Below, in pieces: positions 1 through 64,000 of a DNA stretch of 64,000 nucleotides (positions are counted from its first letter, which is position 1; each line of letters starts with the position of its first letter). The notes under the pieces are model-generated. The model saw only the letters and a program-made list of their open reading frames with translations. It made no database searches and was not told where the DNA came from. This DNA comes from Eledone cirrhosa (Eukaryota). The stretch covers positions 401,512,001-401,576,000 of the forward strand of contig OZ024740.1 in the NCBI GenBank assembly GCA_964016885.1, written 5' to 3'. The position numbers and the translations under genes are program-made.

Positions 1-3000
1 TACAGTATAGACCATTAAGTAGAATCACTAAAACATTGAACACTATGTAGAATCAACACAACATAGAACACTATGTAGAATCAGTACAACATAGAACACT
101 ATGTAGAATCAGTACAACATAGAACACTATGTAGAATCAGCACAGCATAGAACACTATGTAGAATCAGTACAGTATAGAACACTATGTATAATCAGTACA
201 ACATAGAACACTATGTAGAATCAGTACAGTATAGAACACTATGTAGGATCAGTACAATATAGAACACTATGTATAATCAGTGCAGTATAGACCACTATGT
301 AGAATCACTAAAACATTGAACACTATGTAGAATCAACACAACATAGAACACTATATAGAATCAGTACACTATAGAACACTATGTAGATTCAGTACAACAT
401 AGAACACTATTTAGAATCAGCACAACATAGATCACTATGTAGAATCAATACAACATAGAACACTATGTAGAATCAGTACAACAGAGAACACTATGTAGAA
501 TCAGTACAGTATAGAACACTATGTAGAATCAGTATGACATAGAACATTATGTATAATCAGTACATCATAGAACACTATTTAGAATCAGTACAGTATAGAA
601 CACTATGTAGAATGAGTACAGTATAGAACACTATGTAGAATCAGTACATTATAGAACACTATGTAGAATATGTGCATCATAGAACACTATGTATAATCAG
701 TACAGTAGAGAACACTATGTAGAATCAGTACAGTAGAGAACACTATGTAGAATCAGTACAGTATAGACTACTATGTAGAATCAGTACAACATAGAACACT
801 ATGTAGAATCAGTACAGTATAGAACACTATGTAGAATCAATACAACATAGAACACTATGTAGAATTAGTACAGTATAGAACACTATGTAAATGCAGTACA
901 ACATAGAACACTATGTAGAATCAGTACAACATAGAACACTATGTAGAATCACTAAAACATTGAACACTATGTAGAATCAATATAACATAGAACACTATGT
1001 AGAATTAGTACAGTATAGAACACTATGTAGAATCAGTACAACATAGAACACTATGTAGAATCAGTACATCATAGAACACTATGTAGAATCAGTACAACAT
1101 AGAACACTATGAAGAATCAGCACAACATAGAACACTATGTAGAATCAACAAAACATAGAACACTATGTAGAATCAGTACAGTAGAGAGCACTATGTAGAA
1201 TCAGTACAACATAGAACACTATGTAGAATCAGTACAATATAGAAAACTATGTAGAATCATTACAGTATAGAACACTATGTAGAATCAGTACAGTATAGAA
1301 CACTATGTATAATCAGTACAACATAGAACACTATGTATAATCTGTACTGTATAGAACACTATGTAGTATCAGTACAACATAGAACACTATGTAGAATCAG
1401 TACCACATAGAACACTATGTAGATTCAGTACAGTATAGAACACTATGTAGAATCAGTACAACATAGAACATTATGTAGAAAAAGTAGATCATAGAACACT
1501 ATGTAGAATCAGTACATTATAGAACACTATGTAGAATATGTGCATCATACAACACTATGTATAATCAGTACAGTAGAGAACACTATGTAGAATCAGTACA
1601 GTAGAGAGCACTATGTAGAATCAGTACAGTATAGACTACTGCGCAGAATCAGTACAGTATAGAACACTATGTAGAATCAGTACAGTATAGAACACTATGT
1701 AGAATCAATACAACATAGAACACTATGTAGAATTAGTACAGTATAGAACACTATGTAAATGCAGTACAACATAGAACACTATGTAGAATCAGTACAACAT
1801 AGAACACTATGTAGAATCAGCACAGCATAGAACACTATGTAGTATCAATATAACATAGAACACTATGTAGAATTAGTACAGTATAGAACACTATGTAGAA
1901 TCAGTACAACATAGAACACTATGTAGAATCAGTACATCATAGAACACTATGTAGAATCAGTACAGTATAGAATACTATGTAGAATCAGTACAGTATAGAA
2001 CACTATGTAGAATCAGTACAACATAGAACACTATGTAGAATCAGCACAACATATAATACTATGTAGAATCAACAAAACATAGAACACTATGTAGAATCAG
2101 TACAGTAGAGAGCACTATGTAGAATCAGTACAACATAGAACACTATGTAGAATCAGTACAATATAGAAAACTATGTAGAATCATTACAGTATAGAACACT
2201 ATGTAGAATCAGTACAGTATAGAACACTATGTAGAATCAGTACAGCATAGAACACTATGTAGAATCAGTACAGTATAGACTACTATGCAGAATCAGTACA
2301 GTATAGAACACTATGTAGAATCACTACAGTATAGAACACTATGTAGATTCAGTACAGTATAGAACACTATGTAGAATCAGTACAACATAGAACATTATGT
2401 AGAAAAAGTAGATCATAGAACACTATGTAGAATCAGTACAGTAGAGAGCACTATGTAGAATCAGTACAACATAGAACACTATGCAGAATCAGTACAGTAT
2501 AGAACTCTATGCAGAATCAGTACAACATAGGACACTATTTAGAATCAGCACAACATAGAACATTATGTAGAATCAATACAACATAGAACACTATGTAGAA
2601 TCAGTACAGTATAGACTACTATGCAGAATCAGTACAGTATAGAACACTATGTAGAATCACTACAGTATAGAACACTATGTAGAATCAGTACAATATAGAA
2701 CACTATGTAGAATCAGTAAGTATAGAACACTATTTAGAATCAGTACACTATAGAACACTATGTAAAATCAGTACAACATAGAACACTATGTAGAATCAGT
2801 ACAGTATAGAAAACTATGTAGAATCAGTACAACATAGAACACTATGTAGAATATGTGCATCATAGAACACTATGTAGAATCAGTACAGTAGAGAACACTA
2901 TGTAGAATCAGTACAACATAGAACACTATGTAGAATCAGTACAACATAGAACAATATGTAGAATAAGTACAACATAGAACACCATGTAGAATCAACTCAA

Positions 3001-6000
3001 CATAGAACATTACGTAGAATCAGTACAACAGAGAACACTATGTAGAATCAGTATAACATAGAACACTATGTAGAATCAGTACAGTATAGAACACTATGTA
3101 GAATCAATACAACATAGAACACTATGTATAATCAGTACAGTATAGACCACTAAGTAGAATCACTAAAACATTGAACACTATTTAGAATCAACACAACATA
3201 GAACACTATGTAGAATCAGTGCAACATAGAACACTATGTAGAATCAGTACAACATAGAACACTATGTAGAATCAGCACAGCATAGAACACTATGTAGAAT
3301 CAGTACAGTATAGAACACTATGTAGAATCAGTACAACATAGAACACTATGTAGAATCAGTACAATATAGACTACTATGCAGAATCGGTACAGTATAGAAC
3401 ACTATGTAGAATCAGTACAACATAGAACACTATGTATAATCAGTACAGTATAGACCACTATGTAGAATCACTAAAACATTGAACACTATGTAGAATCAAC
3501 ACAACATAGAACACTATGTAGAATCCGTACACTATAGAACACTATGTAGAATCAGCACACCATAGAACACTATGTAGAATCAATACAACATAGAACACTA
3601 TGTAGAATCAGTACAGTATAGAACACTATGTAGAATCAGTACAGTATAGAACACTATGTAGAATCAGTACAACATAGAACATTATGTATAATCAGTACAT
3701 CATAGAATACTATGTAGAATCAGTACAGTATAGAACACTATGTAGAATCAGTACAGTATAGAACACTATGTAGAATCAGTACATTATAGAACACTATGTA
3801 GAATATGTGCATCATAGAACACTATGTAGAATCACTACAGTAGAGAACACTATGTAGAATCAGTACAGTAGAGAACACTATGTAGAATCAGTACAGTATA
3901 GACTACAATGCAGCATCAGTACAGTATAGAACACTATGTAGAATCAGTACAACATAGAACACTATGTAGAATTAGTACAGTATAGAACACTATGTAGATT
4001 CAGTACAACATAGAACACTATGTAGAATCAGAACAACATAGGACACTATGTAGAATCAGCACAGCATAGAACACTATGTAGAATCAATACAACATAGAAC
4101 ACTATGTAGAATTTGTACAGTATAGAACACTATGTAGAATCAGTACAGTATAGAACACTATGTAGAATCAGTACATCATAGAACACTATGTAGAATCAGT
4201 ACAGTATAGAATACTATGTAGAATCAGTACAGTATAGAACACTATGTAGAAGCAGTACAGTATAGAACACTATGTAGAATCAGTACAACATAGACCACTA
4301 TGTAGAATCAGTACAGTATAGAGCACTATGTAGAATCAGTACAACATAGAACACTATGTAGAATCAGCACAACATAGAACACTATGTAGAATCAATACAA
4401 CATAGAACACTATGTAGAATCAGTACAGTAGAGAGCACTATGTAGAATCAGTACAACATAGAACACTATGAAAAATCAGCACAACGTAGAAAACTATGTA
4501 GAATCAATACAACATAGAACACTATGTAGAATCAGTACAGTATAGAACACTATGTAGAATATGTACAACATAGAACATTATGTAGAATCAGTACATCATA
4601 GAACACTATGTAGAATCAGTACAGTATAGAATACTATGTAGTATCAGTACAGTATAGAACACTATGTAGTATCAGTACAGTATAGAACACTATGTAGAAT
4701 CAGTACAACATAGAACACTATGTAGAATCTGTGCATCATAGAACACTATGTAGAATCAGTACAACATATAACACTATGTATAATTAGTACTGTATAGAAC
4801 ACTATGCAGAATCAGTACAACATAGAACACTATGTAGAATCAGTACAACATAGAACATTATGTAGAAAAAGTAGATCATAGAACGCTATGTAGAATCAGT
4901 ACAGTAGAGAGCACTATGTAGAATCAGTACAACATAGGACACCATGAGGAATCAGTACAGTATAGAACACATTGTAGAATCAGTACAACATACAACACTA
5001 TTTAGAATCAGCACAGCATAGAACATTATGTAGAATCAATACAACATAGAACACTATTTAGAATCAGTACAGTATAGACTACTATGCAGAATCAGTACAG
5101 TATAGAACACTATGTTGAATCAGTACAGTATAGAACACTATGTAGTATCAGTACAACATAGAACACTATTTAGAATCAGCACAACATAGAACACTATGTA
5201 GAATCAATACAACATAGAACACTATGTAGAAGCAGTACAACATAGAACACTATGCAGAATCAGTACAGTATAGATTACTATGTAGAATCAGTACAACATA
5301 GTACACTATGTAGAATCAGTACAGTATAGACTACTATGCAGAATCAGTACAGTATAGAACACTATGTAGAATCAGTACAACATAGAACACTATGTAGAAT
5401 CAGTACAACATAGAACACTATGTATAATCAGTACAGTATAGAACACTATGTATAATCAGTACAGTATAGAACACCATGTAGAATCAGTACAACATACAAC
5501 ACTGTTTAGAATCAGTACAACATAGAACACTATATATAATCAGTACATCACAGGGCACTATGTAGAATCAGTACAGTATAGAACACTATGTAGAATCAGT
5601 ACAGTATAGAACACTATGTAGAATCAGTACAGTATAGAACACTATGTAGTATCAGTACAACATAGAACAATATGTAGAATATGTGCATCATAGAACACTA
5701 TGTAGAATCAGTACAGTAAAGAACACTATGTAGAATCAGTACAACATAGAACACTATGCAGAATCAGTACAGTAGAGAACACTATGTAGAATCAGTACAA
5801 CATAGAACACTATGTAGAATCAGTACAGTTGAGAACTCTATGTAGAATCAGTACAACATAGAACACTATGTATAATCAGTACAGTATAGAACACTATGTA
5901 GAATCAGTACAGTAGAGAACACTATGTAGAATCAGTACAACATAGAACACTATGTAGAATCAGTAGAGTTGAGAACACTATGTAGAATCAGTACAACATA

Positions 6001-6178
6001 GAACACTATGTATAATCAGTACAACATAGAACACTATGTAGAATCAGTACAACATAGAACACTATGTATAATCAGTACAACATAAAACACTATGTAGAAT
6101 CAGTACAGTATAAAACACTACTTAGAATCAGTATAACATAGAACACTATGTAGAATAAGTATAGCATAGAACATTATG
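1..6178. repeat. Tandem satellite, 28-bp monomer (consensus ~TAGAACACTATGTAGAATCAGTACAACA / ...TACAGTA), ~220 copies, runs off the window start
   Basis: Uninterrupted 28-nt periodicity with point variants and rare 1-nt indels (e.g. ~2718). Confidence 0.98.
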
Positions 6179-6363
6179 TTTCATGGCATAGCTACGTCGC
6201 TTTACCATCTGAATTCAAACCCACGGAGGTTAACTCTCCCATTCTTCCTTTTGGGGTCGATTAATTTAGTACTATTAACGCACTGTGGTATTTTTAATCT
6301 ACATACCTCTTTTGGCCTTGTGCCTAAATCACAAACCATTACTATTATTATTACTATTACTAT
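6179..6363 (+). mobile_element. tRNA-derived SINE, diverged copy whose head is replaced by the satellite
   Basis: Colinear with the copy at 44938 (GCATAG..CTGAATTCAAAC..GAGGTTAACT..GGGGTCGAT..GGCCTTGTGCCTAAA); (ATT/ACT)n tail. Confidence 0.85.
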
Positions 6364-6364
6364 A

Positions 6365-6572
6365 AGGGCGGAGGATTGGCAGTATCGGTAGATGGTGGGA
6401 CGCCATGCTTTGACGCATAGAGTTGCAGCCCTTTCTATTCTGAGTTCTAATCCCGCCAAGGTTAACTTTGCCTTTCATCCATACGGGGTGGATAAAATAA
6501 AGTACCAGTAATGCCCTGGGTAATTTGCTGGCCTTGTGCCAAAAATAGAAACAATTGTTATTATTATTATTA
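6365..6572 (+). mobile_element. tRNA-derived SINE, full length
   Basis: A-box-like TGGCAGTATCGG, B-box-like GAGTTCTAATCC, body GCCTTTCATCC..GGGGT.GATAAAATAAAGTACCAG, (ATT)n tail; many homologues in the window. Confidence 0.9.
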
Positions 6573-7708
6573 CGGTTGCATTTATCTTACTTTATGTTCA
6601 TACGAGTTATCACCAAGTCACAACCAGTAAACTCAAGAGACAACAAGGTCCGCCATGTTCAAGAAAGGACATACATGCACACATATGCATATTTAGGTGT
6701 TTAGACTTGTAATGTACTTATATTGACATAATCTTCCTTATTATATGGGCAGTTCCCATTAGTACTTTCTTTTGTATACCTATACGCGGGTTTCCTGGGA
6801 TTTGCAATAAGTAATCATTAGACCCCTTAGGTATCATTCCTAGAGCGCCTACAACCACTGTTATTGTTTTAGTTCTCAATTTCCACATTTTTCCAATTTC
6901 TATCTCCAGGTCCTTATACTTGCTCAATGTTTCTATAGATACATTCTTGTCTATTGGAACGGACATATCAATTAGTAAGCATACCCTCTTTTTAAAGTCC
7001 TTCAGTATTATATCAGGTCTATTTGCATCTATTTTTCAGTCTGTTTGAATGCTAAAGTTCCACAAGATTGATATGTGATCTTTTTCAAGTACGGGAGGTG
7101 GTTGATGCTCCCACCAATTCTTTTGATGGGGGAGGTCAAAATGCTTACACATTATCCAATGTATGTATTGTGCAGCTCTATCGTGCCTGTTTAGGTATTC
7201 GGTTGGAGCTATAGGACTGCACATTGAAATTATATGATCAATGGTCTCTGGTTGATTTTAACATACACGGCATAATGGGTTGCATCCATTTTTTATTATG
7301 TTGGCTTGGTAATTTTTTGTTGGCAGACACTGATCTTGGGCTGATATAATCAGTCCTTCAGTTTCTAATTTCAGTCCAGGGGATGCCAACCACTGATGTG
7401 TTAAAGTTTTGTCAACATCAGGATTGTTAGCTCTTTCTGGGTATTTTCCATTACAGAGGCTTTTCATGCCATCTCTTAGCGAGTTTCTGTAGCAGTTCTT
7501 TCTTTGCAATTACTTTTACCTGCTTTGCTTTTTCTGTGTTGTTCATTTCAGCAGTAAATGGAACTCTGAAATTTGTAGTCCATTACTGTATCTTTGTGCA
7601 TCTTTTGTAATGGAGTATGATCTTTTGATGCTTTCGTGTTTCAAAACGAGTTTGATCATCCAATCATGTGATTCCCTGAGATATGTAGATAATCCAATTG
7701 TTGCAGTT
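6573..7708 (-). mobile_element. 5'-truncated, frameshifted R4/Dong-like non-LTR retrotransposon (zinc knuckle + restriction-like endonuclease, 3' UTR, (TAA)n tail)
   Basis: Minus-strand pieces ETEGLIISAQDQCLPTKNY, CRVC..ETIDHIISMC, RHDRAAQYIHW, RPDIILKD..LLIDMSVP, KYKDLEIEI, VVVGALG; flanked by (TTA)n on both sides. Confidence 0.85.
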
Positions 7709-7929
7709 CTATTATTATTATTATTGGTCTAAGCGGACGTATTTTGCTCGCTCACAGTAAGTAGCTTTATTTGCCTGTTAAAATTATTTGTTTTTAAATA
7801 TTTCTTGTTGTGTAACGGATATAAGCCCTTAGACTTTGCCCCGTGAAGGGGAAAGTATAATATTTGAGCCTTTTGGCCCAAATATTTGAACTTTTTTTTA
7901 CATGGTAAAATTTTACGAAGAAGAAAAAC

Positions 7930-9911
7930 ATGGCTGAGCCACGCCCCTCAGCGATATGTCGGCTGTCGTGCGACAACGACGTAGAAGTTGAGAGGAACGC
8001 TACTGCGAAATTAACACACATTGATAACTCAAACACCACCACAAACAAGGTAAACAAAGACACCAATGATACCAATAAGAACTCTAATTTTGAAAAAAAT
8101 GACAGTAACAGCGACAACGTAAATACAGAAAAAAAAAAAAAACAAAACAAATACAACAACAATATCAACACCACTAACATGAAAACAAATAGCGACAACA
8201 CCAACAGCAACAATACCAACTGCACCGAGAACAACGGTGGCAACAAAGACAACAATGATAACAGCGACAGTGCTAACAACAACACCAACAAGAACAACGA
8301 CAACAAGACCCCCAACGAAAACAAGAAGAACACTTTCGCTGCGGCAGCAGCAAGAAAGAGGCCATGCTTCAACATGGACCTCTCAAACAAAGATGAAAAG
8401 TTGGCCCAGGCATGGAAGCTCATCAAGCAAGAGCAAACTTGGGCCAACTTAACTGTCCCAGTAGAAGCTATTGAGGCAGTGGAGCGCAAAACGGTGCATT
8501 ATAGATGCATCTCAGCACAAACCAAAAGGGCAGCTTTAATCCCACAAGAAGATGTCGAAGTCGTTCTGAGGTGTATCAGAGAAGACACCCAGTACATAGA
8601 GTGGGGCAGACAGTACGGCACCATTTCGGTGTTGTTCAAGTCAGAAGCCCTTGCTATGAAACACGCTATGACTCCTTGCAAAACCAGCAAGGTCATAATG
8701 TACCCCTCCCACATGGGAAAAAGAACGGCCCGTCTCCGCATTCCCAGAATCCCACCAGGACTTGACATATGGTGGCTTCTGGGATGTGTGATTGTGGAGG
8801 GGACGGATACAGTCCCTATAGAAGTGACCAGAACGACCAGAGAGGACTGGTCCGGCGTTGACTTGGAGATCCTTCTCAAGATCAGGCCCGAGAATGTGAA
8901 GACAATCCCGTACCACATCCGCCTTCAGAATGGGACGGTCATTCACATTATGACCGAAGGAAAAAGGCCGCAGTGTTTTGTTTGTAGGGAAAAACCCCAT
9001 TTGCGAGCCTTCTGCCCTCAACTGCTGAAAGAGGGAAGGGGTTGAAAGGCTCCACTGCTGCCGACGCCGAGTCGAGGACCACAACCAACACCAGCACCGG
9101 CAAAACCACCAACAACAACACCAATAGAAAGACCACCAGCAACATTGACCACCCAGGGGGGAAACGAGGAAAGCTGTCAAATTCCCCCTCCCCCCAAAAA
9201 ACACACACCAATAAAACTAGAAACATACATACAGACACACTTACAGACAAAGACCCCTCATCTACCAGTAGTGAAAATGAGGGAAATCCCAAATCCCCCA
9301 AAATACAAAAAAGGAAAAAGGAAACACTAAAAAGAAAAAAAAACTCAACAAAGCACAAAAGCACCCACAATAAAAAACGCAGACACCACCCACGCAAACG
9401 TCTCTCCAATAACACAACATCAACACCACCATCACCACCAGAATCCCCCAAACGCAAACAACCGAAACAGACGCAAGAACAAATATACACACAAACATCT
9501 GAAACCACAGACACCGCACTCACAACAAACACAGATACAACCGAAACAACGCCACCAAATCCATCACCACCACAGCCACGCAAACAAATAAAATCACACC
9601 AACAAAACATACAAAACTTCTTGCTCGTCAGGAGAGCCAACAAGGAACTGATGGCCCTCGTAGGACGAAGTGAAAATATACAAAAAGAGGGAGAAATTTT
9701 AAAATCGAGCACATTTCGCGTGCCGGAAGATTTGATTGTGGTGCGAATGTCGCTCAACATATTCAAAGAAATACGAGACAGCTTTCCTCGGGACGTGGTA
9801 ACCCCGAACGTAAAACCCACTTCAAGACTTTTAAAGGGGTTCCCAAAAGAAACCCCACTAACTATGGAGGTCGAACAACCCGACCTTCATAAAAGCCCGG
9901 AAGGTAAGTAA
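7930..9911 (+). pseudogene. Tx1 ORF1 (gag-like) split into 7930-9045 and 9042-9911
   Basis: Asn/Thr-rich N-terminus, CFVCREKPHLRAFC zinc knuckle, basic Pro/Thr-rich C-terminal part in an overlapping frame. Confidence 0.8.
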
Positions 9912-9942
9912 ACCTTCCTCTCTCTCTGTTTAACCTGCCAAC

Positions 9943-12900
9943 ATGGCCGTATTAAGAGTAGGATGTTTAAATGCTCGAGGCCTGGGATCGTCCTGGAAGC
10001 AGAGTCACCTGCTCAACGACCTCAGGACTATAGAAATGGATGTAATTGCAGTCAGCGAGACCAGGATTTCCGACACGCGCGCACTAGCCCACATTTTCGA
10101 CGACGATCAGATCTGTTAGCCGGTCGGGAATGGGAGGAGAGGTGGCAGTGCTGTTTAGGAAATGCCTGGATCTCGAGGTAAGGTCGATCTTCCGGGACCC
10201 GGACGGGAAGTTGGTGGTCCTGGAAGTGAACAATAATGAAGGTGGTGCCTTTAGACGGGTGGCCGTCTATGCTCCTACTAGGGCAGCACGGCCGGACTTC
10301 TTTAGACGCCTGGAAGACTTTCTGGGTACGTCTTGCCCTTTACTGTTAGCGGGGGACTGGAACGGCATCTTAGACGCACGCTGGGACTGTGTGGGAGTAT
10401 CCGATAGGAGCGGGGGGTGCAAAAGCCTCGAGAACCTGATCAGCCAGTCCCAACTGTCTGACAGGAACCGACTAGATTTCCCTAATGCGCCAGTGTGGAC
10501 CTGGGCTAACCCCATAAGGCCATCTAGATCGTATATAGACAGGATATTCATTAGGAAAATAGACAGAAATAGTGTAAGATGTCCACGTTTTGAAACGGTC
10601 ACCTATTCAGATCACAAGTTTGTGATCTGTATGGTCGACCTAGATAAGACACGTAGGTTAGGACCTGGTTACTGGAAGCTAAACATGTCATTTCCGGCAC
10701 GTAAGGCTTACAGGGACCAGGTCAACAATTTAGTGAAGAAAAAGTTGACAGTGGGAATCGTCGACAATAGATGGTGGGGGGCTCTCAAAAGAGAGATTAG
10801 AGTAATGTCGATAGAGTTTAGCAAAGAAGTAGCATTAGAGAAAAATAGAAGGGAGGGGGAGTTGGTAGATAAGTTAGACGAGGCTATTGGTAGTGGCATT
10901 GCAACTGACATGCTAGCGGCGAGAATGGCATTAGACCATTTCTTCAATGCGAAACACGAAGGTTGCATTGTCAGAGCTAAGGCGCGTGCTCTGAGAAACG
11001 AGGGAACCAAAGCTGTTCGATGGGCCCGCGTGGCAGAGGCGCAGCGTGGTAATAAATCCACGATTCGGTCTTTGACGGACCGAGACGGGCACGAGCTGAG
11101 CGATTCCAAGAGGATGTGTGAGGCCTTTCGTCAACATTTTGCTCGGTTGTTCGGGGGAAGTGGCGGGTCAGAGGTGGTGGCGGACTTCAGTCACTACCTC
11201 GATGGCTTGCCGCAACTCTCGACGGCTGTCTCTGGGCGCTGCGAAAGGCCAATTACTTCAGCCGAGATTCAGGATGCCCTTGTCGGCTGCATGAGGCGAA
11301 AGTCACCGGGTTTGGATGGTCTGCTCTACAAGCTTTTCGTAAATATGCCAGACTTGTTCTCCAATCTCCTCGAAGCCCTCTACTGCAACTGGCAGCAAAA
11401 TGGGAGTATTCCCAGTTTTGTGAGCCGGGGCGTAGTGACGCTGATCAGGAAAGACGAGAACAAGAGGGACACATTAGACAATTTCAGGCCCATAACTCTG
11501 CTCAACACAGAGTTTAAGATTTTGGCCAGGGTGTTAGCGAAGAGGTTGGCACTTGTTGTTGGGGATTTGGTTGGGGAGGCGCATCCCAACCAGGTCCATA
11601 CACGACAACCTCCACCTAATGCGATACATCATAGAGAGGGTAGGGTGTAAACCTGGCTTCGGTGGGGCTCTGATCAATTTAGATCAATCGAAAGCATTCG
11701 ATAGTGTCGACGATCGGTACCTGGAGGCTGTCCTCAAGGCGGTTGGCTTCAGCCCCGTCTTCAGAAGCTGGATCGCTGCAATTCACAGCGGCACCTGCTC
11801 GATGGTCAAAATTAATGGCCACCTCTCGGAACCGTTTCAGGTCTCCCGATCGGTCCGTCAAGGGTGCCCTCTCTCCTCCCTTCTGTACGTACTGACACTC
11901 GAGCCTTTACTGCGGAAGCTGGAACTGTTGCAGGTCCTCCCGCTCGAACCGGGACGCGGAAAGGCTGTGTCGGCTTATGCGGACGACATCACCGTGATGG
12001 TGTCGGACACCTCAGAAATCGAGGTGGTTGGCAACTTATTGGAGGAATATGAAAGGTTAATGGGAGCAAATCTTAACCCGGAAAAGTCAGTGGGCTTGCA
12101 ACTCGGCACCTGGAGAGGAAAGTCCATGCCGTCCAACAGCGTCGTTAGGCGCTGGACGGACGGACCGGAAAAGTTGCTAGGGGTTTGGTTCGGGCCAGAC
12201 CTCCAGGTGGATAAGAATTGGGACGAGGTGACGGGCAGTGTAGTCAGTCTCACCCAGAAATGGGCTGGGTTGAAGCTATCACTGAAAGGCCGGGCGGAGC
12301 TGGCGAACGCGTACATCGCGTCCGTCATCTACTACCGTCTGACTGTCGTCCCTCGCCCCCGTTCGCGCCTCGCCATCTTGGAACGGCTGCTCTTCAAATT
12401 CTTGTGGAGGGGTCAGGTTCCGCTGGTGCGGCGGTCCATCTGCTGCCAGCACACTCTACGTGGAGGGCTGGGCATGCCGTGACTAATGATGCGCAGGCAC
12501 GCGCTAAGGCTGTGGCATCTCCAGATATTCTGCCTAAACGGTGAACAGGTGTGGTCGCCGTTTGTCAGACGGGCTTTTCCGCAGCTCGTTTCTTTGACTG
12601 AGTTGCAGTCCTGGGTCAAGAAGAGACCGAGACTGGGTGACTGGCATCTGGAATGTTACCAGGCACTCACTACCCTCTACCATGTGGGCAATACGGTCAG
12701 TGGAACGTCCACTCTCGAGTTCTATAGAGGATTAGTGGTGGGCAAGTGCGACGACGCACTCGGAGAGGGTCTGGGAGTCAACGAAGTCGAACTAACCAGT
12801 CTGTACCGGAGGACTTTCGAGCCTTGGACGATGAATAATTTAACCAAAATCCCTCGCTTGGCAGTGCTACTGGGCGGCACTGCCGGTTCGATATAAACTC

Positions 12901-13347
12901 TACAGGCACGGAAGTGCTGTCAGACGGACCTGCCCGAGATGCGCGCAGAGCGACGAAACCGTTCTGCACGCACTCGTCCAGAATCCGTGCATTACTGACT
13001 TGTGGAGTTATGTTGAACAGCTGTTGTCGCGTGTAGAACGGATCCGGCTATCGGCCGAGTCCATAGTGAAGATCGACCCGCCGCCTTCTTTTGGCCAGGA
13101 GGAGCAGGCAATTTTCCTCTGTCTGGTGGCAGTAGCGAAAGAGGTTGTATGGTGGACGAGGTTGAAAGGACTGAAGACAGACACTTTTCTCTTCGGCCAA
13201 TCCCTCATCAACTTTTTCAAGTTTCACTTGGAAAGGAAGGTGAGGGTGGAGAGAGAAGTGCTGCCCCCCAGTACATTTGCTGAAAGGTGGGTGAATGTGG
13301 CGAGAATGGCCCGTGTGAGTGGGCCTACTTTGGTCATGCGGCTGTAG
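9943..13347 (+). pseudogene. Tx1 ORF2: AP endonuclease + reverse transcriptase + C-terminal Cys/His motif, broken into about six pieces
   Basis: MAVLRVGCLNARGL, VYAP, GDWN, SYIDRIF, SDH, PGYWKLN, KSPGLDG, FRPITLLN, LDQSKAFD, VRQGCPLS, YADD, GGLGMP, CPRC..ETVLH. Confidence 0.93.
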
Positions 13348-13642
13348 GTAGGTAAATTTGAAGATGAGAGGGGTGCCCTTCCAGGGTGCTCTCAAAGCGT
13401 CGGGTCGTTCAAGACTGGTGGGGTACCTGAGCGAACCCTAGGTGGTCATCCCCCCTATTGCGGAATTTTTTTATTGTAATTTTATTGTTACTTTACTGTT
13501 ACTTTGTTATTGTTACTTTGTTTATTCATATTGTTTACTCGATTTTTCTGTAAAACCCCACTGTCCCAGTCTTTTGTATTGTCCCCTATATGTCGGTCCT
13601 TGTGGCCAATAAATAAAATCATTATTATTATCATTATCATTG

Positions 13643-13868
13643 AGGGCGGTGGATTGGCAGTATCGGTAGAGGGTGGGACGCCATGCTTTGCAGGATAGAG
13701 TTACGGCTCTTTATGATCTGAGCTCAAATCCCGCCGAGGTTAACTTTGCCTTTCATCCTTATGGGGTCGATTAAATAAAGTACCAGTGACGGACTTAAAC
13801 GACTTTCACCTCCCCCCACATTACTGGCCTTGGGCCTATATAAGAAAGCATTATTATCATTATCATTA
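13643..13868 (+). mobile_element. tRNA-derived SINE
   Basis: Same head and body as 6365; ATT/ATC tail. Confidence 0.88.
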
Positions 13869-14570
13869 ACCGCATTATTGATGTTGATTTTAACAAGCAG
13901 AAATTAATATAAGTCATAGAAAAATAGGCAGCAACCACTATTACAAAAAAATAATATGCCTACGAGTAACCTTACCACCAAGACACCAACACCACAACTG
14001 TTTACTTTTATAGTTTACACATGCTTATGTGTCAGATAAACTTTCTAATATTTCAATGCAGATGTCTTTCTTCAACACCCACCTGTTTCCTGTTCAGAAT
14101 CCCACGGCAATAATACTAAATATATGTGCCTGTGCGTGTGCGTATATGTTTCTATGTGGGTGTGCGTATATGTTTCTATGTATGTGCGTGTGCATGCATA
14201 TGAATAAATATATATATATATTAATAAAATAAATATATAAAATAATAATAATAATAATAATAATAAAAATAATTAATATATATATATATATATATATAAA
14301 ATAAAAATGGCGTAGACATACAATACAACAGGAGGAAACATAATAGTACCATTATGATGTTGCAGATGTGCAACGAAAGAGTTTTGATAGACTTTATATA
14401 TGTACTTATATTGTTAACCGTTGGTCAATCAATGATAAACGTTGATTGCCAAATAAATTAACTATGGAGATATGAAAGATACAGAAGCGAAAACCAACAA
14501 AATAGTGAGTGTGTTCTGTTATTATTTCTGGCAATATTATTACAACAATATGACCCTCCCCAAGTATAAA

Positions 14571-14589
14571 AATATATATATATACATAC

Positions 14590-14686
<97 letters not shown>

Positions 14687-14750
14687 TATATATATATATA
14701 TATATGTTTATATATATATATATATATGTTTATATATATATATATGTTTA

Positions 14751-14828
<78 letters not shown>

Positions 14829-14879
14829 TATATATATATATATATATGTTTATATATATATATATATATATGTATATAT
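14571..14879. repeat. (TA)n microsatellite with TGTT interruptions
   Basis: Direct reading. Confidence 0.97.
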
Positions 14880-15436
14880 CCTAGAATTCTGCCTTGACAA
14901 AGGCTAAGGGGTCATCTCTCCCAGTGATTTTGGATGGCCATTGACTCTTAAGAGTTCCTTTGCCCTTTGACAGGTTTTGTTTTTAGTCCTGCATGATGTC
15001 CAAAGTCACCCTCCTCACCAAGAAACCTTGGTGGGGTTGCCAGTTTAGTCGCCAACGACTCGACCATGAGAAGGAAAACTCTGATATAACACCTGCAACC
15101 CTGATGGTATCCAATGATGTTGACTTGTTCTTCTTTTTGGTAAATATCATCTTGGTTAAGAGAGTGGGACTGGCTTTGTGCAGTCCCTTTGCTCACTATA
15201 AAAGCTTCACGGCACAGGCATTGCTTTATATCTGGAGATCTCTCTGCACTTGTCATCACATGGTACCATGGGCCCAGCACTATGTGTCAATAATTGTCAC
15301 AAGTGTAGTGTTTGTACCTACCAGAGTTTTCAAGTCGCTGGCTGGACTAAAAATTCACACTCGTTCAGCGCATCGGTAGGGGTTCTCCTACATATAAAGT
15401 AGTGGCCATACTCGAAAACGAGTTGGCAGCCACCAT
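14880..15436 (+). mobile_element. Non-autonomous, probably RTE-related retroposon; homologue at 42370-42701
   Basis: GAGAAGGAAAACTCTGATATAA resembles RTE 5' UTRs; shared body (GATGTTGA..TTCTT..CTCACT.TAAAA..CTTCACG.CACAGGCATTG) and terminal hairpin TGGCCATACTCG..CGAG..GGCAGCCACCA followed by an ATGT tail. Confidence 0.6.
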
Positions 15437-18316
<2,880 letters not shown>

Positions 18317-18488
18317 CTTTGAATATCTTTGAACTATTTTGGCCAGTATTGGCCCAGGCCATGTCTAACTTAATAGCATCACCTGGCGAAGTATTTCAAC
18401 TCAGGATTTGGGCACCATGGCCCATTCGAGAAGAGAATTACTGTTTGCGGAGACATATCCGGGTGTGGGTGGTTTTTTCCGGGATTAC

Positions 18489-21400
18489 TTAGAGGAATTT
18501 GTCCAGAGACTTCTTGAATTTTGTGTGGTCAGTTTCTGTTTTGACGTGTCCTGGTGTGATGTTGAAGAGAGCAGGGCCAATTGAGGTGAAATAATTGTGC
18601 CGTATTGTTGTTATGTGTTGCGATTTAGATTTTTGTTTGGGACGGATAGCACGGGCCCCAAGCCTTGGGTGTATTTTGAAGGTGATGCCAACATCATTTG
18701 GGCAGTGCTGATGAAACATTTTCCACATCATGCAGATAATATAACGCTCACGGCGACGTTGGAGTGAGTAAGGTTTCAGCTTTTCTAGTCGACCCCAGTA
18801 GTCAAGGTCTGACATGCCATCTATCTTTTTCGTGATTGCCCTTTGAGGAGCTTCAAGTTTCATGATACTTTGTTTCGTGTGGGGAGACCACAGTGGACAA
18901 CAGTATTCAAGGTGTGGTCGGGCAAAAGTGGAGAAGAGAAGGATAATGGTGTGGGAATCTCTCGACTGGAATGTTCTGAGGATCCAGGAACATATTCTGC
19001 GGGCCATGTCAACTTTGCTGCTTATATGCGTGGCCCAGCTTATGTTGCTGTCCACGGTTACTCCCAAGTCTCTGATGTTGTTAGATGCCACGAGAGTTTC
19101 ACCGGGGGAAAGGGAGTACGGGAGTTTCAGAGCATCCTCTTTTGCAAAGTGGATCAGTTCGAATTTGTCTTCGTTCAGTAACATGTTGTTCTTTTCCACC
19201 CATTGGGTAACAGCCAGTAGGTCTGACTGAAGGCTTATCCGGTCATCCACGCCATTGATGACCTTTTGGAGCTTGGAATCATCAGCGAAAATTCTAATGT
19301 TGCTGTGTTTGATGATGTCAGTGATGTCATTAATATAGATGATGAAGAGAAGTGGGCCCAACACAGTGCCTTGTGGGACCCCACTAGTGACTTTGGCTGG
19401 GCTGGATTTGACTCCTTCGACTACAACATGTTGGGTTCTGTTTGACAGGAAGCTTTTGATCCACTGCAGCAGCTTTCCACTGACACCAATATTGGACAGC
19501 TTTCTCAGTAGAATGTTGTGATCAACCCTGTCAAAGGCCTTGCTGAAATCAAGGTAGATAACATCAGTGTTGGAACCCTCTCCCAAGGCTCTCAAAATGT
19601 CATCAAAGTGATGCAGTAGCTGCTTCAGGCAATCCCTTCCATTACGGAATCCATGCTGGTTGGAGTTCAGCATATTGTTACTCTCAAGGAAGTGAGTCAT
19701 TCGCGATCTCACCACTCTCTCAAATACCTTAATGATATGAGAGGTGAGTGAGATTGGACGGTAATTCACGGCAAGGGATTTGTTTCCTTTTTTGAAAACT
19801 GGGACAACAGACTGAGATAAAAGGTTTTCAGGCACATATCCAGCATCCAGTGAGTTCCGCCACAGATTGGCAAGAGGAGATCCATGTCGGTGTTGACACG
19901 CCTTCAAGACACAAGCAGGGAACCTATCGGGACCTACTGCTGAATTATGCTTGATTTCCTTTATTGCCGCTAAGACATCAGGGGCGCCAAACGTTATGTC
20001 CGATAAGGTGTAATGGGGAGTAACATCGCCGATACAGCCCAGATCGGCCATATCAGGATTGCTGTAAACAGAGCAGTATTGTTTCTGCAGTATCTCAGTC
20101 ATGGTTGTAGCATTGTCATGAAGAGTGCCATTTTCATCAATTAGAGGACCAACAGTAGAGCCAGTGATTTTGTGTTTTTTTGCAAATGAAAAGAACACTT
20201 TGGGATTGAGTTTGATCTTCTCAATGGCCCAGGCCTCTTCGGCTCTTCTCTGATTGTTGATGATAGACATCATATTGTTTTGGAGGTTATGTTTTTTAAT
20301 CTCTAGTGATGAAATGGCAGTCAAGTTTATGTGTTGCTGCTGAAAGTATTTCAGCTTGTTGATTTTATTGTTATTTCTCTTAATTTTCCTGATGAGCGTT
20401 TTTCTATTTCTAGGGATTCTGCTCTTAGATTTGTTTCTAGTTCTTAATGGGGTGTGTTTTGCACATATGTTTGTAACAGTGTCCACAAATGTCTGCCAGG
20501 ACTTTTTGATGTTAGTGGGTGTATGAGTGTGCGTGAAGGACCAGTCGACATGTGCAAGATCATGACTGATCGCTTCCCAGTTTGCATTGTGGAAATCCAT
20601 AGCGTCAAACGGATGGACAGGAGTGATAATATTGGGTTTGTATATTGGACGGTGGAATATCAGATCACAGAGAACCATGTCATGATCAGAGAGTAGAGTT
20701 TTCTCCACTGCCATATTGTGGATATTGTCAGTGTAATTGCTGAAAATTAAGTCTAGGACGTTTTTGTGGCACCTCGTTGGTTCGATCACCAGTTGGGACA
20801 GGAAGAAATCATCCATGAAGTCAAGAAGCGATTCCACTGCTTCCCTCTCAGAGGTTGAGGCAGAAGAACCTGGTGGCAGGCTGTTTGTGGACCAGTCAAC
20901 TCCGGGGAGGTTGAAGTCCCCCATCTTTAAGATGTTGTCAGGGTGACATTCTTGGATGAAACACTTTATGCTGTTGAGGCATTCCTTGAAGCATGGTAAA
21001 GGCGTTTGGGGTGGCCTATAGAGCCCAACTACTATTAGGTTGTTGGTTTGACTGAATACAGTGACTGCTTCGCAGTATCCATTAGTAAATATGTTCATAG
21101 CCTCTGTTGAGAAAGAATTATGGACATAAATGGCAGTCCCACCCTTTCTTCTGCCAGCGCGATCAGCACGGATGGCTTTGAAATGTTTCACTTTCACCTC
21201 GGCTTCCAAGTGGAGGTTACTGAGATGGGTTTCAGTGAGGACGAAGAAAGGGATGTGGTTTGGATGGACATCAACCCAGTCCTCCAGGAATTTGATCTTC
21301 CATTTTTGAGTAGTGGTGGAAGGGCTGATGCCTTGGGCGTTAAGCAAAAATGTTGAGGCGAGAGTGGATGGTTTTAATTGTTTTGGTGTGTTGTTAATTT

Positions 21401-21680
21401 GTTTGTTTGTTAATGGCAGCAATGGGAGTTTGTGCAGTGGGTGATAGTGGAGGATGGTGCTGGGTGATAGCTCGAATGTTTTTTCCAGTTCTTTTGCCAG
21501 ATTCATTATGGCTAAAAAAGAGGAAGAAGTTTCCTGTTTAGGAGCCTGTTGGTGACTGTGATAGTGGTTATTTTTATGTAGGTTATGGTTTTTGTTTTTG
21601 CTTTTATTTTTATTTTTATTTTCATTTGTCCGACGCGTCCCCGGGAGATGGGTAAAGGGACAATCCCGGTGTAAACACAA
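18489..21680 (-). CDS. CR1-type AP endonuclease / reverse transcriptase, 1063 aa open
   Basis: [92 protein letters not shown]. Confidence 0.93.
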
Positions 21681-21748
21681 TCTATCTCGCAGGGAAAAGT
21701 GGCAGATTTGTGGATTCCTTGTTTGAGTTATTGGTGGTTGTGTTGGTG

Positions 21749-21995
21749 TTAAATTAGAGTATGTATTATGGTGGTGGCTGTTTGTGGGGATAGACCGTTT
21801 TGTCCTATTCTATAGCGTAGAGAGTAGCGGCAAATGATGGGGTTTCGAGTGGGTGTGTATGTGTGTGTGTGTGTTGTGAGAGGTGTAGATGATGGTTTGA
21901 GTAGGTTTTGACGACCTTTGTGGGCTGTGGGAGGGAGAGTTCTTGTATTGGTATTAGAAGGTAAATTCCTTGAGATAGCAGTACGCAAAGATGTT

Positions 21996-22026
<31 letters not shown>

Positions 22027-22605
22027 GCAGAGGAGATGTTGGCAGTGGTGATGATTGGCCTGTTGGGGCAGAGAAAGGAAGAGGCGTTTCCTGCTGTGAG
22101 ACAGTGGCTACTGGGAGGTCAATAGTTTCATTTAGTAGTTCGGCCATTGTTGATGAATCAAGGAGTGGTTCACACTGTTGTAGTTGTTGTCGTTTTGTTG
22201 TTGTTGTTGTTGCTGTTGTTGTTGTAGCTGTTGTTGTTGTTGCCATTGTTGCTGCTGTTGTTGTTGTTGCTGCTGCTGCTGTTGTTGTTGCTGCTGTTGC
22301 TGCTGCTGGATAGCATGCGAAGAAAAAACACACCGTAGTTTATCCAAATGTTTATTGATTAATTTAAAAGCAACTTCGATTTGCTTTAATTTATTTTGAA
22401 TCTGTTGTTCAGATCGGGTTTTCAAAAGGTGAACTGTACGTTTAGCAATGTCGTTCAGACATGAAGCATCTATGTCTTCAGTTTGGGTAAGGCAATGCCA
22501 TGTGTTTATTAGAATGTCGATTTCATTATCAGACCAGTTCTGTTTGGATTTTTGCTGGTTAGCCATTTTAGTTTTGAGTGTGTGTGTTTTAGTTAAGTAT
22601 TTCAA
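21749..22605 (-). pseudogene. CR1 N-terminal region: Myb/SANT-like domain + low-complexity Thr/Ala (or Gln) tract + CCCH-like fingers, frameshifted
   Basis: WSDNEIDILINTW...RSEQQIQNKLKQI; CAA/CAG/GCA repeat ~22182-22308; ICRYSLRYR segment. Confidence 0.6.
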
Positions 22606-22782
22606 TATATATATATTTTTTTTTGTTTTTCTTGTGTGTGAGTGAGAAGTGTATATATAAATATGAGTATATATATATAATTATATTCTGGTTATTTGAA
22701 ATTAATGAAATTAATGAAAAGACGATCCTAATTAAACTATTTTTCACTGTGAACAATTTGTCACCATTTTCTTTTCCGTTTA

Positions 22783-22941
<159 letters not shown>

Positions 22942-22987
22942 GTATATATATATATATATATATATATACGTATGTATATATATATGT

Positions 22988-23168
22988 TTCTTTTATTTGC
23001 CACTAGGGCATCAAAAGTGGGACAAGTACAATGGGGGGAGTTTACACAAAAAGGCGTCCTCAATAAGGAGGAGGCAATAACAAAATATAAAAATAAAATA
23101 AGATATAACAAAAAATAAAATTTATAACAAAATCCTCAATAGAGAGGAGGCGCCTTGGGGGGTCGCAC
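22988..23168 (-). mobile_element. Tx1-family 3' end fragment
   Basis: Reverse complement TTGTACTTGTCCCAC..GCCCTAGTGGCAAATAAAA resembles 13573-13615. Confidence 0.6.
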
Positions 23169-23187
23169 ACATATATATATATATATA

Positions 23188-25085
23188 TATGAAATACGTT
23201 CCTTCACGCACAAGGCGCCAAGGTACGCATGTATTGTCCAACCAAATGCCAGTGTGGTTCAATGGCGGGTTAATAAATTAACGAGCCAGAACAAATATAA
23301 ACAAGGTTTAGTAAATAATGAAAAAGTTTCAAAATAAATTAAAAAAAATTGACTTTACCTACTATAGTTACCTTTACCGATCGGTTTCGAATCCCAAAAA
23401 TAAAACGGAGACCATACCGCCTTCGTTGCAAAGAAAGATTCTCGTCAGAAGGTTCTTTTCATTCAAAGAATATAAAATTCCTGAATTTAAATCACAAACC
23501 AGCGCTATCAAAAACTGTTCCTGGGATGAGAGTGGATGATGTAGAACAGGTTTATCAAGGGCCGTAGCAAAGATAGAGGCAAAAGGAGGTAGATCAAACT
23601 AGCCACAGCTATTACTAGCAGCAGTCGGAATGACCAAGTTTGTTCTCAACGTTAGTGGAGGTAGTAGTAATATGAAATACGTTCCTTCACGCACAAGGCG
23701 CCAAGGTACGCATGTATTGGTTGGACAAGAACTGGGGGAAGAACGGGGTTGCATGTTCAGGAAGAGGTGTGTGGGGGGTGGGGTGGGGGGAGAGAAATCC
23801 GGAGGCTGAAGGTGTAAATATGTGGTGGAAAGCACGTGCGTGTGGGGTTTAAGCGTGTTGTGGGTGTAGGTGGCGTGTGGGAAAAAACATTTTTTTTGGG
23901 TGTGTGTGGGTGAGTTATAAAGGTGATTCCGTAAGAAGATGTGGTTGAAAGGTTGGTAAACTCCTAGGATGGTAGTTGATTCCGCGGTCAAGCTCCACAT
24001 ACGAGTAATCCATGGAGAGATGGTCGGAAGAGGAGAGATGTGGGGTGCGCGCGCAACAGGAAGTGGTCAAGGCGGTAGGAGTGCTGTGTGTTTGTGTGTG
24101 CTGGGAGGTGGTCAGAGGGCATAGCAGCAGTCGGGTGGAATGGTAAAGGGGCGAGGATGGGTAGGTGTGAAAGTTGGAGTGAGGAGGGTGTGTGTGTGTA
24201 TTAGTAGAGGTGTTAGCGGGATGAGTGAGGTTGGAGAGAGGGTGTGGGTGGATCGGGGAGAGAAGGGTGTGGGGGTCGATGGAGGGAGTGTGGTGTTCTG
24301 GTGTGTGTGTAGTTTGATGAAGGGGTTGTTAGTGGGTGTTAGTATACGGGAGGTGGAGAAAGGGTTGAATGCAGGTGTGAGTGGGGGTTAGTGGTGGTAG
24401 GGTGTGTAGAGTTGGTGGTGTACGAGGGTGTGTGGGTACGTGTGCGTGGGGGGGGGGGGTTCGTGATGTTAGTTGCGTGTGGGCTGGGTGGTGTAAGTGG
24501 GTGCGTTTGTTCGTGTGCTTGGGGTCAGGGGGTGTTAGTGATGTTAGTTGCGGGGTGATGGGATGGATGTGTGGGGGTGAGGGTTAGTGGTGGTAGTAGG
24601 GTGTGTGTTTAGTGTGAGCGCGTGTATATATGTGCCGGTGGGTGTGTGCGTGCGATAAGATGGGGGAGGAGAAGAAGGGAGGGATGTTAGTATGTTAGTT
24701 GGGGAAGGGTGGTCGGATGAGTGGTGGAGTGGAGGTGTTAGTATTGTTAGTTGTGGGGTGGGCGGTGAAAAGGAGGGGTGTGTTAGTGGTGTTAGTGGGG
24801 GATATGTGTGGGGGGAGGGGGGGGGCGGTCGAAGGCTAAAGAAATAAGGGTGGGGAGTTCAGGCCGGGGGGAGTGTGGGTCTGTAAGATGAAGATGGTTC
24901 TTTGTTCAACTCTGAGGAGATTGTCGGGTGTTCCGTGGCATTGGAGTAGGCCACAGACTGTGAGATGGCGTGCGGAATGTCCAGGGGCACCAAAGTGGCG
25001 GGCGATGGGGGAACTACCACCGAGACGAATGTCCCGGAGGTGCTCAGTGAATCGGTCCGCCAGGCGACGTCCCGCATAATTGCAA
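23188..25085 (-). mobile_element. 5'-truncated Penelope-like element: GIY-YIG C-terminus, long C/A-rich UTR, hammerhead-bearing terminal region
   Basis: RRLADRFTEHLRDI..PIARHF..H....RVEQRTIFILQT..PPGLN (24836-25085); ~49-bp direct repeat 23188-23236/23671-23719; ends at (TA)n. Confidence 0.78.
23370..23453 (-). ncRNA. Type I hammerhead-like motif
   Basis: CUGACGA, stem II GAAUCU/GGAUUC, GAAA-CCGA-UC; stem I only partial (ACCUU/AAGGU with a bulge). Confidence 0.55.
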
Positions 25086-25187
25086 ACGAATCGAATATTA
25101 TTATTAATATTCGAAGAACTCAGATTACATTTATTGTATTCAGCCTTGTACAGCGAAAACTTCTTTTTCATATATATATATACATGC

Positions 25188-25243
<56 letters not shown>

Positions 25244-25623
25244 TGTGTGTGTTTAACTACAGATTTAAGCGGAGCGCCGGTTTAAGCACTCAACGCTGTT
25301 ACGAGGTCCGTGCCGTGTGGGTTGTATTTTAGAGTTAGGGCGGCTGTAGTGTGCAGGGTGTAAATAGATTAAATATAATCGCCGTCAGAGTGGCAGCGTA
25401 TGTACAAACTTTATTGGAATATTGCAATTGTTTCGATATCGATCAGCTCAATAAAAAGGACGGGACTTGAGTCTTTTTCAACATATCATGAGATATGCGA
25501 TTTTATACGCACAAAGGCATGTCTAAACATTTATTACCGCATTGAGTACCTTATCCTACAATGGTTTCCCACTGGTAAATTTTGGCGAAAACATTCTTAA
25601 ATTATATATATATATATATATAT

Positions 25624-25682
25624 AAAGTACCAGTAATACACGGGGATAATTGCTGGCCTTGTGCCAAAAGTAGAAACAATTA
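25624..25682 (+). mobile_element. SINE 3' fragment
   Basis: AAAGTACCAGTAATACAC..TTGCTGGCCTTGTGCCAAAAGTAGAAACAATT. Confidence 0.75.
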
Positions 25683-25701
25683 TATATATATATATATATA
25701 T

Positions 25702-25990
25702 TGCCCGAGTGAATGGGCCTTCTCTCTATATGAACCTGTAGGTTGAGGAAGACAAAAGAGGGAAAATTGGAACACCTACAAAACATGCTCCTGGTGTTGA
25801 GAGGTGTTTTATCTACGAGGTGTAAAACAACCTCGCAGTAACGTTCCCCCTTATTGGTGATTTCGATTGTTATTTTATTTTAATATATAGACTATTGTAA
25901 AACCCGCGCCGTGACGTCTTGTAATGTCCCATTTCTTGTACGCACTTGTGGAAAATAATGAAATCTATCTATCTATCTATTATCTATCTG
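25702..25990 (+). mobile_element. Tx1-family 3' end fragment with (ATCT)n tail
   Basis: GCCCGAGTGAATGGGCCT matches ~13310; TTGTAATGTCCC..CTTGTGGAAAATAA resembles the Tx1 terminus. Confidence 0.65.
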
Positions 25991-28900
25991 AATGTATGTG
26001 CTCTGATATATTTCTCTCTACCTTCCTCTGTCTTACCTACTACAGTGTGACAACCTTCAGTAATGACAGTGCCAGAATAACCCAGTTTAATTTTTATTGA
26101 TTTTTACCCACTTGATATCATTGATCTTATGAGATAAAGGTTTAGAATTTGTTGCCAGATACACAGACAAACATGATATTGACATTTAAATTATATCCCA
26201 CTCCAGAAACGCCTTTAAGTTTTACGACGGAGCAGCCTGAATAAAAAGGTCAGATGACACGGATTTATTTGGTGCATCTACGAGATGATTTTATAGTACA
26301 GACATTTACGATTTTGTAGGTTTATATATTTTAGACATATTAAAAATGAAATTCTCAGATTTTGTACACCAGTCTTACTCGCGACGATTGTCTGGAGGCA
26401 TAAAAGCGCCCATGACTTATATAGCTTTACAAAAACTTATTAACACCTTTAATGGCCTAATCACTAACCTGAATACTGTTAACTTCCAAGGTGTTACTTT
26501 CAAACTAAACACACATGTACAAGAGCTACACCACAAATGCAATGAGCAGCTAAGATATATCACGAGCAACTCATGTCACCCATCCATAGAATTCAAATAT
26601 TTAAGAGTCACATAATTAAGAACCTTTAATCACTCGTCTAATAAGGAAATATCCAATTAACTAACCCCACACTATTATAATGCTCTAGATACGAGTTTCT
26701 CATTCCCTAGAACTAGAAAAGTCCTCCCTAAGCGTTACGAGTAACGTAGGGAAAATACTTGTTCGTGGTTGTTAATAATACTATTTTTATCAACCAAAAT
26801 GTATTTTCAATTGCAGGATGGAACATTTATAACTCAGTAGGTGCAGCATCGATGCAGAATAATGGAATTGATTGCAGCGTTTGCAATACGCTCCATCAAC
26901 TTCTGGTGAATACCTTAAATACAAGAATATATTTTACTAAGTTTGTAAAACATCTGCGCTGACTTCCATTCTTCTGAAACTGAAAGTTGTTTGCAAGACA
27001 GTATTTGTTTAACTAATAGGATCTTTGCTCTTTGCCTCTATTTAATGTAACAAAAAATAAAGAAATAGAAATAGGATCATCATATTGGTTAGAGAATTGT
27101 TCGTGTTTATATTTAGAAGTGAATTCTGATTTTTCCTCACCCGGTTTGTTATTAACTCTTAGTTACTAAGAGGATTTATAAAGTTAGACAGATAGCCTTT
27201 ATCTGTAGAGATATTGTTTGGAAGATTAGATTTAATTATAGGTTTGTTATCAGTTGACTTGCTCCCAGAAGTATTTGTATTGGGAATATCAAAAAAATTA
27301 ATGTTTCTTTATTTTGACAATATCGAAACGTTGTATTTTAATTTTCCTTGTCGGATATTTCATTTTATTGAAAATAGAATATGTAACGTATCATCAATGA
27401 ATATAGAAGTGAATTAGGAGAAATCACCGAATTGTTTTTTGGTTATGTTTTTGCGTTTAGAAAACATTGCCAGAGTACTGTAATTGGCGATTAGTAACAA
27501 TGATCTATTTGAAACAACATGACATTCTTAAGCTATCAATTATTGGCTATAAGTTTTAAATATCACATCTAGTCTGTCTGCACAAACATTTCATACCAAC
27601 TATCGAATGCTTTGAATAGCAGTTTACAAACTGAAAAGATACGAGTATTAATTTTTTTCTACATTTTCTCATGGTTATTTTGTATGGTTTACGACGGCTG
27701 AAATCTGTAAAATTGTGAAATTAGAAAAGTAGAGCAATGTGTTATTCAATATTGAAAAACGATTATGCTGAACAACCTAAAAGAGTTATTTCAGAACGTA
27801 ATCATACTAATATCTATTTTCAACATTAATTATAGTTAATGATATATTTATGACAGAATCGTCTATAAAACTTTAATTTCAGTTTACGAGTGAGGTTGGC
27901 GAAACACGTACTTGAATCTATTCAGACTATCAAGTATTAATAATCTCAAATTAATGTTTAATTCCATACCCAAGGCGTGTATAAATTACAATAGCATGCC
28001 TCATTATTCTGGTTAAAGTGTCCTTCTAATAATAAATTATTGCGACATGTTTTTTTAAGAATGTGGAATAGCAAATTACAATAATAAAGAAACCATAATA
28101 ATAATATTAAAGTTTGTGAAGTAATTTGTGGAATAATTTGAGGAATAATAAATAAACTTAGTTTGTATACTCATATATGTGTAGAATAACAAAGCATTGT
28201 TTGGGGCGCAACATATGCCAAAATCAAACAGTAAGACAGTAAAATGTTGTCTCTGGCATCACATGTGTGTCAAAATTGTTTTTAGAATAAAATTGTAATG
28301 GATGCAAAGTGTATGTCAAAAACAGTTTTCATAAAAATATACGATGCAACAATTTTTCTAGAATAGTAAAATATTTGTTCTTGATTATACGTTAAGTTAT
28401 ATCACTCTAGATATTTTGTCTGAGAGAGACTTTAATTGCCCAAGCCACTCAAAAAATACTTCGTGCCTCTATACATTATATAAAATACTGTATAATTTTG
28501 CGGAAATCGTGGAATTCTATTCTTAATTTCAATCTTCAAAATCAGAGGGTGCTTTATATATCAGATCAGTAGCATCATGTGGTTATATGAAGGGAGACAA
28601 TGTATGGAAAGTAGAGACAATATCTGCTGTAAACATTATACCAACATTTCTAATATACTACAGTACATAAATGATATATTATACATACCAAAATTAAACT
28701 AGTAAATCTATCTGAATAACGTGGAAAATTATACTTGACACCATGTTACCTTTGTAACATTACTGCCATCTATGTGACGTCACTAGTGTTAATGGTATAT
28801 CTGGTAGGCATACTTGACAGGTAATGGACAGAGCATTTCCATTATTTGAATTGAATTGAAGTTACCTACATTTTAGTAACAATGTCTCTAATTGTATAAA

Positions 28901-29296
28901 GGTGGGCCTAACATACTGGTCAGTAAACATTCAGCTGTAGGAGCCACATTCCAACGACTTTAGTATTTTGGAATTCTGTTCCTGTTCCAAGTACAAATCT
29001 TTCTAATCTTGATCGCCTTTAAAATATTGTGGGTTACAACTGTGGGTTTTAGTTAATATTATATGACAAAACACCTACAGCGATACACACACACGCACAA
29101 ACACATACATATACACACTTATACACATCCACATGTAGATGCATGTATGTATATATGTGCCGCTGTGTATATACATACATACATTTCTCTCTCTCCCAGT
29201 ATATATATATAAATATATATATATATAGTGTTATAACGTTATAACGACGTGTGACTCCTACATTTATGTGCGTGTACAACCATACTTCGTATGTTT

Positions 29297-29298
<2 letters not shown>

Positions 29299-29365
<67 letters not shown>
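29299..29365. repeat. (CA)n microsatellite
   Basis: Direct reading. Confidence 0.95.
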
Positions 29366-29368
<3 letters not shown>

Positions 29369-30039
29369 GTATACATATATATGTTTTGTTCGTAACTTTA
29401 TATATATGAAGGTCTTGTTTTGTCAATTTAGATATCTCGACAGCAAATCTTGATAAAACTTGGCATTTTTATAGAAATCAATTAATAAACTATAAAAGAT
29501 TTAACACTAAATCTAATTATTAAATTATTAAAGCAATGGTCTGTGTAAAAAGCGTAAGTAAATTCCGTTAAGGCTATAGAAATATGTGATTACGAAAATT
29601 TGAAAACATTAAGATTGTAAAGTAAAAGAGAACGAGAGAAAGCTAGAATTCTAGAGGGAAAATATGATATTAACTCTTAAATGGCACTAAACTGGCATGA
29701 AAATTGCTTCAGCTCATATATTTTATTGACATTAAGCTTTCTTCCGCTCGATGGAGCAATATCAATTTTTGGCATAGATAGCAAAACAAGTGATGTGCGA
29801 CAACTGCAAGTAATTTTGAGGAGGGTGAGAAATCTTAGTACAGATGTAGAATTTTGAAGAAGATGCACCGCTTATGTTGTGAACTTGCGAATAATAACAA
29901 AACAAGTAAACAGCAAAATATATAACGAAAAGGAATTTTACACTTGACTCTAAAATATATGGCGGAAATGGAGGTGGGAAATAAAACACTGTTGGGCTCG
30001 ACGATAAATGTTATAGTTATTTAATCATCTCGTGTATTT

Positions 30040-30325
30040 AACGAGTAGTTTGCTGGAAATTTCACAGACACGTGTACCCCTAAAGTTATCCGAGTCTACC
30101 AGGCATATGTTCTTAACAATTTGCTCTACGGGAGTGAAAACTGGAGCACCTACATGAGGCAAGAACGTCGGCTCAACGCCTTCAAAATGCAGTGTATCAA
30201 ACGTATCCTCATTATCAGATGACATCACCATATCCCGCATAATGTCATCGTAAAACGTGACAAGATTCCCAGTATATGTTCCCTGCCGTATCGTTGGCTA
30301 TGTCATATTCAGCGTATGAAGGATG

Positions 30326-30327
<2 letters not shown>
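30040..30327 (+). mobile_element. RTE LINE RT C-terminal fragment
   Basis: LLYGSENWSTY..ERRLNAFKMQCIKRIL; RWLCHIQRMKD. Confidence 0.75.
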
Positions 30328-30400
<73 letters not shown>

Positions 30401-30959
30401 AAATTATAAATGCAAAGAAAGAATTGACAAAAATATATCTATTTACTCCTCAAAGTCCAGACGACTGTTTCGTCGACTGGCCTACAGCTATCATGCACCG
30501 GAAAGTTGCACCAGTTCTGTAAGGCTCTCGGCTCTTCAAGAGATGCCTCAAATTATTGGACTACTTCCTGACCTGACCCCTACAAGTGAATCATTCTCTG
30601 GAGAAATTATAACGTGCTATAGCGGTCACAGAAGAGAGGTAAATGCTGGACGTTCGGCGAGTACCACATTTGTTAAAAAAAGCAACCAGCACCCTCCTGT
30701 TTAACTCTACTATAATGGTGTTGGGACAAAATGGTAATAAGATACACACACAGATACATACGTATATGTGTGTGTGGTGTCCCGACTTGACCAGTTTTGC
30801 TTAATGACCGAGAGAATTAAAATAATCATTTAATCAGAGCTATCTATCAAATTATATATATATATTGTTATACTTTGGGAGGGTCATGTTGCCAAATTCA
30901 GAAACGAAATATATATATATATATATATTTATGTTTGTATGCTATACAAACATATATAT

Positions 30960-31003
<44 letters not shown>

Positions 31004-31008
<5 letters not shown>

Positions 31009-31484
31009 AACAAGAATGACCCCGACGGCAGAGCTCAAGCCGTTCTGACGGCTATTTCTGGACTAAGTTAGAATTTTTAGCCTGGTAAATAAATAGCCAA
31101 ACTTATCAAGGGGTACTTCCTTATATGGGAAGAGTGTAATTGTCAAGAGGATTGGTTAAAATTTGTTATAAAGACAAATAAATCTATCATGGCATTTGGT
31201 GAGAGTTAGGGGTGGCTGAACTTGCCGGTAGAACAAAGAGGGAGTGAAGAAAGCCAGTCAGGCGTTGAAAGTGAAATCTATACAGCAGATTCTAAGGAAG
31301 TACCCCTTGATAAGTTTGGCTATTTATTTACCAGGCTAAAAATTCTTACTTAGTCCAGAAATAGCCGTCGAAACAGCTTGAGCTCTGCCGTCGGGGTCAT
31401 ACTTGTTCCTATTACCCACTCTACTACACTAAGTATTGAGTACTTTGGTGCGTTATGGTCCATCTGTTTCTTTACCACAATTCC
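31004..31484 (+). mobile_element. Penelope-like inverted-repeat module (arms 31004-31123 / 31293-31412) with hammerhead
   Basis: 120-bp near-perfect inverted arms, ~70-nt tail shared with ~50760-50835, (TA)n on both sides. Confidence 0.8.
31302..31397 (+). ncRNA. Type I hammerhead ribozyme, U3:A8 core variant
   Basis: Stem I ACCCC/GGGGU; UUGAUAA; stem II GGCUAUUU/AAAUAGCC; GAAA; stem III CAGC..GCCG (CGGC in sister copies); GUC at 31390-31392. Confidence 0.75.
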
Positions 31485-31566
31485 TATATATATATATATA
31501 TATTAGAGAGTGAGGTTTTTTTTAAACAAAATGAAAAAGAACCGAGGTGTCCTACACGAGTGAAAG

Positions 31567-31687
31567 TATAAAGAAAAAAAGATGAAATCGAAAATGCAAC
31601 TGGAGTCTTATTTAAAAAAAAAATATATATATATATATTGTTTAAATAAGACTCCAGTTGCATTTTCGATTTCATCTTATTTTCTTT

Positions 31688-31690
<3 letters not shown>
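31567..31690. repeat. Fold-back, ~50-bp arms around an A/(TA)n spacer
   Basis: GATGAAATCGAAAATGCAACTGGAGTCTTATTTAAA and its exact reverse complement. Confidence 0.9.
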
Positions 31691-31720
<30 letters not shown>

Positions 31721-31750
31721 GTTTACATATATATACATATATATATATAT

Positions 31751-32065
31751 ATCATCATTATCATCATCATCGTTTTACGTCTGCTTTTCCCTGCTTGCAA
31801 GGGTGGGACGGGTCCTATTCAGCACAGCGTCTCTCCACTTGTCACGGTCCTTCGTCATCTCTACCGTGAGCTTCAGCGGTCTGAGGTATGCTCTCACCAC
31901 CTCCGCCCATATTTTTCGTTGTCTTCCTCTACTACGTCTTCCTTCAACTGGCATTTTTTGGTACTTCTTCACCCATCGATCACCCTCCATGCGCATCACA
32001 TGTCTCCTCTCCCACACACTACAATTTATCCCTCTCAGACGCAGTTTCTCTCTCAACAAATCCAT
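31751..32065 (-). mobile_element. RTE LINE 3' end with (GAT)n tail
   Basis: HVMRMEGDRWVKK..VEGRRSRGRQRKIW..DRDKWR. Confidence 0.85.
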
Positions 32066-33420
32066 ATATAAATAAAAACATGTATATATTTATATAGCAT
32101 TCTATGGCCTATCATAATATTTAAATGTAGTTTATTCTAAATACAAAGACTACATATTATTTCAAATTGAAATAAGAACGAAAGAAATACAAAATATTAA
32201 CACACGAGAATGTAAGTCTATGATTGTGTGTTCCTGCAAAACGATACATAATAGAATTCACATAAAGACTCGAAGAAATATACATATTTTTCGGACTATG
32301 TGAATATCTAGTTCATGTAAGTTTGGGTATGTCAAAAATGCTTCGATTCATTAACTTTTCAAAAATTTATGTTATTTTCGGTTTCTCGAGATAAAATTGT
32401 TCTAGATACCAGTTTTAAGATAATCTAATTAATTTATATCACCAATGAGAAGGCCATTTAGTCAGTTTCTTAGTTTGTTGTAAAGTGGAAACATTAATTT
32501 GAAATATGAGGTTTTAAAGCCTGCCTCTTTTAACCAGAGAGTAATTTACTATAAAGCTGAAGGTGTAATAATCACCATTAGATTACCAAAAGCGAGTATA
32601 AATTTCGAATTTAAAAAGACAGTTTCCAGATGTTACAGGCAGGGAATATCATGTATTTTTTACTTAAGTAGTAAATTAAATATTTATGTTTCTTTATTTT
32701 TAGTAGTAATATTTTATCAAAAATTTCCTAGATGTTGCTTTGACTTGAAAAGGCTGCTTATTTTTCATGAATATAACAATATTCTCTACTACAGAGATGA
32801 TTTGAATATCAATAGCAATATTGTTGCGTCAGATATTAATAGAAAATTAATAATACAATCCCTTTAATGCTGGTTTACGAAACACTGAATCGTACCAATA
32901 ATTCTAGCTTATTTTACATATAAGCAAAATCAATTTACGTGTTAGGGTGCAGAAATCAAAACATGCTGTTCTTTGCATGTGTGTGTGTGTGTATACATAT
33001 ATACAACAAGCTGATCAAGAACATTTCTGGAAGAATATTGGTAGCAGAATATTTAAACAATTGTCTATAAAAGTAAAACATTTAACAACTAGAATTGAAC
33101 AAAAATATATCATAGAGAGGAAAGAAAAGTGTAAAATGAAATATGTTCAGTTACATAACTAAATAAAAGGAAACAATTACTGGATAAAATATAATCGACT
33201 GGTCTCTCCAGCAACAATTGTAGTATAGCGCCTGAGTTACAAATCAATGTTGGGTGTGTTGTAAACTGAAAGCTTCCTCTTGAATCTAATCTTAAAGCCC
33301 GTTTCCTGTGTAAAATAATATATTTCTATTCAGTTGCTGTTACTTCTATAAAAGGAATGGATGTCACTCAGTCTTCTTCTTACACTTTTATGTTTGGGCT
33401 TAATTTAAACATTAATTCTT

Positions 33421-33515
33421 TATAATTGTTTCTACATTTGGCACAAGGCCAGCAATTACCCAGTGCATTACTGGTACTTTATTTTATCGACCCCGTATGG
33501 ATGAAAGGCAAATTT
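33421..33515 (-). mobile_element. SINE 3' half
   Basis: Reverse complement of the SINE body and tail. Confidence 0.8.
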
Positions 33516-34367
33516 ATACAGGAATATGCGTTTCTGCTAATCAACCCATCGAACACTGTAAACAGCCCAGATGAAATTCAATGACCGTAAGGATAACCTA
33601 CTGGTTAATAGAATATACTAGCGAAGGGTTATCATCTTTGGGCTGGCCTCCTAATATATCTGGTGAGAGCCTTCCACCAGAAAATCCATTTCACTTTTAA
33701 CTTTTAACAAGCATTGGCATGATATAATATAAGAGGCAAGAGGGAGCCCTGCATCCAAACATCAAATTAAAATCACACTGGTCCTGGTCAGAATGGGTAT
33801 CAAAGTGTAGATCATTGACATATGTCGGAGCCTCAATTGAAACCGTTGGGAACATAGAAAAACATTATTTCTTGTAAACACTGAATCTAAATAAAATTTC
33901 ACGTAACGTAATTCAAATTAAATTCAATTAATTTCAAATTTCTCATTCTGTGGATCTAACCCCAAAAGAACAAATCTCATTACATTTCATTGAAATTGAT
34001 ATTATAATTTACCATATTATTTGCTAATACTTAAATCATATATCCGGAAAATTAGGCAACAAAGAGCTTTTAATCTTGTTACAGTTTAACTAATTTATTG
34101 TCAGACAAATATGATTGTACAGTGAATGCGTTAGATCTCATTTATTCTTTTTTTAAAATTAAGTACAGTAGTTGAAACTGGCGAGTTTTTAGTTTCTTTC
34201 TTTTACGTTGTAATTTCATATCTCATCACAGTCAACTATCGGTGTATAAATGGATAAATAAATAATTAGATACATAGATAGATAGTTGATAGAAAGACAG
34301 TCTGTCATTTAGTTCAATTGAAAATAACTTTCAACCAAAATTTGGTAGCCTTGCATCAAATTACAAA

Positions 34368-34409
<42 letters not shown>

Positions 34410-35174
34410 CAAAATGTTATGAAGAAAGAGATTTAAAAAATAGTGTTATTCGGTTCATGACCATATTTTGTATGAAAGAGAAAAGAGAAGTTGAACGTAT
34501 CGGAATTTAGACCCTCATCAATAGAGCACAAGACAGCTTAGAAAAAGAATCAGAAAAAATATGAAAAACTAGAAAATGTGTGTTGTTTTTTATATTGTGC
34601 ATGGATCACCGTATACACAGGTGGGCAGTTCTATAGTTCCTAAAGGTGTCTACTTGAGTCTGGTTGTATAAGCATTTTGTATGACCGTGGTTTGTCAGTG
34701 TATGTATCATGTATGAAAGAAAATCTGGGACAATAAATATCGTTAAAACGACATTCAACTTCAAGGTGGACTAGCTAATTTTGAAATAAACAAAAAGGCT
34801 GTTGTAGTTATCATGTCAACATAATAAAATGCCCAGAGAAAAATGCATGTATATATGTGCTGATGTGTGTCTTTATTAATAAGTGTGATTGTATTTCGTT
34901 GTATGTGTACAGTATCTAAATGTGTGTGAGAGTATTTCAGTATGAGCGCGTGGATGAGGAAGAGAGGTCGTTCATTAAGGCGATGGTGGATAGAGGTATT
35001 TAGATAAATAGATAGATATAGATATGTTTATCCCGTGTTCAATTGGGGTTAACCACAGTAAGTAAGGTACTCAATACATAGCAGAGTATAAATATTTAAT
35101 TCGGAGTAAAGCACCAGAACATCCCTGATGATTTCCTCCGAATGAAACAGTTCTAGTCCTGTAGAAGCCATTTT

Positions 35175-35257
<83 letters not shown>

Positions 35258-35323
35258 GAAGAGAGAAGAAACATTTAGATATAATTAGTAATAAAATGTA
35301 TCATACCTAAACTGCTTCTAGAT

Positions 35324-35413
35324 TCCTCGACTACGTAGTTTCGTGGCATAAACAAAAACAATATATCATAAAGATATAGAGTCCTTGCGAGGTCTGCCGA
35401 CTTATCAAGAGGA
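35324..35413 (-). ncRNA. Type I hammerhead ribozyme, U3:A8 variant (copy 1)
   Basis: Stem I UCCUC/GAGGA; UUGAUAA; stem II GU(C)GGCA/UGCCAC; GAAA; palindromic stem III ACUACGUAGU; GUC site. Confidence 0.85.
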
Positions 35414-35918
35414 TACCTCATTTTACTAGTCTCAAGAACGCGTCTACACGACGTGAGAAAGAATCCCAAAAGGCGGAGGGGGAGATAGTCACGCGATATA
35501 ACGGTCGAGAAACAGAGCTAAGCCTCTTATAACCCCGAAGAAAATACCACGGAGGCGGAGGGGGTATTTATATCGAGGCCGTAGAAGGGGTGGTGAAGGA
35601 GGCGAGAAGTATGAGTAATGGAAGCTTTCCAGCTGTCCCCACACTTCAAAGATTGCTCGACCAGAGGGAGTTATTAACAATATATTTAGAAACACACAGA
35701 TACATACGGACACACACATATATACATGAATGCATCCGCACCCAACTGTGAGTTAAGGGTGCCAACTTCACCGATGTTGCTCAATGAATGACTGGGACAG
35801 ACCAATCCAGTTGAACTAGACTGAACCAGTATCAGAGTTAAAAATACATTATGAAGAGAGAAGAAACATTTAGATATAATTAGTAATAAAATGTATCATA
35901 CCTAAACTGCTCCTAGAT

Positions 35919-36008
35919 TCCTCGACTACGTAGTTTCGTGGCATAAACAAAAACAATATATCATAAAGATATAGAGTCCTTGCGTGGTCTGCCGACTTAT
36001 CAAGAGGA
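35919..36008 (-). ncRNA. Type I hammerhead ribozyme, U3:A8 variant (copy 2)
   Basis: Same core and stems as copy 1. Confidence 0.85.
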
Positions 36009-36380
36009 TACCTCATTTTACTAGTCTTAAGAACGCGTCTACACGACGTGAGAAAGAATCCCAAAAGGCGGAGGGGGAATATATATATACATGTGTGTGT
36101 ATGTGTGCGTGAATACATACATGGCGTGAGTGTGTGTTTGAAAAAAGAAACGTGTTACATTCTATTTCTTCTCACATGATTTCTAACGCCCACTACAAAA
36201 CGACCGTAAGATGTCACTACAAAGCATATCTTTCTCAACATATATGTTTGAAACTTTATGTATTTTGTCACTGATGAAGTTCCAAGACAATACAATATTC
36301 TGGATAAAACAAATTTTACACTTTGCCAATTTCAAGAATATCAATGTTGTTGACGAGGCACTATCCGTGTTTTAGGAGAT

Positions 36381-36570
36381 AATAATTGTTTCTACTTTAG
36401 GCACAAGGCCAGCAATTACTCAGTACATTATGGTACGTTATTTTATCGACCCCGTAAGGATGAGAGGTAAAGTTAACCTCGACGGGATTTGAACTCAGAC
36501 CATAAAGGGACGTAACTATGCTAGAAAGCATGAAGTCCAACCCTCTATCGATACTGCCAATTCACCGCCC
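36381..36570 (-). mobile_element. tRNA-derived SINE with 14-bp TSD
   Basis: TSD TAGGAGATAATAAT at 36373-36386 and 36571-36584. Confidence 0.9.
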
Positions 36571-39326
36571 TAGGAGATAATAATAACCGTTTTAGGAGAT
36601 AATAATGAGAGTTACGTTGCACTCATGCATTAGCAATGATAGGAAAATAATTCAATCAGAGACTGGAAACATATCGCAATCTCAGTTCGCCCGGTCCCTA
36701 CCTCTTGTTATATGACACAGGATTTAAGCAACTGTGAGCATTGTTCAATATGGGAAATTGTTTTTGAGTTTCCACGTATGTATAGTTTTCTGAAACCTGG
36801 TGTGCATGCGTGTATTTTAAAATATTTTTTTTAAAATTTGCTTACGACTTACCTCTGTACGGAATGCGCAAATAACCCCAGAAGGTAGCACTATTTGAGT
36901 CCATATTATATATGATGACATAATTTGTCTTTAATATTTTCATCAGTTCTAACTTCAGTAAGAGACATATTTAGACAGGTTTATCCCCAGGCTACCATAG
37001 AATTTGATTTATTTAAAAACCTTCCTCTTACTCCATTTTGTTTATAGATAATTAAAGAAATACTTCTAAGTTTCATTTTTAATATAGATCTACTCATTAT
37101 TTATTACTTAATAACAATAACCACAAGTTACTCATTAATATTATATTATAAATTAAATATATATTTGTTTTTATTCTATAGGAGAAGTAACATTACTTAA
37201 TTATTTAGTTTGGCTTTGGGTATTTGCGCGTGTATATATGCGTTTGTCTGTGTGTATCATTGTACATTTACGAATGGGCATGCGTGTATATATGAAAGCA
37301 TATGTAAAATTTGTATGCGTCTTTAACGTTTGCACACCTTCTATTGTTTAATGTGTAACGGGAGTTTAGTTGAGCTACAGCTCTTGCCAACAACAAACCG
37401 AAATCAATAATTTAAAGACATATTCTGTACACAAGTTTCATTTTGGGAAATTTAACGATGTAAAGTTAATTAATTTCCACATCCAACTTAGTCTTTTAGA
37501 CCACAGCTTATATCCACGTTCATCCTTCTAATATATTTTCTATGTGAAATACTGGCCAATTGCATGCAGCAATAAACTGAAAGAATGTAAATCTCCTACA
37601 CTTGCAGCCAGGTGTACTTGTTTAGGTGAGATAAAAGTCTCGACAATGAATGCAGCGCAGTCGCATTAAGAGGATACACACAGTTGCCATCTCAGACGTC
37701 TATTTTACATCGAGTCAAATCGATATTCTGTATATTCTTATACAATATAAATACCAATTATATACTGGGTCATTTGGCTCGACAGAAGTTTTGCAAAGCT
37801 AGCTTTCTTTAAAAGAAAACCTAATATTGTAATTATTTAAATGATTAATTATTACCATAAAATAAACAGTAATGCTCCAAGAAACATATGGAGTGAACCA
37901 CTCTGATTTCTTCATAGGCTTGGAAAAGCTATGAACATCATTTTACAAATACGGCAGTACTTCTCATTAAAAGGAAGAAAAAAATAACCAATGCTTTATT
38001 TATCAGAAGCATGTGTGTTATATTGAATAAATCATTAAATCATTCGCAGTGAGAAATATTCCAGTAACTCTTCATGTCTGAAGAAATGTTAAAGTTAATT
38101 ACTTATTGATGGGATATAATCTCAACCTCAAAATGGATCGGCGTTTAAAAAGTGGAGAATGATCAATTCAATCCAAATGCGTGTATTATTATTACTTTCT
38201 TCAATCATAACTAGTAATATGGAAAAAAGTTGTCCTGAAATACATTTGCGTTGCTGGACAATATAAAGATATACAATCTATCGATCCATGATATCTGTAA
38301 ATGTGCCGCACTGAAGTTACGGCTTTATTATTAAAACCACATTATAGATTATATCAATTTAATTAGCTGTATATAAGAATATCTATCGAGGCTCAATTTC
38401 AAGGAATATGAGATATTTCGAAAATGAAATTATGGCAGAAATGACTGTATAGTTGAACGTTTCGCTTCACAGTTATGCAGGTTTAGGAACTTGGAGAAGT
38501 ATATTTTATTATAGCCTCGTGGATTTCTATTTAGGAGACGGACATTTCATGGAAAACCGTCGGAAGTGTTGTGGTGGTGACTATCGATGTTCTACTCTAG
38601 TAGACGTAACCCATTATCTGGTTCAATGCCACTAGCTAAATCATGAGTAACTTTACCGGGGTCGACATGAATACAAGCGTTTGGTCTAGACCTCCGGTTC
38701 TTATGAAGACTAAATTCCCCGTGCATCTTCAGACTAACACATGAAAATATAATTGAGAGCAAACGTTGGTTTTAAAAGTTTTATATAAAACCGTATACTC
38801 TATTTTAATTATACATTATATAAGTTTTCTAATTTACTAATTGATTAATCTTTATTTATGAATTACGTATTGAAAATATGATCAGATATAATTCAAGAAA
38901 TGTATGAGGAGAACTGGCGATGAATGACAAAAAAGAAAAGAAAAAGAACAAAAAGACTGAAATCGATAGTTCTAAGTTACGTGATCTGCATTTTCTGATT
39001 TTTGTTTTTGTTTTTTGTTTCTAAATGTGATAAACCAAAAACGTGCCTTAAGGTATAATTAGAAATAAAGTTCACTTGTTTAAGAGTGTGTTACTACTGC
39101 TTGTGAGAGTGTACGGATGGCGGTGGGTGTGTGTGTGTGTTCTATAAGTACATATGTGATTTCAAATACAAATTTTGAAACATTGAGCTATTTTAAAAAT
39201 CTTACTTACCACTAAGTGATTGAATTTGCAGAATACTAATCATTATATTTTCTTCTCTCGTAGTAAAACTTAATAAACTCATTCAGGCTTTATGCAAATC
39301 TCTTGTGTTCAACTATGATAACAGGT

Positions 39327-39475
39327 AATAATGGTTTCAGATTTAGGCAAAAGGGCAACAATTTTAGGGGAGGGAAAAGTCGATTAAATCTACATCAGTT
39401 CGTTGCTGGTACTTTATTTTATCGACCCCGAAAGGATGAAAGGCAAAGCTAACCTCGGCGGGATGCGAACTCAGA
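39327..39475 (-). mobile_element. SINE, 5'-truncated longer variant
   Basis: GGTACTTTATTTTATCGACCCCGAAAGGATGAAAGGCAAAG..CCTCGGCGGGAT.CGAACTCAGA. Confidence 0.8.
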
Positions 39476-39652
39476 TGACATGTAATTATGAAAATCTATA
39501 GTTGTATAAATAATCTTCAGTCGCCATACATATTTTGCTTGTCAGATGGCATGAGAAAAAAAACTTTAAAACAATTTCTTAGAACTTGAAAAATTTAAAA
39601 ATATTAAAAACTTCTCGAAAAAATTCAATATATTTATATATATATATATATG

Positions 39653-39773
<121 letters not shown>

Positions 39774-40138
39774 ATTACGCCCCTTTTTTTCTTTTTTCTT
39801 TTCACTTCATAAATCCTGTTTGTAAATAACATTATTCTTTCTGCACCATTTCATTAACATGTGCAACACCACCATTCTACACCAATACATATTATTATCA
39901 TTTGATAATAATGCATAAATTTGATAATGCATAAAAATGCTGAAACCGGTAATAGACAATTATTAAATATATAAATAAATAAATAAATGCCATTGTTAAT
40001 TAATAAATAAATCAAGTAATAACTTAACACTTCACACAAAGTAAAATATTTCGTTTTAATCATTTTCTAACCCAGAGAAAAGAGAGAAATAAATTTAAAG
40101 GGAAAAAATATATTTTTCTTCTTAATAATCGTCTTTGT

Positions 40139-40185
<47 letters not shown>

Positions 40186-40204
40186 CATACATACACACAT
40201 ATAT

Positions 40205-40267
<63 letters not shown>

Positions 40268-40272
<5 letters not shown>

Positions 40273-40412
40273 TTGAAAAAAAGGAAAAGAATGACTTCAC
40301 TTGTAGTGCTAAATAATTTGATTTAATTTTATAATATTATAATATTATAAAATTGAATTAAATTACTTATCACTACAAGTGAAGTCATTCTTTTCCCTTT
40401 TTTTCAAATATA
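40268..40412. repeat. ~145-bp near-perfect palindrome between (TA)n tracts
   Basis: GAAAAGAATGACTTCACTTGTAGTG / CACTACAAGTGAAGTCATTCTTTTC around centre ATAATATTATAATATTAT. Confidence 0.9.
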
Positions 40413-40441
40413 CCTAACTGTACTAAGGATCTCCAACATTT

Positions 40442-40536
<95 letters not shown>

Positions 40537-40538
40537 TA

Positions 40539-41142
40539 CGAGGTCTGTCGGAAAAGGTAGAGGTTTTAGGGTGCTGTGTGAGCTATGAGTGGGGTGGAGA
40601 TCGGTGGGTTCTTTCGACAGCTACTCAATTATAAGCCGTCTGCAGAAAACTCCACCAGAAGCCTTCAACGAGCAAGAGTGAGGCCAACGTTGAACGCGTG
40701 AGGCAGGTGGTGCGTGGTGATCATCGGCCCAATGTTTTACTGAGAGCAGCTGAGCTGGGTATGAACTGTAACAGCGTTTGGAAGGTTATCAGCAAAGATT
40801 TTGGCATGCAGAAGATCGCCGGGCTTTCCTGGCCGAGAAGAACATCGGTGTACTCGAACAACCTCCTTATTCACCTGATCATTCTTTGCGTGATATTTTT
40901 CTTTTCCCCAAGCTCAAAAGGGTCATCCAGGTAACCTTTTTGAAGGTGTGGAGGCCATCAAGAGGGCCATAACGAATGAGCTGAGGGGAATCTCACATGA
41001 ATCCTTCCAGCAGTGCATAGAAGCGTGGCAGAGAAGGACGGGAAAGTGCATGGCAACACTTTAAAGAGGAAACCATGTAGTTTGTTGTTTAGAATTGAAA
41101 TAAATTGTTTGTGACACCAGTCCCGTTACTTTTCAGACAGAA

Positions 41143-41146
<4 letters not shown>
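40539..41146 (+). mobile_element. Internally deleted mariner (Tc1/mariner) element
   Basis: TIRs CGAGGTCTGTCGGAAAAG / CTTTTCAGACAGAACTCA with TA flanks; QPPYSPDHSLRDIFLFPKLK matches the mariner YSPDLAP-D motif. Confidence 0.85.
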
Positions 41147-41177
<31 letters not shown>

Positions 41178-41516
41178 GTGTGTGATTTATGTGCATATAT
41201 GTGTGTGTGTGTGAGTGAGTGTGTGTATGAGTGAGTGTGTGTGTGAGTGTGTGAGTGTGTGTGTGTGTGTATGTTTGTATATATAAAAATAGTATACCCC
41301 TGCTTTTGTTTTACATATAGAAACATGTGCACAGGAGTATTTGCTAATATATTACGTGTGCTTATAATTATACACTTTTCAAACATAGGTTTCGTTTAAA
41401 TGATTTATAAGTAAGCTACATAAGTACAAAATGTTTATACACACATGTAACAAATATAAATTCTCAAGTTGACAGTTAAATAAGCAAACACACACACACG
41501 CACGCATACACACACA

Positions 41517-41601
<85 letters not shown>

Positions 41602-41638
41602 TTATATATATATGTAGATGTATATAAACATATATATG

Positions 41639-41685
<47 letters not shown>

Positions 41686-42039
41686 ACTTGCCACAATACA
41701 TATAAGTAGATAGGAACCTACATATCTACATATGTAGGCATTTGCACGTAATTTCTACCATCTTATCTATATCCATACACAATTATATATCAGTTTTTAA
41801 GTACAGTTACCTACGTAAACTACTTTAAAAATAAATCAAATATAAAAGAGTGGTTGTTAGAAAACGTCAGAATTAGCTTCAGTTGTTTTGAAGAATCCAA
41901 ATTGGTGGAAAAGCGGCTTTACAATCACATAGAACACAAATTCACGCACACACTAGCATATGTCTGTATGTATGTGTGTATGTATATATGTATGTATGTA
42001 TGGATGGATGGATGCATGGATGGATGGATGGATGGATGG

Positions 42040-42839
42040 ATGTTCTTCTGGTGTTATAAATTTACGATTTTTTTTCCAATAGAGGGAGAGTGTCGGTTTC
42101 TAACATAGATACAATACTCTCTCATTGGAATTTAAACAACATGGACTAGGTAGATATGTATGCATGTGTGTGCAGGTATGGATGTGCATATTTTGATTTA
42201 TATATGTACATGTGCATATGCTTTGTATCTGTACATGTGTACATGTGTACATGTGTAGATACTGAATTTTTGCAATGTTTTACATATTTTTACTGTTCTC
42301 TTAATGGATTGTATGTATGTATGTGTGTATGCATGTATGTATGTATGGATGTATGGATGGACATAGAAATAGTCGGGCTGGACAGCCCATTGCGCGGTTA
42401 AACCACTGGGAGTGAAGGACCCCTAGGCTTTGTCAGGGCATTCTTCTAGGAGAAGGCAATTCGGGAACTGGGATAACTCCGATATAAAACCTGCGGCTCA
42501 GTAGTTACCGATGATGTTGATCTCTTCTTTTCGGGTTATATCTACTGTCGCTCAGAGAATGCGATTGGCTCAGTGCACAGTCTTTCCTCACTTTAAAAAA
42601 TATCTTCACGCACAGGCATTGCACGGTAGAATTAATTAATAATTATTAATAATGGTATATCGAGCAATGGCCATACTCGATAATGAGGGGGCAGTCATCA
42701 TGTATGTATGTATGTATGTTCTTCTGGTTTTATTATTTCACAAATGTTTGCCAATAGAGAGAGAGTCGGTCTCTAACATAGATACAAGACACTCTCATTG
42801 GAATTTAAATAACATCAACAAGGTAGATATGTATGCATG
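42040..42839 (+). repeat. Diverged ~120-bp direct repeats (42040-42165, 42717-42839) bracketing the element at 42370
   Basis: GTTCTTCTGGT..CCAATAGAG..TCTAACATAGATACAA..CTCTCATTGGAATTTAAA..GGTAGATATGTATGCATG present twice. Confidence 0.8.
42370..42716 (+). mobile_element. Second copy of the RTE-related non-autonomous element
   Basis: Homologous to ~15060-15436; (ATGT)n tail. Confidence 0.6.
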
Positions 42840-42841
42840 AC

Positions 42842-44442
42842 TACATTGGTGTCACTTCATCTAAGTTTAAGTTTCGCTTTTACAATCATAAAGAGTCTTT
42901 TTCTAATCCAGATAAAACATTCTCTACATCACTCTCACAATTAATATGGTCTTTGAAGGAAAAATATAACAACTACTCAATTTCTTTGGAGTAAATTAAA
43001 GAATTCTGGTTCCTACTGCAATGCATCCATTTCACCAAAATACAATCTTTGCAATTTAGAGACTTTATTGATAATTACCAATTATGGTAATTTAATTAAT
43101 AAGAAAAATGAGATATTTAGCAGCTATCAACATAAGTCTGGAAGAACTTTTCAAGCATTATACAAATTTTGAAAAAATATTGACTATTAATCATTCTTAA
43201 AAAATTATATACATAACGTTTTGCCTTACCGGTAAAAATTATTTGTCGTTTTTATCTAGTAAATTTATTTCATGATGTGTATCAGTATCCTATGTTTGGA
43301 TTGAGAAAGGTCATTGTTTAACTAGAAATTTCTTGATTTGTTGTTTGAAATATATTTTGGTTTTCAGAATACTTAAATGTTTTAAATGTCTAAATGTTCG
43401 AATAGAATGAACGAGTTATCTTCCTTTGTTTACATTCTTCGTAAATAATTTTGTTCTGTCCGAATAGCTTGCTAAAGTATATTTAACATGATTTATACAG
43501 CTTAATACTATATGGTAGTCCTTAAAGGGAAACTATATATAATAATAAGTAATTATTGAAGTAAATTAGAAATAATAAAACTTTTGAGAATAAATATAAC
43601 TACAAATTAATCCTGTAATGAAATGACAATCAATGAACTGAAATGATTTTATAAAGAAAATAGAATAATTCAAATAACAAATGTTCTTAATATAATATAA
43701 AATATATATACTGTTGGTGATATATGCATACGTTTTAATAAATATCTTTATACATATTTAATAATTATTTAAATATGCTTTAAAGATAAAAATGATTTTA
43801 AATGTTGTAACAAAATATTTATTGAATATATTACTTAATTAAACTATGTATCTGATCGCTATAAAAAATATTCTTATATGGTTTAATTTTGATATAATAT
43901 ATAAGTATAATTAGCTTAAACATAACCAAATACAAAAGATATTAACAATTTCATGTTATTTAATTGGTTGCCTCAATTTGACTTAATATTTGAAAACAAC
44001 GGTCTGTATACCTTTCCACGTTATTTCTTTTTCTTCTTCTCTCGTATCTCTCGCTTCCGTTTTCCTTTTATATATTTATTCCCTAATACTTCTATTTACT
44101 CATTTAAATATTTATGTATGTATGTGTTTATTTATTTTCTTCTTGCGTTTCCTCATATTAACCCCCTCCATATACCCATATCTCGCTCCACATCCTCTTC
44201 TTCTTTAAATTTAAGTTTATCATGTTATTATTTGTGGTATATAAATGTTGAGATTTGTTGTAATAAAGCACTGCCAATACTGGAATTGAACTTTTAAGAC
44301 CGTTAAGGTATGTCATACATCAATTCATTTATTTTATCTGACGAGACGAGGACGTACTGAAAAAACAGAACAGTACCTTCGAAATATATATAATAAAACA
44401 TATATTTTGATTATGTGAATGTCTTCATTTATTATTATTCAA

Positions 44443-44445
<3 letters not shown>
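42842..44445 (+). mobile_element. Decayed Penelope-like element: GIY-YIG C-terminal part, AT-rich UTR, terminal hammerhead
   Basis: YIGVTSSKFKFRFYNHKESF..STSLSQLIWSLK..NLCNLE..LINKKNEIFS from 42842; continuity to the hammerhead at 44332 is inferred. Confidence 0.68.
44332..44398 (+). ncRNA. Minimal type I hammerhead ribozyme
   Basis: Stem I UUUUAU/AUAAAA; CUGACGA; stem II GUACUG/CAGUAC closed by G-C; GAAA; palindromic UAUAUA; UA cleavage site. Confidence 0.7.
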
Positions 44446-44519
<74 letters not shown>

Positions 44520-44521
<2 letters not shown>

Positions 44522-44925
44522 GTAATAAACACAGTAAATCGTGTGTTTAAAATTACGAAGGTTGAAAGCCACATTTCTTTGAAATATTTAGCCATGAAAC
44601 AGACAGAAAATATATAAGATAAATATATATATACAGACCGCCTGAATAACTATTACATATAAGATAAATAAATACACAGACCGCCTCAATAACTATTACA
44701 TCTCCCGGACAGATTAGGGATTAATCTGTTTCTCCCTCTGTTACAAATACTCAGGGCGAAACAGATTAATCCCTAATCTGTCCGGGAGAAGTAATAGTTA
44801 TTGAGGCGGTCTGTATATATATTTATCTTATATATTTTCTGTCTGTTTCATTGTTAAATATTTCAAACAAATGTAGTTTTCAACCCTCGTAATTTTAAAC
44901 ACACGATTTACTGTGTTTATTATTA
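44520..44925. repeat. ~400-bp fold-back whose right arm starts with a hammerhead 3' half
   Basis: Arms pair across the whole length (left arm has a ~43-bp tandem duplication); CGAAACAGATTA-ATCCC-TAATCTGTC at 44757-44782. Confidence 0.88.
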
Positions 44926-44937
44926 CATATATTGTTG

Positions 44938-45130
44938 AAGGGCGGTGAATTGGCAGTATCGGTAGAGGGTCTGACGCCATGCTTTCCAGCATAGTTATGT
45001 CCCTTTACGATCTGAGTTCAAATCCAGCCGAGGTTAACTTTGCCTTTCATCCTTACGGGGTCGATAAAATAAAGTACCAGTAATGTACTGGGTATTTGCT
45101 GGCCTTGTGCCTAAAATAGAAACAATTATT
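44938..45130 (+). mobile_element. tRNA-derived SINE, full length, 18-bp TSD
   Basis: ATTATTACATATATTGTT at 44919-44936 and 45125-45142; B box GAGTTCAAATCC. Confidence 0.92.
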
Positions 45131-45215
45131 ACATATATTGTTATAATGCTCAGTAATTATACTTTGAGTTTGTTAATTACAGGATTTCAGTATGAGTTAT
45201 TAACTCTATCTTTTA

Positions 45216-45251
<36 letters not shown>

Positions 45252-45494
45252 GGTTGCTTGTATGCGTCCATAGGCGAAGATTTGCTTCGAAGTGGCTAGA
45301 CGTATCTCAGGAACTTAAAAATCCAGAGTCAGGTTCGATCCACAAATAGATAGTACCTCGAACTGTTCGCAGAAGAAACCATTGTAATAGCTTAATAAAT
45401 TATGTTTCGATGCAACACTGATTCTTTGCTTTCCATATTATATATATATTTAGGGCGGGTAAAATTCTCTCTCTATATATATATATATATATTA

Positions 45495-46236
45495 GTTTCG
45501 CGAGGTTTTTGATATGAAATCGTGTGTCGAAACAACTCCATGGGAAGGTGGATTGGGTGGACCAAAGCTATACGGATCCCCCAAAACAATGATCAGGTAA
45601 GAAAAATGGTCGCACATGCAATAGGGGCTAGTATCAAAACTACCCTAAAGGGCCACATATTTAAGTTCAACGAGAAGATCTACACCCAAAATGAGGGAGC
45701 AGCCATTGGCGTCAGCATAGTTGGTGACGTTGCCAACCTTTTTATGGTATGGTGGAAAAGGAGACTCAAAGATCTCCTTGATGAGAGCTCCATAGACCTC
45801 ATCATGTACTTTCGTTACGTAGACGACATCAATATAGTAATAAGAACATCCCCACAAGAGAGCACTAACAAGTTTGATTTAGAACGTAGCACAATGGAAA
45901 GCATCCAGCAGATAGCTAATTCCATACACCAGAGTATAACTGTAACCTTTCAAACACCCTAACAATTGACTACCTGTATTAGACACGGAACTCTGGATTA
46001 ACACTATAGACGAGAGAGCCAAAATTCTCCACTCACACTATACTAAACCCATCGCCTCCAAATACCTGATACTCAAAAACTCAGCAATGTCCAGTAGTGC
46101 TAAGTTTAATATTCTGATCGCAGACTTGGTACGAGGGATGAAGAAGGTGTCCCGCATGTGCGACCCAACAGAAATGGAAAGGCACATCCAACACTTCATC
46201 AACCGCATGCAGTTCTCTGGCTACAACCAAAGAGAA
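45495..46236 (+). pseudogene. Penelope-like reverse transcriptase fragment
   Basis: HIFKFNEKIYTQNEGAAIG..VANLFM..YFRYVDDI; LPVLD; YTKP..SAMSSSAKFNILIADLVR..SGY; preceded by an inverted copy of the 56620-56659 tail. Confidence 0.85.
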
Positions 46237-46252
46237 TTTGGGGACAACCGGG

Positions 46253-46300
<48 letters not shown>

Positions 46301-46358
46301 GTCCCCCAGTTGTCCCCCGGTATATAATATATATAGATATATATATATGTGTGTCCCC

Positions 46359-46855
46359 CAGTTGACCCCCGGTATTCGCGGGGTTTACGTTCTTAGAGCG
46401 CCCGGAAAGAGTGAAAAACCGCGAATATTAGACGTAGTCCATAAAAATATCTATAAACGTCAAAACATAATGTAAAATATAGACCGGCAAATACGGTATA
46501 CTTTTATTAATAAGTCAGTGTTAAAAAGCGTGAAATTATATATATTGTTGCTACTTTTGGTACAAGGCCAGCAATTATCCCAGTGTATTAAAGTACTTTA
46601 TTTTATCGACACCGTAAGGATGAAAGGCAAAGTTAACCTCGGCGGGATTTGAACTCAGACCAAGAAGGGCCGTAACTCTTTGCTGCATAGCATGGCGTCC
46701 GACGGTCTACCGATACTGCCAATCCACCATAAAAAATCGCGGAAGATATTTACGATTCCGCCAATATGCGGTGGTTTCCACGAAATTTACTATTTGTTAG
46801 GTTCTAAAGAAAAATCCGCCAATAACAGGGACCGCGAATACCGGCGGTACAATTA
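46359..46855. mobile_element. pogo/Tigger-like MITE interrupted by a SINE
   Basis: TIRs CAGTTGACCCCCGGTATTCGCGG / CCGCGAATACCGGCGGTACAATT. Confidence 0.65.
46544..46729 (-). mobile_element. tRNA-derived SINE nested in the MITE
   Basis: Reverse complement of the family head and body. Confidence 0.88.
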
Positions 46856-47214
46856 ATCTGGATGAGAATTTGTTTGTTTGTTGCATAGGTATGTGTGTGC
46901 ACCAGTGTATCTGCGCTTGCATGTGTGATCTAACAAGTGACAGTAGCTTAGAAATAGCAATGGCAGTCAACACTCACAAGCTGATGGAAAAGCAAAATAG
47001 AAAGAAATTTAATGAAAACATCCGATTATATTAAAAAAATGAGAATATATGTCAAACGTAAAGTAACAAATTCATGACAGATTATGGTGGATAACTAATG
47101 AAATGCAGATTTCACGTACTAGCTAGTCAACAGATATGAATAACAAAACTGCAGTTATTTTAGCAATTAGTTAGAGACAACTTAATCGGCCTCATCTTTA
47201 TTTACGATTAATTT

Positions 47215-48025
47215 ATGACGCCATCCCGCAAAGTTGGCAAGGCCGCTGGGGAGGATCAAATACGGCCTGAGATGTTAAAAGCTTTAACTGGAACTTGAAG
47301 GTTTGATGCCGAGTGATGTATGGTTGGAATAAAAATTAGTGTAGCGAAATCTGAGACGCTCGTCCTCTCAAGGAAACCTGCGCAGTGCATTCTACATGTT
47401 TATGGAATTCCACTGAAACGTGTGGAGAAGTACCTCGGGGCCAAGTGCACAGGTGATGGAAGGCAAGAGGCTGAATTAAGTCCAAAAACTGTAGGAGCTG
47501 GTGCTGTAATGCGCCAGTTTCAGAATGCAGTAATCAGAATGGAGGTAGGTGTAAAAGCCAAACTCGTTATCTTCAATTCAGTGTACATGCCAACCCTTAC
47601 ATCTGCTTATCTTGGGTAATGATCGAAAGAATATGATCGCGAATAAAAGCGGCCGTATTGGCGTTCCATAGAAAGGTGCTTGTAGTAACATTTTCCAAGT
47701 GCGTAGCTCTGAGATCAGTCGCACAGGTAGAGCCGCTACTTCTCCAAATTGAAATATCGCAGCTCTGATAATATGGGCATATGGTTAGAATGTCTCAGGA
47801 AAGAAGCACTGGACAGGATTTACTGGCAAAACTAACAGGTAGAAGACCGAGGTTTCGACCACGTGCAAGATGCTTGGATAAAAGCCCTGAGCTTTGCTGA
47901 TCTCGCTTTCAGCGGGATCAGTAGGTATCGGTTCCTTCTGACAGAATCCACTCGAATAAATATTTGAGGACTCTGCCCCAAATAATCTCTCCTGAATAAA
48001 TGGGCAAAGATAAATGGTTATCATA
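47215..48025 (+). mobile_element. Internally deleted RTE LINE remnant
   Basis: GKAAGEDQIRPEMLKAL; KISVAKSETLVLSRKP; EKYLG; IFNSVYMPTLT. Confidence 0.78.
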
Positions 48026-48094
48026 AGCGTAGTTTGCATAAAATGTTCTAGCACACTAGTCCCAATTTTCGACATCTATCATATCTTCGAGTCT

Positions 48095-50230
48095 CTTAGT
48101 CAGTCGGGAATGGGAGGTGGAGTGGCAGTGTTTCTTAGGAATGGCCTGGATCTCGAGGTAAGGACGATCTTCCTGAACCTGCATGGTACGTTGGTGGTCC
48201 TGAACGTGAGCAATAAGACGGCGGATTTATTTAGGCACCTGGCTGTCTTTATGGGAACCTCTCGCTCTTTACCAAGGGATTGAAACAGTATTTTAAACGC
48301 ATGCAGGGATTTTGTGGAAGTAGCACATAGGAGCGTGCGTGTGCAAAAGCCTCAAGTATCTGATCAGACAGGAATTGACTAAATTTCCCGAATGCGCCAA
48401 TGTGGAGGTGAACTAACCACATAGGGCCACCTAGATCGTATATAAATATGTTTTTCGTTAGGTCAACACATAAGGAACGTATAGGTTGTCCACATTTCGG
48501 AACATTCGCTTATTCAGTTCACAAATGTGTGATCTGCATGGATAACCTAGATAAAACTTATAGGCTAGTAACGTTACTCCAAAGACCCTTTGGAGAAATC
48601 CCATTTCGGCCGCTTGTATTCGCTAGCGGCGAGAATGGCAATATACTATTTCTTCAATGCAAATCACAAAGATTGCATTGCCAGAGCTAATGAAGGTACT
48701 TTGAGAAACGAGGAAAAGAATGCTGTTCGATGGGTCCAAGTGGCAGAGTTGCATACTAGTAACAAACAACACCATGATTCGGTCTTTAACGGACTGAGAC
48801 GGCGTGCTAAACGATTCCAGGCAGATGTGTACAACCTTTCATCAACACTTTGCTCGACTGATCGAGGGACCGAGGGTCGCTGACTCTAGTGGACTTCTGT
48901 TCCTACCTCCTCGGCTTGCTGCGACTGTCACCAGCCGATGCTGAGTACTGCGAAAGGCCGATAACAGCCGAAATGTATGCCTTCGGTATGCCTTCGTCAG
49001 CTGCCAGAGGCGAAAATCACCCGTTTGTCCTACGTGTTTATACGTAGATATGACGGTCGTGTTCTCTGATCTCCTCAAAGCGGTTTACTGGCCGCAGACT
49101 TGAAGCATTCCCATTTCTGTGAGCTGAGGCTTAGTAATGCTAATGAGGAAAGACGAGAAAAAGAGGGACACTTTAAATAGTTTCAGGCCCATAATCAGGC
49201 TGCCGCAAACTTGCACGGTCCCGACCAGCTCCATACACGACAACCTCCACCTCAAGCGCTGCATCACAGAGAGGGTAGGGAGTGAACTGGCTTCGTTGAG
49301 GCTATGATCAATTAAGATCAATCGGTATCTGCTCGGTTCGGGAAGCGTGCCCTCTCTCCTCCCTTCTCTATGTATTGACACTCGCGCTATTTCTTCGGAA
49401 GCTGGAGCTGTTGCAGGGTATCTCCCACGAACCTGGACGTTGAAGAGCTGCGTTGGTATATGCAGACAACGTCACTGTAATGGCGTGGCACACCCTAGAA
49501 ATCGAGATGTCGGCAACTACTTAGAGGAATATGAAAGTTTGACAGGAGCAAAGATCAACCAGAACAAGGTCAGTGAGTTTGCAGTTCGGCACCTGGAGAG
49601 GCAGATCAATGCCATCCAACAGCGTCATAGGGTGCTTGACGGGCGGAATGGTGAAGTCGTGTTCTGATCCATTCCAGAACTCCAGGTTAATAAGAACTGG
49701 AAAGAGATAACGAGCTGGGTGGCTACTCTCACTCACAAATGGGCTGAGAGGAAGCTGTCCTTGAAAGCTCAAGCGGAGGGGCAAACGCGTATATCAACGC
49801 GTAAATCAAACGTGTCCGTCACCTATTACAGCCACACCCCTATGTCCTGTCCCCGTTCATGCCTCACAAAATTGGAGCGCTTGCTCTTCAGTTTATTGTG
49901 TAAGGGACATATATCACTGGTGTGTGGCGTTCCATCTGCTGCCAACGGCCTTTTCATGCTCAGGCTAGGTCATCTCCAAATAATCCTTAACGGTAAGCAG
50001 GTATAGTCGCTCTTTCTCAGAAGCACTTTTAGGCACCTCATCTCTTTGATTAAGCTGCAGTCGTATGGTATGTCAAGCGTAGACCGTGACTGGGCGCTTA
50101 CAGCCCTCTACCAATGCGGTCAGTGGAAATTCCACTTTGGCGTTCAATAGAAGACTAATGGTGGGCAAGTGCGAAGACGCCTTCGGAGAGATTCTAGGCG
50201 TCGACGAGAAGAAATTATTCAGTCTAGTCC
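48095..50230 (+). mobile_element. Heavily decayed, deleted copy of the Tx1 ORF2
   Basis: Colinear with ~10120-12810 (GGGVAVFLR, CCATACACGACAACCTCCACCT, WAERKLSLK, GGGCAAGTGCGA). Confidence 0.88.
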
Positions 50231-50544
50231 GGTTCATTACCGACATAGATATATAAGCTGATGTACCGTCTCCTCACTGCCATGTTAATAAATGGTTAAA
50301 TGTACCGATTTTTTCTGCACTAATTTGGTGACTGATGGTTGCTAATCTTAAGCACCCCCATCGTTTCATTTCTTCATGTATGGGGGATGCCAGCCCAGGG
50401 TTTCGACGTCGATGGACAATTACGTAACACTTGATGGGGCCCATCAGTGTACTCTCAGACGGAGTTAACTGAGCTCAGGACACCTGTAAGTTAGGGTTGT
50501 TACCCCATGTACTAATGACTGACTTCAATATACACACTACTTTA

Positions 50545-50611
<67 letters not shown>

Positions 50612-50677
50612 ATATATATATATGGCCTCAGCCGGATGGCTGGAACAGATAAAAGAGTAAAAGAGTATATATATATA

Positions 50678-50840
50678 CTCAGCTACATCAGAACTCTGCG
50701 TTCTTCTGATCTAGCTGTCGAAACGGCCGGAGCTCAGCCGTCGGGGCCCTGACTCTTTTCCCATTACCCACTCTACTACCCCACGTATTGAGAACTCTGG
50801 TGCGTTATGGTCTACCTGGTATCTTACCACACACCCTTTA
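50678..50840 (+). mobile_element. 5'-truncated copy of the 31.3-kb hammerhead family
   Basis: Hairpin CAGCTACATCAGAA/TTCTGATCTAGCTG, GAAACGGC..GCCGTC GGGG, shared tail ATTACCCACTCTACTAC..GTATTGAG..GGTGCGTTATGGTC. Confidence 0.8.
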
Positions 50841-50843
50841 CTT

Positions 50844-50875
<32 letters not shown>

Positions 50876-51073
50876 AGTGTGTGTGTGTGTGTGTGTGTGT
50901 TGATCCCGAGTTGAGTCTGCTGTAACCGAATGTGTAGAGTGACGGCAAATGTTTATATAGAAAAGGCTGCTACAAAGCTAGAACTGTTTCATTCGTATGA
51001 AATCAACAGGAATGCATCCGAATTCGTACGCGCTTTCTATATTAATCTCTCTCTGTGTGTATATATATATATA

Positions 51074-51167
<94 letters not shown>

Positions 51168-51261
51168 TCCGTATGTGTATTTATGCATAGAACGATAAAA
51201 ACAGAAATTATGCGTTGGTTGACAGTTAATTAATTGTTTTACGATGGTTTCAGAGGCTCGA

Positions 51262-51373
51262 TTGATCGGTGGATTTCGATATATATATATATATATCGAA
51301 ATCCTCCGATCAAGCGCTCAGATCTAGCTGTCGAAACAGCCGGAGCTCAGCCGTCGGGGTCCTGACTCTTTTC
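51262..51373 (+). mobile_element. Third fragment of the 31.3-kb family, next to a short (AT)n-centred palindrome
   Basis: GATCTAGCTGTCGAAACAGCCGGAGCTCAGCCGTCGGGG; TTGATCGGTGGATTTCG(AT)nCGAAATCCTCCGATCAA. Confidence 0.7.
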
Positions 51374-52469
51374 ATATTTATATATTTCTCGTCAAGTCAT
51401 CCTATTTCACTCATTCCTAGGTGTAATCTGGCTTATAAAGACTTCTACATGATTCTTAATACCATGTTACACTTCGCCTCCATCCTCACACATCCTATTA
51501 CAACTAATTAATGTTTATATTCCGGACTTTACATTCAACTAAGAACATATTTGATGTGGAATTCTATAGAAGCGATGTCTGCTTCTCAATAATTCCTGTC
51601 TGGACTAAACTTCTACCCAACATTATTCCATTTAAAATTTTCTCAATAAACTTCAAAACCTTCGCGTGTAGTGACTAGGATTTTATTATCTTTGCCTTAA
51701 GTTTATTTCTTTTAGTATTAGTTTGTAAAACAAAATTCCCTTCAAGTTAATTTCCGTTCTGTAATATCTAGATACTTAGGGCTTCTATATCTTAATGAAT
51801 TTATTATCTATTAATCGCATCCCATTACTTCGCAATATCTTATTTTTCCTCATTAACGCCTTAATACGTTATAATCTCTAATTGTATGCTACAATTTTCC
51901 ATGTATATTTGTACTAAGGACTCTATTTGATCTAAGATTTTGCTAATATTTTGACGTTATCCATCAAGAGAAAGATATTTACATTTTGGGCCGTCTTTGA
52001 TCTTGTGCTTCGATTACAAATCTTTCAGTCTCGGCTTTTGATCCAGTGCTTCGTAACCAGGTTTGTGAATTTCGCTTGTCTACTTTCTCTCTACTCAGCT
52101 ATTTCGGGTATTGGCCATATAAAGATTTTTCCTGCCATTCTTTTAGCCCGGAAATCATTTGCAATTTATAATTTATGTTTTTCACAATTTTAGTTGTTGC
52201 TTTTTCTTGGTTTCCATTTTCTCCTCAATGTCAATCCAGCTTTCTGTTTTACATTTGTCTGTTTCCTTGAAGACAGAAAACAATTTTTGTTTTGTTCAAT
52301 GATTCGTGGCTATTTCTATTAACTTTTCTTTGTTCTTCATTAGATATTTTCGTAGTTATGTAGTTCGATAACGGCCCTTGAGTGTGTGTGTGTGTGACAG
52401 CTCACACCTATGCAGGTTTAGCTGGCCTCCTCCAAGGTATATCTCGTTGGAGGTGTCTTGGGTAATTAA

Positions 52470-52632
52470 ATGATAGGGACCCTATCATCTCATTTCTACA
52501 GCTGAGTAAACTGGAGCAACGTGAAGTAAAATGTCTTGCTCAAAGAAACAACACATCACCCGGTCCGAGAATTGAACTCACAACCTTTCGATTGCAAGCC
52601 CAATGTTCTAACCACTAAGCCATGCGCCTTCA
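52470..52632 (-). mobile_element. tRNA-derived CORE-type SINE
   Basis: Minus strand GGCGCATGGCTTAGTGGTTAG (A box), GAGTTCAATTC (B box), TTGAGCAAGACATTTTAC core-like segment. Confidence 0.78.
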
Positions 52633-53163
52633 CGTGAATTAAACATAGGGACCCAACTGATCCAGGCCCTTGAGTCCATGGGAGGTATAATCTTTTTACA
52701 TATGTTGTATTAATACTACTATCATTGTCGTTTATCCTTACGTGATCGATAGAATGATGCACTAGTAATGCACTGGGGTAGATGGAATCGACTTTCCCCT
52801 CCCACCAAAATTGTTTTTCTTCTCTTTATACTTTGAGTTCGAATCCTATCCAGGTCAATTTTGGTTTTCCTGTTTAGGGGATTGATAAAACAACAGTAAA
52901 GTTTTATCGCTTGAACCCACCTCCAACAGCATTGTTGTTGCTGACCGTTGTGCTTAAGTTAGAAACCGTAATTATTTGTTTGGTTCCTGTTGTTTTATTG
53001 TAGATAATTAAGATAATGATGGTATTTTTCAGATCATGGTTATTTTGAAAAAGATGTTTATAAAAGAAGATGATGGTCCCCATCATCATCTTCATCAGAT
53101 TCCTTAACTTTATTATAATTCACATTATCACCATCATTATCAACATCATCATGAAGTGAGAAT

Positions 53164-53348
53164 GTGACGATGACGTGTATGGTGACTATGGAGGTTGTAG
53201 CGCTGGAGGCTGTGGTGAAAATGATAGTGATGATAGTGATGATGATGATGATGATGATGATGCTTGTGATGATGATGATTGTGATGATAATTGTGAAGTT
53301 GCCGATGATGATGACGATGATGATGATGATGATGATTGTGAAGTTGAT
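53164..53348. repeat. (GAT)n-rich microsatellite
   Basis: Direct reading. Confidence 0.9.
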
Positions 53349-53688
53349 GGGAGGTGAAGGGTGATGATTTGTTTATTTGCCCTGCATATACCTTCGCTTG
53401 CCTTCCTACCTTGTCGACCGTAAGCAAGCTGTTTCATAAGACGGCTTGTGGATCCAATTTAAATGTGATATTTGTTTTCTTTGGTCTTCTTGATTTAATT
53501 AGTAGCAGCTAGGTTTTCTTCACGTAAGTAAAGTGAAAAGGGGCAAAAGTCAGGTCAGTGAGGGGAAAATCATCATCACTATAGCGTTAAAAAAAAAGCT
53601 ATGTATGTATTATGTATATGTATTATATATGAATATGTATACATGTTTTTGTATATATATATATATGTAAATATAAATGTTTAAATGG

Positions 53689-53720
<32 letters not shown>

Positions 53721-53995
53721 GTTCATGTGTATGTCAGTATAATGAATTTATGAGTATTGGTATACATGTGTGTGTATGTGTAAGTGACATCTATATGTCT
53801 ATATTGTGGTATATATATGTATTAATACGTACTTTTGTGCGTTTACATATTTCTTCTTTTGACTCCATTAGCTATGAGAGCTAAGGTCATGTCGGAGCAT
53901 CAGTATAATATATTAGAATGTACAAATATGTATATTTCTATTTATCAGTATATTTTCTTAGTATCTTACATATATGAATGCACACACAGAATCTG

Positions 53996-54316
<321 letters not shown>

Positions 54317-54653
54317 TTGAGATGATGTGTACGTGTGTGTGTATGTATGACGAGTTCATAACTCCGTTAAATAGAGATTAAATAGCAAACACGAATAAAC
54401 TCACACGCCTTCACACACATCGACCACATACACAAACATAGATAAAAACATAACAAACCTTCTCATGTTATATACATATATACGTGTGTAAAGCATTTTA
54501 TTTTTTCATTAAGAAAAGAAAATGGATGGCCCTCAAGTCATGTCAAAGAATATTCGTACAGATGAGCAGCGATGTAATGTAAACACATTTACTTACGCAC
54601 TCATAGAAGAGTTCCTACAGACAGATCTCTTTGTCTCCCTCCATACATACACA

Positions 54654-55311
<658 letters not shown>

Positions 55312-55600
55312 CAGATTGACTTTCGAACGTTTCCACGAACCAAAGTATCGTCTTCCTGTCTTCCTCCGGTTGCAACGGTTTTTGACATATCCAGTTCTGC
55401 GTTTACAGATTGACTTTGTTAGTTTCAGAAGATCCCGTTGGGTGAAAGCAGCGATTCTTTGCTTAAACTTTAATCTGTTATTTTAATAAATATTTGCTCT
55501 ACGGTTCTTATATATTTGATATATATTTATCCTTATCGAGCCCTCATTGGATTTTAGTCTTCAAATTTATTATTATTACTATATATATATATATATATAT

Positions 55601-56676
55601 ATATTGTTATACTTTGGGAGGGTCATGTTGCCAATAAGAAAGAAACACACGCACCAGATGCTTTCACTTCAATTTATTATATATTTATAAATTTATAAAT
55701 TTACAAATCTACAAACTTATAAATTATATAAATTTCTGGTTGGTTGGTTGGTTCCACAACCAGATAGTTGTTTATATATAGTCATAGTCCTGTCGTCACA
55801 CACTCTGTGACCTCTTCAGTGACTGGAGATTCCTTTCTTTGTTTCTGTGCATTTCCTTTCTTCTGTCCTACGCCATTTTGTTTCTGTGTGTGTGTTGTGT
55901 GCTCAGTTTGCGCATGCGCCACATCCGGGTGTCTGTGTGTGTTTGTGTTCATTTATCTATTTGTTTAATTATTTATTTATTTATTGTTGGTTGGTTGTTT
56001 GTTCTATGTATGTGTGTGTTTTCATTTTGTCCTTAATTGTAAGAACATAGAAATAAAAATAAAAATAGAATCCACACACAGAAAAGATGCAATGTTTAGG
56101 CAAATTACAGAGGCAGTAAGCATAAAAGAATTACAATCAAAATTAAATAGAAAATATGAGTGGAACAGCAACATCACAACTTACAATTAAGGACAAAATG
56201 AAAACACACACACACATAGAACAAACAACCAACCAACAATAAATAAATAAATAAACAAATAGATGAATGAACACAAACACACACAGACACCCGGGTGTGG
56301 CGCATGCGCAAACTGAGCACACAACACACACACAGAAACAAAATGGCGTAGGACAGAAGAAAGGAAAGGCACAGAAACAAAGAAAGGAATCCCCAGTCAC
56401 TGAAGAGGTCACAGAGTGTGTGACGAAAGGACTATGACTATATATAAACAACTATCTGGTTGTGGAACCAACCAACCAACCAGAAATTTATATAATTTAT
56501 AAGTTTGTAGATTTGTAAATTTATAAATTTATAAATATATAATAAATTGAAGTGAAAGCAACTGGTGCGTGTGTTTCTTTCGTATTGGCAACATGACCCT
56601 CCCAAAGTATAACAATATCGGTTTCAACACACGATTTCAGATAAAGAATCTTGCTAAACAAATTCAGAAACGAAAT
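55601..56676 (+). mobile_element. 5'-truncated Penelope-like element with inverted pLTR: arms 55601-56043 / 56180-56618, spacer encoding a GIY-YIG C-terminus, ~58-nt tail
   Basis: ~440-bp near-identical inverted arms; spacer reads DAMFRQITEAVSIKELQSKLNRKYEW; (TA)n on both sides. Confidence 0.88.
56395..56439 (+). ncRNA. Minimal type I hammerhead ribozyme
   Basis: Stem I AGUCA/UGACU; CUGAAGA; stem II GUCACA/UGUGAC; GAAA-GGAC-UA. The inverted copy (55780-55824, minus) has GACA instead of GAAA. Confidence 0.82.
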
Positions 56677-57538
56677 ATATATATATATATATTGGTAAAC
56701 GGAATAGAAAATGCTGACAAATTGTTCACAGTTGAAAAATAGTTTAATTAGGAATAAAAGAGTATTAGTAATTGTATGAGTTAGTATTCAGTTGTGGTTT
56801 TACGTTTTTAAGTTTTTACCGGTTGCGCATTTATAAATGCTTTTCAAAAATAATTTTGAGATAGAGTGTCCGTGTTGTTTGCTAAGGAACTAGCTGCGCT
56901 GGTTTAATCCCTCTGCATGGCATCTTCGACAAGTGACTTCTATTATAATCTCTAGGTGATCAATGGATTAGGAATGATGCATTGATATACGTAAATTATT
57001 TACTCCTTTCTGAAAACTCTTTGTTATTTATGGATATGAAACGTTTCTCTGTCTTTCCAACGACCCCCAAAACAGGCCACAGCCAGTTTTTACGACGTTG
57101 GATGGAGTCTGCTGTATAATTTTCGAACAGCCATTTCTGCCCGAGGAATAAATACCACACGTCCTTCTTCTACACAAAACGATGCTGTGCGATCGCTGAA
57201 CAGATGTTACGGTCAACGCCAACCGGTGTGCGACACCAATGTAGATCATTAGCAACTTGGTTGCATAATATCCGCGAGGTCGGTTCGTCGTGCTCGGGGG
57301 CCCAGCTTGATCAACTGGCGGCGGCGGCTGGTTACGATACGACCCTCTGGAATAGATGAAGAAGAAGAAGGCACACAAACACGCACACACACACAAATAT
57401 GCGCGCGCACACACACACACACACGCTCATCGCACACATTATAGATATATATATATATATGTCCGTATGTGGTTGACGGCTGAGAGAAAGGAGTACTCAC
57501 TACCGAAGTAGAGTTTTAATATTCTTTTTATTAAGGTT

Positions 57539-57655
57539 AAATAGTGAGTCTTGTTATTCTGGACTTTCGTGTTGTTTATGAAAGGGTCATCAGTCAAGAT
57601 GTCTATTGACCCTGTGATAAAAGGCGAAACTCCAGAGTAACAAGACTCACTATTT
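57539..57655. repeat. Small fold-back containing a degenerate hammerhead core
   Basis: AAATAGTGAGTCTTGTTA.TCTGGA / TCCAGAGTAACAAGACTCACTATTT; minus strand CTGATGA..CGAAA. Confidence 0.65.
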
Positions 57656-59279
57656 GCCCATAACAATATAAATATATATTTATATATATAATTAGACAGT
57701 AAATGTAAACACTTTTCTGATCCATCTCGTCTTCTCTGGCCAAGTGAGAGAGTTTCTACTGTTACACATCATATTCTGTTTCCTAGTGTAGGATGTTTAT
57801 CTCTGACAGATTTGGGGTTTCGGTAGATGGTGTTCTGAATGCAGCAGCTCCTTTGTTACGTTTATCACTATCACTCCTTCTGTTCACTTTATCCTTATCA
57901 ACTCTATTGTCTTTGCTGCTCCTGTTGACACGAAGACATTCAGTGTGTTTTACTGCGACACGTCTAGCATCAAATATTTCTATCCAGCACTACATTGTTC
58001 CCACAGCCGAAACTAGAAATAATTCTAAAATTGTCATGTAATCACTGGCGACCAAGTTGTATTGTATGTTAATTGGGAACCTATCCGATCATATAACATT
58101 CTTCATGATCACACGGCACACTACATTTCCATTCGGTGCCACGAAGAATTTGATTACTTATTGCCAACACTCTTGTTCTTGATCTTCGTATTTATTTGCT
58201 CCAAGTCTTCTGGTACAAGTTTATAGGTCGGTGTATTCTTTCCTAACTTCTAAAAATTATGCCAGCAGATCCGTACGGTTTATCGCACGATATTGTGTTT
58301 AGTTTGTCCACAAAGCTTACCAACGCTACTTTAATTTTTGGAATAAAAAACAGCCCCTAGAGAGACACATACTTAATAAAATACATTCACTATAGAAGAT
58401 TGTCTAGTAGACTTAGAGTTGTTTGTAGCGCTAGAAAAGGAAGAAAAATGAAACGCTCTAAATAATTCATTGCCTTCGTTAATGAATGTTTCATTGTTAA
58501 TGAATATTTCATTGTCAATCCGAGTAAATGTCCCTTTTGAAGATTTCTGTATCACAAGCTAAGTGATGCAGATATCTTCAAAGGGGACATTAACACATTA
58601 TTTATAAAGATATGTAGACACGTTCCAGAAAATATCCTTACTAGTATTTGGAAATATTAATAGTCATTTATGCACAATATTTGTTAACCAAGAACAATTT
58701 TTTACCTTGAATATATTTTGAATCTTTTAACAGGCTCCTCTTTAGAATTTTTGTCAAACATGGAAATGTTATACATATTTTCGGAAGTACAGCTAATTTG
58801 AAAAAGAAAACAAAAACGTAAACGTTCTTAAAGCAGGAATAATAAATTTAATATCTATGTCCTTAGGAAACAAGTTATAGGAAAAATAATAAAAAACATT
58901 AATGGCGATGAATATCCCCAAAAAGCTATTGCGTGAAAAATAGTAAGTTCAGCTTAATATATATAATAGGGACATTAAAAAAAAATATATAAATACTGAG
59001 GTCGTTTATAAAATTATAATAACAAAACATTTGTAGAAGTGTTTCCCTTCTGCCAACAAAACGTAAGTAGTATTAGTCATTACCTACTATTTTAATTTCA
59101 TCCCTATTTATTTCGCTCTAGTTCGTTTTCGAATATTTCGATTATATAGCAGTTGAAGACGAAACTAGAATGATAAATATTGAAGCTAACTCATAAAAGA
59201 ATTTCCTGCCAGTTGATTTTTTGCCCCTAAAATCTGTTCAGAAATTCTCACCTGAGACATTCTAGCCCCATGCCCACAG

Positions 59280-60160
59280 TATCGGAGCTGTGATCTCTCA
59301 ATTCGGAGAAGTAGCGGCTTTACTTGAGCGTCTCACTAATCTCCGTGCTACGCACTCAATTGAGTAACGTTACTTCAGAGACCATTCTGTTGCTTTTATT
59401 CGCGATCGTGTTCTCATCACCATATGTAAGGGTTGACACGAATACCGAATTGAAGATTACGTGTTTGACTTTTGCTCCTACCTCCATTCTTCTGATTACC
59501 GAATGCTGAAGCTGGCGCATTTCACACCAGCTTTTGCGATTCGCTAACTTAATTCAACTTCCTGTCTTCCATCACTCGTCATCACGGACCCGAGATACAT
59601 GAATTTCTCCACCTGATTCAGAGGAGCTCCACTCACATAGAGATTGCAGTGCGCAGGTTTCCTTGATAGGACGAGTGTCTCGGTCTTCGCAGCACTGATT
59701 TTGATTCTAGTCGTGCAGCACACGGAATCAAACCTATCATGTGCATGTCGGAGATCACCTTCTCACGAATTAAGTAATAATATGTCATCTGAAAATGCCA
59801 GCCAACTGATCCTACACCTGCCAGTTGTCATACCACTTCCAACCCGTCTGTGTATGTCACTCCTGTACATAAAGTTTATTACCGGGAGTGATAGTTTCGA
59901 ATTAGCACCATTTATCCGAACACAAATACTGGGGTATCTGTATAGAGATGTCAGGGCAAAAAGAAGCTATCGATCGATCCCATACTCCTGCTTAACCTGC
60001 CACATCAGGCCCCGTGGTGTGTGGTCGTATGCCTTCCCGAAGCAAGATTACAGCTATATGCAGTACTTCCACGATTTCTCAAAACCGCTGCAGTGTGAAT
60101 ACTTGGTCGGCTGTGCCGCGTCCGGGGTGAAAACCACACTCTCATCAGCTAGAAGGAGGC
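59280..60160 (-). mobile_element. RTE LINE remnant, same family as 47215
   Basis: Minus strand KTETLVLSRKPAHCNLYVSGAPLNQVEKFMYLGSV, VIFNSVFVSTLTYGDE. Confidence 0.8.
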
Positions 60161-60562
60161 CATTAGGGATATATCTAAATGTGTAAATCCACACACATGT
60201 TCATATAAGAAATATTCGAAAACAAACTAGAAATAAATAAATAGAGATGAAAATAAAATCACGCTTACACTTACATATGTAGTTATGTTGGTACATGTGA
60301 CGTATAATTCCTTTTTGTTTGTTTGTTTGTTTTTCACTTTCCTTCAACTCGCTGCAGTTCTAACCAGGGTAGTGAACATATATGCTATTTACATAAATAG
60401 TCTATGCTTGGCGGCAATCTATAGAATGTCAAATTAACACTAGGCCTCAGCATCAACATTTACAACAACAACAATAACATCATCAAGAATAACATTAACA
60501 AAATACGTGTAAACTGTGTTTAAATATTACCCAGACATTATAACAACATGGTATTTTATTAT

Positions 60563-60668
<106 letters not shown>

Positions 60669-62995
60669 CAGGAGGAATGGAGTTTGTGACGTCAAATAGT
60701 AGAGGCTTTATTAGTCACATGTAGAGAATTAATGAAAGATGTTTGGTGGGAGAGATGGAAAGAAGGAAGTAAGGGAGAAAACCAGCACGCTGGAAGGAAT
60801 AGAAGAAGGAAGGGTAGGGACAGAAGTAAAAATAAGGTATGGGGAAATGAGAAGGAAAGTACAGAAGAGAGATTGAAATGAAAATTTGAAGAGAAAGTGA
60901 TGAAGGAAAAGTTTGAGAGGGATGTGTGATAATTTGCGAGAAAGAAATTAGATGATGTTTATTATGAAGGAGAGAATGAGTGAAATGGATAGAGAGAGAG
61001 ATATAGAGAGATAGAATGAGAGAGAGAGAGGCGGTGAGTGGGTAGGGAAAGAGGGAGGGATCGGGAGAGAGAAAGACAGGGGAAGAGAACGAAGTGGAGT
61101 CAATATTAGATTAGTTGCTTGAAACGAAATATGCCGACGCACAGGCAATGAAACTTGGTGAGAAAGTAGAAATCTGTCTATAAGATGGGGGAGGCTGCAA
61201 TTAGTACAGGTACTTTTGAAAGATGTACCAAGACAAAATGTTGCACTATGTTATTTTGAGTGAGGGCATATGATGTTTAAATGCATCTCTTATATTCTCA
61301 TTTCAAATACCATTGATTTGCATTTTCATCATGCTGGTGTTGATAAAATAAATGCCACTGAAATACTGAGGTCAGTTTAATTCTCTCTACTGCTAGTCCA
61401 AATGTTGTTCTGTGGCTATGTTAGATAATTGAAGAGACAGATGGACAACAACTCAAGAGAGCATTAGAGGGATAAGGTGAAGGGAATAACTCTTTTAAAG
61501 AGTATACAGCAACCATAGTATCATTACTGAAATATATAATTGTGTCTAATTTAGGCAAAAGGCCTGCAATTTGGTTTGAAGAGGAGGGTTGATTATATTG
61601 ACATCATTTAGTGAATTGGCCATAGGATTATCTACTCCAGTAAATACCACTACATGCCAACCACTAATTTAATTTGTTTAGAAGATGTAAAAGAAATGAC
61701 GATGTAATAATTGAAACATGTCGAATATTTCAGAAACGAGTATCAATAACGACTTGTATTTATTGAAGTGTGCTTGTTACAATTTTGGTAATAAAACGTA
61801 CCTCGTGCTATGATATGGTGTAATCCTGAGATTAGAATAAAGCTTAACATATCTGTGCTTGGTGTGGTCAGTTCTAGATGGAATAGAAAGTTGACCACTG
61901 TTATAGCGTGTTATAACTATTAATCATGAGGCAATTTGTCTGAAGTTTATTTTAGGTTCTGCCAATTCCCCACCTTTTATGGAAATATGTAATGACTGTA
62001 GTAAGAATAAACTGAGCTACATAATAAGGGTGTTTAAATGATTTCCATGTATATAAAAAGCAGACAGTAAAAGAAGAAATCAAAAACATAATTACAAGAA
62101 ATATAGCCCGAGTATTATCAACCGATGGAAATTATAGTAAAACGAAGACAATATGAAAGAAATTGAATAGTCTTTAAAACCAAGTGAGGAAAGCAACCGA
62201 CATAATTCGATATTTTTAGAAACGTTGATCGTATACACTCCAATTCAACAAACAGTCAGAAAGACAAATGTATGAGTGGTTGTTCTTTAATCCCAGGTCA
62301 CTACAAATTGTGCAGAACTATCATCAAAGGCATTCTTTCATTTTTTATTCATATGTGTTGCATTTTAGGAATATATATATATATTTATACTAGGGGAGAA
62401 AGAGAGAAAGAGAAGGAAGCTATATACGAGAGCGGTATGTAGAAAGACAGAGAAGTATAGAGTGAGATAGATAGAGAGGGAGAGAGACTTAAAAGTGATA
62501 GTGATACATACATATTAGGCCAGTTATAATAACAATACATGTGAACATACAATTTAGCCACAGAGAAAGGCTATTTTAACATGAAGTATATTACAACACT
62601 CGAAACACATAAAAGATATTTATGACTATGTTTTTTTTACTTATTAACTCACCACGCCATAAGCATTTCTGTCTATATTTACATAACATTTCTGATGTCG
62701 TTTTTAATTACATTCATATCATATAACATCTATCAAAATCTTGGTGGTAAGTCGGTAAATAGCTTTTCAATTATGAAAGCATTTAGCTTTCATTTCTTCT
62801 AGAACAACCCCGTGTAATTAAGAAATAAAATATTCTGCCGTGAATATATAAGCACAGTAGGATAGTTTCCTCTGACTGTCTGGGCCCTTCTTCGTTGTGA
62901 AAAAAAAACAGCTAAAAATCTTGCCTAAGTCCGTTTTAATCGACTCTTCAGGGGTTCTGAAGAAATTATGAAGTTTATTGAGATCATATTACAAT

Positions 62996-63026
<31 letters not shown>

Positions 63027-63926
63027 ACGTTTACATTTGTACGACAATACAGAGACAATGTTCATACATTTGTATGTTGTTCAATAGACGGGAACATTCA
63101 AGGAACATAGCTGGAATGAAAAATGAATTTCGCGACTAGATGAATCCATTCTATGTTTTAAATAGGGAAAGCGTGTGAAGGAAGAAAAGTTTTCCAATAA
63201 TATTCTCCAACGTGTCATGAATATACTTTGGTTGTGTTCAAGACAATAGGATACATTGTTTATAGATAAGATTCTGTTTACATTTAAAAGATTATTTAAA
63301 CAAATAAAAGCAATAATAATAATTATTATCATTAATAATTTTCATGGTTCATTTTTCTAAATCTCAGTCATTTAGATGTTAAATAATCTGGATATTTCAG
63401 TTAGGGAACAGTAAAAAAAATGTTGACAAAGGTCCCTCACAGCATCCTCTCCTTGCATAGATAATACATTCCTTACATTTCTTATTTGTATTAAGAAGTA
63501 CTGTTTTCTGCATGGCCCGTAACTCTGCATCAATTCCAATTCTATTTAGAGTCTTCAAAACTGTACGATATGAATCTCAATGCCCCAATTACCACTGGAA
63601 TCATTAAAATCTTCTTCCCCCTCAACAACTTTCGATCCTCTTCCTTCTGTGTCTCATACTTTTATATCTTTTCGTGCTCTTTATTCTCCACTCTACTATA
63701 TCCTGGGACAGATAATACAATACAATATGGCTGAGAGTTCATGCTTTTTGATTCACACATTCAACATAATGGTGATTCCATCGTTTCGTCAACATGATAT
63801 TCGAAGAGCTTTTCCTGGCTCCGACGCACTCTTCCTGTTGCTTTTAAATCAAAACATAACACACTTATATATCATATATATACATATATCTACAAATGTA
63901 ACAACATCTCCACCTCAGCTCAGTAT

Positions 63927-64000
<74 letters not shown>
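63927..64000. repeat. (CT)n(TA)n microsatellite
   Basis: Direct reading. Confidence 0.95.

What the first reader, a model, noticed from the sequence alone, without database searches (positions are those of the whole stretch)
35253..36078. Twin-hammerhead, retrozyme-like unit: two intact U3:A8 hammerheads 595 nt apart
Seen: two near-identical 231-bp direct repeats. On the minus strand each holds a complete type I hammerhead (stem I UCCUC/GAGGA, core UUGAUAA..GAAA, stem II, self-complementary stem III ACUACGUAGU, GUC site). No RT ORF lies between them. Known: PLE pseudo-LTRs and animal retrozymes carry hammerheads, palindromic stem III favours dimeric folding, and C3:G8 can be replaced by U3:A8. 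Inference: a read-through transcript would self-excise a 595-nt monomer that could circularise and be copied by a PLE RT, i.e. a non-autonomous ribozyme retroelement possibly undescribed in this lineage.
Basis: partly seen in the sequence, partly recalled or inferred. Interest (0 to 1): 0.85.

Follow-up and report, generated by a model that had tools for sequence, protein, structure and literature searches.

The report
Young Penelope-mobilised hammerhead retrozyme family
This is one copy of a young, non-coding 595-base repeat that carries a hammerhead-ribozyme motif, occurs thousands of times in this animal genome and inserts with the same two-start-site signature as a co-resident Penelope-like retrotransposon, so it is likely an animal 'retrozyme' spread by that element's enzyme, likely via a predicted RNA circle.

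Summary
Confirmed. Two 231-bp repeats, 595 nt apart with 3 mismatches, each hold a type I U3:A8 hammerhead motif with a palindromic stem III. The window holds a 1.4-unit, 5'-truncated copy of a family with 7,488 exact hammerhead cores genome-wide. Copies are head-to-tail 588-595-nt units in (TA)n with no ORF. An older subfamily is 75% identical but keeps the ribozyme core.

Copies end at two fixed sites after the predicted cut, about +80 (A) and +245 (B). Inverted copies pair A with B: of 36 A-selected inverted copies, 33 end at B and none at A. This is the Penelope-like (PLE) 'tail' signature. An autonomous Neptune-type PLE here shows the same rule (+76/+141) and also has a U3:A8 hammerhead, but shares no sequence. 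Most arms read through the cut site, so the template is a circle or an uncleaved multimer.

Cleavage, expression and circles are untested. The active fold lies 3.6-7.2 kcal/mol above the minimum.

Verdict: new variant of the known non-LTR retrozymes, valuable as genomic evidence for PLE mobilisation. An unchecked scan note reports a similar PLE-type repeat without a ribozyme in another genome.

The parts
35253..36078 (-). Whole insertion: single 5'-truncated arm, monomer positions m441-595 + m1-595 + m1-76/80 (m1 = first base after the predicted cut)
   Evidence: L001
35848..36078 (-). Upstream 231-bp repeat
35253..35483 (-). Downstream 231-bp repeat, ending at site A
35919..36008 (-). Hammerhead motif 1 (type I, U3:A8); predicted cut between 35924 and 35923
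   Evidence: core conserved across subfamilies
35324..35413 (-). Hammerhead motif 2; predicted cut between 35329 and 35328
35329..35923 (-). 595-nt monomer, cut to cut; GC 42%; circular fold z -6.0 on this strand, -1.1 on the other
35844..35848 (-). Site A (m76-80), internal copy: preferred 3' end and inferred reverse-transcription start; used at 35249-35253 in this insertion
   Evidence: 2,558 exact A+(TA)n junctions genome-wide
35675..35680 (-). Site B (m244-249): second preferred 3' end; the A-to-B stretch is a ~165-nt PLE-type 'tail'
   Evidence: 1,013 forward-strand B+(TA)n junctions
35845..35857 (-). Strand m67-79, predicted to pair across the cut site (m587-595 plus m1-5): possible ligation splint and ribozyme block
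   Evidence: predicted only
35171..35252 (.). (TA)n target microsatellite at the 3' end; a short TA run also flanks the 5' end at 36079-36088

Best explanation
This is a 1.4-unit copy of a young, several-thousand-copy, non-coding tandem repeat with a type I U3:A8 hammerhead motif in every 590-595-nt unit, likely copied into (TA)n microsatellites by the enzyme of a Neptune-type Penelope-like element, likely from an RNA circle that predicted ribozyme cleavage and ligation would make. Steps: (1) inferred: arrays with two or more units are transcribed. (2) Predicted: the palindromic stems III of two units pair into a double hammerhead, which releases a 595-nt monomer, perhaps with protein help. 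(3) Predicted: strand m67-79 holds the two ends together for a host ligase and then locks the ribozyme in the circle. (4) Shown as genomic anatomy, inferred as mechanism: the PLE protein nicks both strands of (TA)n and starts two cDNAs on the same RNA variant, one at site A and one at site B. Each runs through the cut site for up to 4 or more units, and the two are joined head to head; or only one arm survives, as here. The best partner candidate is the PLE family of L091.
For: Tandem, dispersed, 94-100% identical copies; 7,488 exact cores. Ribozyme core 94% vs 74% identity between subfamilies, and its stems are near invariant. Sense-strand circular fold z -6.0 (old subfamily -4.8; antisense -1.1). 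Two fixed ends. Of 60 A-selected loci, 36 were called inverted: 33 end at B, 0 at A, 3 other; P about 2e-12 if ends were independent. Old subfamily, 28 B-selected loci (30 fetched, two duplicate): 17 A+B and 1 B+B by reading; the rest single-armed or unresolved. The L091 PLE family (RT + GIY-YIG; 10,850 exact hammerheads) has a U3:A8 core and ends at +76 and +141-143. It is A+B in 13 of 13 resolvable inverted loci out of 22 and has young copies (0.2-1.1% within-locus). PMC11167929 shows that the PLE tail is the stretch between two internal RT starts and that both target strands are cut and extended. Within-locus divergence is 0.42% between opposite arms and 0.55% within an arm, vs 2.46% between loci. 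Subfamily-diagnostic alleles almost never segregate within a locus. 56 of 59 A arms and 24 of 33 B arms cross the cut; the longest is 2,573 nt. The inter-repeat stem III duplex is predicted at P 0.86-0.97.
Against: No RNA evidence of any kind. The full double hammerhead is 3.6-7.2 kcal/mol above the minimum-energy fold, and stem I is mostly absent from the ensemble. Covariation does not beat the shuffle control (185 of 500), though it beats slid controls (95% vs 33-58% paired). No Rfam hammerhead match. In the literature, min-HHRs of PLEs cleave poorly (PMC4209133), 8 of 9 Xenopus retrozyme dimers did not cleave (10.64898/2026.07.22.740005), and HHR cleavage was not needed for PLE insertion in vitro (PMC11167929). 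Homogeneous linear multimers would leave the same genomic pattern as a circle. No sequence is shared with the L091 PLE, several other PLE families are also young, and HHR-selected L091-family copies average 2.4% within-locus divergence, older than this burst. One A+A (L007) and one B+B (L135) exception exist.
Confidence: 0.55

Rival explanations
1. Same non-autonomous, PLE-mobilised family, but the template is a linear, uncleaved multi-unit transcript. The hammerhead cleaves rarely or serves as a folded protein-binding or 5'-processing element, and circles are minor or absent.
For: Active fold not favoured. HHR mutants do not affect insertion by a Poseidon PLE in vitro, and unprocessed RNA was the main substrate (PMC11167929). 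3 of 94 arm 5' ends lie exactly at m1, a weak hint that some templates are linear (p 0.07 for a +/-3 window).
Against: No recurring unit-position-specific variants among 100 loci (214 within-locus events, 194 distinct). Arrays of 4-5 units arise although most loci hold 1-3 hammerheads. The unit folds as a closed, strongly self-paired RNA in both subfamilies.
Confidence: 0.33
2. The copies are truncated pseudo-LTR ends of a coding PLE that was not sampled.
For: All end signatures are those of PLEs. Only 50 of 10,596 GIY-YIG candidates were examined. One copy is fused to a PLE ORF (L179/L242).
Against: Head-to-tail arrays of the complete ORF-less unit (up to 5 hammerheads in one orientation). 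In 161 element loci, 13 had a PLE protein hit and 12 of these were separated by a TA run. The fused case joins mid-ORF to m171 through 5-nt microhomology to a frameshifted PLE copy. tblastn of 7 PLE proteins gave only a 15-aa hit at E 0.04.
Confidence: 0.05
3. It is a LINE-mobilised SINE-like element, or a DNA-level minisatellite, and the hammerhead is incidental.
For: LINEs are abundant (two in this window). 5' inversions also occur with LINE twin priming (recalled). Li et al. propose local tandem amplification.
Against: No poly(A) or single fixed 3' end. Both arms begin at fixed internal sites and copy overlapping sequence. The A/B rule is shared with a GIY-YIG PLE, and the ribozyme core is selectively conserved.
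Confidence: 0.05

Closest known systems
Animal non-LTR retrozymes (Cervera & de la Pena 2020, PMC7229834; Li, Clavereau & Pollet 2026, 10.64898/2026.07.22.740005)
   Same: Non-coding tandem units each with a type I hammerhead, GC below 50%, thousands of dispersed copies, self-paired predicted circle, co-existence with PLEs.
   Different: Unit 588-595 nt (150-450 bp in the 2020 paper, but within the 51-972 bp range of the 2026 preprint). U3:A8 core, long branched helix II and 10-nt palindromic helix III. Ribozyme predicted to be blocked in the circle, unlike most metazoan retrozymes. PLE two-site tail and inverted arms, which I did not see described for retrozymes in the sections read.
Penelope-like elements, Neptune type (Craig et al. 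2021, PMC8557442; Frangieh et al. 2024, PMC11167929; Cervera & de la Pena 2014, PMC4209133)
   Same: Partial tandems, inverted 5' arm, tail at one end only, microsatellite targets, hammerhead near the ends; U3-A8 core known from Schistosoma Cercyon elements.
   Different: No RT/GIY-YIG ORF; tail about 165 nt rather than 30-40 bp; large rather than minimal hammerhead.
Non-autonomous Chlamys PLEs such as MRC1 (passage in PMC8557442)
   Same: ORF-less elements forming multicopy head-to-tail insertions by PLE machinery.
   Different: Those generally share their 3' end with an autonomous family and mostly lack a canonical hammerhead; this one shares no detected sequence with a resident PLE.

Membership tests
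Non-LTR retrozyme | Tandem units, at least two consecutive with a complete type I hammerhead | tested here: met
   34 of 60 A-selected insertions hold 2 or more hammerhead motifs, either orientation
Non-LTR retrozyme | No protein coding | tested here: met
Non-LTR retrozyme | GC below 50% and highly self-paired monomer | tested here: met
   GC 42%; circular fold z -6.0 vs 40 shuffles, a prediction
Non-LTR retrozyme | No LTR, PBS or PPT | tested here: inconclusive
   Ends vary and the repeats are tandem overlap, so no LTR; PBS and PPT were not searched
Non-LTR retrozyme | Self-cleavage | not testable with these tools
   Only folding and conservation:
Non-LTR retrozyme | Expressed as linear and circular RNA | not testable with these tools
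   Only contigs of runs of unrecorded kind were available
Non-LTR retrozyme | Target-site duplication when present | tested here: inconclusive
   Hidden by (TA)n: far ends TA-flanked in 53 of 59 loci
Autonomous PLE | ORF with RT and GIY-YIG endonuclease | tested here: not met
PLE-type insertion (works like) | Partial tandem, inverted 5' arm, tail at one end | tested here: met
PLE-type insertion (works like) | Microsatellite target bias | tested here: met
Non-autonomous derivative of a specific PLE | Sequence shared with an autonomous pLTR | tested here: not met
   blastn against 50 GIY-YIG loci gave only short AT-rich hits of 27 nt or less (E 0.6 or worse) apart from microsatellite-like sequence and one unrelated neighbouring copy; the sample is small
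Rfam hammerhead families | Covariance-model match | tested here: not met
   the 59-nt helix II arm and U3:A8 core may explain the miss (inference)
Hammerhead ribozyme (motif) | Core nucleotides, G10.1-C11.1, three helices, NUH site | tested here: met
   among 118 sampled motifs (partly selected by an exact core pattern) core positions vary in at most 2; U3-A8 is a described covariant (PMC4209133)

The most novel reading that the evidence does not exclude
A ribozyme-made RNA circle has evolved, without sequence homology, both start sites of a Penelope enzyme. A PLE dimer primes from both nicked target strands on one circle, one subunit at A and one at B, and rolls in parallel. One short strand (m67-79) is at once ligation splint, ribozyme lock and RT start site. 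This would be the first retrozyme whose whole cycle can be read from its insertions and rebuilt with a named partner enzyme.
Probability: 0.3. Interest if true: 0.72.

Novelty: new variant of a known kind. Interest (0 to 1): 0.5.

Why it matters
Which retrotransposon mobilises animal retrozymes, and whether circles are the template, is left open by both papers on them (PMC7229834: PLEs are 'a strong candidate'; the 2026 preprint gives phylogenetic support and asks for the mechanism). This family carries the PLE two-start-site signature with near-strict A/B pairing, and young autonomous PLEs with the same rule sit in the same genome. An existing in vitro assay (PMC11167929) could therefore test partner, start sites and circle-versus-linear template directly. 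It would also show whether a U3:A8 hammerhead is maintained for catalysis. The kind of element itself is known.

Tried and rejected
Expression: no RNA holder listed.

Spread to other organisms: 17 organism labels hold part of the unit. Runs X4 and X6 hold one low-depth ~620-nt contig (X6's closes on itself) and X10 two shorter ones, all with mostly the majority alleles of run X1. X4 and X8 also hold the window's LINE at similarly low depth. I read this as low-level carry-over, not horizontal transfer or a circle. X6 has the unit but not the LINE, which is inconclusive.

Autonomous PLE with the same palindromic stem III and a short stem II: a pattern search gave 11 hits. By their matched sequence and the three loci printed they look like deletion or inversion variants of this family.

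L179/L242 fusion to a PLE ORF as a template switch that names the partner: not accepted. The two retrozyme units are identical over 503 nt, while the PLE part is 5% diverged from L101 with 5 gaps, and it is a single case.

Microhomology at the inversion junctions: of 33, 3 failed to anchor, 12 had 0-8 nt overlap (mean 1.9 vs 0.67 random) and 18 had unassigned bases, partly from my crude extension. No claim is made.

Pile-up of 5' ends at the cut: 3 of 94, p 0.07.

Rfam: no relevant match. Alignment A2 contained a junk one-base row and was only read by eye.

Dropped rows: L160 (parse failure; an ordinary A arm) from arm counts; L202 and L210 (short internal inversions) from B-arm counts; overlapping duplicate loci. 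The reverse-strand count (3,659) is inflated by multiple gap lengths and was not used.

Earlier scan findings by sequence: none.

Full report
Observation. Repeats 35253-35483 and 35848-36078 are 231 bp, 595 nt apart and differ at three bases. On the minus strand each contains a complete type I hammerhead motif: stem I UCCUC/GAGGA, core UUGAUAA (U3:A8), stem II with G10.1-C11.1 and a bulged C, a long branched extension of helix II, GAAA, the palindrome ACUACGUAGU and a GUC site, with C17 at 35924 and 35329. Rfam does not recognise it. No ORF lies in the unit. Below, m1 is the first base after the predicted cut.

The family. The window is G000:C1:401512001-401576000 in a 3.0-Gb genome. I take it to be an octopus-like mollusc from recalled likeness of a neighbouring SINE and from genome size; this was not tested. 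The 23-nt hammerhead core has 7,488 exact matches and the reversed control has none. At a mean of 1.8 hammerheads per insertion that is roughly 4,000 insertions. Copies are head-to-tail units of 588-595 nt, 5'-truncated at scattered points, often with an inverted arm, and nearly always in (TA)n. The window's copy is a single arm of 1.4 units, so the two repeats are tandem overlap rather than terminal repeats. An older subfamily (109 exact diagnostic matches) is 75% identical overall. It keeps the 42 core and stem positions at 94% against 74% elsewhere (two old monomers) and has the same ends. Formal covariation is not above the shuffle control (185 of 500) but far above slid controls, and the helix II extension changes by G-U/A-U and one double substitution.

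Two fixed ends. Copies stop at m76-80 (site A; 2,558 exact junctions with TA) or at m244-251 (site B; 1,013 on the forward strand), not at the ribozyme cut. I fetched 60 of the first 100 listed A junctions on C1. Of these, 36 were called inverted: 33 end at B, none at A, and 3 otherwise, including the mis-parsed L160. If ends were drawn independently the chance is about 2e-12. Reading the other samples by eye gives 16 A+B and 1 A+A among the best hits, and 17 A+B and 1 B+B among old-subfamily loci. PLE insertions carry a tail at one end only (PMC8557442, passages). A purified Poseidon PLE cuts and extends both target strands and starts reverse transcription at two internal RNA sites that bound the tail (PMC11167929, parts 1-2 of 4). 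Here the tail is about 165 nt.

Candidate partner. The genome has 10,596 GIY-YIG candidates, of which I examined 50. Several families with a Neptune-type cysteine linker carry hammerheads. The L091 family encodes RT plus GIY-YIG and has a minimal U3:A8 hammerhead with 10,850 exact copies. It ends at +76 and +141-143 after its cut, with end motifs that resemble by eye those of this family (pyrimidine run then TATA at A; TTTCTA then ATATAT at B). It is A+B in 13 of 13 resolvable inverted loci out of 22. Some copies are as young as this family (0.2-1.1% within-locus), but the HHR-selected sample averages 2.4%. It shares no detectable sequence with the unit, and other young PLE families exist, so the partner is a candidate only. 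No coding PLE carrying the unit was found: 13 of 161 element loci had a PLE protein hit, 12 of them beyond a TA run, and the one fusion looks secondary.

Template. Units and opposite arms of one insertion differ by 0.55% and 0.42%, against 2.46% between loci; 12 rare alleles are shared across opposite arms. Subfamily-diagnostic alleles almost never segregate within a locus, and within-locus differences do not recur by unit position in 100 loci. Both arms therefore come from one RNA variant, and insertions are very recent. 56 of 59 A arms and 24 of 33 B arms pass through the cut site, and 19 of 59 A arms pass two, so a cleaved linear monomer cannot be the usual template. A circle explains this; a homogeneous uncleaved multimer does too. 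Three of 94 arm ends lie exactly at m1, a weak hint that cleaved RNA exists.

Folding (all predicted). The circular sense strand folds at z -6.0 (old subfamily -4.8, antisense -1.1). In a two-unit precursor the palindromes pair with each other at P 0.86-0.97, as a double hammerhead needs. The complete active fold, however, is 3.6-7.2 kcal/mol above the minimum and stem I is mostly absent. In the linear monomer and in the circle, strand m67-79 pairs with m1-5 and m587-591 (P about 0.8-0.98). This helix is also in the consensus fold of both subfamilies, with only one-sided changes. It would bring the ends together, block the ribozyme in the circle, and it ends at site A. Low or protein-assisted cleavage would fit what is reported for PLE hammerheads (PMC4209133, parts 1-2 of 4; PMC11167929), and 8 of 9 Xenopus retrozyme dimers were inactive (10.64898/2026.07.22.740005, parts 1-3 of 5).

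Comparison and novelty. By every sequence-testable criterion this is an animal non-LTR retrozyme (PMC7229834: passages and sections 13, 14, 17). Cleavage and circles are untested. It is not an autonomous PLE, but it inserts like one. U3-A8 is known from Schistosoma PLEs (PMC4209133). I found no description of this family or of cephalopod retrozymes in six searches. The O. vulgaris repeat annotation has no mention of hammerhead, retrozyme or ribozyme in its main text (PMC13282606, term search). No supplements were read (those of the preprint are closed), and repeat libraries could hold the family as an unknown or Penelope repeat.

Verdict: new variant of a known kind; interest 0.5. Confidence that it is a PLE-mobilised, non-autonomous hammerhead repeat is about 0.9. 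Confidence in the full circle-templated mechanism is 0.55.

Noticed in passing
window 23369-23453 (-), within about 22730-23900: Another type I hammerhead motif: canonical CUGACGA core, 53-nt helix II arm, 10-nt palindromic stem III. High depth in run X1 and a relative beside L124. Possibly a second retrozyme-like or PLE family with the same architecture.
   Followed up: no
window 44332-44398 (+): Third hammerhead motif (CUGACGA, AT-palindromic stem III, stem I UUUUAU/AUAAAA) ending about 40 nt before a TA run; looks like a PLE 3' end.
   Followed up: no
window about 35000-35170 (+): Decayed PLE-type end with a CUGAUGA...GAAA hammerhead core abutting the same (TA)n as the finding; relatives flank L096, L116 and L146. 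PLE-type elements cluster in shared TA runs.
   Followed up: partly
window 31560-31693: Short inverted insertion that matches by eye the hammerhead-downstream region of the candidate partner PLE (L091 family), one arm ending at its site A (alignment).
   Followed up: partly
L215, L225, L229 and others (G000 C1): Many L091-family insertions are tiny inverted pairs whose arms both stop 60-75 nt upstream of the hammerhead cut, at or near a palindrome.
   Followed up: no
L242:4509-6610: PLE ORF of the L101 family fused mid-ORF to retrozyme position m171 through a 5-nt microhomology.
   Followed up: partly
window 35555-35572 and 35472-35482 (-): TATA-like motif at m352 and two GC-box-like motifs at m360 and m442; a possible internal promoter, untested.
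   Followed up: no
window 18489-21809 (-) and 10088-13347 (+): LINE with an open 1,106-aa endonuclease-RT frame, and a fragmented LINE.
   Followed up: partly
window 7-6179: 28-bp satellite, 220 copies.
   Followed up: no
window 33472, 36431, 39407: Three copies of a SINE-like repeat (families D14 and D16).
   Followed up: no
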